This document shows, piece by piece, positions 1 through 64,000 of a stretch of DNA of 64,000 nt. Numbering within the stretch: the first letter of the stretch is position 1; each line of letters opens with the position of its first letter. The notes under the pieces were generated by a model. The model was not told where the DNA came from, ran no database searches, and worked only from the letters and a program-made list of their open reading frames with translations. Source of the stretch: Gekko japonicus (taxonomy: Eukaryota); assembly GCF_001447785.1 (NCBI RefSeq), contig NW_015171530.1, positions 186,001 through 250,000 on the forward strand, written 5' to 3'. A program made the translations under genes and the position numbers.

Positions 1-2299
1 AAAGGGTGGTGACTGGACTCTTGTGGCATAAGATACTTGGGCTAAAGGGTGAGGAACTGTAGACTGTACCACAGCTTGTAGGAAGTACTATCTGTTGCTG
101 TAAGTTGGTTCCTATGTAATTTTTGCTTTTGTCTAATGCAAGGGGTCCCCAACCTTTTTGAGCCTGTGGCAGGGTTCCCAAGTACCTACCTATGATCCGG
201 TGGGGGACACATGCTTCCCCGCTGGAAGATTCTTGCTTGGAACACAGGCGCTGCACTATTCTGTTGGCCAGACGTGACGTAGGCACATAACTGGGTGATG
301 CTCTGGTAATGGGACTGGAAACTCGATGGTACAGCGCCTGTGTTTTCCCCATGGGAATGGTCCCGCGAGGAACTATACATTTCCCGCCGAACTAAGGTAA
401 GTACTTGGGAGCCATGGCCTGTGGGCCCCTTTGGAATTACAGTGTGGTGGACACAGCCACAAAATGGCTGCCACAGCTTAGTGTAGTGGCAGCAGCTGTC
501 AAGGCAACATTTTAAAAAATCTGCACAGCCAATCAGAAGCCTCGCTGGGCAAAAGCCCCACCCACTTCCAAAAAAAATACTTGGGTGCCTGGAATGGTGT
601 TGGTGGGCACCATGTTGCCTATGGGGCACCACATTGGAGACCCCTGGTTTAATACTTATTCTGTGCTTCACCTCTGGTTTCCAGATTTCTACTTCATTCC
701 TTTTTCATTGTCTGCTGCAATGCTTCCCAGTGTTTTTGCTACGGTAACCCACAAGTCCCAATTCACTTGATTTGGTGATCAATCCAGGGCTGGCCCAAGG
801 ATTTATGGTGCCCTGGGCAAACTGTGACCTTTGCACCCATCTAGTTAATCATTCCATTTTCTATAGAGCCCAATGAGATGTTTTCGAGAAACTAAACCAC
901 ATAAAAAACCACATAGTGCCCCCCTAAGCAAGTGGTGTTCCTACACACACAGTCTTTGCATATTGAGGTTACATTTCAGCCTTTGACCACCCTCTCCTCC
1001 ATTATTCCCTCTAATAATCCGGTCTAAGGTTCTAAGAAAATTCATTCTAGTAAGAAATTCAAGTGTGTCCTGAGGTTTACTAACCAACACACATAGATGG
1101 TGAAGAAAAAATACCAACTAATGTATGACATGGAAGATACTATTTCCAGGGTCAGATATGAAAGAGCAATGGAGAGGGCGGGGTGGTCATTAGGGAGGAC
1201 TGGGCCAAGACCCACTTTTGGGTGCTGACTGAGACACACTGGGCTACTGCATGTCTCACTCTGTTGACTGTACTGATTGATTCTGCGTAGTCTGCCTTGA
1301 ATCCCAGTGAGAAAGTCGGACTACAAATGAATAAGATTGGGGGGGGGAGGTCCTACACAAAGAGGTATCTTGTCGAAGCAGCATAAATTCTGACAAACTA
1401 CCAGATTACACACATTTGAGTCCAGTAGCGCCTGAGAGACCAACAAGATTTTTGGGATATAAGCTTTAGAGAGTGTACGTCTTTCGAAGGGGCTCTTTGG
1501 TTTCCCCTCCAAAGCATCTGAACCGTCTCCCACAGCACCCACAACAGGGAAGCCAGGAGCCCTGGAGACCTGGCTCGTACCCACGGAGGGGCATTTGGGA
1601 GCAGAGCCCTGCCCCACCACCTGAGGATGCCAGGCACCCCTACCCACACCCCAGTGTGCCTAGTACAACAGCAGCCGCCAGGCCTAGTGAAAGGGAAGCC
1701 GCCCTGCAGCTTTTGGTCACTTTCACTCCTGGGGATCAGCTGTTAGGTTTAACAACTCAGCAGAGGGGAGTGAAACTAACCAGAGGCGGCAGGGCAACTT
1801 TACTTTCCTTCCCCAGCCTCCCGGCTGCTGCAGGGGGCTGGGGATGGAGTGGAAAGACGCCCTGCCACTTTGGGTCAATTTCACTCCCCTCCGATCAGCA
1901 GTTAGCGCTAACAGCGGTTGGTCAAGAGTGAAACTGACCAGAAGCTGGGCGTGAAATGCAACTGAGGTTTGAAGAGCTGCGATTCATTTTTATCTTATTT
2001 TTTAATTTGATGTTGCGTCTGCCCCACAAGAAAAAAATATGCCCCACAAGCAAAAAAAAAAATTCTCGCTACGGGTCTGCTGGAGGGGCTTGTAGGCTGC
2101 TCGTCAAAATGACGCCTCTGGAGGGACACCTCGAGGGTGGGGGCAGAAAAAGGCGCCCAGCTCATCCAAACCCGACTCCGGTTTCTTCTGAAGCATCGCC
2201 GCCTCTTCTGTCACACCCGGTTTTAATGGCGAGGGGGGGGGGGGGGGGAAGCCCTGAGGGGCCTCCCTCCGCCCTAAGTCTTCTAGGGCCGGGACCGTC

Positions 2300-2701
2300 C
2301 TGCCCTCTCCAAGTTTACAGTAGACCAACCGTCGGGCTTAAAGGCTTGTGCGCATGCGCGTTCCCCTAAACTATCATTCCCTTCCCCTCGCTTCCCGCCT
2401 CGCGTTCTTCCCCGCAGGAACGACTTTGTTTTCTGCGCAGGCGCCAGCCTTGTGTCGGCTCTCACTTCTCCCCTGGGGAGGGGGAAGACCTGCTGGTGCG
2501 TTGTCTGGCTTAAAGCGGGCGGGTACCCGGATGTTGCCGCTTCCAGTACGGCGGGGGTGAGAGCTTTGAAGCGCACGCGCAGTGGCTCCTGGTCCCTCTT
2601 TCTCTGGGGCTTAGACGTCTTGGCTGGTCGTTGGGCTCTGGGTCCAGGCGGGGCTAAAGGGGAGGGGTTTGGGCTGAGCCCACCCCACCCCCCTTGGGGA
2701 G
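2300..2701 (+). promoter_or_regulatory. KCTD13: CpG-island promoter and non-coding exon 1 of KCTD13
   Basis: CpG/GC-rich, NRF1 motif TGCGCATGCGC at 2349-2359, ETS-like CCGGATG/CTTCC sites, splice donor G|GTGAGT after 2701. Confidence 0.7.
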
Positions 2702-3713
2702 GTGAGTACGTGGGGGGGGGTGCCCATGGCATGGGCAAAGGTGAAAGGGCACCTGGGGCTGGGGGGAAAAGGGGCTGTGAGAGACAAGCCAGCAGACTAT
2801 GGGGAGCAGAACGTGTTGGGGGGGGGGAAGAGGTCCAAGGGGATTCTGAACTAAAAAGTGGAGCAGAAGGCAGGAGCTCAGGTGGAAGTGATTCAGTTAC
2901 TGGGGGTGGGATTTTTCTCAGCCATGTTGGGGTGGTGTTGGTGGTGAAAGTGGGTGTATAAACATTGCAATAAATATCAATAAATCCGGGGTACCAGGAG
3001 GCTGGCAGGAGGTGAGAAAGATGGGGAAAACATCCTTGGGGCAGAAGCACAGAGGAAGGGCTGTGGGTGACTGGGGTGGAGTAGCAGGAAATGATCACCA
3101 GGACTGAGTTTGGAGGGCAGAGGCCAGAGAGTCCGGCAGTGAGCACAAAGGCTGGTCTCTTACTTGTATCCTGTTAACAGTGTCCTGCTGGGATCTTACC
3201 AGCGTCTTACTAGCTCCCAGTGACAGTTGTGTGTGTAAAAACTAAACAGCGGTCCAGTGGCACCTTAAAAGTGAATGAACGTTATTCTGGCATGAGATTT
3301 TGTGAGAACTCTGAGCTCTGATTTATGAAGGTTACTACTGGTGTGTTTTTGCTAGCCTTTCAGGTGTCATTGGACTTCTGTTTAATTGTTCCACAATAGT
3401 TTAACATGACTGCCTGTCTTTAGGGTTAGGGGATGTACAGAACGTGGAAGTTATCCAGTTCTTCTTCAGGGGGCTTAAACAGTAAACTGGGTGTGATAAA
3501 AAAAGAGAGGATGGCATGTGGGGGAAGCCACTGAAATGGCAACAGAAGATTAAGCCATTATGAAATTGCCCCAGATGCTTCAAGTACTTTCTTGGGGTCC
3601 CCCCCCATTTTTGAAATTTTTTTACTTTTCTGTCGAGGCAAAAGGCCCTCTGTTCTGTAGAAAGCCTGTTACTGAAGATCACTTCTGTCTTGTCTCTCTC
3701 TCCACAGGAGGTG

Positions 3714-3975
3714 ATGTCAGCCGAAGCCACGGCAGACCCGGTTCCGTCCCCGGAGGCCTGTGCTCCGCTAGTCCCAACCCAGCAGCGACGGGATGGCGGG
3801 GGCGGGGTGGCGGGGGCGACCTTTGACCTCAAACCTCTGAACCCCAGCAGCAAGTATGTGAAGCTGAACGTGGGGGGGTCCCTCCACTACACCACGGTGC
3901 AGACCCTCACCAAGCAAGACACCATGCTCAAGGCCATGTTCAGTGGCAGGATGGAAGTGCTGACAGATAGCGAAG
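3714..3975 (+). CDS. KCTD13: KCTD13 (BTB/POZ adaptor for CUL3-mediated RhoA degradation, BACURD1), coding exon 1
   Basis: Acceptor ...ccacag at 3707, ATG 3714, MSAEA...[15 protein letters not shown]...[18 protein letters not shown], donor GT 3976. Six exons of 262+170+90+53+196+243 nt join in frame to 337 aa. Confidence 0.95.
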
Positions 3976-5154
3976 GTATCTCCTAATGGTGTCTTTGCCC
4001 CACCCTGTAGCCAGTTTACGAGACAGGAAGGCCGGTAGGCAGCTCTCTTAAGTCAATAAAGTGTGAAGGCCAGCTGGGAGCTCTGGTTTGTCGGAAGAGG
4101 GTGCCACTGCTTTGTGAATCATATCTGCCGTTCAGTATGGCAGAGGGAGAAACCATAAACAGTTTGGATTTTAAACAAAGAACTTCCCGGTTTCTCTGTA
4201 TGCAGATGAAAGCTTTGATGGGCTGGAGGATTTTTTTTTTTAATAAACTTCCATTTATTTAAGTTATGGATACTCTGCTCTGCTTCCAGGGCTCTAGATG
4301 GGTTAAGTAAATGTTTATCATTTTAAATTCAAAAAGTTAAATGTTCCCTGATACTGTCAAACAGCACGAAGATGTCGAAGCTGACACATCTAGGCAAGAG
4401 CACAAGGGTTCTCGTGACAGTCGCCTCTTGATGTTTTTGGAGTCTCTTTGGGACTTGATTATTGCTGAAATATTTCAGTGGGTGATTTTTTTAAAAAAAG
4501 GGAAAAGGATTTGTTTCACATTCCTTGAGGATCTTGTAAGCTGTTCGAGGAAGCAGCCTTGGCTGTTGATGCCTTTTCGTCAGTGACCCGAAAGACCAGC
4601 TGGCCATCTTTGACACGGCTCTTGCCGAAAATGAGCTCCTAATTATCCAGCCAATGGCAGGAGCCAGGCTTGATTTTTTTCCCTTTGCCGATGAATCTTT
4701 TTCTGAGAGGCAGGAGGGACCCAGTCCCTGTTCCTTTCCTCTTGTCTCCTACCAGCAGGTTTCCCTCTGTCCCATGGCATCCCTTTACTTTAATTTATAG
4801 TCTATGCAGGCCTGAGGGCTTATAATTATTTACAATGAATCATCTGTGTATGTAACACTTCACAGAGCAATGCAGGCAGGACCCAGACAAACAAGGAAAA
4901 AACCATTTAAAAAGCCTTGATACATTCCCTGAGTATGCAGTTTAAGATTTGCCAGTGGGAAGATGAGTGGGTTTTTTTTTTAACTTAAATATTTAGAGGA
5001 CAAGAGCTGAGAAATCACATTGGCCTTGTACGGCATTCTGGCAAGTTTAGTAGCAGACCTCAATCGGGGAGAGGCTGTGGCTCAGTGGAAGCGCCTCTGC
5101 TTGGCATGCAGAATGTCCCCAGCATCTCCAGTTTAAAAAAGAACTAGCTACCAG

Positions 5155-5361
5155 CAATGTTCCCTCTAAGCTGTGGAGTCCTATGAGCAGAAATTCTACT
5201 TTGTGAGCTACTGGCATTAAAGTTGTGAGCAGGTAGTTTGGCTGCTGCATAAAATTAGTTTGCTCTGGAGCCATCTTTCCTGAGCTAAGACAAAAATGTG
5301 TGAGCTGGAGGCTAAAAAACTGTGAGCTAGCTCACACTAACTCAGCTTAGAGGGAACACTG
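5155..5361 (+). mobile_element. hAT-type MITE (~205 bp), copy 1
   Basis: TIRs CA(A/G)TGTTCCCTCTAAGCTG ... CAGCTTAGAGGGAACACTG; 8-bp TSD GCTACCAG. Confidence 0.85.
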
Positions 5362-6508
5362 GCTACCAGGTGATGTGAAAGGCCTCCGCCTGAGAACCTC
5401 ACTGCCAGGCTGAGTAGACAATAACGATCAGAGCTTTGGGGGGGGGGGAGGGGGGAGAAGAGGTGCTGGAACTCTCTAGAGGGAAATGAAGTTTTCAATC
5501 GGCATACTGAAATCTCATGAACTTTTAAACATTTTAAAAAGAATTTTGTCAAAAAAGGTTCCGGAACGCCATCCTGGCGCGTTCCCCCAGAAAAGAAGCC
5601 TTGACTCTGATAGGCCAGTGGTCTGATTCAGTGTAAGGCAGTTTCATGGGTTACCTGAGCAAATAGGTTTAGCAAAAGCTAAACGAAACCAATAGTCTGT
5701 TTTGTCCAACATCGTTTCTCACACAGCGACTCAGGAAGGACCACAAGTAGGGTGCTAAGGCCAAAGCTCCCCCTTCCCCCCGCCCCCCAGGGACTGGTAT
5801 TCAGAATTCTCCAGTCTCCGAACATGGAGATTCTCTTTGGCCATTATGGCAAATGGCCACTGATCGACCTGTCATCCATGAGTGTTTCCAGTCCATGTTG
5901 TTTAAGGCCACCTAAGCTAGTGCTCCTCACTACGTCTTGTGTCAGTGAATGTTGGGTGAAGAGGTTGTATCTATTGCCGGTCCTAAATCTCCCGCCTGTT
6001 GATTTCACTGGCAAACTCATGCCGGCAAGAGCGAGTCTTATGTCCAGCTATTTAAAAAAAACCAAAACTATCCCTTGAACTTCATGGCAGAAGCTCTGTA
6101 GCAAAGAGAGAGATTCTTCCTGTCATGGTTCAAATGCAGTTGAAAGTAATTTTGTACTTCAGATATGAAAGGTCAGGCACCCCTCCACCCAAGCTCTACA
6201 CCTGATTTACCTTTTGCCCCTCAGCTTGTTGTTCTTAATAGTACAAGCCAAACAGTGTGGCAACAGACACACAGCAAATATCTACGGCTAATAATTAAAA
6301 AGTAAGCAAAAGCATTGTGAATTAACATGTAGGATTGTTTTTGCAACATAATAAGCAAAATCAACTATAGAAATAGTACTATTTTCTCTATCATGGTCCG
6401 GTGCAAAACCAAGCAATATTTAGTCGGACGTGAAACAGGGCTGCCTTCTTGTTGCTGTTCCCCGCTCCTCTTCTGATGGAACCATAAACATCCGTTTGCT
6501 TTTGCCAG

Positions 6509-6678
6509 GCTGGATCTTGATTGATAGAAGCGGGCGCCATTTTGGAACCATCCTGAATTACTTGCGAGACGGTTCTGTTTCCCTCCCCGAGTCCCAGCGG
6601 GAGCTGGAAGAGGTGCTGTCTGAGGCCCGGTACTACCTGATTCAAGGCTTAGTGGAGGACTGCCAGCTGGCGCTCCAG
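6509..6678 (+). CDS. KCTD13: KCTD13 coding exon 2
   Basis: [22 protein letters not shown]...DCQLALQ; AG/GT bounded, phase consistent. Confidence 0.95.
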
Positions 6679-6814
6679 GTGAGCATCTCCCTGCTGAGAA
6701 ACCAGGGACGTTTAGCATCCCGTGCTGCTCTCTTCAAGGGCAGAACAGCAGCTTCTGAGTTGCCTCATGAGGCGGCAATGTCTCTCTCATCTCTTCTTTT
6801 TGTTCCCTGCTCAG

Positions 6815-6904
6815 CAAAAGAGTGAAGCCTTTGACCCTCTCTGCCACATCCCCATGGTGACGTCTCCAAAGGAGGAGCAGCAGATCATCTCAAGCTGTTC
6901 CAAG
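6815..6904 (+). CDS. KCTD13: KCTD13 coding exon 3
   Basis: [30 protein letters not shown]; AG/GT bounded. Confidence 0.93.
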
Positions 6905-7003
6905 GTAAAGCGGTTGAGGAATTCTGTGCGGTGGAGCCCCAGGAAGGTTGTGTAAGTGAGGCCGTTGTCAGTACAGAGAAGGGGAGCTTGGCTGGGTGCC
7001 CTC

Positions 7004-7194
7004 CAGTGCTCCCTCTAAGCTGTGGAGTCTTGCGAGCAAAAATTCGACTTTGTGAGCTGCTGGCATTAAAGTTTTGAGCAAGCGATTTGGCTGCTGCATA
7101 AATTAGTTTGCTCTGGAGCCATCCTTCCTGAGATAAGACAAAAATGTGTGAGCCGGAGGCTAAAAAACTGTGACTCAGCTTAGAGGGAACACTG
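7004..7194 (+). mobile_element. hAT-type MITE, copy 2
   Basis: Same TIRs; TSD GTGCCCTC. Confidence 0.85.
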
Positions 7195-7715
7195 GTGCCC
7201 TCTAGCATATCCGGGACCTACGCAGCTGTTTTGTTGAAGAACAGAGAGCATGGGAAGCTGTCCCATATGTTTCCATCCATAAAAGCGTAGCTCAGCAGGC
7301 TATAGTGTAGGGGTCCCCAACGTGGCGCCCACTGACCCCTTTTCTGAGGCCTGCTAGAAAGTGGGTGGGACAGGTGGTGTTTTTGTCCATCTGGGCTTCT
7401 GATTGGCCATTAGAGAACTGATTGGCTGCAGAGACTTCTAAGATGATATTTTGGTGGCAGCTGCCACCACAGCACTGCATGTCTGATGATAAGCTGCGTA
7501 CATGAAAGAAAATATTTTTTAAATTATATGTTCATTTTAAAAGGCATCCTGTTAAGCAGAGTTTCTGCCAGAAATGTTAAGGAGTTACTGGTAGAGTTAC
7601 TCCCTAACAGTTTGTGGCTGGCTGTCCCTCACCCGGCATCCATTATCTGGCTCTGCCCACCCCCCTGTTTCAGAATTGCAAAGGTGCCCACAGGGTCAGA
7701 CAGGTTGGGAACCCC

Positions 7716-7997
7716 AGAAGAAGAAGAAGAGATTGGATTTATTCCCCCCCCTTCACTATCCAAAGGAGTCTCAGAGCGGCCTACAAACTCTTTTCCCTTC
7801 CCCTCCCCACAACAGACACCCTGTGAGGTAGGTGGGGCTGAGAGAGCTCTGACAGAAACTGCTCTTTTTCAAGAACAGCTCTTATCAGAACTACGGCTTG
7901 CCCAAGGTCATCCAGCAGGTGCGAGTGGAGGAGTGGGCAATCCAACCTGGTTCTCCCAGATTAGAGTCCGCGCACTTAACCACTACACCAAACTGGC
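7716..7997 (-). mobile_element. tRNA-derived SINE (Squam3-like)
   Basis: Reverse complement of the copies at 31113, 33438 and 57646; tRNA-like head and (CTT)n tail. Confidence 0.75.
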
Positions 7998-8231
7998 ACC
8001 AAGCAGCAGTAATGTATCCCTTGCCCTGAGGAGTGGGCAAGGTGCAGGTTGTTCTGCGAGACCCCAGCAGTTTGGCCAGTTAACAAAGCGGGAGGCTAAA
8101 AAACAACTTGTGTGAAGCAGGCTTAAAAACACAGCAGTAGTAAAGGAACAGAATCCACTCTCCTTTGCTTTCTTTCAGGAAACGTCTGCTGTGTTTCCTT
8201 TATCTATGTGTTTTTTCTCTCCTTTGCTTAG

Positions 8232-8284
8232 CCTGTGGTGAAACTGCTGCATAACAGAAGCAACAACAAGTATTCATATACGAG
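8232..8284 (+). CDS. KCTD13: KCTD13 coding exon 4
   Basis: PVVKLLHNRSNNKYSYT(S); 53 nt, AG/GT bounded. Confidence 0.93.
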
Positions 8285-8737
8285 GTAAGGCACATTTTTA
8301 TTTACATTATTTATAGTCCGCCTTTCCCACTGGGACTCCGGACAGATTATACAGAATGAGTCAATACAATCAACAAAATGTAGCATTCAATAAACAGTGC
8401 AGGAGGATTCAGATTGTTGAAGTCTGGAACCAACCAAAAAATTTAAAGGTAGAACTGAAGCACTGCATAAGGGTTAACATGACATGTTAAGCAGTGCAAA
8501 CATTACATAGGAGGATCCTACTTACAGCAAGCTATACACAGTAGTATAGACCACAGTCCCTAATCATTTATCCAAGTAACTTTGTTTTTTCAGGAGATCT
8601 TGGTATATTTCTTATATACTGTTCATCCACAGCAGGGTATATTTTCACCTTTTTGCTAGTAACTGTGCATCTTGGAGACCTGCCCAAAAAACTTTCTCCC
8701 TGCATCTCTGTTCTCTCTCCACCCTGCCCCCATCTAG

Positions 8738-8933
8738 TAATTCCGATGACAACTTGCTGAAGAACATCGAACTCTTTGACAAACTCGCTCTGCGGTTCAA
8801 CGGGCGGGTGCTCTTCATCAAAGACGTCCTGGGAGACGAGATTTGCTGCTGGTCGTTCTACGGGCAGGGCCGCAAGATCGCTGAAGTCTGTTGCACCTCT
8901 ATCGTGTATGCCACTGAGAAGAAACAGACCAAG
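8738..8933 (+). CDS. KCTD13: KCTD13 coding exon 5
   Basis: [20 protein letters not shown]...YATEKKQTK; AG/GT bounded. Confidence 0.95.
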
Positions 8934-9618
8934 GTGACTTGCCATGTACATTAGCTGTTGTCCCTTACCATGTCATGTACTCGGTTTGTAGTAAGAAAGA
9001 GCACTGGCTCTCCTGTTGATAACTGGTGGATCTTAATAGGACCCCTCACTTCCTTTGAAGAAGTGTTGGGTGGATTACCGCTTTATAAGCTGCCCTGCAA
9101 ATCCATGGGTAGGTGCAAAAAGCAGACCTTTTGAAGAGGTCAGCGTTTTTTTTAAAAAAAAAATCAGTTTTAAATTTAGTTATTTTTTTCCAAGAAATGC
9201 ACAATCTCTTAGTTCAGTTTGGCTCCTTGCAACCAATTCATATTTTGTGAGGCCTCTTAAATTGCCCACTCGACCACCCTAGTTGATGGACTTGGTATGG
9301 TCCATTGCTTTTGTTTTTTGGCTTGTTGCAGTGTTGGGGTCTGGTTGATTTTGCTTTTTAGACTTTCCAACATGACCAGAATTACGTCTGTATTCCTGTA
9401 TAAGGATCAGGATAAATGTTGTCGTTTTCTTTGGGTTGCTGTCTGTATTACCATTTCATAGATGGGCTTGGGGAATGCGCCTGAACTACTTGTGCCAGGT
9501 TGTGCCAAGACGGCATTCAATCCCAGGTTTCCCAGACCCAATTCCAATCCTTCCATCCAGCATAAACTAGTTCTGTTTCATTTTTTGTCAGATCTTCCCT
9601 TTTCCAAAGAGTTCCAAT

Positions 9619-9824
9619 CAATGCTCCCTCTAAGCTGTGGAGTCTTGTGAGCAAAAATTCTACTTTGTGAGCTACTGGCATTAAAGCTGTGAGCGAGCGA
9701 TTTGGCTACTGCATAAGTCAATTTGCTCTGGAGCCATCCTTCCTGAGCTGAGACAAAAATGTGTGAGATGGAGGCTAAAACACTGTGAGCTAGTTCACAC
9801 TAACTCAGCTTAGAGGGAACATTG
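9619..9824 (+). mobile_element. hAT-type MITE, copy 3
   Basis: Same TIRs; TSD GTTCCAAT. Confidence 0.85.
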
Positions 9825-10030
9825 GTTCCAATCTGTAGTTTGTTTTTTTTAAATATCTTCACAGCCGCTATTTGAAGTTAAATGGAATAACAATGATATG
9901 GCCCGGGCCTTCGTGAATCAGAGCAAGGATTTTAACCTGGAATTCTGTGTCAAATCTGACCACTCGCACCTCATTCTCTCTTTCCACTGGTGGGTAGAAT
10001 CGGTGTGACCTCTCACTCTCTTGTGTACAG

Positions 10031-10273
10031 GTGGAGTTTCCAGAGGCAAGGATCTTCGAGGAGACCCTGAACATCCTGATCTATGAGACACCGAGGGTGC
10101 CGGATAAGGCCCTGCTGGAAGCAACAGGTGGGGTGGCAGGTGGAGGTGGAGGCCCCCTCCGCGCAGGTGATGATGAAGACGGGCGGGAGCACCGTGTCCG
10201 GCGCATTCATGTCCGCAGGCATATTATGCACGACGAGCGTCCTCACGGTCACCAGGCTGTTTTCAAGGACTGA
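10031..10273 (+). CDS. KCTD13: KCTD13 coding exon 6 (stop)
   Basis: VEFPEARIFEETLNILIYETPR...RVRRIHVRRHIMHDERPHGHQAVFKD*, the KCTD13-type C-terminus. Confidence 0.95.
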   Translation: MEFPEARIFEETLNILIYETPRVPDKALLEATGGVAGGGGGPLRAGDDEDGREHRVRRIHVRRHIMHDERPHGHQAVFKD

Positions 10274-12047
10274 GCCTCTCTCGATCCCAGTGGTGTTGTC
10301 ACTCCGCCCATCCAGTGCCAAAGGAGGCCCTATTTCCTCCTTTTGACCTTTCGCCCCACGGTCTTTTCAAGAGTGTTTGCGACCATTCTAACCCATGCCT
10401 CTCTTCTCCTTGGCCGTGCCCTTCTCCCTGTGACTTCGCACCCTTCCTGAGCCCCTCGTTGACCTTATTGTGACAATTGACACCTTAGTCCATCTTGTTC
10501 TTGACTCACATGCTCTTTCCAATTGTTGATTCCCCCCCCCGCCCTTAATATGAGTCTTAATCTTAAATGCCTGTCCTTTTTCTCTTGCTGTTTACTCCCC
10601 CTGTACGCACCAGTCCTCTTCTTGCCTCATAACCCTTGAGAGGCCTCTCGAGTCTGGATAGTGACCCATTCGTTATTCATAATGTCTTTGGCCCAGAATA
10701 TTGTCCAGTGAGACTAGAGACAGTCTGACTCTTGGGATCCACAGAAAAGCATTAATACAGAAATAGGGGTCTGTGATCAATGTGCACATACCAGAGGGAA
10801 CCTACTTCCCATATTCCACTTGGAACATTGACCTCTTCTCCAGTTTCTCGAGGGTCATCACAGGTAAGCAGCTGCCTAGTCGGAGGCATTGAGAATCCTT
10901 TTTTTGTATACCTACTTTGTATAACCTTCTTATGCTCTCTGATTTCTGATTAACACCCTCATAATAGTTTTTGGGGTTTTTTTGAAATTCTGCCCTCCCC
11001 TAAAGGACACACAGTGTTTTTGGTTTTTTGTTCATCTGTTTTTAACTTATCGGTTTTTCCTGTATGGATGAAGCCACCTGGATGTAAGAGAAAGGACCTA
11101 AATTGTTCTAGGGAAAGTTGTGAATTGCAGTCATCTTTGGGGGGTTTTAACATCAAATGGGGCTGGAATAACTGGGACTGTAAAACTTACCTCATTTGAA
11201 TCTGTCAGCCAAGGAGGCTAAATCCTCTTTGAAATCATCCAGAAAGAAATCCTCATGTCGGTACACTCCAGACACATTCAGTCTTCCCACCAGAGCAGGC
11301 CTAACCGGAAGCTTCCAGAAAGCTGTTCTTGACTTGCTGGGTTAAAACAAACGGCTCTGGGTCAAATATATGTTCTCCCTTGACCTCCTGCAGTGGATGT
11401 TGTGCGAGCTGGACCCTGGCTGCCCTCTGCACGTGCCTCTACTGCCTTGTATAGTACAAGGTACGTCTGGGCTTCGAAAGAGAGAGGATGCTTTGAACCT
11501 AAAGTTTAGTTGGCATCTTTGGATCATTTCCAAACACTGCAACGTGGTCGAACAGTTTGTTCCCACAGTGTATTGGAAGGCTGGGGCACAAAGTCATTCT
11601 GACCTCCATTTCCAAACACACCCTGTCGCATGCTCCTAATGTTTCACGTGGGGAATATTTACTCTCCTGCAACTTACCCCAGGAACGCTTTCTCTCCTCT
11701 CTGTTTTCCCTTGGGAAATAGGATGTTCCTTCATGGAAAGAAAAAAAAAACCTTTGGAGAGTTCTAGCTGGCCCTTTAGCCAGTTGCTCCATTGGATGGG
11801 AATGGTTTGTTCCACCTAGTGATGGGTGGGGAGGTGTAGTGAACCATTGCATTTCACAAAACTCAAGGCTGTGAAGGTACTTCTGTGGGGAAGATGGTAC
11901 TGTCCTTTCCCCTTCCCCTGTTGTTTCCTTCTGTACATCCTCTCCTCCCTGGAGGAGGTAATCTTGCATTAATTATTGTGGGTTTTTTTGTATTTGTATA
12001 ATTTATTTAAAAAAACAACAACTTTGTTTTTTCTATTAAATTATTGT

Positions 12048-12053
12048 AATAAA
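12048..12053 (+). terminator. Probable KCTD13 poly(A) signal
   Basis: AATAAA, with ATTAAA at 12035, in an AU-rich stretch followed by U/GU-rich sequence; implies a ~1.8 kb 3'UTR. Confidence 0.6.
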
Positions 12054-13287
12054 GGCTTCTGCTTAAAAGAGTACGTACTGTTTTTTTCTGTGCTGCACAG
12101 AGCGATAGAGGCAGGATTCTGTTCTCCAGTGCTTTTCGATGAACCTCAACAGCTTTTGAAAACGTCTTTTGTGGGTTACAAGGCCATCTTTTGCTCTAGC
12201 CTCCTCTGTAGCTGTGTGGCTGTGCCTGGCAGCCTGTGGGCCAAATCCTGCCCTATAAAAGCTTGATAGCTGTTCTCTTCATCAGCTCCTTACTTCCTTG
12301 TCTCCATGTCCAGGGCCTCTTCCAGGGAGGGGAGAAAAACAGTGACCCTATAGGCAAGCTTTCTTCTTTAGGTTCTAGAAACTCCAGACGACTTGTTTTT
12401 AAAGAGTGTTAGATGGTTGGTTCTGCCAGTGCCACCCTCCCTGCGTGCATCCTTTGGATCCCATAAAGTACCGTGAAAATGTATGTGGGGGTGGCGATTG
12501 TCTGGGAAGTAGAACACTGAAGGGAAGAAGAGCAGAAAGCCCAATGCTCTACTGGGGTCAAATCTGGCCTTGTCTCCTTGCTGACCACTGATATTTCACA
12601 GTAGGTCAGCCTGCATTTCAAAAAGCCTCCAGGAGGTAGGCATGTAGGCAGAGTATGGTGGGAATGAAGTCGTGGCTGTCGGGTGTTCACGCAGCACCCG
12701 ATATAACAAGGGCCTGACACAGCAATGGGAACGTCTTGAGAAGACTATAGGGCAGTGCTACGGTGTCGGTGCGCAGTGATTACAGCAATGCATAGTTTGT
12801 TTTTAATTGGTGGCTTCTGTTTTGGTGGCGGCTTAGCTCGTTTTGGAAGGAAGAGTCGTCCGTGGCACGCTGCTACAGATTCTCAGAGCAGGGCACAAAC
12901 ATCTGTGTATCGCATGTATTTAAGACCATGCATATATTTATATCCCCTCCCCAACTTGAGACTCCAAGTGGCCTTTAGAACATTGTTCTCCCACAACAAT
13001 AACCCTGTGAGGCCAGAAAGAGTGAGCGACGGGCCCAAGGTCACCCAGCAAGCTTCCATGGCAGAGCGAGGATTTGATGCTCTGCCCATCATACGTGCCA
13101 GCCTGCTCCTCCAGCAGTGAGAATGATGTTGACTGTGCAGGTGTGCATCCTGGAGTGGGCTTGTTGGTGTACGGTGTCCTTGTCTTGGAGGCATCATTTC
13201 CCAGTCTCTGCTGTGCTGCTCGTCCCTCACATTGTGCTTACTACATTTTCATCCCGTTTCTCCTTGAAAGAACAAAGCTTGAGATCA

Positions 13288-13420
13288 GATACTGGAGAAG
13301 TGTGCCTGCACATGAAAGCTTATACCCAGAAATTAAACTTTGTTGGTCTTCAAGGTGCCCCTGGACTCAGACGTCATTCTGCTGCTTCAGACCAACATGG
13401 CTGCCCCACCTGAGTCACAT
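13288..13420 (+). mobile_element. Penelope-like element 3' terminus
   Basis: Similar to 44270-44405, with a hammerhead-like GTGTGC..GCAC-GAAAGCTTATAC motif. Confidence 0.5.
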
Positions 13421-14668
13421 CACCTTGAAAGAGCTCAGGGTGGCACACATGCTTCACCCTTCCCACATTTTATCCTCATAAGGACCCAGTAGGGTTGGTT
13501 AAGCAGACGGTGAATGACGCACCTGTGGTCACCTGGTGGGCTTCATAGTTAATCGGGTCTTGAACCCTGGCCTCTCAGCACTCTAACCACTGCACCCACC
13601 TTTGATCTGCTGCTGCTGCTGCAAGCCATGCTAGAACTGTTTTTGCACTTCCTTTCACAGATCTTACTGTTGTGCAAGCAGGAGATGCAGAGACGGAAGT
13701 ATATGATACAATTTCCTTGCTTATGTGTCTTCCTTCCCCCTCTAAATACAATCAAGTTCCGTGTTTCCTTTATCTTGACGTTTTAAGAGCTGGAAGCCGC
13801 AAAAACAAATAAGTCCTGTGGGAGTGAGGCTTACCAAGCACCAACCCCCTCCACTGACAAGTGTGTAAATAGTGCAATCTCTGTAGCTGTTAGGGTGTGT
13901 TTATCATCATTTCTTAAATAACTGTTGTGTTGTGGACTGAGTTCAAAACCGTCTCCAGTGGTCAATTAGAGGCCGTTCACAATCAGAACATAAAAGTGGT
14001 AGCCTTCCCATTTTTTTTCTGTGACATTTGGTAATTGGAGGTATACTGCTTCTGAACAAGGAGGTTCCTTTTTATGGCTGCTAATCTTGTTTAGATCTAT
14101 TGACTGTGGAAGAATAGCAGGAAAAGGAAAAAGGGGAGGAAGGACAGAAATGTGCTGAAGGTGATCATCTATACATGCTTCTCAGTTTAAGAAAGTATAT
14201 TTTTTCAAACGGGTTACAAAAAATATCAGGTTAATGTTTTTAAAGTCGGTTAATTTTGAAAATTTAGCGCCATTGCTTGCAAGTGCTATTTGCAGGTGGT
14301 AGGCAGAGTATTTGAATTCTCATTGCCTAGTGTGGGAAATGTTACTACACTTCATTTAATGTGTATCCTGACGATAGGAGTAGTTGTATCTGACAAAGGG
14401 AGCTTGACTCTCAAAACTTAGACCCTGAAAATCTTGTTGGACTCTTAAGGAGCTGCTGGATTCAAATGTAGCTCTACAAGAGTCTTGAGGCACCTTGAAC
14501 AGTTTGAGGCATAGTCAGTCACAAGCTGGGGGGGAGGGCACCATGACTCACACTGAAGCCAATAAGGAAGAGAACATGGAAAGCTGTGTATGAACACTAA
14601 GCAAACTATGACTAGCCAATTGTATACAAATTATGTATTGTATTACAATGTGATTTCAATTAATACAA

Positions 14669-16302
14669 GGGCTTCCGGTGGGTGGATCGGCGATGGCAGT
14701 CGCTCTCCTCGAAGCTCGAGGAGGCAACTAGCACACCTTCGGCTTGGAGGGGTGCCACCGTCCTCAAGTGGCACTCCCACGGAACCCTTGCGGAGGGTTC
14801 CAAGCCTTTTGAGGGTTAGCCTCTTCGACGGCTCGAAGCCGTGGAATAGAGGCTTCCCTCCGCCCTGATGATCCAGCCGATGGGTGACCGGGACAAGCCA
14901 ATCTGACCGGGACAAGTGCAGGAGATCAAGCGGAATAGCGATGGAAGAGAGCGAGGTCAGAAGTGACCAACAATGAACGTGAGTGAGAGATAAACGGACT
15001 GTTTTTGTAAAGCGAAGCCCCCCCCCGTGGAGAAAGCGTAGTGCAGGGAGGGACATCTGAGCGATTTAATAGATCAAAGAAGCGAAGGGGGGGAGGGGAG
15101 AGAAACAGCATTACATTTTGAGAGACTTACTTGAGCTTGGATAGAGAAACGGAGAGTCTTTCGAGCTCTGAAACAGAGGTGTTGAATTGTAAACAAAGAG
15201 AGAACATGGCGGTTCCACGAGGGAAAGTAAAACCGAAAGGCAGCCAGAGTCCAAGATCAGAAGAGGGAGCAGACGTCATGAAGACATTAGCAGATATGCT
15301 GAAACCGGTATTGGAAGCAGCTCGTGGTATTAACCAGCAACTGGCCACACTAAACCAAAACTTCGCCTCGCAGCAGCGCCAGCTGGCAGAGACGGAGAAA
15401 AAAGTGGAGCAGGCAACTGAGAAGCTGGTAGAGATGGACACCAAGAACAAGAAGATGAGGAAAAGAGTGACAGAGATGGAAATAAAACAAAAGCTGCAGG
15501 AAAACCGTTTACTTCAGCTGCAAATGGAGAAAGCAAACATGACTCTCAAATTTCAGGGACTGCCTGAAAAGGAAAAAGAAGATTTGAAGAAGACTCTGGG
15601 AGAGATCATCGCTCCAGTAACAGGTTTATCAGCGGATGAAATAATAAAAGATATAGAGTCTGCCTATCAGGTATACTCTAATTACATTAAAAAAAATAGC
15701 CTGCCTGGGGAGATTGTAGTCAAGTTTGCAGGAAGACAGACCAGAAATGTTATATTAAAGGCAACCTCGGCAAATCCACTGAAATTTGGGAATACAAATA
15801 TTAAGACTCTAAAAGACATCCCATTTGAAATCCGTCAAAAGAGGAAAAGCTACAGAGAATCTCATTTCTTCAGACAAATGGAATACAATATCGCTGGGTG
15901 ATCTTTGAAGGTGTCATCTTTAAAATTAATGATAAAAGAGAGACGATTGACTCCATCTTTAAAGCAAAGGAATTTTTGAGACAGCTGGGGCCAGAAGCAG
16001 AACTAAAAGATGAAGAAACAAAATTGAGTGACTCTGCTACCTCTGGAACGGGGGAGGACTCTGGGGAGGAAGCGGGTGTGGGAGAAAGCAAAACGGTGTA
16101 TGATTTCAGAGAAAGAAGACAGAAGTAAGGGCAGAAGGACTCTGAAAATAGCCCTATGAAAATAAGAAGATGCTCAAGAAGTGTTCTCAAAATATTAAAA
16201 TTATTAACATTGAAGCAGTAGTTAAAAATAACTCACAAGTATATTGTTATACTAACACGTATTTACTAACATGTAGTTTAACACGGAAATGATCTCCTAC
16301 TC
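14669..16302 (+). mobile_element. LINE-1-like element: 5'UTR and frameshifted ORF1
   Basis: GGGCTTCCGG start and CpG-rich 5'UTR. ORF from ATG 15206 has a coiled coil, then LKFQGLPE...IVVKF...DIPFEIRQKRK. After a frameshift near 15858 it continues GIQYRWVIFEG...KAKEFL to a stop at 16128. Confidence 0.8.
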
Positions 16303-16793
16303 NNNNNNNNNNNNNNNNNNNNNNNNNNNNNNNNNNNNNNNNNNNNNNNNNNNNNNNNNNNNNNNNNNNNNNNNNNNNNNNNNNNNNNNNNNNNNNNNNN
16401 NNNNNNNNNNNNNNNNNNNNNNNNNNNNNNNNNNNNNNNNNNNNNNNNNNNNNNNNNNNNNNNNNNNNNNNNNNNNNNNNNNNNNNNNNNNNNNNNNNNN
16501 NNNNNNNNNNNNNNNNNNNNNNNNNNNNNNNNNNNNNNNNNNNNNNNNNNNNNNNNNNNNNNNNNNNNNNNNNNNNNNNNNNNNNNNNNNNNNNNNNNNN
16601 NNNNNNNNNNNNNNNNNNNNNNNNNNNNNNNNNNNNNNNNNNNNNNNNNNNNNNNNNNNNNNNNNNNNNNNNNNNNNNNNNNNNNNNNNNNNNNNNNNNN
16701 NNNNNNNNNNNNNNNNNNNNNNNNNNNNNNNNNNNNNNNNNNNNNNNNNNNNNNNNNNNNNNNNNNNNNNNNNNNNNNNNNNNNNNNNNNNNN

Positions 16794-17586
16794 TCCCTGG
16801 AAGGCCAGATACTGAAGCTGAAGCTCAAATACTTTGGCCACCCAATGAGAAGGGAGCACTCACTAGAGAAGACCCTGATGCTGGGAAAGATTGAAGGCCA
16901 AAGAAGACGGGGACGGCAAAGGAAGAGATGGTTAGACAGTGTCATAGATGCAACGAACATGAAGTTGAGCAAACCTCAGAGGACGGTGGAAGACCGGAAG
17001 GCCTGGCGTGATCTGGTCCATGGGGTCGCGAAGAGTCAGACTCGACTGTGCGACTGAACAACAATTGTGTGTGTGTACCTGGAAGTCATGGTCAACTTCT
17101 GCTCCTTGGGAGGAAAGCGATGGCGAACCTAAACAGCATGATCAAAAGTAGAGACATCACCCTGCCAACAAAAGTCCGCATGGTCAAAGCAATGGAATTC
17201 CCAGTAGTCATGTATGGCTGCGAGAGTTGGAGTATAAGGAAGGCCGAGCGCCGAAGAATAGATTCTTTTGGACAATGGTGCTGGAGAAGACTCTTGAGAG
17301 TCCCTTGAACTGCAAGAAGATCAAATCAGGCAATCCTAAAAGAAATCAACCCTGACTGTTCCCTGGAAGGCCAGATAATGAAACTGAAGCTCAAATACTT
17401 TGGCCATCAAATGAGAAGGGAGCACTCACTGGGTCTTAAGGATGAGATGGTTAGACAGTGTCATAGATGCATCGAACATGAAACTGAGCAAACTTCAAAG
17501 GATGGCGGAAGACAGGAGGGCCTGGAGGGAGCTGGTCCATGGGGTCGTGAAGAGTCGGACTCGACTGTGCGACTGAACAACAACAA
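16794..17586 (+). mobile_element. Two tandem BovB/RTE LINE 3' fragments
   Basis: LKLKYFGH-MRREHSLEKTLMLGKIEG-RRRGRQR-RWLD, DITLPTKVRMVKAM-FPVVMYGCESW, and two 3' ends GGGGTCGCGAAGAGTC...CTGAACAACAA (~17066 and ~17586). Confidence 0.9.
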
Positions 17587-18059
17587 AAATCTTTTCTTTA
17601 TCCCTAGTTGTAGTCCCCCTTCCTTTATTTTCTGTTGTAGTTATGTAGTCTATTGAAAAACCAATAAAATTACCCTCTTGGGGGTTTAAAAACAAACAAA
17701 CCATACAAACCATAGTATAATATGTACAACGAAGGTCCAAAGCAGTAAAGTGACGAAACCTCCAGATAATATACTTGTTTTGCGAGTCTTCTAATTTGAA
17801 ACTCCAAAAACCATTTTTTCTACTTGTTGAACAAGTCTGGATACAGTTAATAAATCAACAGTCTTTATGCAGGAAGAACAAATTCTTATGCAAGTTTGCA
17901 AGGCATATCAGAAAGTTGGGCCATTCCATTAATCAAAGTAGAAAGAAAAGTCAGAAGGCTACATTGCCACCTAACGGGCTGAAATTTTTAAAGGAAAATA
18001 ATTTAAAAGGAGTCACCCCACCCCGTCAACAATTCAAACGAACCAACCCCATCTCTCCT

Positions 18060-18800
18060 CAGGATGACAGGAGGATGAGCGGGCTACCGGCCATTGGGGG
18101 GGAGGAAGACGCCCGTGGGCCACATGACCACGGCGAGGTCACATGACAGGCGCCATGTCACGTGCGACGACTACCTCCCCGGAAGCCGCGGTGCTCCGCG
18201 AGTCACATGACCAGAGGAGGCCAAAGGGGGAAACGGTCACGTGGCGGGGGCTGGCTGGCTGGGTGAATGTGCCGGGCGGGCTTCGGGGTAGCCTGGGCCT
18301 GAGAGCGGTGGAGGGCGGGTGCGAGATCGGAGCCGAGGGGGCCGCAGTGCAGCTAGGGGGCGGCTGGCCAGGGGCGAGCGGGCGCGCTTGGGGCCTGGGG
18401 CAGAAGGCAGGGGACGCCGCCGTTCGGGGCCTTCCTCGGGACCTGCGCTGTTCGCAGAGGAGCTCCCTGGTCGCGTTGAGGGGGGCCGGGAAGGCTCACG
18501 TTTGCGCGGAAAGGCTCTGGGCGGGACGGGGCCTCGCTCGAATCAAAAGGCTGGGAGGGAGGTCGGTGACCCACCCAGGGAGAAGCGAAGGCTGGAATTC
18601 GGGTTTCGAAAGCGCTCTGTTGGTCTAGAGTGCCTCGGCGAAGGTTGCGGAGGAGCACAAGGAAGGGCCCCTGGCGCGAACTGAGAGCTTTCCTGGAGGC
18701 TGTGGGGAAGGAAACCCCTCTACGGTGTGGGTCCGTGAAAGCTCTGTGTGTGGGGGGCGGGGGTACTTATAGGAAAGACGGGCACCTGAAGGAAGGTTGA
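18060..18800 (+). promoter_or_regulatory. CpG-island promoter of the NUFIP2-like gene
   Basis: High CpG, five CACATG/CACGTG E-boxes at 18121-18244, ETS CCGGAAG, candidate donor GT at 18263. Confidence 0.7.
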
Positions 18801-19211
18801 GGGGCAACTCATAATTTGATTTTTGTTCGCTTTCCACATTAGGCTGTAAGTGGCGCGTCTGTTGAGGGTTAGGTTAGGTAATTGAGGCTTAAGCTACAGC
18901 AGGGGAAAAGGAGTCTCTATCCCGGCACTAGAGATTTCCCTTTCTTCCTCTGAAGTGTGATCGCAAGGCTTCTTAGGGTCGTCCTTCGAGAAATCTGTGG
19001 AGTCGGGCTGACATCTTTGCTGTGTGTGTGTGCGTGCTTCAGTTTGGCTTTGCCACTTCTAGAAATAGGCCACTAGTTTTTAGGGCGGGGGGAGATTGGC
19101 TAGGCACTGTTTCTTAACAGGGGTAGGCTTGGAACAGTGCTGTAGTCAGGCCTTTCACATCCTTGGGGTCCTCTGCTGTCGGCTACCTGCATCCAAGACT
19201 AGCTTTAGACC

Positions 19212-19323
19212 ATGCAGAAAGAGGAATTGGGCATGGATGAGAACCGCAACCCTGAGGAAGAGCTGCGTCTTCTGGGGGGAAAGAAGGAGAAATGCCACAG
19301 CCTCAGCAACCGCATCCGGACAG
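19212..19323 (+). CDS. NUFIP2-like protein, first coding exon (predicted)
   Basis: accATG, MQKEELGMDENRNPEEELRLLGGKKEKCHSLSNRIRT, phase-1 donor G|GTAAC that matches the phase of the next exon; in-frame TAG just upstream. Confidence 0.65.
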
Positions 19324-19554
19324 GTAACAAATATTGGCATTCCATGCTTGGTCTCTGATGCCATAGAACGTCTTAGGTTGATTTTAAAAATCCAGGTTCC
19401 TGAGCATTCAGAGTATAGCAATTTACCATTGATAAAGATTTTAGTTTTAGAAAAATTGCTTTACCCCCCAGAGACTTCAGAGTTTTCACACTTCTTTGTC
19501 CCTCTCCATTCTCACCCCACCTAGGTATCTTTATTTAGTTTTAAAATTTATTTT

Positions 19555-19770
19555 ATCCATACCCTGCCTTTCACTCCAGTTGGGACCCAGAGTAGTTTAC
19601 ATCATTCTCCTCTCCCCCATTTTATCTTCACAACCACCCTGTGAGGTAGGTTAGGCTGAGAGGATATGACTGGCTCAAGGTCACCCAGCAAGCTTCCATG
19701 GCACGAGTGGGAATTTGAACCTGGATTTCCCAGATCCTAGTCTGACACTTTAACCGCTACACCACACTGT
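19555..19770 (-). mobile_element. Older tRNA/CORE-type SINE
   Basis: CACAACCACCCTGTGAGGTAGG...CAAGGTCACCCAG...TTAACCGCTACACCACACTG. Confidence 0.6.
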
Positions 19771-21199
19771 CTTTCCATGCAAGCCCCAAATTCATAGTAG
19801 AAGAGTTTTCAAATTTCTCAGCACATGAAGATGTGCCCCTCTCCTTTTCTTGGGAAAGAGAAATGCACCTCTGGAATGCATTCATCTCTCACTCCATGCC
19901 TGAACTGCATTTGAGACAGATTACCATGGCTGCAGATCTCCTCCTCCCCCCCTCCCCGGTACAGCCAGATTGCCTAGTATGAAAGGCCCTGCCGTTATTC
20001 ACTAGCCACCCTAACCCTTCCACAGAATCCAGGGGCATCCACAGTCATTTACTCCTCCTTGGTAACTCTGAATTCACTATACTACATTTTGGTCCCAGAG
20101 AATCAGTTTCTGTTTCTCACTGAGCCAAGCCCAGTACAGTGGCTCCAGTCTGAGTTACTGCCCTTTGTAATGTACGTCTGTGTTATAGCTGTCCTTAATG
20201 CCTGTCACTGTTAAGTAAAACCTTCTTTCTGTCATGCAGGAGCTGGAGCAGAGCTGGGCTACAGGCCAAGCCAGGGCTCCAGAGAAGGTGAATTTGGGAC
20301 TGGGGCTTTCCCCTTCTGTCATGTTGTTTTGTGTGTGTTTCTCTCCCAGAAACAGCCAGGCCTTACTGTTGGAAAAATCATGCACCTCCTAATTCAATCT
20401 GTCTGATTTTCTCAACAGCTGCTGTTGAGGAATATACATTGTCCTCTTTCCCATATATAGCTTTGGTGCATGACCCACATACCCCTTTATTCCTTTTCAC
20501 CAAGAATGGTACCTTTAGATTTGATGATTTTCTAAGCCAGTGTCAGAGGGAAAAAGCTCATGGCATTTGGAAAGCCCTAACTACTTTGCCAAATCGTGTA
20601 AAGGTGATCCCTTCTGATATTTTGGATCATGGTTTTAAAATCTTCAGAGGTTGGCAGCACAGAAGTATTTTGTTTAAAACACTTGACAGAATCTTCAGAG
20701 GTTGGCAGCACAGTGACAGAAGTATTTTGTTTAAAACACTTGACAAGAAGATTTTGGCCAGTGAAGGAGGGGATCCTTCTGGGTACACGGCCGTAATTGC
20801 TAGGGTACGATTGATTTTTAATCAGTGTTCCCAGGGGTGGAGAGAAATGGATATGTATTTCCACCTTTAAAGTAATGTTTTTCCTTTTTTTACAATACCA
20901 GCATTCAGTGCTTAGATACTGTGGTGACCTGGTATCTGACATTTTCTTAACGCAGCCCCTAAATGTTAGTTGAGCTGTTTGCCTAGTTTTGTTGTGCTAC
21001 AGGAAGGCAGACTCTAATATGATGGTGATAAATCAGCAACAAAAATGATGCTGTACAGCTTTTCTTGAAGGGGCGGTTCTCTGCCTCATGGGTTTACAGT
21101 CTAAATTTCAAAAAGGGAGGAGGGAAACCTATAATATTGTGTGTGTGTATCTGTTATCAATCCAGATGTTGAGTTCACTCCACAATCCTTCTGCTCTAG

Positions 21200-22039
21200 G
21201 TTCCTGGGAGTCCAACGGCTATTCTGCATCCTCAGAGATCGCCGATGAGCCCAGCGTTCCCTTAAGCCCTTCTAACAGCCTTAACATCCGCAACCTCCAA
21301 TTGTCTGAGCGAGACCCTCCGGTCACCCACCACCCCCACCGCTATCCCCATCGCTTCTACCATGGCCGGCCCTTCCATGCAGCTGCCTACCGCAAGACCT
21401 ACCGAGGCAGCCCCTCTGATCGCAAGGAATGGGGACCCAGCACCAACGGCCACCACTGCGCTCCTGAAAGCATTTCTAATGGGCGGTGGCAGCACCGTCG
21501 CCGTGGCTATTCTGACCCACCGTCTCCATCGTCATCTCCGGAATCGGAACGAGACAGCGCCATCAAAGTCGGCGAGAAGCCTGCCGTTACATCAAATGCC
21601 ACCAATTCAGCCACCGAGGATTCTGGGAAGGAAACATGGTCGCTTTTCCGGCCACTTCCTGCTTTCCCGGTTGATAGCAGCAGCGCCCGGATCATTCCTA
21701 AGATCTCTTATGCTAGCAAGCTGAAAGAGAACTTGGATCAACCAGGGAAAGCCTGCCATGTTCCTGCCTCAGCCGTCCGCACCACCAACAGCCTCCCCAA
21801 CTGTGTCCTGGCGCCACCCCCAAGCAGTCCCCCACCCTCTGACAGCAGCCGGCAGCAGCACCTGGGAGCCATCTTTCAGAATGAGTGGGGCTTGTCCTTT
21901 ATCAATGATCCAGGAGCAGGGCATGGAGGGGGTGGTGGGACTGCACCAGAGAAGGATGTGGAAGATGCAAACACTGGAGCATGCTGGGAGAAAATGGAAG
22001 CCGATGACTGGCAAGCTGCAAGAAATTATCACCTGGAAG
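21200..22039 (+). CDS. NUFIP2-like protein, large central exon
   Basis: 840-nt open exon with NUFIP2 motifs WSLFRPLPAFPVDSSSARIIPKISYASKLKENL and LGAIFQNEWGLSFINDP, ending DWQAARNYHLE; AG/GT bounded. Confidence 0.88.
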
Positions 22040-22724
22040 GTAAGCTGGATGAAAGATCTTGATGTTGCCATCTAGGAGGGGCAGGCCTAGATATATGGTT
22101 TTGAGGGTGGGAGTAGAAAAATGAATGGGGTGTGGGGGAGAGTATGTGGGATTGTAGGGGATATGCAGAGATGCTGGGGGCAGAAATGTTCCAGGGGTCA
22201 GAACGATGGTTGCTGCAATTAAGTGGAAGGGATAATTCTGGTTATGTGTAAGGACATGTAGGGAATAAGGGACCAGTGCTATTCCTCTGTTTGCCTTTCT
22301 CAGCTTTTTCATTGCTTAATATGTGAAAAGGCCTGAGGGTACCTAGGAACTAGCAAGATTGTAGCTTCGGCTTCTGTGGGTTTAGCTAACATGCTACCCC
22401 TCTGAGCTGTATAAAATAGGTTCTTTTTTCTCTAATTCTACAGCTTCCCGTTTTCTGCAGTCAACACAAATTCCCATGCCCTCTTTTAGGCAGGTTGAGT
22501 GAATGGATTTGAAGGACTCCCCTCCCCCCTTGGGGTGCACGGAAATTGGCATCTGAATCCCAGCTCTCAGAACCATTGAAATTTAGGGACTTCATTAGAG
22601 GAGTGAGCTGCCTAAATGTAGCCGAGGAACTAGGTGGGATTGGTTCTGGGACTCACTTTTTGGTACAGGTTAAATTAGTGCCTGGCTTCTAATTTCCTTC
22701 TTTCCTCTCTTCTCCTAATTACAG

Positions 22725-22757
22725 AATGGACTCATATATGGGAGCTACACAGTCAAG
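22725..22757 (+). CDS. NUFIP2-like protein, 33-nt exon
   Basis: (E)WTHIWELHSQ, compare NUFIP2 EMESIWNLQKQ; strong polypyrimidine acceptor and GTAAGG donor. Confidence 0.85.
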
Positions 22758-23194
22758 GTAAGGAATCCCAGATCAGTGAGACCAGTTGTCCATCTTGCTC
22801 AGTTATGGCCCCGTTAACTACAGATCTCAAAACTCTGTCAAGGGGTGGGATGCGTCATATACAAACCTTGTACGTCTGCTTTGTGGAACAATGGCTCTAT
22901 CATTTCAATAGAACAGGTGTTAGAATTTGCACAGGGGTACAATTGGATGAACTTGGAGGGATGTCGGTAGGTAAAATAGCCTTAGGACAGCTACAGTTGA
23001 CTATCCCAATCTTAGGACAGATCGGGATAGCCAAATGTAGCTGTCCAAGCAACTTTCTTTACCTACCTATGTGGTTTTTTAAAAAAATGTCTTGTGGCTT
23101 TTGTTGAAAAAAATCATTTTCTCCAGTTTTGATGCACTGATTTAATGCACTNNNNNNNNNNNNNCTTTACTTTGGGCTTTAGATATAATGCCTA

Positions 23195-23412
23195 GGGATG
23201 ACAGCTTCAGGTTGGGAAATACCAGGAGATTTTGGGGGTGGACCCTAAGGAGGGCAGGGTTTGAGAAGGGGAGGGACCTCAGTGGGGTATAATGCCGTAG
23301 TAGAGTCCACCTTCCAAATCAGCCATTGTTTCCAGGTGAGCTGATCTCTGCTATCTGGAGATCAGTTGTAATCCAAGGAGCTCTCCAGCCAGCACCTGGA
23401 AATTGGCAACCC
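23195..23412. mobile_element. Non-autonomous DNA element with AGGGTTGCCA-type ends
   Basis: Related inverted copy at 42879-43078; ends in TTGGCAACCCT. Confidence 0.55.
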
Positions 23413-23947
23413 TAATAATGCCCCGGCCTTGCATAGATATTATAAGCTCCATAACTGTGGGACCTTTATTGGTAGGTAGTGCTGGTTTTATTCTGGAATC
23501 TGATGAGCCTTTAGTGGACTATATATTAAAATACTTCTGCTGCCCCAAGGGGACCCCCCCCCCCCCAGTGGGTCCTGAGTATACAGGGATTAATCATCGT
23601 CCCTTGAGGCTTCTGTCTCTGCAACAGCAGGTGAAGAGGGAAGGAGGAGTGGGGGCTGTTCCATGATCTACAGTATGAGAAGATGAAGGAGCTGTACAGC
23701 AGGAAGATTAGAGCTACTGGTGTCATTATCTAACTTGTGGGGAAGTGGGTGAGGATGAAGTTGCTTAAGGTTAATTCTGCCAAGCCATGTGGAGAACTGC
23801 ATCTGGGGGAATAATGTGTTGACCATTTTAATACAGTATGGGAACTTGGGGGGGGGGTGAGAATAGGCATTGGAACATGCACACTACCTGTAGCTCCTCT
23901 CCGGTTGTTCCACTGCATTATCCGTTTCTGTTCTTTTCTCTGTACAG

Positions 23948-23997
23948 CTCCTAGCAAAGTGACGGTCTATGTGGACACCTTGGATGGAAAGGGTTAA
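23948..23997 (+). CDS. NUFIP2-like protein, last coding exon
   Basis: (A)PSKVTVYVDTLDGKG*, compare NUFIP2 DPKRIITYNEAMD; AATAAA at 24286-24291. Confidence 0.82.
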
Positions 23998-25289
23998 CAC
24001 CGAGGATTCCTTGGGGAAGCACTGCTAAGATCCGGGGGGTGGGGGGGCACGGGGGAGAGGCAAGGCATCCCCCCCACCCCACCCCATGAAGACTGGAGAA
24101 GCCCGGGCATCCTGAAAGGGGAAGCTATGCCACCTGCCTCCCTTCCTCCCTCCCTCATCCTAATGCTGTTATAGCCCAAATTGTCCTGGATGGGGCTGAA
24201 GTCTCACCCTCCCCGCCCCCTCCGATTTAATGCTCTGGTTTTTAATTTCTTCACATGGTTTTTAATTTCTCTGGATTCCCCTGAAAATAAAAGTGAAAAA
24301 AAGAATTTATTTAAATTCACCTCTCTGTTCGTATGTGTTTTTGTTTCCTATCCAGTGCACTCTAGGATTATTGGGATAGATCACACAATTAGGGAAGGAG
24401 AAAGGAATTTCTGGAAGCAGCGCAGGCTGTGGGGCATCACTAGAAGGAAGCAAAAATATTTGATTTAGAAACCAGGTTGTTGTTTGAACATCTTATTACT
24501 GCTAGATGCTGAGAAGGCTCATTTACATCTGTGGTGGCGAAGTTTTCCTTTCTGTACCAGTTTACTTTTTGCCTTCCCAGTGAGGGGACAAGCTGATGTG
24601 GCTTTTCCCTCAGTGATTCTTTTGAAGGGACACATTTACAACCTGGCAGCTATCTAGTTACCTAGAATAGGGATATGGAACCTTTTGGGCCCAAGTGCTG
24701 GAAAAAACACATCCATGTTGGTGTGCCATCAAAATAAAAACATTGGGGGGGTGAGATACTAAACAACCTGTTGGGCTGACTCCTTACTTTAAAAGCATAT
24801 CATTCTTTCATAAAAAAACCTGGGAGTTGATGTAGGCAGGCAGTTGCTATAATAAGAGCAGTCAGTTGATACTGGGTGTGTCTGGGTTGGTTCATGTTAG
24901 GGAACAAACAGAAGTAGCTTGCTGTATCCCGGGGAAGACTGGCCATGGCAACGCTAATAACTCCTTGCTGGGGTGAGGGAGGACTCTTTAGTAAGAATGA
25001 TCCTTTACTGGGGCTTGAATTAACCTAAACAACTACCACCCAGGGGCTAATATTCCATCTTTGGGCAAGGTAGTGGCTCTACAGCTTCAGGCAAACTAGG
25101 AGGAAACAAGACTATCTGGATCCGTTTGGGGATGGAAACACCTTGGTTGCCCTGACCTTTGCCAGAAGCATGATGGGGAGCTGATTTTCCTGGACCACTC
25201 AGCAGCTTTCGATATTATCAACTACGGTCTCCTGGAGAGGCTGGGAGCTGGGGACACTGTGATTTTGGTAGTTCTGCTTGTACTTGGCC

Positions 25290-26290
25290 AACTGATTCCA
25301 GAAAGTGTTGCTGGGGAATTCTACTCAGCCCTGTGGCATTTATACTATGGTGTCCCACAGGGTTCCATCTTTTCACGTCATTTAAAATCGACATGAAACT
25401 GCTGGGAGAGGTCATCCAGGAATTTGGAGGTGCCACCAATATGTGGATGACACCCAGCTCTATTTCTCCTTAACAGCTAAGCCACATGGGCAGTCCTGAA
25501 TAGGTACTGGGATGGATGAGTGCCAGTTAACTGAAGCTCAGGCCAGAGAGGACTGAGGTGCAGTTTGTCAATGGAGAAGCTGCTTGGAGATTGTGGAGTC
25601 ATTCTAGTCTTGGAAGGGGTTGCATTCCCTGCGAAGGAGCAAGTTTGTAGCTTGTAGGTGTTACTAGATCCTGACCTACTGTTAGAGACTCAGGTCTCTG
25701 TGACATGTAGTGCTTTTCTTCATCTCCAGCTAGTTTGCCAGCTATGGCTGTTCCTCAAAGCATGATCTGGCCACAGCGATCCATGCTCTGATCATGTCCA
25801 GGTTAGAGTATTGTACTCTGTGCAGGGTTGCCTTTGAAAATGGTCTGGAAACTTCAATTGGTCCAGAATGCAGCAGCCAGGCTACTTTCAGGGACTGGTT
25901 GCAGGGACTCAAATCACTCCAGTTGCAACAGATCTGGCTCTTACCTTTAAGGCTGTATATGGACAGAATATCTCAGGGAACATCTCTTCCAAACTATCCA
26001 GCCTGCCTCTCAAGCCTTGCTTTCTGTGCCTTCAGAGGTGAGGCATGAAGTGACTAGAGACAGGGCATTTTCTGTGGCAGCACCTTGCTTTGGAATGCCC
26101 TCCCCCTTGAAGCTCGCCTGGCACCTTCTTTACTTCCACCCAGGCACCAGGCCTAAAACTCACCTTTTAACCCAGGCTTTTAATTAAGGGGTTTTGTCTT
26201 ACAGCCTTTAGATGGTCTGCTCTGTTCTGAGTAGTTTTTATGCTGCTCATGTTTTCTGGTTTGTGTTTTAGACTGCAGTTTTTAATTGAA
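25290..26290 (+). mobile_element. Degenerate L2-type LINE fragment
   Basis: GGTGTCCCACAGGGTTCC (GVPQGS), TATGTGGATGACACCCAGCTCTAT (YxDDTQLY), and an L2-like 3' region. Confidence 0.65.
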
Positions 26291-26899
26291 GGGATCTGGA
26301 GCAGGACTCTGAAGGGGTGGCAGAAATACTACAGATAGTGTTAGTTACAAGCAGTATGGAAATCCCCGCGGTCTGAGCTCTTGGTTTGCATACCTCTGGT
26401 GGTCTGGCTCTCCTCGGTACAAACTCTGTTTTGTTAAAAGATAATTTATGGGACCTTTATATCATGGCCTTAATCACTGACAACTTAGCGTACCTTAACT
26501 CCCAAACATTTTCATCTGAGTTTGTGGTGATTTGGTTCCCCATTATGGAATATCTGACAAAAGCTGATATTCCTGATGTAATCGACACTCTACATCTGTG
26601 ATCATTTTGAAAGATATTTCGTACTGTTAATATCCGGAATAAAACGGAGGAAAGGGGAGATAACAAAATGACAGACGTGGCCAGTATAACATGCCCAGGA
26701 AAAGAAGACATCATTTGAGTAATGAGAGCACACAGAAAAAGCAGCCAGACGTGTGCGTGAAAGAAGAGGTGGGGATTGTGGTAACTGGGAGTCTTTGCTC
26801 AAAAAATGTGCCTCAAAGTGAGTTTATGCTCTTTTAATAAGGGAGCAGATGATTAACCTGACATTTTAATGAAATCGTTTTAACCTGGCAGACGAGGAT

Positions 26900-27389
26900 T
26901 CTATAAACGGGCATTTTGCCCTCACTGAAAATGGCTCTCAAAGGTTCCCGCCGGTAGCGACCGCGCTATACTTTCCGGAAATCTTCCTCTAGGGCGCCAA
27001 GAAGCTGTTGGGCAGCGCCCGCCCGCGCGCGCCCGCGCTCTATTGAGCGGCCCGCCCGGAAGAAAACCTGAACTCCGGGGGCGGGGGCAGGAAAAAGAGA
27101 GGCAGAGGGCGCGGCGCGCATGTGCAGTAGAGAATAGTAGCGACGGAGAACGCGCCTGCGTAATTCCGACGCGACCCTTGACCGAGCGGGTTGAGTCTGA
27201 CGCGCGGGGGCGTTGTTTGCGCACGCGCACCGTGCTTGGTGGAACAGCCTCCCCAACGAGGAAAGTAAATGGATCGGCGCAGCTTCTTCTTAAAGGGGCA
27301 GTGCCTTAAAGGGGGGGGGGGGGGGGGGCGGTGTCTCCCCAGAGGAGGAAGGCGCCGTAGCCACCAAGCTGCAGGGTGAAAGAGCAGAG
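26900..27389 (+). promoter_or_regulatory. CpG-island promoter and probable non-coding exon 1 for TMEM219 and the Harbinger-derived gene
   Basis: Very CpG-rich, GC boxes, ETS CCGGAA sites, NRF1-like GCGCATGTGC, donor AG|GTAAGC after 27389; no other promoter-like CpG island before the TMEM219 coding exons. Confidence 0.7.
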
Positions 27390-28817
27390 GTAAGCTGGCG
27401 TGACGCCCCTTTTCCTGCCTTGTTTTTGGCTTCTTGCTCTATATAGCCTTTTCTCTCCTTTATCCTTGTCTTGGGTATTTTACCCGACTTAGAGAGCTGC
27501 AACCAACGCACGTTTTGGAGTAAGCGCGTCACTAAACATAAAAGTGTCTATTTCGAAGTAAACGTGCACGGGAATGGACTGACGTTCTCCACCCCCACCC
27601 ACCCCACGTCGTACCAAATGCAAAGCTACTTTTTCTTAACAATTGGGGGCGGAATTCTCAAGGGCTTTAGTTTTGAAGTATGTAGCCCGCGGAAGAAAAT
27701 AGTCAGAAGTTGCCTCGTAGAGAGCCGAGCTATTGGCCTAGTTAGCCTACTCTGATCTTCTCTGACAAACAGTAACTTTGCCCAATCGCTGGTCTGGAGT
27801 TTCCCCCCAGCCTTTTCCTGAGATGCTTTTTAGCCGGATAGTCTCAGGAATTGAACCGTATATAGAATGGATTACTGTTATCTCGTCTGGATCTTACCGA
27901 GGCATGTGCCACGATGGCCCGGTCACCTTCTTCCTGGAACGTCAGCAGCCTACTAGCCAACCTAGGCTGGTTAAATAGTGCACCTGGCTGCCTGTTTATT
28001 AAGGGCCAAAGAAGTCCAGGAGCGTCCCCAAGGTGCACTTTCTAGCATTTATATATGCCAGCCTAGCAGTTAGAAAGCGAGAAATTGCAAGTAGATAAAT
28101 AGGTACCGCTTCGGTGGGAAGGGAACAGCGTTCCATGCGCCTTTACCTGCAGTGTTTTATATACATGATTGTGTTGTAACCCTTACAACAGCTCTCAAAG
28201 ATGGGCTAGCCTTATTTTCCATGGGAAGAATTTGAGGCTGAGGGAGTGTGTCTTGCCTAAAGCCAGCGGGTGTGTTCATGTCAGAGGTGAGATTTGAACT
28301 AAGTCCTAACGGATCATAGCTCCACTCTCTTGGCTGCCGCACTACTCCAACTCATGTTTAGAGGTCTTTATACGTTTCCCCATTTCTAGAGTTTGTGGTT
28401 TATTATTTACAAGTTAATAATTTTTTTAAATAACAACCAGCATTTTGTCCCTGGAAGAGAAGCAATATGCCTACATTCATATAATTCACCCACCCTCCCT
28501 TTTTATCATTGAATCCCAAGCATTTTTTTTGCGAGAAACCTGCTTGCCGATTCTAATCTTGTTTTTTGTAACCCCTGGAAAGCACACCATTTTGGAAGTC
28601 ATTCGCTTGCCTGAGCCCTGTGTCCTTTAGAGCTGGGAGGGAAATCAAAAGTGAAGTCCAAACCCACAACCCTGTTTGTCACCGTGGCCCGCCATTTGTC
28701 TGTGTGCATGCCAGCTCACCTTTCCATCCTGGATCCTGTTTCGAATGCCAGAACTGAATTTAAAAGTTTATTGTGACACCAGAATGCATTTGAGCACATG
28801 CAGATTGTCCATGCCTA

Positions 28818-29050
28818 TAGTAAAGGTAAAGGTTCTCTTGCTCGAAAGCCAGTCAAATCCGACTCCAGGGTTGCGGTGCTCATCTCCGTTTCAAAGCCGA
28901 AGAGCCAGTGCTGTCCAAAGATGTTTCCGTGGTCATGTGGCCGGCATGACTAAACACCGAGGCGCACGGAACACTGTTTCCTTCCCACTGAAGTGGTACC
29001 TATTTATCTACTTGCAATTTCTTGCTTTCGAACTGCTAGGTTGGCAAGAG
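28818..29050 (-). mobile_element. Sauria SINE
   Basis: (AAAGGT)n tail, GTGGTCATGTGGCCGGCATGAC...GTGGTACCTATTTATCTACTTGCA; related copies at ~28065-28150 (+) and 58136-58405 (-). Confidence 0.8.
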
Positions 29051-30258
29051 GTCCATGCCTATAGTCAGCCCCATACTCATCTGAAACTTAGGGGGCTTGG
29101 CTTCAGGTCAGAATGCAGCTGTTCCGGGCAGCCGAATGCCAGTATCTCTGGTTCTATAGTTTAATTATCTGTCCTCTGGCTTCCTCTCTTTCTGTCCCCC
29201 AAAATGCAACATCAGCCTCTCTTCTTGCATGCTCCCCGTGCATGACCACACTGGGAGGATCAGAAGACAAAAGTGTTTCTTAGAGAACCCGCACAGAAGT
29301 GCTGACCTCTTGTTAAAACTGGTACCCCTTGTTGTTAGTAAGGTCATTTCCCTGGCTGTGTGGTTTGATGTCCAACCAGAAGCAAGTACCACTGAGCTCT
29401 GAAGAACTGGTTTCCAAGTAAGGATACTGAGGAGTGTATCCCTAAGGTATTAAGAACCTCTGATAAACTGTGACTTATGAGGAAAAGAAATAACCATGTA
29501 GAGGGTGGGGATTTGAGTCACTTCTCCCCCCCCCCCAAGTCAGGAAATACGGAGGGGAAAAAATCAATGGTAACGTTGGTATGGATAGTGAAGGAGCACC
29601 TGAGTAGAATTATCTGGGTTACTAGGTCAAAAGAACTGCTTTGCTTCCTCGGGCTTTAACCACGGAGAATACATTAGCATTTTGCTCATTTCATGGAAAA
29701 GAGGATTTAAAAATTTCAGTCAGCTGTGATTGTAGTACAGTCTACTGCTGGTTTCCCTAATCTGAATGGTTCAGGGAGCGGAATAGCATGGAAGGGACTT
29801 GAGAGGTTTCACTGAGACCCAGCTGTGCGGTGAATGAAGGCCTGAGAGAACTGGCGTGACTTAAATTGAGCCCAGACAGGGGTTTGGTTTCAAGGCTCTC
29901 TGGGCATCTACAGAGTGCCTTTCCTTCACCACTGAGTAATTACAGCCGAACTCAGTATACCTGAGATTTGGACTTCAGGTTGCGGAGGATGGGTCGCAGA
30001 GAGGCTTGACCATCTGCAGCTGTGCACAGAGGACTGAGGTTGTAGGACAGGAGGTTGTACAGTGGAATGTACCATTTCAGAGTGTAGCTGGTGGATCCTT
30101 TTTTTGAATTTCCCCACTGTTAAAAAAAGGACATCAGGAGAGAAGTTTGGTCCCACCTGCTTCTTGCTGTGCTACTGTTCCACCGGTGGAATGTTTAAAA
30201 ATAACCCACGAGGGAGCATTCAAAATGGTTTTCTCTACCCAGCCTCTGAAATGGTACA

Positions 30259-30789
30259 ACATACAAGAATACTGCTATAGTGCAACCAATACAAAATACT
30301 GTATAACCAATGACAGAATAATCATTCCATAATATTTAGTCTTTTTCTTTTTTTCAATGTAGACGCCGCGAGATGAACATGCAAGACGTCATGAAGAAGT
30401 GAAGGACGAACTTCCCTGGAGTAACCGTTTCGTTTCGGGCCCGGTTTAATACATAGGCTATGTGCCGGTTATAAGCTATTCTGAAGCTGTTAGGAATCAG
30501 AGAGGTCCTTTTGGGAAGTTGTATGAGTATGATGAAGCAGAACTGATGTTTGTATGAGAAAGAAATATCGAAACGAAACGGTTACTCCAGGGAAGTTCGT
30601 CCTTCACTTCTTCATGACGTCTTGCATGTTCATCTCGCGGCGTCTACATTGAAAAAAGAAAAAGATTAAATATTATGGAATGATTATTCTGTCATTGGTT
30701 ATACAGTATTTTGTATTGGTTGCACTATTGCAGTATTCTTGTATGTAGCACGATTGTCATACTGCTTGTCATACCCCCTTGTTTTTTCA
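30259..30789. mobile_element. Young fold-back insertion (long inverted repeat) with 14-bp TSD
   Basis: Arms 30259-30437 and 30569-30746 are reverse complements (about 3 differences); TCTGAAATGGTACA is duplicated at 30245-30258 and 30790-30803. Confidence 0.85.
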
Positions 30790-31112
30790 TCTGAAATGGT
30801 ACAGTCTACAACCTCAGGATTCTACCCCCTCATTCCAATGTGTGTGTAGAACAGCCTTTGGAGTTGAAGGACCAGTTGGCAGGCTGTGTGGAAACTTTAC
30901 AGATGCTAGCTTGAGAAGGTGGAGGCTGGGTTTGAGGAGATGGATGGGGTCTGACACCAGGAGAATAATCAGGAAGTAGTAAAGGTGTGCAGCTGATCAT
31001 TTGGCTTGTGGGATACAAGAAGGAAGCTTGGATGGAGTGACTGGGTAGAGTCACAACATGTAACCCCTTGAAAGCTTAAGGATTTTGAAACGGTATGGTT
31101 AGGTGTTCTGCT

Positions 31113-31375
31113 GAGCCAGATTGGTGTAGTGGTTAAGAGTGGCAGACTCTAATCTGGAGAACGGGGGTTCATTCCCCATTCCTCCTCATGTAGCTGCTGG
31201 TGTGACCTTGGGTCAGTCACAGTTCTCTCAGAGCTGTTCTCGAGTAGTTCTCTCAGAGCTCTCTCGGCCCCACCCACCTCACCGTGTGTCTGTTGTGGGG
31301 AGGCGAGGGGAAAGGAGATTGTAAGCGGCCCCGAGTGAAGTGTTGGGTATAAATCCAATCTCTCCTCCTCCTCCT
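31113..31375 (+). mobile_element. tRNA-derived SINE (Squam3-like)
   Basis: GAGCCAGATTGGTGTAGTGGTTAAG...TATAAATCCAATCTCTCC. Confidence 0.75.
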
Positions 31376-31663
31376 TGAGTGTGGTGGAACCATCCCCTTC
31401 ACCTCGGTGAAAGGAGGAAATGCTCTTTGTCATTGACATGTAAACGTGATTCAATTAGTGAGCAAAAACCCAATTACAATTTATTGCCCTTCAGTCCAAC
31501 AGTGCCTTTGCAGTCGGAAGTGCAAGGACTGGTCAGCCCTGCCCAGTGATGTGATCCCTGCCTTGGCCAGTGGCTTCAGGAGGGGACAGGGTTTTCTCTT
31601 GCAGCACAGCGTGACATCACTTCCTCCCGAGTCGGCAGTGAACTTCAGAAAAAGGGAAGAGAA

Positions 31664-33019
31664 ATGGAGCAGGAGTGTCTGGCTCTCGTCGCGGCCTGTG
31701 TCCAAACCTCCCAGTTGCTAGTGCAGCAATGGATGCTCAACAGGCGCACCGTGGTTTTTGCCATAGCGAGGATTCTGCAGCGGAGGCGCTTCCGCAGATC
31801 CGCTGCCGTCCTGAGGCGCATCCTCTCCGCCAGCGTCCGCCGCAAGAGAGCCCTGCTGCGGCTTCATCGCAACGCTATCGTCTCCGTGGTCACGATGGTG
31901 TACTCCTCGTCCCCCGCGCTCCACTATGAGCACGAGCTGATGGCCTTGTCGGAGCGGTCACACTGGATGCTTCCAAGATGCAGCGAGTGGTGGGAGCGGA
32001 TGATCTCTTCGGAGCAGGACGACAAGTGTTGGATTTCCTTGTTCAGAATGTCACGCTCCACCCTCATGTATATCGCGGAGGAGCTGCGCCCGGCCCTGCA
32101 GCGGCGAGACACCGGCATGAGGTCCCACATCCCCGTCGAGAAAAGGGTCGCCATGACTATCTGGAAGCTAGCTCACCACGACAGCTACAAGACCGTCTCT
32201 GAGCTCTTCGGGGTCGGGATTTCGTCGGCTTGCTCCATCTTCGAAGAGGTGTGCGAGGAAATAAATAGCCGGCTCCTGGCCCAAACCATTCAGCTGGGCG
32301 ATCCTCGGAAAATCATGGAAGGTTTCCAGGAGATGGGCTTCCCCAACTGCCTTGGCGCGATCGATGCCGTGCACATCTCCATCTTGTGCCCCCCATTCTC
32401 TGCGGACTCCTACATTAACTGTAAGGGCTTCTACTCGATGGTCCTGCAGGCGCTGGTGGACAGCAGATCCCGTTTCACTGACATCTACGTCGGTTTTCCC
32501 GAGCGGTCCCACGACTCCCGCATCCTGCACAACTCGCCCTTCTTCAACAGTATGGACGATGGCGCCTTTGGGCCGCAGACCCCAACAGTTTTGGAAGGCG
32601 TTTCGATGACCCCCGTCATCATTGGGGACGCCGCCTACCCGCTCCGCCCCTGGCTGATGAAGCCGTACCCTACTCCAAAAACTGTGGCACAAGAGCATTT
32701 CAATGAGAGGCTAGCCAAGTGCCGGGCGTGCGTGGAGAGAGCGTTCGCCGTCCTGAGAGCTCGCTGGAGGTGCTTGCAGATGCGACTGGACGTGCGGGAG
32801 AAGCTCATTCCTGTTGTCATAGCGACTTGCTGCATCCTGCATAACATATGCGAAATAAAAGGGGATGAGTTGCTGGAGCCGCTGGAAAGTCCTCCGGCGG
32901 CTGAAAGTCAGAACGCTTCAGCCAGGCCAAGGGTGCCGCTATCAGAGGCTGGGCTGACCAAGAGAGCATGCCAGATAAGGGCTGCTTATTGTTCTTATTT
33001 TGAAAAGAATCCTCTGTAG
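31664..33019 (+). CDS. Intact PIF/Harbinger transposase-derived protein (HARBI1/ALP1-like, DDE_Tnp_4 family), 451 aa
   Basis: Uninterrupted ORF with FRMSRSTL, EKRVAMTIWKLA..helix-turn-helix..LFGVGISSA, CLGAIDAVHI, NCKGFYSMVLQALVD, HDSRIL, IGDAAYPLRPWLMKPY, CVERAFAVLRARWRCL and CCILHNICE; AATAAA at 33120. Confidence 0.9.
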   Translation: MEQECLALVAACVQTSQLLVQQWMLNRRTVVFAIARILQRRRFRRSAAVLRRILSASVRRKRALLRLHRNAIVSVVTMVYSSSPALHYEHELMALSERSHWMLPRCSEWWERMISSEQDDKCWISLFRMSRSTLMYIAEELRPALQRRDTGMRSHIPVEKRVAMTIWKLAHHDSYKTVSELFGVGISSACSIFEEVCEEINSRLLAQTIQLGDPRKIMEGFQEMGFPNCLGAIDAVHISILCPPFSADSYINCKGFYSMVLQALVDSRSRFTDIYVGFPERSHDSRILHNSPFFNSMDDGAFGPQTPTVLEGVSMTPVIIGDAAYPLRPWLMKPYPTPKTVAQEHFNERLAKCRACVERAFAVLRARWRCLQMRLDVREKLIPVVIATCCILHNICEIKGDELLEPLESPPAAESQNASARPRVPLSEAGLTKRACQIRAAYCSYFEKNPL

Positions 33020-33437
33020 AAGGGAAAGTGGGGGGGGACGGGACAGGTTCATTTTCCCATGTGATTTCCCTGGGGTGCGAATGCCAACATCCTTAGTGTG
33101 TGTACCCAAGGTTATGACAAATAAAAAGGATATGATTCTGAACAAATTTTCACTTTTAGTTTTTTTAACCAGTGATCTTTTAGGACCATCGCTGTGACAA
33201 AAGTGATTTTCTCTTTTTTAAAATAAACTGCTCCCCCTCGGAATGCGGGATGGGACAGGAACCAGTGACAACAGTGCAAAGTGGAGAAAGCCAGCAGGGG
33301 AAGTCAGGAGTGTGGTTTCTTGCAGATAGGTCCAGCTTTCACTTGCATGAACCAGTGTTATGGAGCCACACCTAACCATGTTTGGTGTCGCGTGGACGAG
33401 ACTTGTGCTTGAAGACGTCCACACCACATCTTCCCCA

Positions 33438-33717
33438 GAGCCAGTTTGGTGTAGTGGAGTAGTGGACTCTAATCTGGGAGAACCGGGTTTGATTCCCCAC
33501 TCCTCCACTTGCACCTGCTGATGTGACCTTGGGTCCTTTGCAAGCTCTGGCACAGCTGTCCTTGAAAAAGGGCAGTTTGTGTCAGAGTTCTCTCGGCCCC
33601 ACCCACCTCACAGGGTGTCTGTTGTGGGGAGGGGAAGGGAAAGGAGTTTGTAAGCCGCTCTGAAACTCCAAGTGAAGGGCAGGGTATAAATCCAATCTCT
33701 TCCTCTTCTTCTTCTTC
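33438..33717 (+). mobile_element. tRNA-derived SINE (Squam3-like)
   Basis: Near-identical to the 7716-7997 and 57646 copies; (CTT)n tail. Confidence 0.75.
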
Positions 33718-34109
33718 ATGTGTTTTCTGATTCACTTAGTTATCTTGTCTTTAGCATAGGCCAGGAGGCCCCAAGTTTGGTGAACCTGTGGGCACAATGG
33801 AATTTTTGAAAATGGGTAAGTGGGGTGCCACCATCAAATGACTGCCATGCGTAGGGAGCAACACTAACCACAGTATGGCTGCCACGGAGGCTGGGGCCAG
33901 TCACAAAATGCTGGGAGGTTCCAAGTCAAGGATCTTCCTACAATGGAGCGAACCGTTTCCAAATGGTGCTCCCTGAAGACACAAAGGTGATGCCTCTTGG
34001 GCTTCCCTGGAGCATCTCCTGCTCCAATGAGATGAAGGAAGGCAAGCTCTGGCTCTTTGGTATCAGGGAAGAGATGCTTTGGCAAAAAAGCAGAGGATAC
34101 CATGATGGT

Positions 34110-35030
34110 GTCCTGGATGGCATACATCCGAGAGTTCTGAAAGAACTCAAATGTGAACTTGTGGATCTCCTTACAAAAATATGTAATCTTTCATTAAAAT
34201 CTGCCTCCATTCCTGAAGACTGGAAGGTAGCTAATGTCACTCCCATCTTTAAAAAGGGTTCCAGAGGAGATCTGGGAAATTACAGGCCAGTCAGTCTGAC
34301 GTCGATACCGGGTAAGTTGGTGGAAACTGTTATTAAGGAAAGAATTAGTAGGCACATTGATGAACAAAAACTATTGAGGCAGACTCAGCATGGGTTCTGT
34401 AAGGGAAGATCTTGTCTCATTAACCTGTTAGTGTTTTTTGAGGGAGTGAACAAACATGTGGACAAGGGGGACCCAATAGATGTTGTTTACCTTGACTTCC
34501 AGAAAGCTCTTGATAAAGTTCCTCATTAAAGGCTCCTAAGTAAGCTCAATAGTCCCGGGATAAAAGGAGAAGTCCTCTTGTGGATCAAAAACTGGCTAAT
34601 TAATAGGAAACAGAGAATGAGTATAAATGGGAAATTTTCTCAGTGGAGGGTGGTAAGCAGTGGGGTACCACAGGGATCAGTACTTGGTCTGATGCTTTTT
34701 AACTTGTTTATTAATGATTTGGATTTGGGAGTAAGCAGTGAAGTGGCTGAATTTGCAGATGACACAAAGTTGTTCAGGATGGTGAGAACCAGGGAGGATT
34801 GTGAGGCACTCCAAAGGGATCTGTCGAGGATGGGCGAGTGGGCATCAACGTGGCAAATGGGGTTCAGTGTGGTCAAGTGTAAAGTGATACACATTGGAGC
34901 CAAAAATCCTAAATACAAATACACATCGATGGGGTCCAAAATGGCAGTGACTGACCAAGAGAGAGATCTTGGAGTAGTAGTAGATAACTCAATGAAAATG
35001 TCTAGATAGTGTGCAACTACAATAAAAAAT
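34110..35030 (+). mobile_element. CR1 LINE ORF2 (reverse transcriptase) fragment
   Basis: DGIHPRVLKEL, PEDWKVANVTPIFKKG, NYRPVSLTS, QHGF, YLDFQKA, GVPQGSVLG, FADDTKL; in-frame stops at 34527 and 35007. Confidence 0.92.
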
Positions 35031-35035
35031 ACTGA

Positions 35036-35580
35036 TAGACCCATCCTCCATGAATCTGTCTAATCTTTTAAAGCTGTCTTATGAATGTGGCCATCACAAC
35101 ATCCTCACAACATTCCACATTATGACTTGTGTAAAGTAGTACTTCCTTTTGTCTGACCTGAATCTACTGCCCATCAGTTTTGTTGCATGTCCTCGAGTGC
35201 TAGTATTTTGGGAATGGGAGGAAAATTTCTTTCTCCCCTCATTCCATCCCATGCATAATTTTATAAACCTCTATGTTATCACTTAGTTGTCTCTTTTCTA
35301 AACTGAAAAGTCCCGGACTCTTCAGCATTTCCTCCTAAGGCAGATGGTCCAACCCCCAAATCATCTCGGTTACCGTCTTTTGTACTTTTTCCAGCTCTGT
35401 GATGTCGAGAGATACAGTGACCAGAACTGCACACAGTCTTCCAAATGAGGCAGCCCCATACAGCATTATACACAGAGCATTATAATATCAGCTGTTTTAT
35501 TTTCAGTCCCTTTCCTAATCCTCACAAAATCCCCTTTTCACTGCTGCAGCACACTGGGTTGACACTTTCATTGAGCTACC
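35036..35580 (-). mobile_element. Degenerate CR1 3' fragment, opposite orientation
   Basis: CCAGAACTGCACACAGT and TTTTCTAAACTGAAAAGTCCC, typical of the reverse strand of the CR1 ORF2 C-terminus. Confidence 0.7.
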
Positions 35581-36544
35581 TACTACTATTCCCCCCCCCC
35601 ACAGCAAAAAAGATGGTTCCCCATGTATAATTCTTTCAGATCTTAAGACCACCTTGTTCCACTGGCTGAGTTTACTCTCTCTGGTGTAGTTCTCCTGTTC
35701 TGACTTGGATTCTCCTTTCATCTGTAGGGGCAGGGTGCTGTTCTAAACTTATCTCAAAGGAAGCAATCAATGTCTGTTGGTTATCTGGTTCCAGGTTTGG
35801 GGTAATCCTTGCACCCCAAGCTGAGTTTTTGGACCAAATGGCTGTAATGCTGGATTTTTCCATTTAATGTTATTCATTTACATTATTTATAGTCATCTGC
35901 TTTTCTCACAGGGGACTCAATGTGGATTACACAGAATAAATCAATACAATTAACAGAGTGAGACATCTGATAGAAACTGCAATAGGTTTTAACTTGTAGA
36001 AATGTGGAAACCAACCAGAGGTGAAGCACAGAATTGGCTTCTGTTTCAGAAACACATAAAGGGTGTTTTGTTTTTAAATTATTTTCTGCAGAGGCCTTAA
36101 TTGGATGATCTCCAGAATCTTAATTTCCTTTACCATGCATCCAAGAGACTCAAATATGTGGAATGAAATAATACCAAAATACATTCATTCCATGTCATGA
36201 TTTCTCAGATTTGATTCTTTTGAGGGGCGCAGTCCTCTTGTGGGACTATCACCTGGGAATTCCATAGGAAAGCACGTGCTTGAGAGCACTCCCTATAAGA
36301 ATCTCCACGCATCTATATATTCCAAATAAGGCAACACAATATCTTCCACATGCATTTTGACACTGGGGTGCTTTGAAATAAATCACCTGTATTCTAAGTA
36401 CAGTATAATCCTCGGTGAAGACTACACTGCATTATCCCCCCAATTGTTCATTAACACTAAATCCATTTTGAAGAACTAACTTTACATTTTGAGCACTGGA
36501 AGTTAGCAGATCACACAAACTGGTTTGAACACTGTACCAGTAAG

Positions 36545-36751
36545 CAATGCTCCCTCTAAGCTGTGGGGTCCTGTGAGCAAAAATTCTACCTTGTGAGCTA
36601 CTGGTATTAAAGTGGTGAGCAAGCGATTCGGCTGCTGCACAAATTCGTTTTGCTCTGGAGCCCTCCTGCCTGAGTGGAGATGAAAATCTGTGAGCTGGAG
36701 GCTAAAAAACCATGAGCTGACTCACACTAACTCAGTTTAGAGGGAACACTG
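36545..36751 (+). mobile_element. hAT-type MITE, copy 4
   Basis: Same TIRs; TSD CCAGTAAG/CCGGTAAG. Confidence 0.82.
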
Positions 36752-38086
36752 CCGGTAAGGACAGATTTGCCGCTTGTTCTTATGTGTTGACTGAGGTTTT
36801 CGGAATCAAATCAGTTGTCCCGTGCTTCTTGTTACTTACACAGTTAGGAACCTCTACATAACAATATGGAATTTGAAAGAAACAGCTCAGATTATGGGCA
36901 ATTGAGACAGCAGGTTGCTTCATCTGTGACACTCAATATGGCAATTTCATCCTTCACATCTCCTAAAAGACAGAAATGCATGCTCTGCTCTCTCTCGGTT
37001 GCTGCTGCAGTTTAGTCAAATAAGAGAAGCCTCATAAACTGGACGCACAACAGACAATTCAGAAAATTATACGGCATTTTGTTTGATTTCTTATTCCATA
37101 ATTTCGTGGGGCTTTGCTATTTTAGTGCTTCTGATCTCCTGTGAGACTGTTTCTTTCTGAATACTTAAGATTTGTGTTTGAAGTAAAATAGGCGTGCACA
37201 GACTTGCTCTGTGATATTACAGCAGATCATTTGTGAATCTCTACCACTGTCAAGAACCCGGGGCCCTGTACAGAATGGGCCCTCTGCAGGGGGAAAAGGC
37301 AGGATAGAAGCCTCTCAATAAAATCCTCTTTCTAGCCACACCGTACCATTGTGGCCCTCTCTTTTATGTCCCCTAACAGGTGCCTGATCAAACAAAGTTC
37401 TACTAATGCGATTTCCCCCCATGTCATTTTCAAAGTACGTCTGTCTCCTCCAAATGCTCCCCTAATGCTCTAATAGAGGGGCCCCCACAAAGTGTTTTAG
37501 GAAGTGGGTGGGGCCAGGTAGGCTTTAGCCCAGCAAGGCATCTGATTGACTATTAGAAATTTGATTGGCTGGGCAGATTTCTTCTATGTAAATATTACTT
37601 TGTCCCCCATAAGTACCCTTTCCAAACCCCATGCCTTTTCTTCCCCCCTGCATGTGCTCCGAAATCACTTACCAAGGTTCCCCACGAGGCAAAGCAAGGG
37701 GTAGTTTTTCCCTATTGTTTTACCCTGTTAGCTCATGCAGCTTGCTAGTAGAGACTTGGGTGAAACCCAGCAGCAGTTTCCCTCAGCTGCGGGGACCCAA
37801 ATCCGCATTGGCTGGTTACTTATAGAGACCCTTTTTGAGGACTCCCAGAATCCCCCCCCCAGTCCCCCCCCCAGTGTACCACAGAGAGCCTTGATCGGGA
37901 TCACCACAAGTGCTTATGGACTGTGCCATACAAGTGCAAAGGAGAGGGAGTGCATATTACCAACCTTTCCTTTTTCGTGGTTTCTGGTTTGGGTCGTCTC
38001 ACTCACAAAGGGCTCACCTTCCACCAGTGCTGGGTGAGCAGCGCTCTGACAACACACCCTTCTCACCCTCACCCTTAGGGCCGGCC

Positions 38087-38245
38087 ATGGTCATCTGCTC
38101 CCTGCTGGTCTCCCTGCGTATTTGTCTGGAGCGACACCCACCTCTGGTCACCTTCTTCTTCTGTCTCCTTTCGCTGGCCGTTGCCTTTGGCAGTTTTGCC
38201 GCTTACCTCCAGTCGCATGATGTTCCAAACCCTGATGTCAAAGAG
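38087..38245 (+). CDS. TMEM219: TMEM219 (IGFBP-3 receptor), coding exon 1
   Basis: gccATGg, MVICSLLVSLRICLERHPPLVTFFFCLLSLAVAFGSF...NPDVKE; exons of 159+220+109+112+129 nt give 242 aa; position upstream of TAOK2 fits synteny. Confidence 0.87.
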
Positions 38246-39396
38246 GTGAGCCAGGGATGAAGATCTGAAGGACTTTGGAATGAATTGGGCTTGAGGGTAA
38301 AGGGAAGCATCAAGAGGTGTGGAGGGAAAGACAAGTGTCTAGCCTTCATCTTCTCCCACTCAAGCTTGTCAATAGTTTAGGTTAATTAAGGGAGATGATT
38401 AAACCACTTGATTAAACAGCCATGCCGAAGCTTTAGGCTTACTGGCTGACTACTCAGATGGAACACATAGAGTCTCCCTAAATGCCACAGGCTGGGCTAA
38501 GGAAAAGTAGTTTAAAAAGAAAAAAAGCCATATACAGTGTTCGTACCAGAAGGCACTAGTCTATGCTGAGTTTGCCGGATTTGGGAGGATGCACTGATCT
38601 GATCTTGAGGAGGGCAGTTCCATGCAATCTCTCCTTATATATAATTGAATAGTGGGTGCCAAAGTTCTAATTCTAAAATGCACTCCCTTAGTGTATGGCT
38701 GATGGCGCTGCTGCTCAGCATATATCGCCACCAATCAGAAGGCAAAGCCCGGGTCCCGCCCACACCACAACTGCTGCGACAACCTGGTCTTTTGCATATG
38801 GAAGCTGATTGGACTTCACTCCATTCCACACCTCAAACTCCCCCCCCCCCTCCGCAAGGCAGTTGGAATGTCAGTTGCATATGGAACCTGCTGTATTCCG
38901 GTGATGTGCAGGTCCAAGGTTCATGTTTTAAAAGCAGACTGACACTGTTTGCCCAAAGCCAGAGCACTCTCCCAGAGCCTCTTTCTAGATCTCGTTGTAT
39001 TTATTTCCACAACGGGCCTTATTTCTAGTTTTCATATAATTGTGTACCAAACTACTGGGGGGGGGGTGTTATTTTTACAAATCACTGTACAAACTGCTTT
39101 CCCTTTCAAAGGAAACTGACCTTGGAGAGCTCTAAATGTTCTCCCACTTGGAGGAAGGAGAGCAGAACGACATCAGCTTTAGCAATCTAAGCTCTTTAAA
39201 CCCATGGGTTCAGCTTTTATAGCCTTTTCTTGATGGTTGCCAGCTTTCAGTTTTTACAGTTAAGACCAAAGGAGTGGGGTGGGTTAGGAAAGAGCACTTG
39301 AAACATGGAAAAGTTTTTATTTAAAAATGCAGGCACAAAGGGAGTGGGGGGGAGGAACTGAGAGGCAGTTTCCAACCCTTTCCCCTCATCTTTAAG

Positions 39397-39616
39397 GACT
39401 GGAACTCTCTCCTAACATCTCTGGCACATCTGATGTTCTGTGTCCCAAACAAGACCCATGAAGACACCTCAACGCCACCTCCCTCTGCAGCTGCTGAATT
39501 CCATACGACAGTCTCTGTCCTGGTTGGCCTCACCTTTGAGCTCCAGAATGGCACAGACCCTCCCAATGGCACACACCTGGCGTTGACTGTCACCGGGAGA
39601 GAGCTGGGTCTCAAGG
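39397..39616 (+). CDS. TMEM219: TMEM219 coding exon 2
   Basis: DWNSLLTSLAHLMFC...TVTGRELGLKG; AG/GT bounded. Confidence 0.87.
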
Positions 39617-39726
39617 GTGAGTGACCTCCCACTTTTAACAGACTGCAAACTGTCCCAGTTCCTTCTCTTTCTTTCCGTTTCCCCTGCCCCCCACTTGACC
39701 CTCCCATCTGCCCATTCCACCCACAG

Positions 39727-39835
39727 GCCCAGATACCCAGGAGCCAATCCACCTTGTGATAGCCATCATGAATTCACTATCCCACGAGAGCTGCCTTAGT
39801 ATCATTGCTCCCTCTTCCCTTCTCCCCAAGACCAG
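39727..39835 (+). CDS. TMEM219: TMEM219 coding exon 3
   Basis: PDTQEPIHLVI...CLSIIAPSSLLPKT; phase consistent. Confidence 0.82.
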
Positions 39836-39913
39836 GTAAGCCTAAGAACAAGAAGCCAGCATTGCAGAGTGCTCTCGGCCCACTGATGCAACAAATCCCA
39901 TCTTCTTCCCCAG

Positions 39914-40025
39914 GAAGCCACCTGAATGTGTGATGCGGGAGCGAAGGGTGCATCCAGAAGAGCCAGGCCTTTGTTACCAATCGCATTACCAGGATGATCC
40001 TGCTCTGTCCAGCATGCTGGACCAG
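39914..40025 (+). CDS. TMEM219: TMEM219 coding exon 4
   Basis: KPPECV...LCYQSHYQDDPALSSMLDQ; phase consistent. Confidence 0.82.
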
Positions 40026-40125
40026 GTGAGAGATGATGTACTAGGGTGCATTGGGAGTCAGAACCTCATCCTCCTCGAAGGATGCAGAAGAGGACTATTC
40101 ACTGTTGCACTCCTTTCACTCCCAG

Positions 40126-40254
40126 GCAGATCGTGCCCTCTGCAGCCAGCGTCTCCTGCTCACCACTGCTTTCCTTCTCTGCCTCTGTGCCATGCTGTGT
40201 TGCGTGGCTGGCGTGTGCTATCCTGCCCCCAGAGACAAGCGGGGGCAAATCTAG
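40126..40254 (+). CDS. TMEM219: TMEM219 coding exon 5 (second TM helix, stop)
   Basis: ADRALCSQRLLLTTAFLLCLCAMLCCVAGVCYP...*; AATAAA at 40482. Confidence 0.87.
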   Translation, partial: ADRALCSQRLLLTTAFLLCLCAMLCCVAGVCYPAPRDKRGQI

Positions 40255-40639
40255 GTAGGTCTGGCCCATGCCACTCCCTCAGTCCTGTTCCAGAGAACCC
40301 AGATGACCTGGATATTTGTCCTTCCTTCTCAAAGCCGCTGGGTTACCCAATGCTTGAAACTTTGCCGTTCTGATGCAAACACAACTGTGGGAGGGGTTTC
40401 TGAGCTGTGAATGGGGTTTAACCCCTGTCTTGGTTCACTGCTGGGGGGACTGTATGGATCCCTGCTAGAGTGGAATAATGCAATAAAATGACATATTATT
40501 TAAAAGAGTAGCTTGGGGTTTTTCATCATTGAGAGCAGCACTGCCATCGACCCAAACAGATTCAGGAGAGTCTTGCATCCCACCGAGTGGGACAAGGGCT
40601 GCTGTCTCATTGTCCTGGACAGGATTATCACACTGGGGG

Positions 40640-40800
40640 GGGGGGTCAACAGTGGGAGGGCTTCTAATGTCCTGGCCCCACTGGTGGACCTGATGGCACT
40701 GGTATTTCTGGCCACTGTGGGATACAGAGTGTTGGACTGGATGGGCCTTTGGCCTGATCCAACATTGGCATCTCTTATGTTCCTATGTTCTTATGTTCTT
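40640..40800 (+). mobile_element. CR1 3' end
   Basis: TTGGACTGGATGGGCC...TGATCCAAC...(TTCTTATG)n tail; reverse copies at 49237-49580 and 63153-63436. Confidence 0.7.
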
Positions 40801-40901
40801 AAATGTACTTTTAAAATTGGGATTCATTTAACTACAGCTCCTTGACATAATGTCAATAGCCATGGCTTCACTGATAAGAGCTCAAAGATAATTGTCCTCG
40901 A

Positions 40902-41290
40902 CAGGGCTCTTTTTGTAGAAAAAGCCCAGCAGGAACTCATTAGCATAATAGGCCACACCCAACAGCAGAAACTCATTAGCCTATTGGGCCACACCCCTAA
41001 CAGCACAGCTCATTAGCACATTAGGCCGCACCCACATGTTACCAGAAGTGTGGTAACCCACCTTTTGCTTGTTATTCTGTTTACCTTGTTCATTGTCAAA
41101 ACCCAGGCCCTTTTTTTGTAGCAGGAACTCCTTTGCATGTTAGGCCACACACCCCTAATGTAGCCAATCCGAATGAGTTTCTGATGTTGGGTGTGGTCTA
41201 TTATGCTAATGAGTTCCTGCTGGGCGTGGCCAACTTGGGAGCCAGCCGGAACTCCGTCCCTGTGCGTTCCTGCCCCAAAATAGCTCTGGT
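40902..41290. repeat. Non-autonomous DNA element(s) with internal ~33-bp tandem units
   Basis: CAGGGCTCTTTTTG start; AACTCATTAGC...GGCCACACCC occurs three times, plus an inverted copy near 41190-41230. Confidence 0.5.
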
Positions 41291-42208
41291 CCTCGAGATT
41301 CAAGTAACTCAGGACAAATGATGTGACCATGATGAATCTTGGTCCTTGTTGACATGAATAGCGTCATAAGTTAGCTGGTTCATTTTTAACAGGACCATAC
41401 CAAAGACTCAGTTAAACTACCCCATTCCTTTCTGTCATTCCCCCACGCCAATCTGAGTACAAATGTCTTGCTTGCACTGCATCCACAAGAGAAAGAGAAT
41501 GCCGGAACTGAGAGGCAGCCGTATGCTCTTGAAGTCCCGACCTGGTACGCACAAGGTACTCCTAAGACAGGATTGCTTATGAGGTATCATGGAGGAGAGG
41601 CAAAGAATATTAGCTTATAGTCTCATTAATTTAAAGTGGTCTAAGATGTGTGTTTGTGTGAGAGACCTAACAAACAGAGAGGAAGAAATGTTTAGATCAT
41701 ATTTCTTAACTGTCTGTGACTATAGTTTGCTGGCTTGACTAGGATCGCTAACTGTCATTAAGCTGGGCTCAAAGCATGCAAAATGAACTTCCTAGCCTGT
41801 CGTCAGGGAAGGGGTCTTGGCTTTAGTGATGCTGTGAATGTATCACTATAAGAAATTAGGGGTCATATTTTCTATGGGAATGTCTGGGGCATGCCTTTGT
41901 CTCAGGGCAATAAATTCTCATAGATGTGAATGGGCTTCACAGGTGCCATTCTTCCATTCTTTTGTATATACAATAATAATGTATGTGTCATGGCCTTCAA
42001 CGTGTATACCTAAAGGTAGTGTTGTCATCTTGCCCCTGTTTGCAATTAAACATGCAGCCCCCGTAAGTGTGATAAGTGGGGAGTGATTAGTAAAAACTAG
42101 AAGCCGGCCGCCAAAATCAGTTCGGCCACACTGTCACTTCTCCTTTAAAAAACAAATCGCATATTTCTCCTGTCTTTCAAGACATTCAAAGTGATAGATA
42201 ATTCCAAT

Positions 42209-42415
42209 CGGTGTTCCCTCTAAGTTGAGTCAGTGTGAGCCAGCTCACAGTTTTTTAGCCTCCAGCCCACACATTTTTGTCTTAGCTCAGGAAGGATGGC
42301 TCCAGAGCCAACTAATTTATGCAGCAGCCAAAATCGCTCGCTCACAACTTTAATGCCAGTAGCTCACAAAGTAGAATTTTCGCTCACAAGACTCCACAGC
42401 TTAGAGGGAGCATTC
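42209..42415 (-). mobile_element. hAT-type MITE, copy 5 (reverse)
   Basis: Reverse complement of the 5155 copy; TSD degenerate. Confidence 0.8.
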
Positions 42416-43883
42416 GTTTCAACCTATTTCATCTTTACAACAACCTTACAAGGTTGTTACTGAGTTGCCGGCCCAAGGTCATTCCGCAAACTTCAGTGTT
42501 GAACCATCTGGGTCTCCTAGGCTGTCCTCTGACCCTTCAACCCAGTGATTCTCAAACAGTTTGAACTGGACTCCACTTCTAAACTTAGCACAGCTTTTAG
42601 GACCAATTTTTAAACTTCTCATCATTTGGGAGGAACCGACTTGCAAAGTAATACCTCATTATTTTCCCCTTCACCAGCTTAAACTGCACAAACTGTATTT
42701 CAGTTAACACTGAACAGGTTTTATTTATATTTCCTATAGTTTGCATTTATTTAGCATTACTAAGCAACTAGCTGCATTTCACATTCATTTTGGATTTCGG
42801 TCTGCAGAATGTGAAAATTTGCCCCTCCGAAACTTCTCTCCAGTTGATTTTGTTCTTCTTTGACTTGTGACCCACCTGTATGGTTGCCAACTCCAGGTGG
42901 CACTTGGGAGAGCTCCCACTACTACAGTTGATCGCCAGACAATCAAGATCAGTTCCCCTGAAGAAAAGGGCAGCTTCAGAGGGTGGACTCTATGGCATTA
43001 TACCTCTGCAATCCCCACCTTCCTCAGGCCCCACCCCTAAAATCTCCAGGTATTTCCCAACCCACAGTCGGCAACCCTCCCCACCTGTGAAAGAGACGTG
43101 ACTAACGTTTAGGGTCTTGACCTGCAGTATGAGAAACGTCGCTCTGCACTGGTTCTCATTAAACTCCATTGGCTCTGAGATACTGGGTTGGAGTGATAGT
43201 TGAAACCACAATGGGGTGAATTCATGTCAAGCTCTAGATTTAACAATCCTGTGTCTTCTAAACTCCTGAAAATGACCCAGCAACCCTCTCCCTTGGCCTC
43301 CCAAGTTTTGCTTTCTCCCTCACTCTTTTCTTCAGGCTCCATATCGCCATTGTTTCCTCAGGTCCTTTTTCCTTAAAGCCACCCGGATTCCTGACCCGCT
43401 TCACCAGGATTTTATCGTAAATCATGCCCTATTTTTAAACACTGCGAATCTTTTAGGACCCACTTTCTATTTAAGCACTTCATGCCTCATTTCCCTGCAC
43501 TCTATCCCGTAGGCTTCTGTTTCCGTTTCTTCCTTGGCAATCACCTGTCCATTAGCTGTACTTAACCAGTTCCTAAGGCCAAAGTCCTCAGCCATCCCTT
43601 GTAATGCTATCATAAATTCCCAGGCAAAATGAGCATTGCTCCTTCCCTCACAAAAGCTGGACTGCAGAGTGCTCTTTCTCTTGAGCCACTGCAGCAGCCA
43701 ATGAAATAGTACTGAGAACTTCACTGCCACAAGGCCTGTGAAGCACTGATCATACTGTGGGTAGCTTCATTTAGGGTGAGAAGTGAGGCCATTTTACAGA
43801 ATTGTGGATGGGTCTCATTTCAAACTAGTCAGCTTTTTCAAAAGGTATAACTTTGAAAAGGGACCTACTCATTTAGAATATGA

Positions 43884-44405
43884 ACAGACTTTGAATCCAG
43901 TGGCACCTTTAAGACCAACAGAGTTTTATTGACGGTATAAGCTTTGGTGTGCAAGCACACTTCCTCAGATACAGTGGAACAGACCATCACTCATAGGGGG
44001 TCAGGAAGGGTCATTTAGAGTCAAGAGATCCTCAGTTCTCACTTGTACCCAGAATTGAACTTTGTCTTTGAAGTGCCACTGGACTCAAACCTCATTGCTA
44101 CATCTGTTTGTTAACTCTTGTATTTGTATGCTGAAATTGAATGCCAATCACAGACCTTTCTTACATCCAATCTCAGCTATAATCACCCAGTACTTATGCA
44201 TCTTGACTCTAAATGGCCCTTCCTGACAACACCCCTATAAGCAATGGCTGAGGAGGTTCTGTTGCACTGTATCTGAGGAAGTGTGCTTGTACGCAAAAGC
44301 TTATACCACAAATAAACCTTTGTAAGTCTTAAAAGGTGCCACTGGACTCAAACTTTGTTCAGCTGCTTCAGGCCAACAGAGCTATCTACCCCCACCTGAA
44401 TCTAT
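43884..44405. mobile_element. Penelope-like inverted terminal pair
   Basis: 43884-44028 is the imperfect reverse complement of 44200-44360; each arm has CTGAGGAAGTGTGC..-AAAGCTTATACC. Confidence 0.6.
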
Positions 44406-44479
44406 CATTTAGCTTGAGAATACCTAAATCCCGCGCCTTTCAGTTAGAATAAGATTCGAGGCCGTCCACTGAAATTAAA

Positions 44480-45635
44480 CACCCTGTTAGGTTTGTAACT
44501 TTCGGCCAGAAGGGCGCCTGTGATATGTCACTCCTCCCTGTCTGACGGAAGAGGGACGGGTTCAGCCTGAATGAAACCAAGGTGTCTCGTGAGGTGAAGG
44601 AAAGGTCACCCTCCAGACGAGACACAGTTCGAATGTGACGTCGCTGGAGCGATTCTAATTCCGCCCTCTTTCGAAGGCGCTCAAGCGCGCGGCAACAGTT
44701 AAACGGTCGCCTGCAAAACCCCCCCCCCCCCTTTGAACAGCTGTTGCTCCTCCCCCGCTTTTTATGTTTCTACGGCCACGGCCGCCCTCCTCTGTCTGAA
44801 TCCTACCCCAGTAACAGCTGAGCGGTGGCGCTCCGCCCCTAATGCCATCAGCCTACCAATCACGCCCCGCCTTCTAAGGTAACGTCCAATCAAAGCCGCT
44901 TAAGGGCACATAGGCGTCCCAACCTGGCTCCTTTCTAGCCAACCCGGGTACCAGCCTCCTGCTTTGCTTTCGCCCTTTCCCGCATCCTCCTCCAATCTCA
45001 ACTCGTATTCCTTATTCTCAGTCAAATTTTAGACTCCCCCCCCCCCCCCGACTTATAATTGCCCTGTCCATAGACCGTAGACCAAACCAACGAACGCAGC
45101 GCTCTCACTAGTACTGTGAGTCTCGTCCCTCTATATATTGCGCATCCTCTCTGCGTCTATAACGTCCCATCAGCCCGGCCTCCTCACACCGACTTCGACA
45201 GTACGCATGCGTACAATGCAGTGCCGCGCCGTTCTGCGCAAGCGGACCTTCGTTTTTGCTTCGAGGAGCCTTTCGGCGCGTGCGCCTTGTGCGGCGCATG
45301 CGGCTCTACCCCTGGCTTCGCCCCCTGCTCACTGCGCGGGCGCGCTCTTCCACGGTCGCTCCCCGCCCTTTGCTTTCGCGCATGCGCCTGAGGGGCTCTC
45401 TGGCTTGGTTCCGGTCTGCCTCCTGCCTTGGGCGCCATCTTGGATTTGGGGACAACTGGAGAGAGTGAGAGGGAGGGAGGAGGCGGAGGAACCTGAGGAG
45501 GCGAGCGAGGGGAGGGGGGGCCGGATAGACCAAGGCCCCCCACCCCCACAGCACCCACCCCCTTGCTGTATAGAGACTTCCCCCCTTCCCCACCCCTCCG
45601 CCCCTTAGCGCTCCCCAGACCTTATAGAATTTCTT
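44480..45635 (+). promoter_or_regulatory. TAOK2: CpG-island promoter of TAOK2
   Basis: CpG-rich, CCAAT and GC boxes, several NRF1 GCGCATGCG sites, YY1-like GCCATCTT near 45435; long 5'UTR exon probably ends at the donor after 46272. Confidence 0.75.
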
Positions 45636-47370
45636 NNNNNNNNNNNNNNNNNNNNNNNNNNNNNNNNNNNNNNNNNNNNNNNNNNNNNNNNNNNNNNNNN
45701 NNNNNNNNNNNNNNNNNNNNNNNNNNNNNNNNNNNNNNNNNNNNNNNNNNNNNNNNNNNNNNNNNNNNNNNNNNNNNNNNNNNNNNNNNNNNNNNNNNNN
45801 NNNNNNNNNNNNNNNNNNNNNNNNNNNNNNNNNNNNNNNNNNNNNNNNNATTCTCTTACAGGATTCCTCTTCTGCCTTCATAAAGAGATCTCATAGCGCT
45901 GGAGCTGCTGGGAGACTCCCCTCCCGTCCTTTCACAGGGATGCCCCCTGTTCCTTTTAGTGAGCCAGCCTCCGCCCTCCCCCCCCCAAGGCTTCACTTCT
46001 GTAGCTCCCTTCTCCCGTAGCTCCTTTTTTCCTTAGCTCCTCTAAAACCCAAGCAAAAGAGGCCGAGGCTGGAGAGACCCCCGGATGCCCCGTGACTCCT
46101 ATCACAGGGGCCTTCTTCATCCAGGGGAGCCGGTGAGAGTTCCCTCTGCGCCCCTTCTTTGACTGGAGGAGTTGGAAAAGAGGAGGGCGTCGGGGGTGTA
46201 CTCCCCACCCCATATATCCTGGAGCTGGAGCCTCAAGGGGGACAAAACCTAGGCAGCTGCAAAGACTTACAGGTGAGACTCAAATACGTAGCTAAAGGCG
46301 GGTGGCAAAGGTGGAATCTTTTGGGGGAAGAGGTTGGGGGAAGGAAACGGAAGGTGAAAGGGCCTGTGGAACAAAGACAGAGGCGATAAGCCTATTCTGT
46401 GAGAATCTAGTTCTCCCCTCCCCACAATTATCTCTCTCAGAACAAGTACAAAATTTGGACCTTTTAGGTTAGGAAGTGCATTTCCTCCCCTCCTTTCTTT
46501 CTTCTCTTGAGGGCTTAAAAGAGCAATGGTTTACCTCCCCCCAAAAAAAAATCTTTTAGGCATCATTTGTTTTCTAGTTGAGCCCAAGAGTTCTGGATCC
46601 AAGATGATTCTTCCTCTTCCTTTCCTGTTAAACTTTTATTTGGGGGAGGCCTAAGAACCTCCTGCAGGTAGATCCTGGATTCTGCCTCCTGTCATCCAGA
46701 TGCCTTGTTGCCCTATGCCCGGGGAAGGCTGGCTTTGGCACTCCACCCCTAATCTGGTTAAACCCCACTCCCTCTTTGGAACTCATAGATCAGGGTACAG
46801 GCCTCCCTATCCATTCCCCTCCTAAGCAACTTGGGGGGTCCTAGCTCCCAGCCCCCCTCCATTAGACCCAGTTCTGCTTCCAAGGAGTCCCATTCTTGTG
46901 TCTTTAGATGGTTTGACAGGTCTGCATTCGTGAGACAGTTTAGAATGAAGGGCTGTCGTGGAGCCCCTTGGGAGTTGTAATTCTGGTGCGGAGAGGGCTG
47001 CTGGAGTGAACACAGGGAGTGCATTTCAGGAAGGTGAGGTGGGTGACCCCTTCTTTGCATCTGGGTTTTGTGTTCCATCGCATTTTTGTGAATTGAGGGT
47101 GGGGGTGGAATTGCAATTCAGGGTTTTTTTGCTATGGGAGAGGATGGGTGTCATGCCAGCACTGCAGAAGAATTAGTTTTGACATGAGGACTTGGATGGG
47201 AAAAAGATGAGGTGTATCCTGACTGGAGTGGTCTTTCTTTAAGATCCTGTAGGTTTCTTCATGGCTGACCTCCTTGAGCCTGGAAAGTCCTACTTCCCAA
47301 TGGTGACAAACTAGAGGGGTAGCCTGAGTCTGCTGTGTGACAAAAACAGAGAGTAATTTCATGACAGGTC

Positions 47371-47570
47371 TGGGGAGGGGGCTGTGGCTCAGTGGTAGAG
47401 CATGTGATTGGCATGCAGAAGGCCCCAGGTTCAGTCCCCAGAATCTCTATCTGAAAGGATCAAGTAGCGGGAGGTGTGAAAGACTTCAGCCCGAGACTAC
47501 TGCCTGTTTGAGCAGTTGCTGACCTTGATGGGCCAGTGGTCTGATACAGTGTAAGGCAGCGTCGTATGTT
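47371..47570 (+). mobile_element. tRNA-derived SINE with CR1-type tail
   Basis: TGGCTCAGTGGTAGAGCA...GGTTCAGTCCC head; interrupted related copy at ~5066-5650. Confidence 0.6.
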
Positions 47571-49236
47571 CGTGTGTGTATGTATGGGACAACTTGCAGC
47601 CTCAAATGTATCTGCCTTCTGAGGATACACTTCATGCATCTGATGAAGAGGGCTCTAGACCTTGAAAGCCTATGCCTCAGTGAAAGTATTTGTTTTTATT
47701 GTGCCGGGAGACCGTTCTTTACTTTTCAGTGAGTTTGCCACGGTTTGTTTGGTCCTCGTAGCAAAGATCTTTTCCTGTCAATGTATCTTTCAAAGCTCTT
47801 CATATTCTGAAGTCGAAAAACAAAAGCAAAGGAAATCCAAATTCCACAAGCAAAGATATCCAGTTTGGCATTCAGCATATGCTGTAGAGAGTTTTCAATT
47901 TCCTGTTCTATCTGAACTCCATATTTGACTTTTCTTAGAATTTGGCACTGTGTTGCGGGGGACTGGGACCCTGGCTCCTGGGCACTGGGAGTGTCGTCGT
48001 CCCCCCCTGCCTTTCTGCAGGAATCGAGTTGTTTGAAACATGAAACACCTGAGTGCTTGTAACTTTCTTACTTCTAATAAAAAGTGGAATTATGCAGAAT
48101 TCCAGCGATCTTGTGAAGTTGTGTGTGTGTAGTGCTTCAGAACACTTGTAAGCTCCTCTGGGCACCAAGTGAACTGGAAGGCGGTGTATAAATATAATGA
48201 AATAATGATTTGATGCATTTTGTACCAAGTGTTACTGGAGCAAAGCAAGCAGATTCCAGGCTTTCTCGCTTAATGGATCATTGTTCTCTGACCAGGATGA
48301 AATGAGATTTGGGACATGGGTCCCTTTAGAGGTCTGGAGCATGCTAGGTTGAGGTAGGGAGTGGAAAGGAATCGGAGAAGGCTTTTCTTCTGGTGTGCGC
48401 ACAGCCGTGTCCGTGTTTGCTTGGGTATGGCATTAGGGCAGCCTGTGTGTGTGTGTGTGATGCCTTGGTCAAAAATGAGTAGGCATCTGTGTGAGTTCTG
48501 TTGCTTTTGGGGCTCCTCCTTGCATCTGTTGTTTTGACCCTGTCCTAATAGCTGGTAGTTTCATCATGCAAGACAGAACACGCCAGACAAGACATTTTGC
48601 ATGTTATTTACAAGAAGGAACTTTGAGAGATGTGTGGCCATAAGGAAAGTGGAGCAGATGTTTCTTTTTTTCATGGTCATGCCAGACCATAGTGACTATT
48701 TTGGGGCTTTTAGGCTTCCTGGTTCTTTCTTGTGGCCAACAGTTCTGTCCTTGCCGGTAGTCTCTTCAGTTTCGCACAGCTTTGCAAATAATTGTACAAG
48801 AGTCACTAGCCCGTCAGCTGCTTGTGTTACAGCAACAGACAAAAGAGAGGACTCATGCAAAGTATCATTTAATTTATGCAATCCATTGCTTCAGCATATC
48901 GTGAAGATCACTAGCTTAGATGGCTTTGAAAGTGGATTAGACACGTTTGTGGGTGACAGGTTATCAATGGCTGTTGGCTGTGATGGTTAAGGGCAGTCTT
49001 CACGTTCCAGGGCACCTCTGAATGCCAATCGCAGGGGTTAAATGGTTGGGGATGGCTATCGCCTTCCTGTCCTGCTTTTTGAGCTTCCCAAAGGCCTCTG
49101 GATGGCCACGGTGCGGAGCTGGGTGCTGGGCTGGTGAACATGTTCTTCTTCAGCAGGGCTCCTTATGTGTTCTTAACAGGCTGAAGGAAATACAAGAATC
49201 AGCTTGCTTCCAATTTCCTTCACTGGTGTTTCTGAT

Positions 49237-49580
49237 CATAAGAACATAAGAGAAGCCAATGCTGGATCAGGCCAATGGCCCATCCAGTCCAACACTCTGT
49301 CACACAGTGGCCAAAAATACCAGGTGCCATCAGGAGGTCCAGCAGTGGGGCCAGGACACGAGAAGACCTCCCACTGCTGTCCCCCCCAGCACCAAGAATA
49401 CAGAGCATCCCTTGCCCCAGATCATGAGTTCCTACTTATATCTTGTGGCTAATAGCCACTGATGGACCTGTGCTCCATATGTTTATCCAATTCCCTCTTA
49501 AATCCATCCATGCTTGTAGCCGCCGCCACTTCCTGTGGGAGTGAATTCCATGTGTTAATCACTCTTTGGGTGGAGAAGTA
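49237..49580 (-). mobile_element. CR1 3' end
   Basis: CATAAGAACATAAGA...GGCCCATCCAGTCCAAC. Confidence 0.75.
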
Positions 49581-51139
49581 CTGATGGCCAGGCAAGAGCA
49601 AGCACAGTCTTTTTTAGGTGGCCTCCAGTTCGTTCTGTACAACATTTCTCCCACCCCTCTTTGCAAATGTTGGTGCAGACTTCCCCTTTGGCTTCCAAAG
49701 ATGGATCCTGAACGGCATTTGCACTAGGCAGCCTCTCTTGTAATAAAGCCTCTCCTGTCTCTCCAAGTTAAGAAAAAACACTAACATATGATGAAGCATT
49801 ACTTTTGAGCCTGAGGGTAGCATACTGTCCAGTCCATGACAAAGCGACAAAAGTCATCCTTCTTGACTAGCCCTGGCAGGAGAGACCAAGATGCCGTTGC
49901 TTCTTAAGTGACTGTTAACTTACTGAGTGTCAAGCATCTGCCGCTGTTTTGCTCATGTCATCACAGTGTGGTATAAGCCGATGAGTGATGGTGTTTTCTG
50001 GTCAGAAGTCTTGAGGAGCTGGGAATTTCCAATTTTGATCGTGTGCTTTCTCAGACCCTACAGCAGGCACCGGCAAGCAAATGGGCGATTAACTTGCCCT
50101 CCCACCATAAAGTCTGCAACTGCACCTGCGGAAACTCAAGATGTTGGTACAACTTTCGTATCTCCTTCCGTGTAAATTATCTTTCAGACGTGGTGGTAGA
50201 AGCATGAAAAGCGGAAGCTCTTTCTGTAAGGCCATAGGAAGTAGGACCTTGCTGCATTAGGCTAAAGGTTGAGCACTTGCCAGATTCCCAGGAAACTCAC
50301 CAACAGAGCAAGAAGACATCCAGTTATCTCGTAATAAGTGGTATTCCAAGGTGGCCTCTGAACATTGAAGTTTTTCTGAACCATCATAGCTCGTAGGTAT
50401 TAATAGACATATCCCCCTTCCTTCACGCAATCCCCTTTTCAGAACCGGGGGGGAGGGATGCTGTCTCTCTTTCCACCCCTAGCTGTCAGAAATAACTTCC
50501 CCTTTGGACACGTTAGAGGAAGGGCATAATGTTGAAGCACCTTCTGTAAAGTCCAAAACTACTCCTTCAGATGAGTGCGGGATCTCAGCTCTGCCTGTGT
50601 TTTTAACACGCGTGACGGAGCATGTTAAAACCTGCCAGAATGCATTTCCCCTTTCTAGCAAAGGTCATTTGTTAGAACCAGGAGGCTCTCAGCTTTCCCT
50701 TCCTAAAATAGTTTTCTAATGGTTGCAGCAAAATCTCTGAAAATGACTGCAGTGTGTTGCCAAAGCATTGTTTTCTCTTGTGCTGTTGTGGTGGAATGCA
50801 ACCCCTAGAGGTTGCTCCTGAGTTAACCACAGGTGACTCCGTAAGCACCCTCTTCGTCCAGGAGAAAGTGACACTTGGAATCAGTTTCCCAGAGCCTCCG
50901 GGGGTAGGGCAGGTGAGGAAACAGCCATAAAAGGGAAGAGGAGGATGGAGAGCGAGGGAACGTGTGGAGGAGAAAAAGCCAGAAGCAAAGACAGGAGACA
51001 GAACTCTGCATTCTGTCCTGCTGGATCCATGGTGCAAATATGGGAATTATCATCATCAAGACCCTGTGTAGCTTCGGTTTTTAAGTTTCTAGCCCTCATA
51101 CAGTGGGAAACTTGCCAGAATGGAGAGTGGTGGGAGCAG

Positions 51140-51860
51140 AAGCTAGATGGCTTTTATACTGCCCCCCCCCCCGCAAGTGGGGCTCAGGGCGGTTCACAAC
51201 ACAACTATAAAAACATATAAATCAGAATAAATAGTCTAAAATACAGATCTACTTCAACTGAACCCTGACCCCGACATGGCACCATAATACAGTTCTAGCC
51301 CCCCCCCCCAACTTGTAATTAAAAATTAGCAGTTAACAATGGGTGGGAGGGGAGGTAGTTTGCAAGGCAGATAGTTAATACTATTAGCCATTAAAACCAC
51401 TAAAAATGTCACTGTCCTGAACCGTAAGCTTGATGGAACATCTCTGCCTGGCAGGCCCTGCGGAATTCCGATCGATCCCGCAGTGGGCCCTGGTGTCATT
51501 GGGCAGAGAGCCCCACCAAGTCGGAGGCAGGGCCGAAAAGACCCCAGCTCTGATTGAGGGCAGCCGGATGCTCTTTGGTCCAGGGACCACCAGTAGATGT
51601 TGGCTATTTGAGTGTAATGCTCTCCGGGGGACATACCAGGAAAAGCGGGTCCCTTGGGTATGCTGGACCTTGACTGTTTAGGGCATTAAAGGTCAAAACC
51701 TTGAACCTGACCTGGTACTCGACTTGGAGCCAGGGCATCTGGTGGAGCACAGGTTGTATATGTGCAGTGATTGGTGTCCCTGTGAGGACCTGTGCTGCTG
51801 CATTCTGGACAAGCTGTGACTCCCTAGATAGTAGGGCTTGAATGCCCAAGACACCTTTCT
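51140..51860 (-). mobile_element. L2-type LINE 3' fragment
   Basis: Reverse strand encodes QLVQNAAAQVLTG...HIQPVLHQMPWL. Confidence 0.65.
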
Positions 51861-54530
51861 GTCAAAATGGGATGGATTGATAAGACAGATAGAGATGGAC
51901 CTGTGTGTGAAGATTTTGGAGGTCTGGGAAACGAAGAGGGCTTGAAAGAACTTTGTGGGGACGTAGCCATCTTCCTCTTGGACAAGCACATAAGGCTGTT
52001 TCAGGGTCCCTTATTTGCCAGAGCGTTTTGTTACCAAGTTGTAGCGGCTCCTTGTCAGATACTTAACGGTGACTGCGGCGACAGGAGTGCAGCCCCGCTT
52101 GCTGTGCGTTTGTACTGCAAAGGATGATGGGATAAAATTTGGAGGTGGGGAAGAACCCAGAAAATTTTGATTTCCAGGGTTACACTTGTGACTTCAGTCT
52201 AGTGGTTTTTGGGGCCTCCAGTTTTTCTGCTCTTGTTTTGAGGAAGCCTTTGCATGCCTTTTATGACTTAATACATTTATTTCTTGAAAGAGTCTGCCTA
52301 AGGACAGTACGTTTCACTACTGGCTGTTCTCATAGGCCGGTCTAAGTTTCAGAGTTGGGCCTCTTGTGATCTGGCATCTTGTGATCACTTTACTTCTCCA
52401 ACTACTTCTCCTGTCTGGTGTTCATGTCCTTGTATTGTAGCAAAGAGAAGGAAGTAGCCCCAAAACAATCAGAGTGCTCTTTTTGGTGTCTTGGGGTTAC
52501 AAAAAAAAAAAAAAGAGGTGGTGAGTAAAAAGCAGCGCAAACTGCTTAGTAGCTGACACTTGTCATTCTGTGCACAGCAGCTGGTAAGGAAAAGTCGGCC
52601 TCCGCCAACTTTGGTTGTCTGAAATACAAAGAACCCCAACTACTGTGGGTGGGTGGGAGCAGACGCCCCCTTTCCCCACTCCGCTGTATGGGGGCATAGA
52701 GGGCCTTTGCCCGTTGGTGTACATTATGCGAGGCATTTTTATTCCTAGATGCTCCCTTGGTTCTGTGCCCTGCACATTTGGCCTTGCCCTTCTTTACCTT
52801 ACTTAGCGGGGGTCCCCAGCTCAACAGATGGACCCCCTCGCTGCTAACTGAAATCTGGTGGCTTCTTTCCAGGCCCAAGGAGCAGTTGCCATAGGGGAGT
52901 CTCGAATAACTCCCTCAGTTCGGAACAAAGAACTGGAGGGGCCGGGGTAGCAACCTGCAGTTCTTGCGCTCCCGGGTCTGAATAGCCTCTGGGACCATCT
53001 GCTCCTGCGTTATGCCCTGAAGCGAGTTTCCTCCTTTCTTCTGCCCCTTAACCCACATCGTTCTGTTTGTAGAGTTCTGCAAGCGGGGAGCTGAATCCGG
53101 AAAGTGACCCTGGCTGCATCGTTTATTTCGGTTGCTTACAGTATTTATACAGCTTAAGCAAGCAAGCCAAAGCACTTGCCGTGTGTGTGCGTGTGTGTTG
53201 TCAGCGTCCCTGTTCTGAGGGAATAGCACCTCCCTGTTTTGAAATGTGGTCTTCAGACTCTTCAGGCAGAGAGCAGGCCTCTTGCAGGAGCTTCCCTGGC
53301 CCCCTCTAGCACCAGCATTTTTACCTGTTGTGTCTTCAGAGTATGTTTTTGTATTGTGTTTTGCATATCGATCTAACCTCCTTGACAGAGGAGGTGACAG
53401 AGGAGCAGCGTATATAAGTGTCAGTGACATTCAGCTTCCGGTTCCTAGTCACAGCAGATGAGATTGAAGGGACTGGTGTTTTTTTTTTTTTAATCTGATG
53501 ACTTCTGTAACTTGTGTTTTGTGTCGGGCGAGAGCCTGATCTGGTTTTGCACGTCTGCTTTTGCGGTGACACAGTCTGGTTTGTTTTTCTCTCTCCGTGG
53601 AAGGATTAGCTGCAGGTGCTTCTCGTATGCCCCATTCCCCTTGCCGCTCTATCTTGAATGTCATAATCCAAAACTGAGAGTCTGCCTGAGCTCTGCACTC
53701 CTCGGCGTGTTGATGGCATTGGCGCTCACAGACAGATACCTTCCCGCCAGGATTACCGCTGCCAGGCTGCACTGACGCTTTGGATTGTTCCCTGGGAAGC
53801 AACTGAACAATGCAAGGATTTCCTCTTGCTGATGCGGCCTGCCTGTGCTCTCTTGGTTTCCCTGTTTTTTAGTTGATTGCTTGGGTGGAGGAGAGGAACT
53901 GCTTCAGTGACCACTGCTGGTCCCAGAGGCTGAAGAGGAAGGGCTCTGAATTAATGGGGTTGGGCCGAGTCCCAAATACTTTGCTTCAAGCAAATGCGGT
54001 TGAGATGCAGGTAGGTGCCTCAGAGATAGGGAAAGCCCCCCTGGCTTTTATGTTGCTGGTGTTCATCTGAGCCAGCCTGACCCTGACTTGAAGCTGCTGA
54101 GCCAGTCCCACAGAGGAGGGGGGGTGTTTCCCGGACGGCTGGGAGCTCGGAGTCCCATTTGACCACTTGCGAACCCTGTAGTCTACACCTATTGAATGCA
54201 CAGCACTGTTTTGTGCACTGGGTGCACGGAATCGGTTGTCTGCGGAAGCGGCATCCTTGTGGTGATAAGAAAGGTAGCCAACCTCCCGTGTGATGCATCC
54301 CATGTGCTCCTGGTTAGGTGCTACAGGTAAGTCACCTTCTGGGTCTTGTGGAGACAAAAACAATGTCCATCCTGCCCACACGTAATTCCTGGTCAGGTCT
54401 GATTATTCGGGGGGGGGGGGGGGGGAAGGTCCTTTGGATCCCAGAGCTTGTTTCTTCTTCCAAACCACCGATTTCCCTTTCCCTGTAACACGGGCCCTTT
54501 CATAGAGAGACAGAGACATTTACTGGGCAC

Positions 54531-54737
54531 CGATGCTCCCTCTAAGCTTCTGGAGTCTTGTGGGTAAAGATCCTACTTTGTGAGCTACTGGCATTAAAGC
54601 TGTGAGCGAGTGATTTGGCTACTGCATACATTAGTTTGCTCTGGAGCCCTCCTTCCTGAGCTAAGGCAAAAATGTGTGAGCCGGAGGGTAAAAAACTGTG
54701 AGCTGGCTCACACTAACTCAGCTTAGAGGGAACACTG
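54531..54737 (+). mobile_element. hAT-type MITE, copy 6
   Basis: Same TIRs; TSD CTGGGCAC. Confidence 0.85.
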
Positions 54738-56777
54738 CTGGGCACCTGCTGGTGGTGGGGAGTCTTGCTTGGGCCTGGGTGCTTCAGGCTGTCTCTCCAG
54801 ACCTTGTTCTTAGCATGATTGCCAGACACTTGGTAGCATGTGTGCCTTCTCGGAGAGCTCTCTCTGGGAACCTGACGGTGGTCCTTGAGGCCCAGGTAGT
54901 TGTTTGTGTCCTTTTGGTGGTGGTGGGGAGGTAGGGTTGGTTGTTTTCTTTAATGCGTACTGTTTGCCACTGAGTTGAGGACCAGAGTACGGCTTCCCAG
55001 GCAGCCTCGGTCTCCTGCTTTCCAGGGCGGGGCTCCCTCCAGTGCCTTCAATCCCCACAATAAGGACTGTGCTGGATGCATTTATGTAATCCTGGCTTGT
55101 GCCCCCGCCCTGTCCCAAGGGCTCAGAACAGCTAGCAGCAGTGTTTAAACACGGGTCTGTGTCCCTTCCCAGGTTCATTAAAATAGACCCCCCACAAAAG
55201 TGCCCAGGGAGTGGGTTAAAATAGAGAACACGGCAGCGCCGCTCTCCCACTCATAGAGCGCAGTTAGTTCTCCTGAAGGTGTAGGGGAGGCCGCCCAAAG
55301 GGGCAACTTCTGCTCGCGGGTGCCGCCGTATGAATGATGCTCCTGACTCTGGAGCCGGTGGTGTGGAGGGTGCTTTTGCCTGGTTTCATCTCCAGGTGCT
55401 CCGTCACCAGGCACTCCTCGTATAGTAGCATTCAGTTGTTTTTGTGTGTAGCCAAGTAACATTAGCATTTATTTGTATTACCAAGGCTGCATTTTGTCAT
55501 TGTGAACCGCTTTAGTACCTCTTGTGGGGGATTATTACTGAGAAAGCAGCTTCCACATTGTTTATACTTCCTGTGTTCAGAAGTACATGATTTTCCCTCC
55601 CGGAAGGAATACCAAGTCCTGCATAAGTATCCCAGAATTCCTCTTTGCTGTGTGTTCCCAAAATTCCCTTTAATCTTCTTCCCTCCCCATGACCTGCATA
55701 CACCAAACAGCAGCCATAGACAGTGATGGAGGCCGTCATTCACTTCAGGGTGGGCAATTGCTCAGGCAAGGCAAGGAGGAAGGTAAAAGGCCTGGTACTG
55801 AGTAACTCAAAAAGAATCCTATTTCTGCCCTGGAATAGCAGCCTGTATCTTCTTCTCCCTTGCTTTAAGGCCACATTCAGACACCACGACGAATCTTAAT
55901 TTGTGACAGGTATGAGCAGGACTCTTTTTTTGCTGTGCTCCTTCCCTTCTCCTCTCATGTGCCGAACATGACTTAAAGCATCCTGGTTTGGGACAGGAAG
56001 AAACAAAGCTCCGGTTGTCCCAGGTGCCTGCATTGCAACATTCTGGTAAACTGGAGTTTGATCAAAGGCTTCCCAGACCAGGAAGCATTCAGTCTCATGC
56101 ACAAAGGGTGGGGGGAGCACAAAAGCATGGTGGGCAAGCTGTGCTCATGAACAAACCAGGGTTCATTGTGGCTTCTAAATGTGAACTAACTCTTTGGGAA
56201 TGGATGAAAAACTGAAGAGACAAAAAAGGTTTACTGAACTGAAGTAAGTGTCCGAGAACATGGTCACTGCCCATGTAAATGTATGCCAGTTGCAAGATGA
56301 AACTGATGCTTGGCATGCAAATGTGTGCACCTTTTGTAGGTTCAGCCGTGCTGCTGTGTTCTGCTGCAACAGCTGTGGCTCACGTGAGCAGAGCCTTCTG
56401 AAGGTGCCACCCTGCAAATGGGGCTGAGAGCGGCAGCTGCCCGTTCACGTGCATTTTCAGTGGCATCTCTTACCTTACGGTACGGCCTGCCCGCGATGGT
56501 CAGGAAGGCTTCCGTAATTCTCTCATTCCCCAGAACGTGCAAAGACAGTAATGTTCAAAGGGGGATTTTGAAAAAGAGAGATTAGAACTGGAGTAGAATG
56601 GAACGATGAAGTACTCCACTGCAGAGATTATCGTAGGTTAACACCTGCTTTTACAGCATTGACTTACACCCACTAATCCGCTTTCGGTATTGTTCGCGGT
56701 ATACTTTGCCTTCGATAGTTTGTCACTTGCATTGTCCTCTATTTCTGTAGTCCGCATCCTGTTGCACCCCTAAACTG

Positions 56778-56980
56778 AATAGCCCAGGCTAGCCCGATCG
56801 TGTCAGATTTTGGAAGCTAAGCAGGGTCAGCCTGGGTCACTACTCGGATAGGAAACCCCCAAGGAAGCCCAGGGTTGCTATGCCGAGGCAGGCAGTGGCA
56901 AACCAACCTCCTCTTGCCTTGAAACCCTCTCAGAGGGTCGCCATAAGTCGGCTGTGGCTTGCCAGCACTTTCCACCACCC
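56778..56980 (+). mobile_element. 5S rRNA-derived SINE
   Basis: GCCCGATC..GGAAGCTAAGCAGGGTC 5S-like head fused to a GGCAAACC...GGGTCGCCATAAGTCGG RTE/Sauria-type tail; second copy at ~61485-61640. Confidence 0.7.
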
Positions 56981-57421
56981 GTCCTAGCGGTTCATTGGTT
57001 GTCTCATGCTATGATGTTGCATTGTTTTATATGCTGTTATCTGCCCTGAGTCTCAGAAAGGCGGGCTGTAAGTAAGAGCAAAAACTGGAACAGGAGCCAT
57101 AATCCTATAATTAAAGGAGCCAGTGGGAAGGGTATCTTGGTTGGGAAGCTCAGGCAGATGTGCTGTGAGCTGGAAGGTCTTGAGTTTCTGTAATGCGGAC
57201 AGAGTGGGATGGGGACGTGTCCCTTTCCTTGGGAAGAACCGGTGTCTGTTGGAAAGCGGGCATGTGGAAATAAGAAGGCTGGAGTTGCTCACAACAACCC
57301 CACATCTCTGGTTTCCAGTTGGATGCAACCGCGTGTGTTGCCACCTGGGCCAGCTTGCTAACACCTGCCTCCCCCTTTAGAAGAAGAGTGGAGGTGAGGC
57401 CCAGCCCCCCGTGCCGCCACC

Positions 57422-57553
57422 ATGCCGTCTAATGCCCGGGCTGGCAGCCTGAAGGACCCTGAGGTGGCTGAACTGTTCTTCAAGGATGACCCTGAGAAAC
57501 TCTTTGTCGACCTGCGGGAGATTGGACATGGCAGCTTTGGAGCAGTCTACTTT
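57422..57553 (+). CDS. TAOK2: TAOK2 serine/threonine kinase, coding exon 1
   Basis: gccacc[31 protein letters not shown]...[10 protein letters not shown]; acceptor at 57380; TAOK2-type residues in later exons and synteny with TMEM219/KCTD13. Confidence 0.93.
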
Positions 57554-57645
57554 GTGAGTGTTGGGGAAACGGGTGGAGACACTCCTCACTACTAAATTTG
57601 GTTGAAGTCTGCTGCACATCATGTCTGTACTAATTTTCTCACAAT

Positions 57646-57893
57646 CCCGTTGGTGTCGTGGTTAAGTGTGCGGACTCTAATCTGGGAGAACCGGGTTTGA
57701 TTCCCCACTCAGTCACTCGCAGCTGCTGGATGACCTTGGGCAAGTCGTAGTTCTGTCAGAGCTGTCCTTGAAAGAGCAGTTTCTGTCAGAGCTCTCTCAG
57801 CCCCACCTACCTCACAGGGTGTCTGTTGTGGGGTTTGTAAGCCGCTCTGAGACTCCAAATGAAGGGCGGGGTATAAATCCAATCTTCTTCTTC
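57646..57893 (+). mobile_element. tRNA-derived SINE (Squam3-like)
   Basis: Similar to 33438-33717. Confidence 0.75.
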
Positions 57894-59252
57894 CTGCCTC
57901 ATCACCACAGTCTTCCATTCTCCGTGAGAGCCAATGTGGTGAAGTGGTTAGAGTGCTGGTCTAGGATCTGGGAAGTCCAGCTTGGGGGGAAAAACACCCT
58001 CTGCCATGGAAGCTGGCTGGGGGGATTTGGGCCAGTCACACAGTCAGCCTAACCTACCGTACAGGGTTGTTGTGAGGATGAAATGACGAGAGGGAGGCTG
58101 TTATAAGCCACTTTGGGTCCTATTGGGGAGAAAGCTAAAGGTTTCCTTTGCTTGAAAGCCAGTTGAATCCAACTCTAGGGATGTGGTTCTCATCTCCATT
58201 TCCAAGCCAAAGAGCCAGCGCTGTCCAAAGACATTCCCGTGGTCATGTGGCCGGCATGACTAGACGCCGAGGCGCACGGAACGCTGTCACCTTCCCACCG
58301 AAGTGGTACCTATTTATCTACTTGCAGTTTCTTGCTCACTCTGTCATGCGGCACTCGGGTCTCGGTCGGCAGTTCAACATCTTAACCACTTGAGCCACCG
58401 CAGCTCATTGGGGAGAAAAGTGGGGTATAAATGAAGTAAACAATAAGCAGTGTATTCTAATGTGCACGTGTTCACTTCATTTATACCTTGCCTTTCTCCC
58501 CAGTGGGGATCTGAGGCCGCCGACGTTGTTCTCCTTTCCTCCATTTTATCCTCACAACAACCTTGTGAGGTAGATCAAGATGGGTAGCCGTGTTAGTCCA
58601 TCTGTAGCAGCAGAAAAGAGCAAGAGTCCAGTAGCACCTTAAAAGACGTAACAAAATTTGTGGCAGGGTAGGGGCTTTCGTGAGTCACCGCCCACTTCTT
58701 CGGGGACCTACTGGGCTCTTGCTCTTTTTCACTGCCGCAGAGAGACCAACACGGCCACCCATCTTGATCTGTCTCCATGGAAGGCACCCCCATTTAGCCG
58801 TACAGAATGGAAATCTGTGAATCTTGTAAGATAGGTGAGTGGGCGTGACTGGCCCAAGACCACCCAGCGAGCTTCCACGGCAGGACTAGGATTCAAACCT
58901 GGGTCTCCCAGGTTTTAGTCGGACACGCTAATCACTGAACAAAACACCAGTTCTGGAACAGGAGAAATGGTAGGAAGGAGTACCTAGATGTCGGGTTCCC
59001 ATCATTCCCACTTTCTCTGACCATTTGCCAGTGGGCAGTTCTGTTTCTTTTCCTCTGGCCACCAGAACTCCTAATTAGCCACGAATTGCAAAGTAGACTC
59101 CCCTCCCCTTGACTTGTGTTGCCTTTTCCAGGGACTGAAATGAATCACCTCCACGCTCGCACACATTCTAGCCCTCCTCCCCAACTAACTTTGAACCCTC
59201 GCTGTGACTTTTGGCTGTTTGTCCCTTGGCTGATTCTGTCTCCCATCTGCAG

Positions 59253-59324
59253 GCCCGAGACATACGCAACAATGAAGTGGTGGCCATCAAGAAGATGTCC
59301 TACAGTGGGAAACAGTCGAACGAG
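59253..59324 (+). CDS. TAOK2: TAOK2 coding exon 2
   Basis: [24 protein letters not shown]. Confidence 0.95.
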
Positions 59325-59487
59325 GTTTGTGCTTGACCCCCCCTCTCTTGGGAGTAGTTCTGGGCAACAGTCATGGCTGGTCTCTTGTTCCCCTGGCCTC
59401 CGGGCCGGCTGCTTCTACTCAACCTCGCCCCCCTACCCTTTCCTCACGGGATTATCCTGGCTCAGCCTCCTTTTGTTTGTCTTTCAG

Positions 59488-59589
59488 AAATGGCAGGACA
59501 TTATCAAAGAGGTGAAGTTTCTGCAGAAGCTGCGGCACCCGAACACCATTGAATACAAGGGCTGCTATTTGCGGGAGCACACAGCATGG
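59488..59589 (+). CDS. TAOK2: TAOK2 coding exon 3
   Basis: [34 protein letters not shown]. Confidence 0.95.
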
Positions 59590-59863
59590 GTAAGGGGAAG
59601 GGGAAGCTAATCCTGTGGAGGCAAGCATTCCAGGAGGATTTCCCGGTCATAGATTAATGGAGTCCTTGAGGAAGTGGGTTATGTAGGGGAAACGGACTTT
59701 AGATTTTCAGGTGCCCGAACGGCAGTGGGCTTTTGTGCTGGGATCAATGAATAAATTAATTTGGAAGTAGGTAATGCCTAGGGGGCTGTGTGGGACTGGA
59801 TGCGTGAGGATCTTCTGCCCTGCACTATTAACTCTTCCCCCGTTGCCTTCTTACCCCCATCAG

Positions 59864-60113
<250 letters not shown>

Positions 60114-60198
60114 TGAGATAAGCCGCTGTGGTCCTGTCTGGCCATATTCCCCTGAGCCTGATGGGGGGAATGTGGGAGGCAAAAAGACTGGCTGTGCC

Positions 60199-60404
60199 CA
60201 GCACTCCCCCTAAGCTGTGGAGTCTTGTGAGCAAAAATCCTACTTTGTGAGCTGCTGGCATTAAAGTTGTGAGCGAGCAATTTGACTGCTGCATAAATTA
60301 GTTTGCTCTGGAGGCATCCTTCCTCAGCGAAGAAAAAAATGTGCGAGCCGGAGGCTAAAAAACTGTGAGCTAGCTCACACTAACTCATCTTAGAGGGAAC
60401 ACTG
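60199..60404 (+). mobile_element. hAT-type MITE, copy 7
   Basis: Same TIRs; TSD GCTGTGCC/GCTGTGTC. Confidence 0.82.
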
Positions 60405-60662
60405 GCTGTGTCCCTATCCTGCATCAGGCCCTATAATATACTAGGAGGAAAGCACTTGGTGTTGTATGGGATCTTGTGCTAGCAGAACCGTGCTAAGTCT
60501 GGCTTACGTTTCCACTTGTACACTGCTGGACCCAACCTGATGTTTCTAACAGCTCTCTCCAAGCTGGCATTCAGTTCATGCATAAAACTACCAGCACAAA
60601 CATGACAGAATGGCTTCTATGGTGCAAACCATCTCTCTCTCTCTCCCTCTCTCTCTCCCCCC

Positions 60663-60693
<31 letters not shown>

Positions 60694-61322
60694 ATCTCAT
60701 ACAACACCAAGTGTTTTCCTCCTAGTATATTACAGGGCGTGGAGATTGGCTGCACATGCAGAAACAAGTGGGGATACAATAAGTTTGCCTTAGTGTGTGG
60801 CTGCCGCAGATCCTTTCTTGCATTTTTGCTTGGGCACGAGTGGATCAAACTCAATGTCTACCAGCTGATGGGATGTTGCCCGGAATATGCTGTAGCTTAA
60901 CCATTGTGCTCTATGTACCTGAGACTCATGTGCATCCACACCCAGTGGTGGCTTTCCGTGTAGTGCTGGATGTTTGGACTGCCATTCTAGTCTCTGACTG
61001 TCACGCATCTTGTGTGACCCAGTCCTGTCCTGTTTCTTCCTGTCCGTGATCCAGAAAGTGAGTGGTCATCCTCTGCTTTTCTTTCTTCTACCTACTCCAT
61101 GCTGCAACACACAAGACCTTGTCTTCTGGACTTCACACAGTCCAGCCTAACCTGTCCATCTCCCTCTGTCTGCTTAGGCACTGGTTCTGATGCACACATC
61201 TGTTGACGTGACTCTGCTCTCCTCCACCTCTTGGGGTCTTGTTGGCTGCCTTTCTCCCAGTCGCCAGCTGCCTGTCTGTCCCCCTCACTCGCAGTTTTTA
61301 AGAGCCAGTCTGTCTTTTGCAG

Positions 61323-61436
61323 AGACGTGAAAGCCGGGAATATCCTGCTGACTGAGCCAGGACAGGTGAAGCTGGGGGACTTTGGCTCTGCCTCCATCAT
61401 TGCTCCTGCAAACTCCTTCGTTGGCACCCCATATTG
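61323..61436 (+). CDS. TAOK2: TAOK2 coding exon 6
   Basis: [38 protein letters not shown]. Confidence 0.95.
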
Positions 61437-62219
61437 GTGAGTGAAGGGAACCGTGATTTGCATTCACCTGGGAAGACAGCCCTGGCCTGGATAGCCCAGA
61501 CTAGCCTGATCCCGTCAGATCTCAGAAGCTAAGCAGGGTCGGCCTTGGCTTGTATTGGGAAGGGTGACCTCCAAGGAATACCTGGGCTGCGACACAGAGG
61601 CAGGCAATGGCAGACCACCTCTAAAACGTCTCTTGCCTTAAAAGAACAAGTCTAGCTCGCCACCTAGTGGTGCATACCGCTAAAAGAGCTAGAACCTCTG
61701 GCTGCCGGACAATGTTATGATCTCCTGGCTATTCCACACACAGTGCCAGGGAAGGTATGCCAACAAACCACGGTAACTGCATTGTTCAAGGACCAAAAAT
61801 AAACCAAGCAGTGTAGGCAGGAAGATATGAAAATATGAGTATGTCCAAAACATTCAATGAAAATCCATACTGCATAGACAAGACATGCACAAAGTATGAT
61901 TTCACAAATATTTGATGAAGATTACATAAGAAAATTCCAATGAATGAGCCAATGCAAACAGTTCTAGGCAGCATCGCAGGCCACCTTTCGGTCTTCTTGC
62001 CAGAGATCTGGTAGGTTAATATTTAAGTTAAACTGTGTCAGAAGAAGGAGACCTGGTGGATGGACAGACGGACATGAATCTGTGACCCTCCAGCCGCTTG
62101 AACTGCAAGGAGAAGCTAGAGTAGAGGAGGTTAAATCGTTAGGGACCAAACAAGAAGGTTTGTGGAGAAAGGAGACCTTGGGAAGGAGGACGGCTAGATG
62201 ACACCCAAGGGGGGAATAG

Positions 62220-62486
<267 letters not shown>

Positions 62487-62527
62487 TGACTAGCAGAAGC
62501 ACTGATGCCCGTTTTCCTCTCTTCCAG

Positions 62528-62621
62528 CGGAGCGGAAACCACCCCTCTTTAACATGAATGCTATGAGTGCCTTATACCACATCGCCCAGAATGACTCTCC
62601 ACTGCTCCAGTCCAGCCACTG
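62528..62621 (+). CDS. TAOK2: TAOK2 coding exon 8
   Basis: [32 protein letters not shown]. Confidence 0.95.
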
Positions 62622-62793
62622 GTAAAGGAGCCCTCGGAGAGTGGCGGTTTATGAAAGTGGGGGTGGGAGGAGGCTTTCTATGAAATGGGGCTTAATGAAT
62701 TTAGAGCGCAAGGGAGCAGGGGAGAAGAGGATAAGAGACCGGGTATTTCAAGGGGAGCAGCACTCCTGGGCTTCCATCTCCTGCTTCTTCCAG

Positions 62794-62875
62794 GTCTGAA
62801 TACTTCCGGAACTTTGTGGATTCGTGCCTGCAGAAGATTCCCCAGGACCGCCCAACCTCTGACGTGCTGCTCAAG
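62794..62875 (+). CDS. TAOK2: TAOK2 coding exon 9
   Basis: [27 protein letters not shown]. Confidence 0.95.
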
Positions 62876-63531
62876 GTACTGCAGCCCCGTGATTGGGCCG
62901 TTGCGTTTCCTCCTGCTCTTCCATGCAGTGTGGAGGCTGGAATCGCAGCACAATCCTGTCCGTGGCACGAGGCATGTGAGACGAAGGGGTAGGGGATGCT
63001 TTGTGAGCCCGGTGGGTCAAAAGTTGGGGGGGGGGGAAATACCTACAAAATAACTACGTGGAGGAGAAAAGTCAAGCGTTTAGATTGCTGGCCCCTGCGT
63101 CCCCAAGTATTTGCAGTTCCTTTCATTTCTGGTTCACCTGCCCAAGGTGGCTGAACATAAGAGATGCCAATGTTGGATCAGGCCAAAGGCCCATCCAGTC
63201 CAACACTCTGTATCACACAGTGGCCAGAAATGCCAGGTGCCATCAGGAGGTCCACCAGTGGGGCCAGGACATTAGAAGCCCTCCCACTGTTGACCCCCCC
63301 CCCCCAAGCACCAAGATGACAGAGCATCACTTGCCCCAGAGCCCCTATCTATCCCTTGTGGCTAATAGCCACCGATGGACCTCTGCTCCATATGCTTATC
63401 TAATTCCCTTTTGAAGCCATCCATGCTTGTAGCCGCTGTGTCTTAGTGGACCGAGTCTTAGCGGATGGCATCGCTTTGAAGATTTTTCAGCCAACCGCAC
63501 CCCCCAACTGTATGCTTCCGTTGCCCCACAG

Positions 63532-63699
63532 CATCGCTTCCTCTTGCGGGAACGGCCCCAGACCGTTATCATGGACCTGATCCAGCGAACCAAGGATGCC
63601 GTGAGGGAGCTGGACAACCTGCAGTACCGCAAGATGAAGAAAATCCTTTTCCAGGAAGCGCAGAATGGCCCAAACGCGGAGGCTCCGGAAGAGGAGGAG
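63532..63699 (+). CDS. TAOK2: TAOK2 coding exon 10
   Basis: [56 protein letters not shown]. Confidence 0.95.
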
Positions 63700-63808
63700 G
63701 TGAGGACTTCCATCTTGTTAACACCTAGCGATGCCTTGCCGAAAGACGGCTCCCCCCTGTACCCCATTGTAGAGGGTCGTTCCAGTCTCCCTTGTCTCTT
63801 CCCTGTAG

Positions 63809-64000
63809 GAGGTGGAGCAGTTCCTCCACCGGACGGGCACCATCAACAGCATGGAGAGCAGCCATTCGGTGCCCAGCATGTCTATCAGTGCCAGCAGCCA
63901 GAGCAGCAGCGTCAACAGCCTGGCAGACGCTTCCGACGATGACGACGGAGCGGAGATGGCCATGATGCAGGAAGGCGAGCACACGGTCACCTCTAACAGC
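63809..64000 (+). CDS. TAOK2: TAOK2 coding exon 11 (cut by window end)
   Basis: [42 protein letters not shown]...[13 protein letters not shown]. Confidence 0.93.

Follow-up and report, generated by a model that had tools for sequence, protein, structure and literature searches.

Between KCTD13 and TMEM219-TAOK2, in a window of 64,000 nt of Gekko japonicus DNA (the whole stretch that was analysed), lies a second member of the NUFIP2 family, for which we use the name NUFIP2L; the gene and these neighbours are all on the + strand. An earlier note, made from the letters alone, had placed the gene in this block, and the placement is borne out by Pfam and PDB matches within the window. The BTB exons of KCTD13 have as best PDB match 4uij, named BACURD1, which we take to be KCTD13, the TMEM219 exons match Pfam PF14940, and the kinase exons of TAOK2 have TAO2 as best PDB match. 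Beyond the window, the linkage evidence consists only of an alligator gene model that fuses remnants of the paralog to a TMEM219-like last exon.

Gene structure and transcription

18000-18800, + strand: CpG island, likely promoter and transcription start (GC 0.60-0.74, CpG observed/expected 0.74-0.87 vs 0.39 in the whole window)
19212-19323, + strand: exon 1, coding part, 37 codons plus 1 nt; the translation, beginning MQKEELGMDENRNPEE, matches ortholog N-termini
20240-20287, + strand: alternative cassette exon, 48 nt, in frame; GT..AG junctions supported by all three RNA runs and by the contig; translation AGAELGYRPSQGSRE
21200-22039, + strand: large exon 2, 279 full codons; carries the Pfam NUFIP2 match
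22725-22757, + strand: micro-exon 3, 33 nt; translation WTHIWELHSQ; both junctions RNA-confirmed
23152-23164, no strand: assembly gap (run of N) inside intron 3 (22758-23947), non-coding
23948-23997, + strand: last exon 4, coding part; translation PSKVTVYVDTLDGKG and stop TAA at 23995-23997
23998-24281, + strand: 3'UTR covered by RNA (read depth; fragment ends at 24279-24281; contig end at 24281)
24286-24291, + strand: AATAAA hexamer, candidate poly(A) signal, the sole AATAAA/ATTAAA in 23991-24400

The four-exon model and its 344-aa frame were confirmed. Each exon was translated separately and the product was read exon by exon. All exon borders are GT..AG, the codons split across the joins are GGT, GAA and GCT, and the list of open reading frames places a stop codon in frame 5' of the coding part of exon 1. 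The C-terminal DGKG of the exon 4 translation is kept in tetrapod orthologs. The expression data comprised three raw RNA runs and one 2039-nt transcript contig, and the three junctions of the four-exon model were seen in all three runs, namely 19323/21200 (20, 83 and 18 reads), 22039/22725 (49, 134 and 25 reads) and 22757/23948 (42, 101 and 23 reads, and also the contig). Because the reads at 22757/23948 bridge the run of N, exons 3 and 4 lie on one mRNA. RNA depth over exon 2 was 25-320x. The gap itself leaves just the length of intron 3 uncertain, and since it lies within that intron no codon is affected.

The four-exon model of the earlier note thus stood in its exons, borders and frame, but it had overlooked the cassette exon, which was found by RNA (junction 19323/20240 with 16, 56 and 13 reads; junction 20287/21200 with 52, 124 and 22 reads in the three runs). 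This exon adds 16 residues to give a 360-aa isoform, used about equally with the 344-aa isoform, and its translation corresponds to sequence found in isoform X1 of both Rhineura and Sceloporus. In the transcript contig the 5'UTR extends past 19000 by 460 nt or more in the upstream direction, into the CpG island, in agreement with the proposed CpG-island promoter. The AATAAA hexamer is likewise present as described, and with reads and contig ending at about 24281, 5 nt 5' of it, it is to be read as a candidate poly(A) signal.

Family membership and conserved blocks

Exon 2 alone matched Pfam PF15293 (NUFIP2) with 98.5 bits, above the gathering cut-off of 27 (E=5.7e-28), and the assignment of the gene to the NUFIP2 family holds. 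The motif blocks on which that assignment had first been based were all found in the translations, and they align with NUFIP2 of a squamate, a mammal, a frog, coelacanth and a chimaera.

21637-21735, + strand: block A, WSLFRPLPAFPVDSSSARIIPKISYASKLKENL, with 65% identity to residues 338-377 in NUFIP2 of Rhineura
21862-21912, + strand: block B, LGAIFQNEWGLSFINDP, candidate G3BP NTF2L-binding motif; Phe codon at 21898-21900, equivalent to F511 of NUFIP2
22006-22039, + strand: start of block C, the C-terminal helix; translation DWQAARNYHLE, running on through exons 3 and 4

In the alignments, the consensus columns of block A (W.LF.P.P.FPVD.SSA..PKISYASK.KENL) are invariant across both paralogs; the block is altered or missing in teleost and crocodilian copies, and functions may therefore differ between lineages. 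Block B (LG.IFQN.WGLSFIN.P, with LGAIFQN.WGLSFI invariant) is unchanged in 16 orthologs; in the mammalian NUFIP2 of 695 aa, the F of WGLSF is residue 511. Block C aligns with the C-terminus of NUFIP2 and shows the pattern YH..E...W.L...DP..V.Y. The AlphaFold2 model of the Podarcis ortholog has a helix at residues 305-328 (pLDDT 81-88) and a mean pLDDT of 48, and disorder is predicted for all of the protein but this C-terminal helix.

Distribution across vertebrates

Among 1.84 billion representative predicted proteins, orthologs were found in sharks (the basking shark among the cartilaginous-fish carriers), rays, sturgeon, paddlefish, bowfin, teleosts, coelacanth, lungfish, amphibians, turtles and squamates. 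Identities were 78-92% in squamates, 41-51% in turtles and about 32-42% in frogs, caecilians and a salamander; the exon 2 translation is 92% identical to Rhineura LOC133367022. In alligator the gene has a degenerate form without block A, and no bird or mammal copy was present among these predicted proteins, the search being one of protein sets. GC-rich avian regions are frequently missing from assemblies. The earlier proposal of a gene retained in reptiles was therefore too narrow, since the gene occurs across jawed vertebrates, from sharks to squamates.

A separate full-length NUFIP2 occurs in related squamates (e.g., Rhineura P0170, Tiliqua P0159), in support of a paralog distinct from NUFIP2. 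Both copies were found in one genome in Rhineura, Tiliqua, Salvator, Naja, Carettochelys, Pelusios, Xenopus, Geotrypetes, Ambystoma, Latimeria and Polyodon.

The gene has already been annotated automatically in many genomes, and its function has never been studied. Its entries include si:ch211-214j24.10 (a zebrafish-derived name, used in teleosts), Xenopus LOC100145486, XB5854344 and XB5854344.S, 'NUFIP2-like' in Pelusios, Protopterus and many frogs, and 'uncharacterized protein LOC114581571' in Podarcis muralis. Some ortholog entries are misnamed 'formin-like protein 7' or 'translation initiation factor IF-2', and others are fused to adjoining genes. We found no paper naming the gene and no experiment on it, which we attribute to its apparent absence from the two best-studied classes, birds and mammals.

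Phylogeny, constraint and origin

A careful maximum-likelihood tree separated the paralog clade, shark included, from NUFIP2 plus a hagfish sequence with 100/100 support, and the paralog falls outside the NUFIP2 orthologs. Each clade roughly tracks the species tree (quick trees were also made), and because both hold cartilaginous and bony fishes, the duplication predates crown jawed vertebrates. The hagfish sequence changed position between trees, so that the root and the timing relative to cyclostomes are not fixed.

Within the coding exons, SNPs were 10 synonymous vs 4 nonsynonymous (p=2e-4 against random), and between Rhineura and Tiliqua the paralog is 90.7% identical and NUFIP2 81.2%. A transcribed gene that has lost its function and is decaying, or a non-coding RNA whose open frame arose by chance, would fit the degenerate crocodilian copy without block A and a gene seemingly dispensable in birds and mammals, but we consider it highly improbable in view of a frame open across four or five exons, squamate identities above those of NUFIP2 itself, the predominance of synonymous SNPs, motifs invariant from shark to lizard and robust spliced expression.

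The earlier note had suggested an ohnolog; the age given by the tree is old enough for one from 2R, and a duplication before crown jawed vertebrates fits 2R. Block-wise paralogy of such age is a 2R signature. We take the gene content of human 16p11.2 as the counterpart of the KCTD13/TAOK2 block, and TNFAIP1, the KCTD13 paralog, presumably lies near NUFIP2 at human 17q11.2. A segmental or single-gene duplication of NUFIP2 of the same age, with the place beside TAOK2 due to chance or to a local block copy, is unlikely. The tree places the split no more exactly than before the shark/bony-fish divergence and does not distinguish the mode, and linkage outside the window is barely documented; against a small-scale event, the flanking genes on either side each have a paralog near human NUFIP2 (KCTD13/TNFAIP1, TAOK2/TAOK1). 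One human deletion interval at 17q11.2 holds NUFIP2, TAOK1 and SEZ6 (PMC4886423).

Proposed mechanism and significance

Considering these findings together, NUFIP2L is very probably an intact, expressed and ancient duplicate of NUFIP2, with a possible adaptor role in the G3BP network. The duplication is older than the last common jawed-vertebrate ancestor; its simplest source would be the 2R block duplication, to which KCTD13/TNFAIP1, TAOK2/TAOK1 and SEZ6L2/SEZ6 also go back, and the gene would have stayed beside KCTD13-TMEM219-TAOK2. It was kept in cartilaginous and ray-finned fishes, coelacanth, lungfish, amphibians, turtles and squamates, and is eroded in crocodilians, remaining undetected in birds and mammals. 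The product comes in isoforms of 344 and 360 aa, is disordered by prediction and carries a few strongly conserved short motifs common to NUFIP2. F511 of NUFIP2 has been reported as necessary or critical for binding to the NTF2L of G3BP1 (bioRxiv 10.1101/2025.11.30.691455, a 2025 preprint), and by analogy block B may dock on the NTF2-like domain of G3BP1/2, while block A and the C-terminal helix may bind additional partners. NUFIP2L could thereby take part in G3BP-centred ribonucleoprotein/stress-granule networks, either as a compact adaptor or as a competitor.

A functional paralog that has departed from the G3BP/stress-granule network, with block B kept for another partner, e.g., as a nuclear or signalling adaptor, strikes us as rather unlikely but of some weight. 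The protein is half as long as NUFIP2 and is without the low-complexity His/Gln region to which a part in the entry of NUFIP2 into granules has been ascribed (LCR discussion, PMC5775257), and binding to G3BP is extrapolated from one preprint, on NUFIP2. On the other hand, block B, including the F511-equivalent Phe, has been invariant in both paralogs for >400 million years, for which a common partner, conserved to the same degree, is the simplest explanation. For the G3BP adaptor, we tentatively advance the possibility of a natural minimal NUFIP2, made of the partner-binding motifs only, without granule-promoting low-complexity regions, that may tune or compete with G3BP-centred condensates in non-mammalian vertebrates. 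If so, the stress-granule network of birds and mammals runs without NUFIP2L, and zebrafish and frog 16p11.2 models hold an extra unrecognised gene, expected beside kctd13 and taok2 from an adjacency shown only in this window.

NUFIP2L marks those stretches of NUFIP2 that have remained unchanged in two paralogs since before the shark/bony-fish split. These stretches provide a map of likely partner-binding motifs in NUFIP2, a protein without a solved structure, and lead by analogy to the candidate hypothesis that block B binds the NTF2L of G3BP. The gene is also a clear example of an ancient duplicate retained in most vertebrates and undetected in birds and mammals.

Comparison with known systems

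The stress-granule protein NUFIP2 (82-FIP; FMR1-interacting protein NUFIP2; PF15293) shares with NUFIP2L block A, block B with the F511-type Phe, the C-terminal helix and a short QVP.SA.K stretch, and both are predicted to be largely disordered. For the binding of FMRP and Roquin by NUFIP2, the publications consulted map no region with which NUFIP2L could be compared. NUFIP2 has about 650-710 aa, including a His/Gln-rich N-terminus and long Ser-rich linkers that NUFIP2L lacks; it adjoins TAOK1, whereas NUFIP2L adjoins TAOK2, and it is universal in jawed vertebrates. NUFIP2L as a true NUFIP2 ortholog was rejected, given the separate clade (100/100), the length of 344/360 aa, the missing His/Gln tract and the full-length NUFIP2 carried by relatives.

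The si:ch211-214j24.10, Xenopus, Pelusios, Protopterus and Podarcis entries fall in the same clade as NUFIP2L and have the same motif blocks, and squamate database entries show the same 344/360-aa isoform pair; the database entries of the orthologs are automatic predictions without a described function. USP10, Caprin-1, UBAP2L and alphavirus nsP3 resemble block B in that a short conserved motif with a critical Phe lies in a disordered protein, and F511 of NUFIP2 has been reported to belong to this class of G3BP NTF2L-binding motifs (bioRxiv 10.1101/2025.11.30.691455). The context of block B, WGLSFIN, is unlike FGDF, and the likeness would be one of working mode, not of family membership.

Gene model and transcripts

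The earlier note had proposed a four-exon, 344-residue NUFIP2 paralog, for which we use the name NUFIP2L or short gene, and this model is borne out. Exon-by-exon translation, with 18900-24500 read, found all exons open in the proposed phases with GT..AG borders, and the split codons GGT, GAA and GCT are in frame, giving a model of 344 residues that ends in TAA. Exon 2 alone scored 98.5 bits with the Pfam NUFIP2 family (PF15293), whose cut-off is 27.

Exons of NUFIP2L and assembly gaps
19212-19323, + strand, exon 1, translated, GT..AG borders
21200-22039, + strand, exon 2, translated, GT..AG borders, 279 of the 344 residues
22725-22757, + strand, exon 3, translated, GT..AG borders
23948-23997, + strand, exon 4, translated, GT..AG borders, ends in TAA
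23152-23164, N run (assembly gap) within intron 3 (22758-23947), no codon affected
16303-16793, further assembly gap, after KCTD13 and before the CpG island of NUFIP2L
45636-45849, further assembly gap in GC-rich sequence upstream of TAOK2

RNA evidence over 19000-24400 came from an older contig run and from three RNA-seq runs that carry the label of the same species; the libraries are unstranded, and the + orientation of the transcripts therefore follows from their splice sites. All three junctions predicted beforehand (19323/21200, 22039/22725 and 22757/23948) were confirmed by RNA reads. The last of these bridges the gap in intron 3, with 42, 101 and 23 spliced reads in the three raw runs as well as a 2039-nt transcript contig, so that exons 3 and 4 are parts of a single mRNA, irrespective of the real size of the gap. 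A retrocopy is ruled out, since the gene carries introns, and its interpretation as a pseudogene is also rejected.

The RNA reads also brought to light a further exon, a 48-nt in-frame cassette at 20240-20287 that is bordered by GT..AG at either end and whose 16 residues give a 360-residue isoform. Reads including and skipping the cassette are about equally frequent, and the 344/360 isoform pair is annotated in other squamates too (Podarcis X2, Rhineura X1, Sceloporus X1). Both transcript ends are approximate positions: transcripts extend upstream of 19000 by 460 nt or more, reaching the CpG island at 18000-18800, and RNA fragments, like the transcript contig, terminate at 24279-24281, 5 nt before the sole AATAAA (24286-24291) and an A-rich run. 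The hexamer named in the earlier note is thus present, but its use as poly(A) signal is unconfirmed, because the reads end upstream of it, at about 24281; this read end may reflect a non-canonical upstream signal, or else an artefact of alignment or priming at the A-rich run.

Two other read patterns were observed. Within exon 2 (21786-22033), a small number of RNA reads jump backwards by 57, 67 or 75 nt (3-7 reads per joint); back-splicing, a small tandem-duplication allele and a library artefact are all conceivable causes. Interspersed repeats in introns 1 and 3 (19543-19723 and 23163-23343) carry low-depth RNA reads with many loose ends and mismatches; these reads derive from other genomic copies, and the repeats are not NUFIP2L exons.

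Genomic neighbourhood

Neighbouring features
3615-3983 and 6424-6822, + strand, KCTD13 BTB exons (Pfam BTB_2; best PDB match 4uij, BACURD1)
5050-5331 (- strand), 7069-7179 (- strand), 9684-9794 (- strand) and 42239-42460 (+ strand), repeated element in the KCTD13 introns and after TMEM219
31550-33016, + strand, Harbinger-type transposase ORF of 489 codons (DDE_Tnp_4, E=3.4e-29; weak HTH_Tnp_4)
33855-35006, + strand, two adjacent RT-like open frames (..YRPVSLTS.., ..FADDTKLF..)
about 38.1-40.25 kb, + strand, TMEM219 coding exons (Pfam PF14940)
57.4 kb to window end, + strand, TAOK2 exons (Pfam Pkinase; best PDB match TAO2, with TAO3 just behind)

The Pfam matches of all three neighbours, and the PDB matches of KCTD13 and TAOK2, establish that the KCTD13-TMEM219-TAOK2 block recognised from the sequence is real. 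For KCTD13, the PDB runner-up 5fta (BACURD3, i.e., KCTD10) is just behind 4uij, and we take BACURD1 to be KCTD13. All three genes lie on the + strand here; human KCTD13 is presumably on the strand opposite TMEM219 and TAOK2, and a local inversion may lie between the human and gecko lineages. Mobile sequences are interspersed in the block: the Harbinger-type ORF lies upstream of the TMEM219 coding exons, the RT-like frames between the two are probably a LINE fragment, and the repeated element, a translated stretch of which reads ..SSQFFSL.LTHFCLSSGRMAPEQTN.., is probably an interspersed repeat such as a SINE.

Orthologs and distribution

Protein searches used exon 2 or public ortholog proteins as queries. 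A word-index search with exon 2 retrieved orthologs at 78-92% identity in squamates (Rhineura, Podarcis, Salvator, Tiliqua, Sceloporus, Candoia, Naja and Pseudonaja), 41-51% in turtles and about 32-42% in frogs and caecilians, most of them named 'uncharacterized protein LOC...' and some 'NUFIP2-like'. Searching with a 460-residue caecilian member returned true NUFIP2 as well as the short type, the latter now with a salamander ortholog, and brought in the coelacanth. With tuatara NUFIP2 as query, a separate full-length NUFIP2 was recovered in species that also carry the short gene, and both genes are present in Rhineura, Tiliqua, Salvator, Naja, Carettochelys, Pelusios, Xenopus, Geotrypetes, Ambystoma and Latimeria. 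The concern that this could be the only NUFIP2 in the genome is hence answered in the genomes of these relatives, where the full-length gene coexists.

Because any statement on distribution rests on absence, a profile of 16 orthologs was run against all 1.84 billion representative proteins. It matched 71 proteins, which were scored against separate profiles of the two clades and named by cluster look-up. The short-type members gained in this way belong to lungfish, sturgeon, basking shark, two rays, bowfin and several teleosts; in teleosts, the entries bear the zebrafish-derived name si:ch211-214j24.10. No short-type protein of birds or mammals was found among these representatives by the profile search, which covers predicted proteins, and at that level NUFIP2L appears to have been lost in both groups. 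By their clade-profile scores, the marsupial proteins annotated 'NUFIP2-like' belong with NUFIP2. Opossum, sugar glider and wombat have such extra NUFIP2-type proteins (P0270, P0275 and P0276), which may have arisen by retrocopying in marsupials and have no relation to the short paralog.

Some members depart from the common form. The alligator form is degenerate, keeping the N-terminus, block B and the helix without block A, and its model continues into a TMEM219-like last exon. The crocodilian copy (P0280 of Alligator and P0288, a crocodilian-like Logan contig) is very rich in GC, Pro, Arg and Ala, has no block A, and is annotated as 'translation initiation factor IF-2', its model being fused to a TMEM219-like last exon. 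Fused models in sturgeon (2087 aa) and a mormyrid (1040 aa) contained no neighbour-gene domain in a Pfam scan, so neither provides evidence of synteny. Caecilians have two distinct short-type proteins per species on the same large contig (P0024/P0032 and P0028/P0035), 73-82% identical to the Geotrypetes ortholog, which may represent tandem duplication.

Phylogeny and origin

A careful IQ-TREE analysis (44 rows, LG+C20+F+G4 PMSF), from which a ray fragment and protein P0259 were left out owing to their very long branches, agrees with two quick trees of 60 and 46 rows. A branch supported at 100/100 separates the short genes, among them that of the shark, from the NUFIP2 sequences of chimaera, sharks, ray-finned fishes and tetrapods. 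Since sharks and bony vertebrates occur on both sides, each of which broadly follows the species tree, the duplication is, on these protein sequences, older than crown jawed vertebrates, and an origin of NUFIP2L as a young reptile duplicate is rejected. The hagfish sequence P0258 was rejected as outgroup as its position shifts between runs; the tree is therefore unrooted and the duplication undated relative to cyclostomes.

TNFAIP1, the KCTD13 paralog, presumably lies near NUFIP2 at human 17q11.2. Human NUFIP2, TAOK1 and SEZ6 fall within one 17q11.2 interval (PMC4886423). Together with the age given by the tree and the position of NUFIP2L beside KCTD13 and TAOK2, this makes a 2R ohnolog of NUFIP2 the simplest reading. 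A small-scale duplication of the same age would agree with the tree as well; with the neighbours taken into account, we consider it improbable and retain the 2R origin as the more probable. The ohnolog proposal of the earlier note is accordingly upheld as regards age, but not in its wording 'retained in reptiles', given the distribution from sharks to lizards. No paper on a 16p11.2/17q11.2 paralogon was found in the searched literature.

The coding sequence shows signs of constraint. Of 14 coding-exon SNPs in NUFIP2L, 10 are synonymous, versus 23% by random change (p=2e-4). The short protein shows 90.7% identity between Rhineura and Tiliqua, and NUFIP2 81.2%; at deeper nodes, it is the short gene that has the faster evolution of the two.

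Public annotation already lists the gene in dozens of species, which means that its existence is not a new finding, and the searched literature yielded no paper on it under any of the names tried. What is new, as far as our searches show, is that it is recognised as an ancient paralog ranging from sharks to lizards, that birds and mammals appear to have lost it, and that it has a cassette exon.

Protein features and comparison with NUFIP2

AlphaFold2, run with the ortholog alignment, predicted disorder (mean pLDDT 48, a confidence too low for a fold search) apart from a helix at residues 305-328 (pLDDT 81-88). A PDB profile search with the same alignment gave 0 matches, no family member having a structure there.

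Blocks of NUFIP2L aligned with NUFIP2
21637-21735, block A (FPVD.SSA..PKISYASK.KENL)
21862-21912, block B (LG.IFQN.WGLSFIN.P)

NUFIP2 has been reported to bind the NTF2-like domain of G3BP1, with F511 being critical (2025 preprint, bioRxiv 10.1101/2025.11.30.691455). In mammalian NUFIP2 of 695 aa, whose numbering the human protein is assumed to share, position 511 falls on the Phe of the block B sequence WGLSF, and block B is invariant in 16/16 orthologs. The corresponding Phe of NUFIP2L is residue 271 of the 344-residue form, with its codon at 21898-21900. From this position and invariance, we infer that NUFIP2L would dock on G3BP via block B and that block A and the helix may serve other partners. 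This putative link between the invariant block and the reported G3BP-binding residue is likewise new within our searches. The Roquin and atg8ylation papers on NUFIP2 give no mapped NUFIP2 region.

Overall, the two paralogs have in common a weak N-terminal stretch, block A, a short QVP.SA.K stretch, block B and the C-terminal helix block, while the His/Gln-rich N-terminus and the long linkers of NUFIP2 are absent from NUFIP2L.

What the first reader, a model, noticed from the sequence alone, without database searches (positions are those of the whole stretch)
31604..33125. Intact Harbinger transposase gene nested in TMEM219 intron 1, probably domesticated and sharing its promoter
Seen: a 451-aa ORF with all three catalytic acidic positions in context (GAID, GDAAY, VERAF), a splice acceptor just upstream (TTTTCTCTTGCAG at 31604) and AATAAA about 100 nt after the stop. 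I found no terminal inverted repeats and no Myb/SANT partner ORF, which autonomous Harbingers need. The nearest promoter and donor are at 26900-27389, also the only obvious promoter for TMEM219 (first coding exon at 38079). The neighbouring LINE ORFs are all broken, while this ORF is not. Known: Harbinger transposases have been domesticated repeatedly (vertebrate HARBI1 with NAIF1; plant ALP1 and HDP1 in chromatin complexes). This sequence and locus do not match canonical HARBI1 as I recall it. Inference: an independent domestication, expressed as an alternative terminal exon from the TMEM219 promoter, giving two unrelated proteins from one promoter.
Basis: partly seen in the sequence, partly recalled or inferred. 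Interest (0 to 1): 0.8.

Follow-up and report, generated by a model that had tools for sequence, protein, structure and literature searches.

The report
Squamate domesticated Harbinger transposase inside TMEM219
A transposon-derived enzyme gene sits intact in the first intron of this gecko's TMEM219 gene, is spliced onto TMEM219's own first exon, and is 93-98% identical from geckos to snakes, so it is a real, old, unstudied host gene and not a mobile element.

Summary
A 451-codon ORF (31664-33019, +) encodes a PIF/Harbinger DDE_Tnp_4 transposase (Pfam 3e-29) with D234, D322 and E358 intact. It has no terminal inverted repeats, no Myb/SANT ORF beside it and no second copy in the window.

RNA-seq reads join the non-coding exon-1 donor (27389) to an acceptor at 31494/31495 (7 reads, 7 starts), not 31604/5. 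In the same run, 9 reads join that donor to TMEM219's first coding exon (38079). One promoter therefore yields two unrelated proteins.

Fifteen listed members of a 44-member protein cluster, from geckos, lacertids, an amphisbaenian, a cordylid, iguanians and snakes, are all 451 aa with no indels and 93-98% identical. Residues 49-205 vary at 4 of 157 columns. NCBI names eight of them isoform X1 or isoform 1 of the IGFBP-3 receptor (TMEM219). No protein outside squamates exceeds 52% identity.

It is not HARBI1. It is one of several squamate Harbinger-derived genes, which Novick et al. 2011 noted generically for Anolis. The architecture parallels ZBED6 in ZC3H11A.

I class it as a new, unstudied member of a known kind. 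The scan had not found this gene before.

The parts
26950..27400 (+). CpG-island promoter region shared by both mRNAs
   Evidence: GC 0.65 and CpG o/e 1.05, against 0.41/0.61 upstream. The transcription start was not mapped.
27180..27389 (+). Shared non-coding exon 1. The 5' end is undetermined (27180 is only where my laid stretch began). The donor is CAGAG|GTAAGC at 27389/27390.
   Evidence: RNA depth in X20-X22, plus splice joints and loose ends leaving 27389.
31493..31494 (+). AG of the acceptor actually used by the transposase exon
   Evidence: The joint was reported as 27387->31493, GT..AG, cut +2, which equals 27389|31495. X21 has 7 reads with 7 starts and X22 has 1 read.
31592..31604 (+).
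   Evidence: It is present in the sequence, but no joint is listed there.
31495..33145 (+). Terminal exon carrying the whole CDS. The 3' end is approximate: either after AATAAA at 33120, or near 33276 after AATAAA at 33222.
   Evidence: X21 depth is about 7-45 across the exon and 0 in intron bins 27780-27979 and 29180-30379. An X1 contig runs from 31362 to about 33276.
31549..31554 (+). Minimal uORF (ATG TGA) in the 5'UTR. An in-frame TGA at 31547 closes the main frame upstream.
31664..33019 (+). CDS of the 451-aa Harbinger-derived protein, with start context AGAGAAATGG
31667..31909 (+). N-terminal Arg-rich long helix (residues 2-82)
   Evidence: The AF2 model has pLDDT about 76-87 here, and structural matches are only generic coiled coils.
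31808..32278 (+). Residues 49-205: near-invariant block that contains most of the helix-turn-helix region
   Evidence: 4 of 157 columns vary among 16 sequences. HTH_Tnp_4 matches weakly at 157-204.
32348..32860 (+). RNase H-like DDE catalytic domain (residues 229-399) with D234 (32363-32365), D322 (32627-32629) and E358 (32735-32737)
   Evidence: Pfam DDE_Tnp_4. The triad is invariant in the orthologues. Structural matches are piggyBac Z 9.4, Tn5 Z 9.2 and ISCth4 Z 7.5.
32939..33007 (+). Conserved C-terminal helix (residues 426-448)
33120..33125 (+). First AATAAA (a second lies at 33222-33227)
38079..38245 (+). TMEM219 first coding exon (ATG at 38087), the alternative partner of the same exon-1 donor
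   Evidence: tblastn with P0110. The loose-end consensus of 9 X21 reads at 27390 matches 38080 onward.
39382..40251 (+). Remaining TMEM219 coding exons (approximate tblastn limits)
31113..31375 (.). SINE-like repeat immediately upstream of the exon
   Evidence: 77% identical to 33438-33711, with further copies at 7716-7997 and 57650-57893. Read depth is very high.
33438..33712 (.). SINE-like repeat downstream of the exon
33963..35009 (+). Broken LINE reverse transcriptase (two ORF pieces)
   Evidence: RVT_1 at 2e-8 and 1e-12 in separate ORFs.

Best explanation
This is a host gene derived from a PIF/Harbinger transposase. It was fixed in intron 1 of TMEM219 before the crown squamates diverged and has been kept under very strong purifying selection since. 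It has no promoter exon of its own in the reads seen. The TMEM219 CpG-island promoter makes a non-coding exon 1, whose donor (27389) splices either to a terminal exon (31495 to about 33145) holding the whole 451-codon ORF, or to TMEM219's first coding exon (38079). One transcription unit therefore yields two unrelated proteins. Those steps are shown. The rest is inferred. The protein keeps a long N-terminal helix, a helix-turn-helix region, a complete DDE RNase H-like domain and a conserved C-terminal helix. The triad and the DNA-binding part have not changed across squamates. I therefore think it most likely still binds DNA and coordinates metal as a nuclease-type enzyme. It would work in the nucleus like vertebrate HARBI1, probably recruited by a Myb/SANT (trihelix) partner through its N-terminal region, rather than as a catalytically dead scaffold like plant ALP1. 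My confidence is about 0.9 for gene status and transcript architecture, and about 0.4 for the HARBI1-like mode of action.
For: The ORF and its domains are confirmed. The best hit, P0001 (a snake), is 94% identical over 100% of the length and sits in a 44-member 90% cluster; the next best hits are 52% or lower. Listed members come from Gekkota, Lacertoidea, Scincoidea, Iguania and Serpentes, all 451 aa, and eight are named IGFBP-3 receptor (TMEM219) isoform X1 or isoform 1 by NCBI. The alignment has 97% mean column identity with no gaps, and D234, D322 and E358 are invariant. Only 70 of 451 columns vary, and 4 of 157 in residues 49-205. Between the window and Phrynosoma, the nested ORF fragment is 96% identical while the TMEM219 exons are 53-77%. 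The gene evolves about 3 times slower than its paralogue F2 on the same species pairs: 94-97% against 84-88%. Snakes, elapids and geckos group as expected inside the clade, which indicates vertical descent. RNA reads show splice joint 27389|31495 (7+1 reads), 9 reads joining 27389 to 38079, exon depth of 15-45 against 0 in the intron, and a fixed synonymous variant at 32384. There are no TIRs, no second copy in the window and no Myb/SANT ORF. The AF2 model has pLDDT 85, and its nearest solved structures are DDE transposases.
Against: Orthologous position in other squamates rests on NCBI gene names and on one chimeric Phrynosoma model (P0110), not on inspected loci. There is no evidence for the protein itself (proteomics or Ribo-seq). 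Expression is clear in one of three RNA runs and low in the other two, and the libraries are unstranded. The TSS and polyA site are not mapped. One X1 contig continues unspliced upstream of the acceptor to 31362, so some transcripts are unspliced or start elsewhere. No partner protein, DNA target or activity was tested. Only 15 of the 44 cluster members were visible, so presence in tuatara is unknown.
Confidence: 0.85

Rival explanations
1. It is an autonomous or recently active Harbinger transposon copy that happens to lie in the intron.
For: The DDE triad and the full-length ORF are intact. A multicopy, near-identical 320-aa Harbinger family exists in another gecko, Eublepharis, and is the sister branch of this gene.
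Against: There are no TIRs or TSD, no Myb-like second ORF and a single copy in the window. One protein per species is 93-98% identical across squamates, with a clade topology like the species tree. The nearest other proteins are 52% identical or less.
Confidence: 0.01
2. It is a conserved gene that is really driven by its own promoter just upstream of the exon, and the exon-1 junction is a minor by-product of lying inside TMEM219.
For: An X1 contig runs unspliced from the ORF upstream to 31362, beyond the acceptor. Some NCBI annotations list it as a separate LOC rather than a TMEM219 isoform.
Against: Seven independent junction reads from exon 1 compare with 9 for TMEM219 in the same run. Intron bins have zero depth in X21. 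No CpG island lies upstream of 31495: 30500-31400 has GC 0.46 and CpG o/e 0.36, and a SINE sits there. Eight species' gene models share the TMEM219 gene.
Confidence: 0.08
3. It is a catalytically irrelevant chromatin or transcription adaptor (ALP1/ALP2 or HDP1 style), with only its DNA- or protein-binding surfaces under selection.
For: The most conserved part is the N-terminal and HTH block (residues 49-205; 4 of 157 variable), which is more conserved than the catalytic domain (24 of 162 variable). Most studied domesticated Harbinger transposases act in chromatin complexes (PMC4671723, PMC7282668, PMC5339849).
Against: D234, D322 and E358 and their motif contexts are invariant in every orthologue across the crown squamates. 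That is unexpected if catalysis or metal binding were dispensable.
Confidence: 0.35
4. It is a neutral relic ORF, exonised by chance and without function.
For: None beyond its transposon origin.
Against: A length of 451 codons is preserved without any indel or stop in at least 15 species. The total amino-acid tree length is only 0.30, while the flanking sequence is full of SINE and LINE debris.
Confidence: 0.01

Closest known systems
HARBI1 (vertebrate Harbinger-derived nuclease; partner NAIF1)
   Same: It is a transposase-derived, single-copy host gene with a DDE_Tnp_4 domain, a retained DDE triad and no TIRs. It is the only previously characterised transposase-derived Harbinger gene of vertebrates (PMC9392472, citing Kapitonov & Jurka 2004 and Sinzelle 2008).
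   Different: HARBI1 dates to the base of jawed vertebrates and is present from sharks to mammals (PMC9392472). This gene is found only in squamates. It is 451 aa with a long N-terminal helix, lies inside TMEM219 and has no known partner. Public names such as 'putative nuclease HARBI1' on its orthologues are automatic labels.
ZBED6 in intron 1 of ZC3H11A (placental mammals)
   Same: ZBED6 is an intronless ORF of a domesticated DNA transposase in intron 1 of an unrelated host gene. It uses the same promoter, is single-copy at the same site in the whole clade, and has a DNA-binding part near 100% identical (PMC2780926). This is the closest architectural parallel.
   Different: ZBED6 is hAT-derived and has lost catalysis, and it is expressed by intron retention in a long ZC3H11A splice variant. 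Here the transposase is PIF/Harbinger, keeps its DDE triad, and is expressed by splicing exon 1 to a dedicated terminal exon.
The five TIR-less Harbinger ORFs of Anolis carolinensis (Novick et al. 2011, PMC3014272)
   Same: That paper reports ORFs of 442-466 aa that keep the Harbinger motifs, lack TIRs and TSDs, and are judged 'very likely' domesticated. The present gene (451 aa, with an Anolis sagrei orthologue, P0130) is probably one of them.
   Different: That report covers one genome and gives no loci, orthologues, expression or host-gene relationship. The TMEM219 nesting, the shared exon and the pan-squamate conservation are not described there.
'Apparently domesticated' Harbinger anchoring the squamate harbiTRIM locus (Boys, Quinlan & Elde 2025 preprint, PMC12262214)
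   Same: It is an intact, transcribed Harbinger that is conserved in squamates and about 200 Myr old.
   Different: That element lies in a TRIM/butyrophilin/PRY-SPRY cluster. I found no such domain in this 64-kb window, so it is probably another of the squamate Harbinger genes, for example family F2. The text held does not say which one, so identity cannot be decided.
Plant ALP1/ALP2 and HDP1, and Drosophila DPLG genes
   Same: These are recurrent domestications of PIF/Harbinger transposases into host genes (PMC4671723, PMC7282668, PMC5339849, PMC9710019).
   Different: They are independent events in other kingdoms or phyla and act as chromatin-complex subunits. 'ALP1-like' names on reptile proteins are automatic labels and do not indicate orthology (in the tree, the one plant and three arthropod sequences sampled fall outside the reptile clade).

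Membership tests
PIF/Harbinger transposase superfamily (protein homology) | DDE_Tnp_4 catalytic domain above the Pfam gathering score | tested here: met
   PF13359 at 3e-29 and 102 bits against a cutoff of 24.8, covering residues 233-394 and profile positions 1-158 of 158.
PIF/Harbinger transposase superfamily (protein homology) | Catalytic D, D, E residues in their conserved motifs | tested here: met
   D234, D322 and E358 are present. These columns hold D in 73/75, D in 67/75 and E in 61/75 sequences of the family alignment, and are invariant in the 16-sequence orthologue alignment.
PIF/Harbinger transposase superfamily (protein homology) | Helix-turn-helix DNA-binding region N-terminal to the catalytic domain | tested here: inconclusive
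   HTH_Tnp_4 scores only E 0.0012 and 18.9 bits, below the cutoff of 27. The AF2 model shows a confident helical region at 108-208.
Autonomous Harbinger transposon (mobile element) | Terminal inverted repeats with a 3-bp TWA target duplication | tested here: not met
   Only short chance inverted pairs were found, none bracketing the ORF sensibly. SINE insertions flank the exon.
Autonomous Harbinger transposon (mobile element) | A second ORF encoding a Myb/SANT-like DNA-binding protein | tested here: not met
   No Myb/SANT Pfam hit in any intron-1 ORF of 70 aa or more.
Autonomous Harbinger transposon (mobile element) | Multiple similar copies in the genome | tested here: inconclusive
   There is one copy in the 64-kb window. 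Each species contributes one protein on one contig to the 90% cluster, and its other Harbinger proteins are 52% identical or less. A whole-genome DNA search was not possible.
Domesticated (exapted) transposase gene | Orthologues at the same locus across a clade | tested here: inconclusive
   This is indirect. Eight species' NCBI models name the protein a TMEM219 (IGFBP-3 receptor) isoform, and the Phrynosoma model P0110 fuses it to TMEM219 exons. The loci themselves could not be fetched.
Domesticated (exapted) transposase gene | Purifying selection on the coding sequence | tested here: met
   At the protein level the lowest pairwise identity is 92.9%, there are no indels, and the tree length is 0.30 substitutions per site over 15 species. 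The host TMEM219 is far more diverged in the same species pair. Codon-level dN/dS was not tested.
Domesticated (exapted) transposase gene | Transcription as a processed host mRNA | tested here: met
   A GT..AG junction joins 27389 to 31495 and the exon is covered in RNA-seq.
HARBI1 orthologue | Present across jawed vertebrates including mammals and birds (PMC9392472) | tested here: not met
   The 120 best hits contain no mammal or bird protein. The N-terminal and fragment searches return only squamate sequences.
HARBI1 orthologue | Groups with HARBI1 in a phylogeny | not tested
   No authentic HARBI1 sequence was delivered by any tool, and I did not type one from memory.
ZBED6-type nested gene sharing the host promoter | Single-exon transposase ORF in intron 1 of an unrelated host gene, on the same strand | tested here: met
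   The ORF at 31664-33019 lies between exon 1 (ending at 27389) and TMEM219 exon 2 (38079), all on the + strand.
ZBED6-type nested gene sharing the host promoter | Both mRNAs start from the host's first exon | tested here: met
   In the same RNA run, 7 reads run from exon 1 to the ORF exon and 9 from exon 1 to the TMEM219 exon. The mechanism differs from ZBED6: alternative splicing here, intron retention there (PMC2780926).

The most novel reading that the evidence does not exclude
This is a squamate-specific Harbinger enzyme that is still catalytically active. It would be a host-controlled DDE nuclease or recombinase with its own DNA targets and a Myb/SANT partner, transcriptionally coupled to the IGFBP-3 receptor gene, and indispensable in lizards and snakes. 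That would be a lineage-restricted counterpart of HARBI1 whose near-frozen sequence makes its biochemical role directly testable.
Probability: 0.2. Interest if true: 0.8.

Novelty: new member of a known kind. Interest (0 to 1): 0.6.

Why it matters
Only one transposase-derived Harbinger gene, HARBI1, has been characterised in vertebrates, and its function is still unknown. This is a second gene of that kind, restricted to one lineage. It is more strongly conserved than its host gene or its paralogue, keeps its catalytic triad, and has a clean natural expression design: one promoter with a splice choice between two unrelated proteins. That makes it a tractable model for how a transposase becomes an essential gene, and for what Harbinger-derived nucleases do, now that lizards such as Anolis sagrei and geckos can be genome-edited. 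On the practical side, public annotation mislabels the protein as an IGFBP-3 receptor isoform, as HARBI1 or as ALP1-like. This can corrupt TMEM219 orthology and isoform analyses in reptiles.

Tried and rejected
I therefore have no orthologue DNA, no inspected synteny and no dN/dS.
- **Phmmer against PDB sequences** found nothing relevant. **Foldseek against the PDB** gave only weak hits at E >= 0.01, though all the top ones were DDE transposases or integrases. VIA-align was clearer.
- **The ESM Atlas** returned only generic DDE_Tnp_4 clusters.
- **Literature searches** for TMEM219 plus transposase gave only unrelated papers.
- **No supplement** is held for the harbiTRIM preprint. I could not decide whether its Harbinger is this gene.
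- **A second listing of cluster members** showed the same 15 of 44 members. Tuatara membership stays unknown.
- **The search of protein representatives** (the big search) was not used. It collapses everything above 50% identity and carries no names, so it cannot show presence or absence in a taxon.
- **No joined mRNA model:** The CDS lies in one exon, so nothing depended on it.
- **Rejected readings:** an active transposon, a neutral relic and HARBI1 orthology.
Full report
**What is in the sequence**

- The + strand carries an uninterrupted ORF at 31664-33019 encoding 451 aa.
- Pfam assigns residues 233-394 to DDE_Tnp_4, the PIF/Harbinger transposase catalytic domain, at E 3e-29 over the full profile. 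A weak, sub-threshold HTH_Tnp_4 match lies at 157-204.
- The three acidic residues sit in the canonical contexts GAID (D234), IGDAAY (D322) and CVERAF (E358). In a 75-sequence family alignment these columns hold D, D and E in 73, 67 and 61 sequences.
- The start codon has a strong context (AGAGAAATGG), and an in-frame TGA lies at 31547. AATAAA signals lie at 33120 and 33222.
- The ORF is GC-rich (0.58; GC3 0.74) against flanks of about 0.46.
- No terminal inverted repeats bracket it.
- Intron-1 ORFs of 70 aa or more, apart from the frames overlapping the ORF exon, give no Myb/SANT hit.
- The block 31495-33200 has no other copy in the window. It is hemmed in by SINE-like repeats at 31113-31375 and 33438-33712, and by a reverse transcriptase broken into two ORFs at 33963-35009.

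**Transcript structure**

I laid three RNA-seq runs of the same species, plus one set of contigs, on 27180-33179.

- In run X21 the ORF exon is covered at about 7-45x, while intron bins such as 27780-27979 and 29180-30379 have zero depth.
- A GT..AG junction joins 27389 to 31495. It is supported by 7 reads with 7 different starts in X21 and by 1 read in X22.
- The acceptor in use is therefore TTGCCCTTCAG|T at 31494/31495.
- In the same run, 9 reads that end at the exon-1 donor continue into sequence that matches the window from 38080 on. That is TMEM219's first coding exon (AG at 38077-38078, ATG at 38087).

The non-coding exon 1 lies in a CpG island at 26950-27400 (GC 0.65, CpG o/e 1.05). It is thus spliced either to the transposase exon or to TMEM219, at similar frequency in that sample.

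The libraries are unstranded, and the GT..AG orientation gives the strand. The TSS and the polyA site were not resolved. One contig of run X1 runs unspliced from about 33276 back to 31362.

**Conservation**

- The word-based protein search returned a king cobra protein at 94% identity over 100% of the length. It represents a 90%-identity cluster of 44 sequences. The next hits drop to 52% or less.
- The 15 visible cluster members come from:
  - geckos (Eublepharis, Heteronotia, and the window's own protein);
  - lacertids;
  - the amphisbaenian Rhineura;
  - the cordylid Hemicordylus;
  - iguanians (Anolis sagrei, Pogona);
  - seven snakes.
- All 15 are exactly 451 aa.
- Their alignment has no gap, 97% mean column identity and a lowest pairwise identity of 92.9%.
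- Variation is concentrated in residues 1-48, the linker 206-232 and a disordered stretch around 410-418. Residues 49-205 change at only 4 of 157 columns.
- The total amino-acid tree length over 15 species is 0.30 substitutions per site.

Two internal controls show how unusual this is.

- Between the window and Phrynosoma, the nested ORF fragment is 96% identical while the TMEM219 exons are 53-77% identical.
- On the same species pairs, the paralogous squamate Harbinger gene F2 is 84-88% identical against 94-97% for this gene.

Within the clade, snakes, elapids, vipers and geckos group as in the species tree, which fits vertical inheritance. Searches restricted to the near-invariant N-terminal part, and a fragment-sized search, returned only squamate sequences.

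**Locus conservation**

The indirect evidence is consistent.

- NCBI names the 451-aa protein 'insulin-like growth factor-binding protein 3 receptor isoform X1' (or 'isoform 1') in Notechis, Vipera, Podarcis, Crotalus, Candoia, Pogona, Heteronotia and Rhineura. This means its models share a gene with TMEM219.
- An independent Phrynosoma annotation fuses part of the ORF to TMEM219 exons.

**Relatives**

A maximum-likelihood tree places the gene in a well-supported sauropsid clade that contains:

- a multicopy turtle family;
- family F2, a second squamate-wide conserved gene of 468-520 aa;
- an Anolis/Varanus pair;
- as its sister, on a long branch, a 320-aa family present as near-identical copies at about twenty loci in Eublepharis. 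This is what a mobile or recently mobile Harbinger looks like.

The nested gene thus derives from a reptile Harbinger lineage and is clearly not HARBI1. HARBI1 is shared by all jawed vertebrates (PMC9392472).

Whether the conserved squamate genes reflect separate domestications, or one domestication followed by duplication, cannot be told from this tree.

**Structure and likely mechanism**

An AlphaFold2 model built on 75 sequences has mean pLDDT 85. It shows:

- an 80-residue Arg-rich N-terminal helix;
- a helical region at 108-208;
- an alpha/beta catalytic domain at 229-399;
- a disordered loop at 409-427;
- a conserved C-terminal helix.

The catalytic region aligns best to the piggyBac, Tn5, Tn4430 and ISCth4 transposases and to retroviral integrases (Z 7-9.4). 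The N-terminal helix matches only generic coiled coils.

The DNA-binding part and the triad are both frozen. I therefore infer a DNA-binding protein that still needs its metal-binding active site. It would act like HARBI1, which is imported and targeted by the Myb-like NAIF1 (PMC9392472, citing Sinzelle 2008), rather than like the plant ALP1-type scaffolds. This step is inference, and nothing here tests activity, partner or target.

**Prior knowledge and novelty**

- Novick et al. 2011 (PMC3014272) reported five TIR-less Harbinger ORFs of 442-466 aa in Anolis carolinensis and judged them domesticated. This gene is probably one of them.
- A 2025 preprint (PMC12262214) mentions an 'apparently domesticated', transcribed Harbinger about 200 Myr old at the squamate harbiTRIM locus. 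The window holds no TRIM or PRY-SPRY ORF, so that is probably a different family member, but the text does not allow a decision.
- The architecture closely parallels ZBED6 in intron 1 of ZC3H11A, which has a common promoter, is single-copy and has a near-invariant DNA-binding domain (PMC2780926). Here the ORF is reached by splicing rather than by intron retention.
- I found no paper linking TMEM219 to a transposase.

The gene is thus auto-annotated and generically foreshadowed, but it has not been described or studied. I class it as a new member of a known kind. Its interest is above average because of the extreme conservation, the intact catalytic triad and the directly demonstrated two-proteins-from-one-promoter design.

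**Limits**

- No dN/dS and no inspected synteny.
- No genome-wide copy count.
- No evidence for the protein itself.
- TSS and 3' end unmapped.
- Status in tuatara unknown.

Noticed in passing
proteins P0002, P0005-P0013, P0135-P0144 (not in the window): A second squamate-wide conserved Harbinger-derived gene ('F2', 468-520 aa). It is 81-92% identical among Varanus, Pogona, geckos, a snake, Anolis and Rhineura, and 43-46% identical to the TMEM219-nested gene. It may be the Harbinger of the harbiTRIM locus.
   Followed up: partly
proteins P0014, P0145-P0152 (Eublepharis macularius): About twenty loci on several chromosomes encode near-identical 320-aa Harbinger ORFs, so this is a multicopy, TE-like family. 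In the tree it is the long-branch sister of the nested gene (99% SH-aLRT).
   Followed up: partly
proteins P0054 (Paroedura, 559 aa) and P0064 (Heteronotia, 588 aa): Gecko proteins combine a KRAB domain (PF01352) with DDE_Tnp_4. They are candidate host-transposase fusion genes.
   Followed up: no
window 30577-30708: One contig of run X1 differs from the genome at 17 or more positions, every one of them A>G on the + strand, and X20 reads agree at 30686. This looks like ADAR hyper-editing of TMEM219 intron-1 pre-mRNA.
   Followed up: no
window ~27307-27330: A run of more than 20 G (about 23 by my reading) lies inside the shared non-coding exon 1, just upstream of the donor. It could form a G-quadruplex in the 5'UTR of both mRNAs.
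   Followed up: no
window 28780-29179 and 31113-31375, 33438-33712, 7716-7997, 57650-57893: These are highly expressed or abundant repeat families, with read depth in the hundreds to 10^5. The last four are copies of one SINE-like element, 75-83% identical to each other.
   Followed up: partly
window 21088-22059: A 324-aa ORF with a NUFIP2 domain (8.6e-28). This confirms the neighbouring NUFIP2-like gene noted earlier by the scan.
   Followed up: partly
proteins P0027 and P0090 (Carettochelys insculpta): Turtle gene models named HAO2 isoform X5 and GLCCI1 isoform X4 contain Harbinger transposase domains. They are probably intronic TE copies merged into host gene models, and show how such 'isoform' names arise.
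   Followed up: no
window 32384: All 46 X21 reads carry C where the assembly has T. This is a synonymous change in Leu241, and it was the only difference inside the ORF among the 40 best-supported rows shown (52 further rows were not shown).
   Followed up: yes
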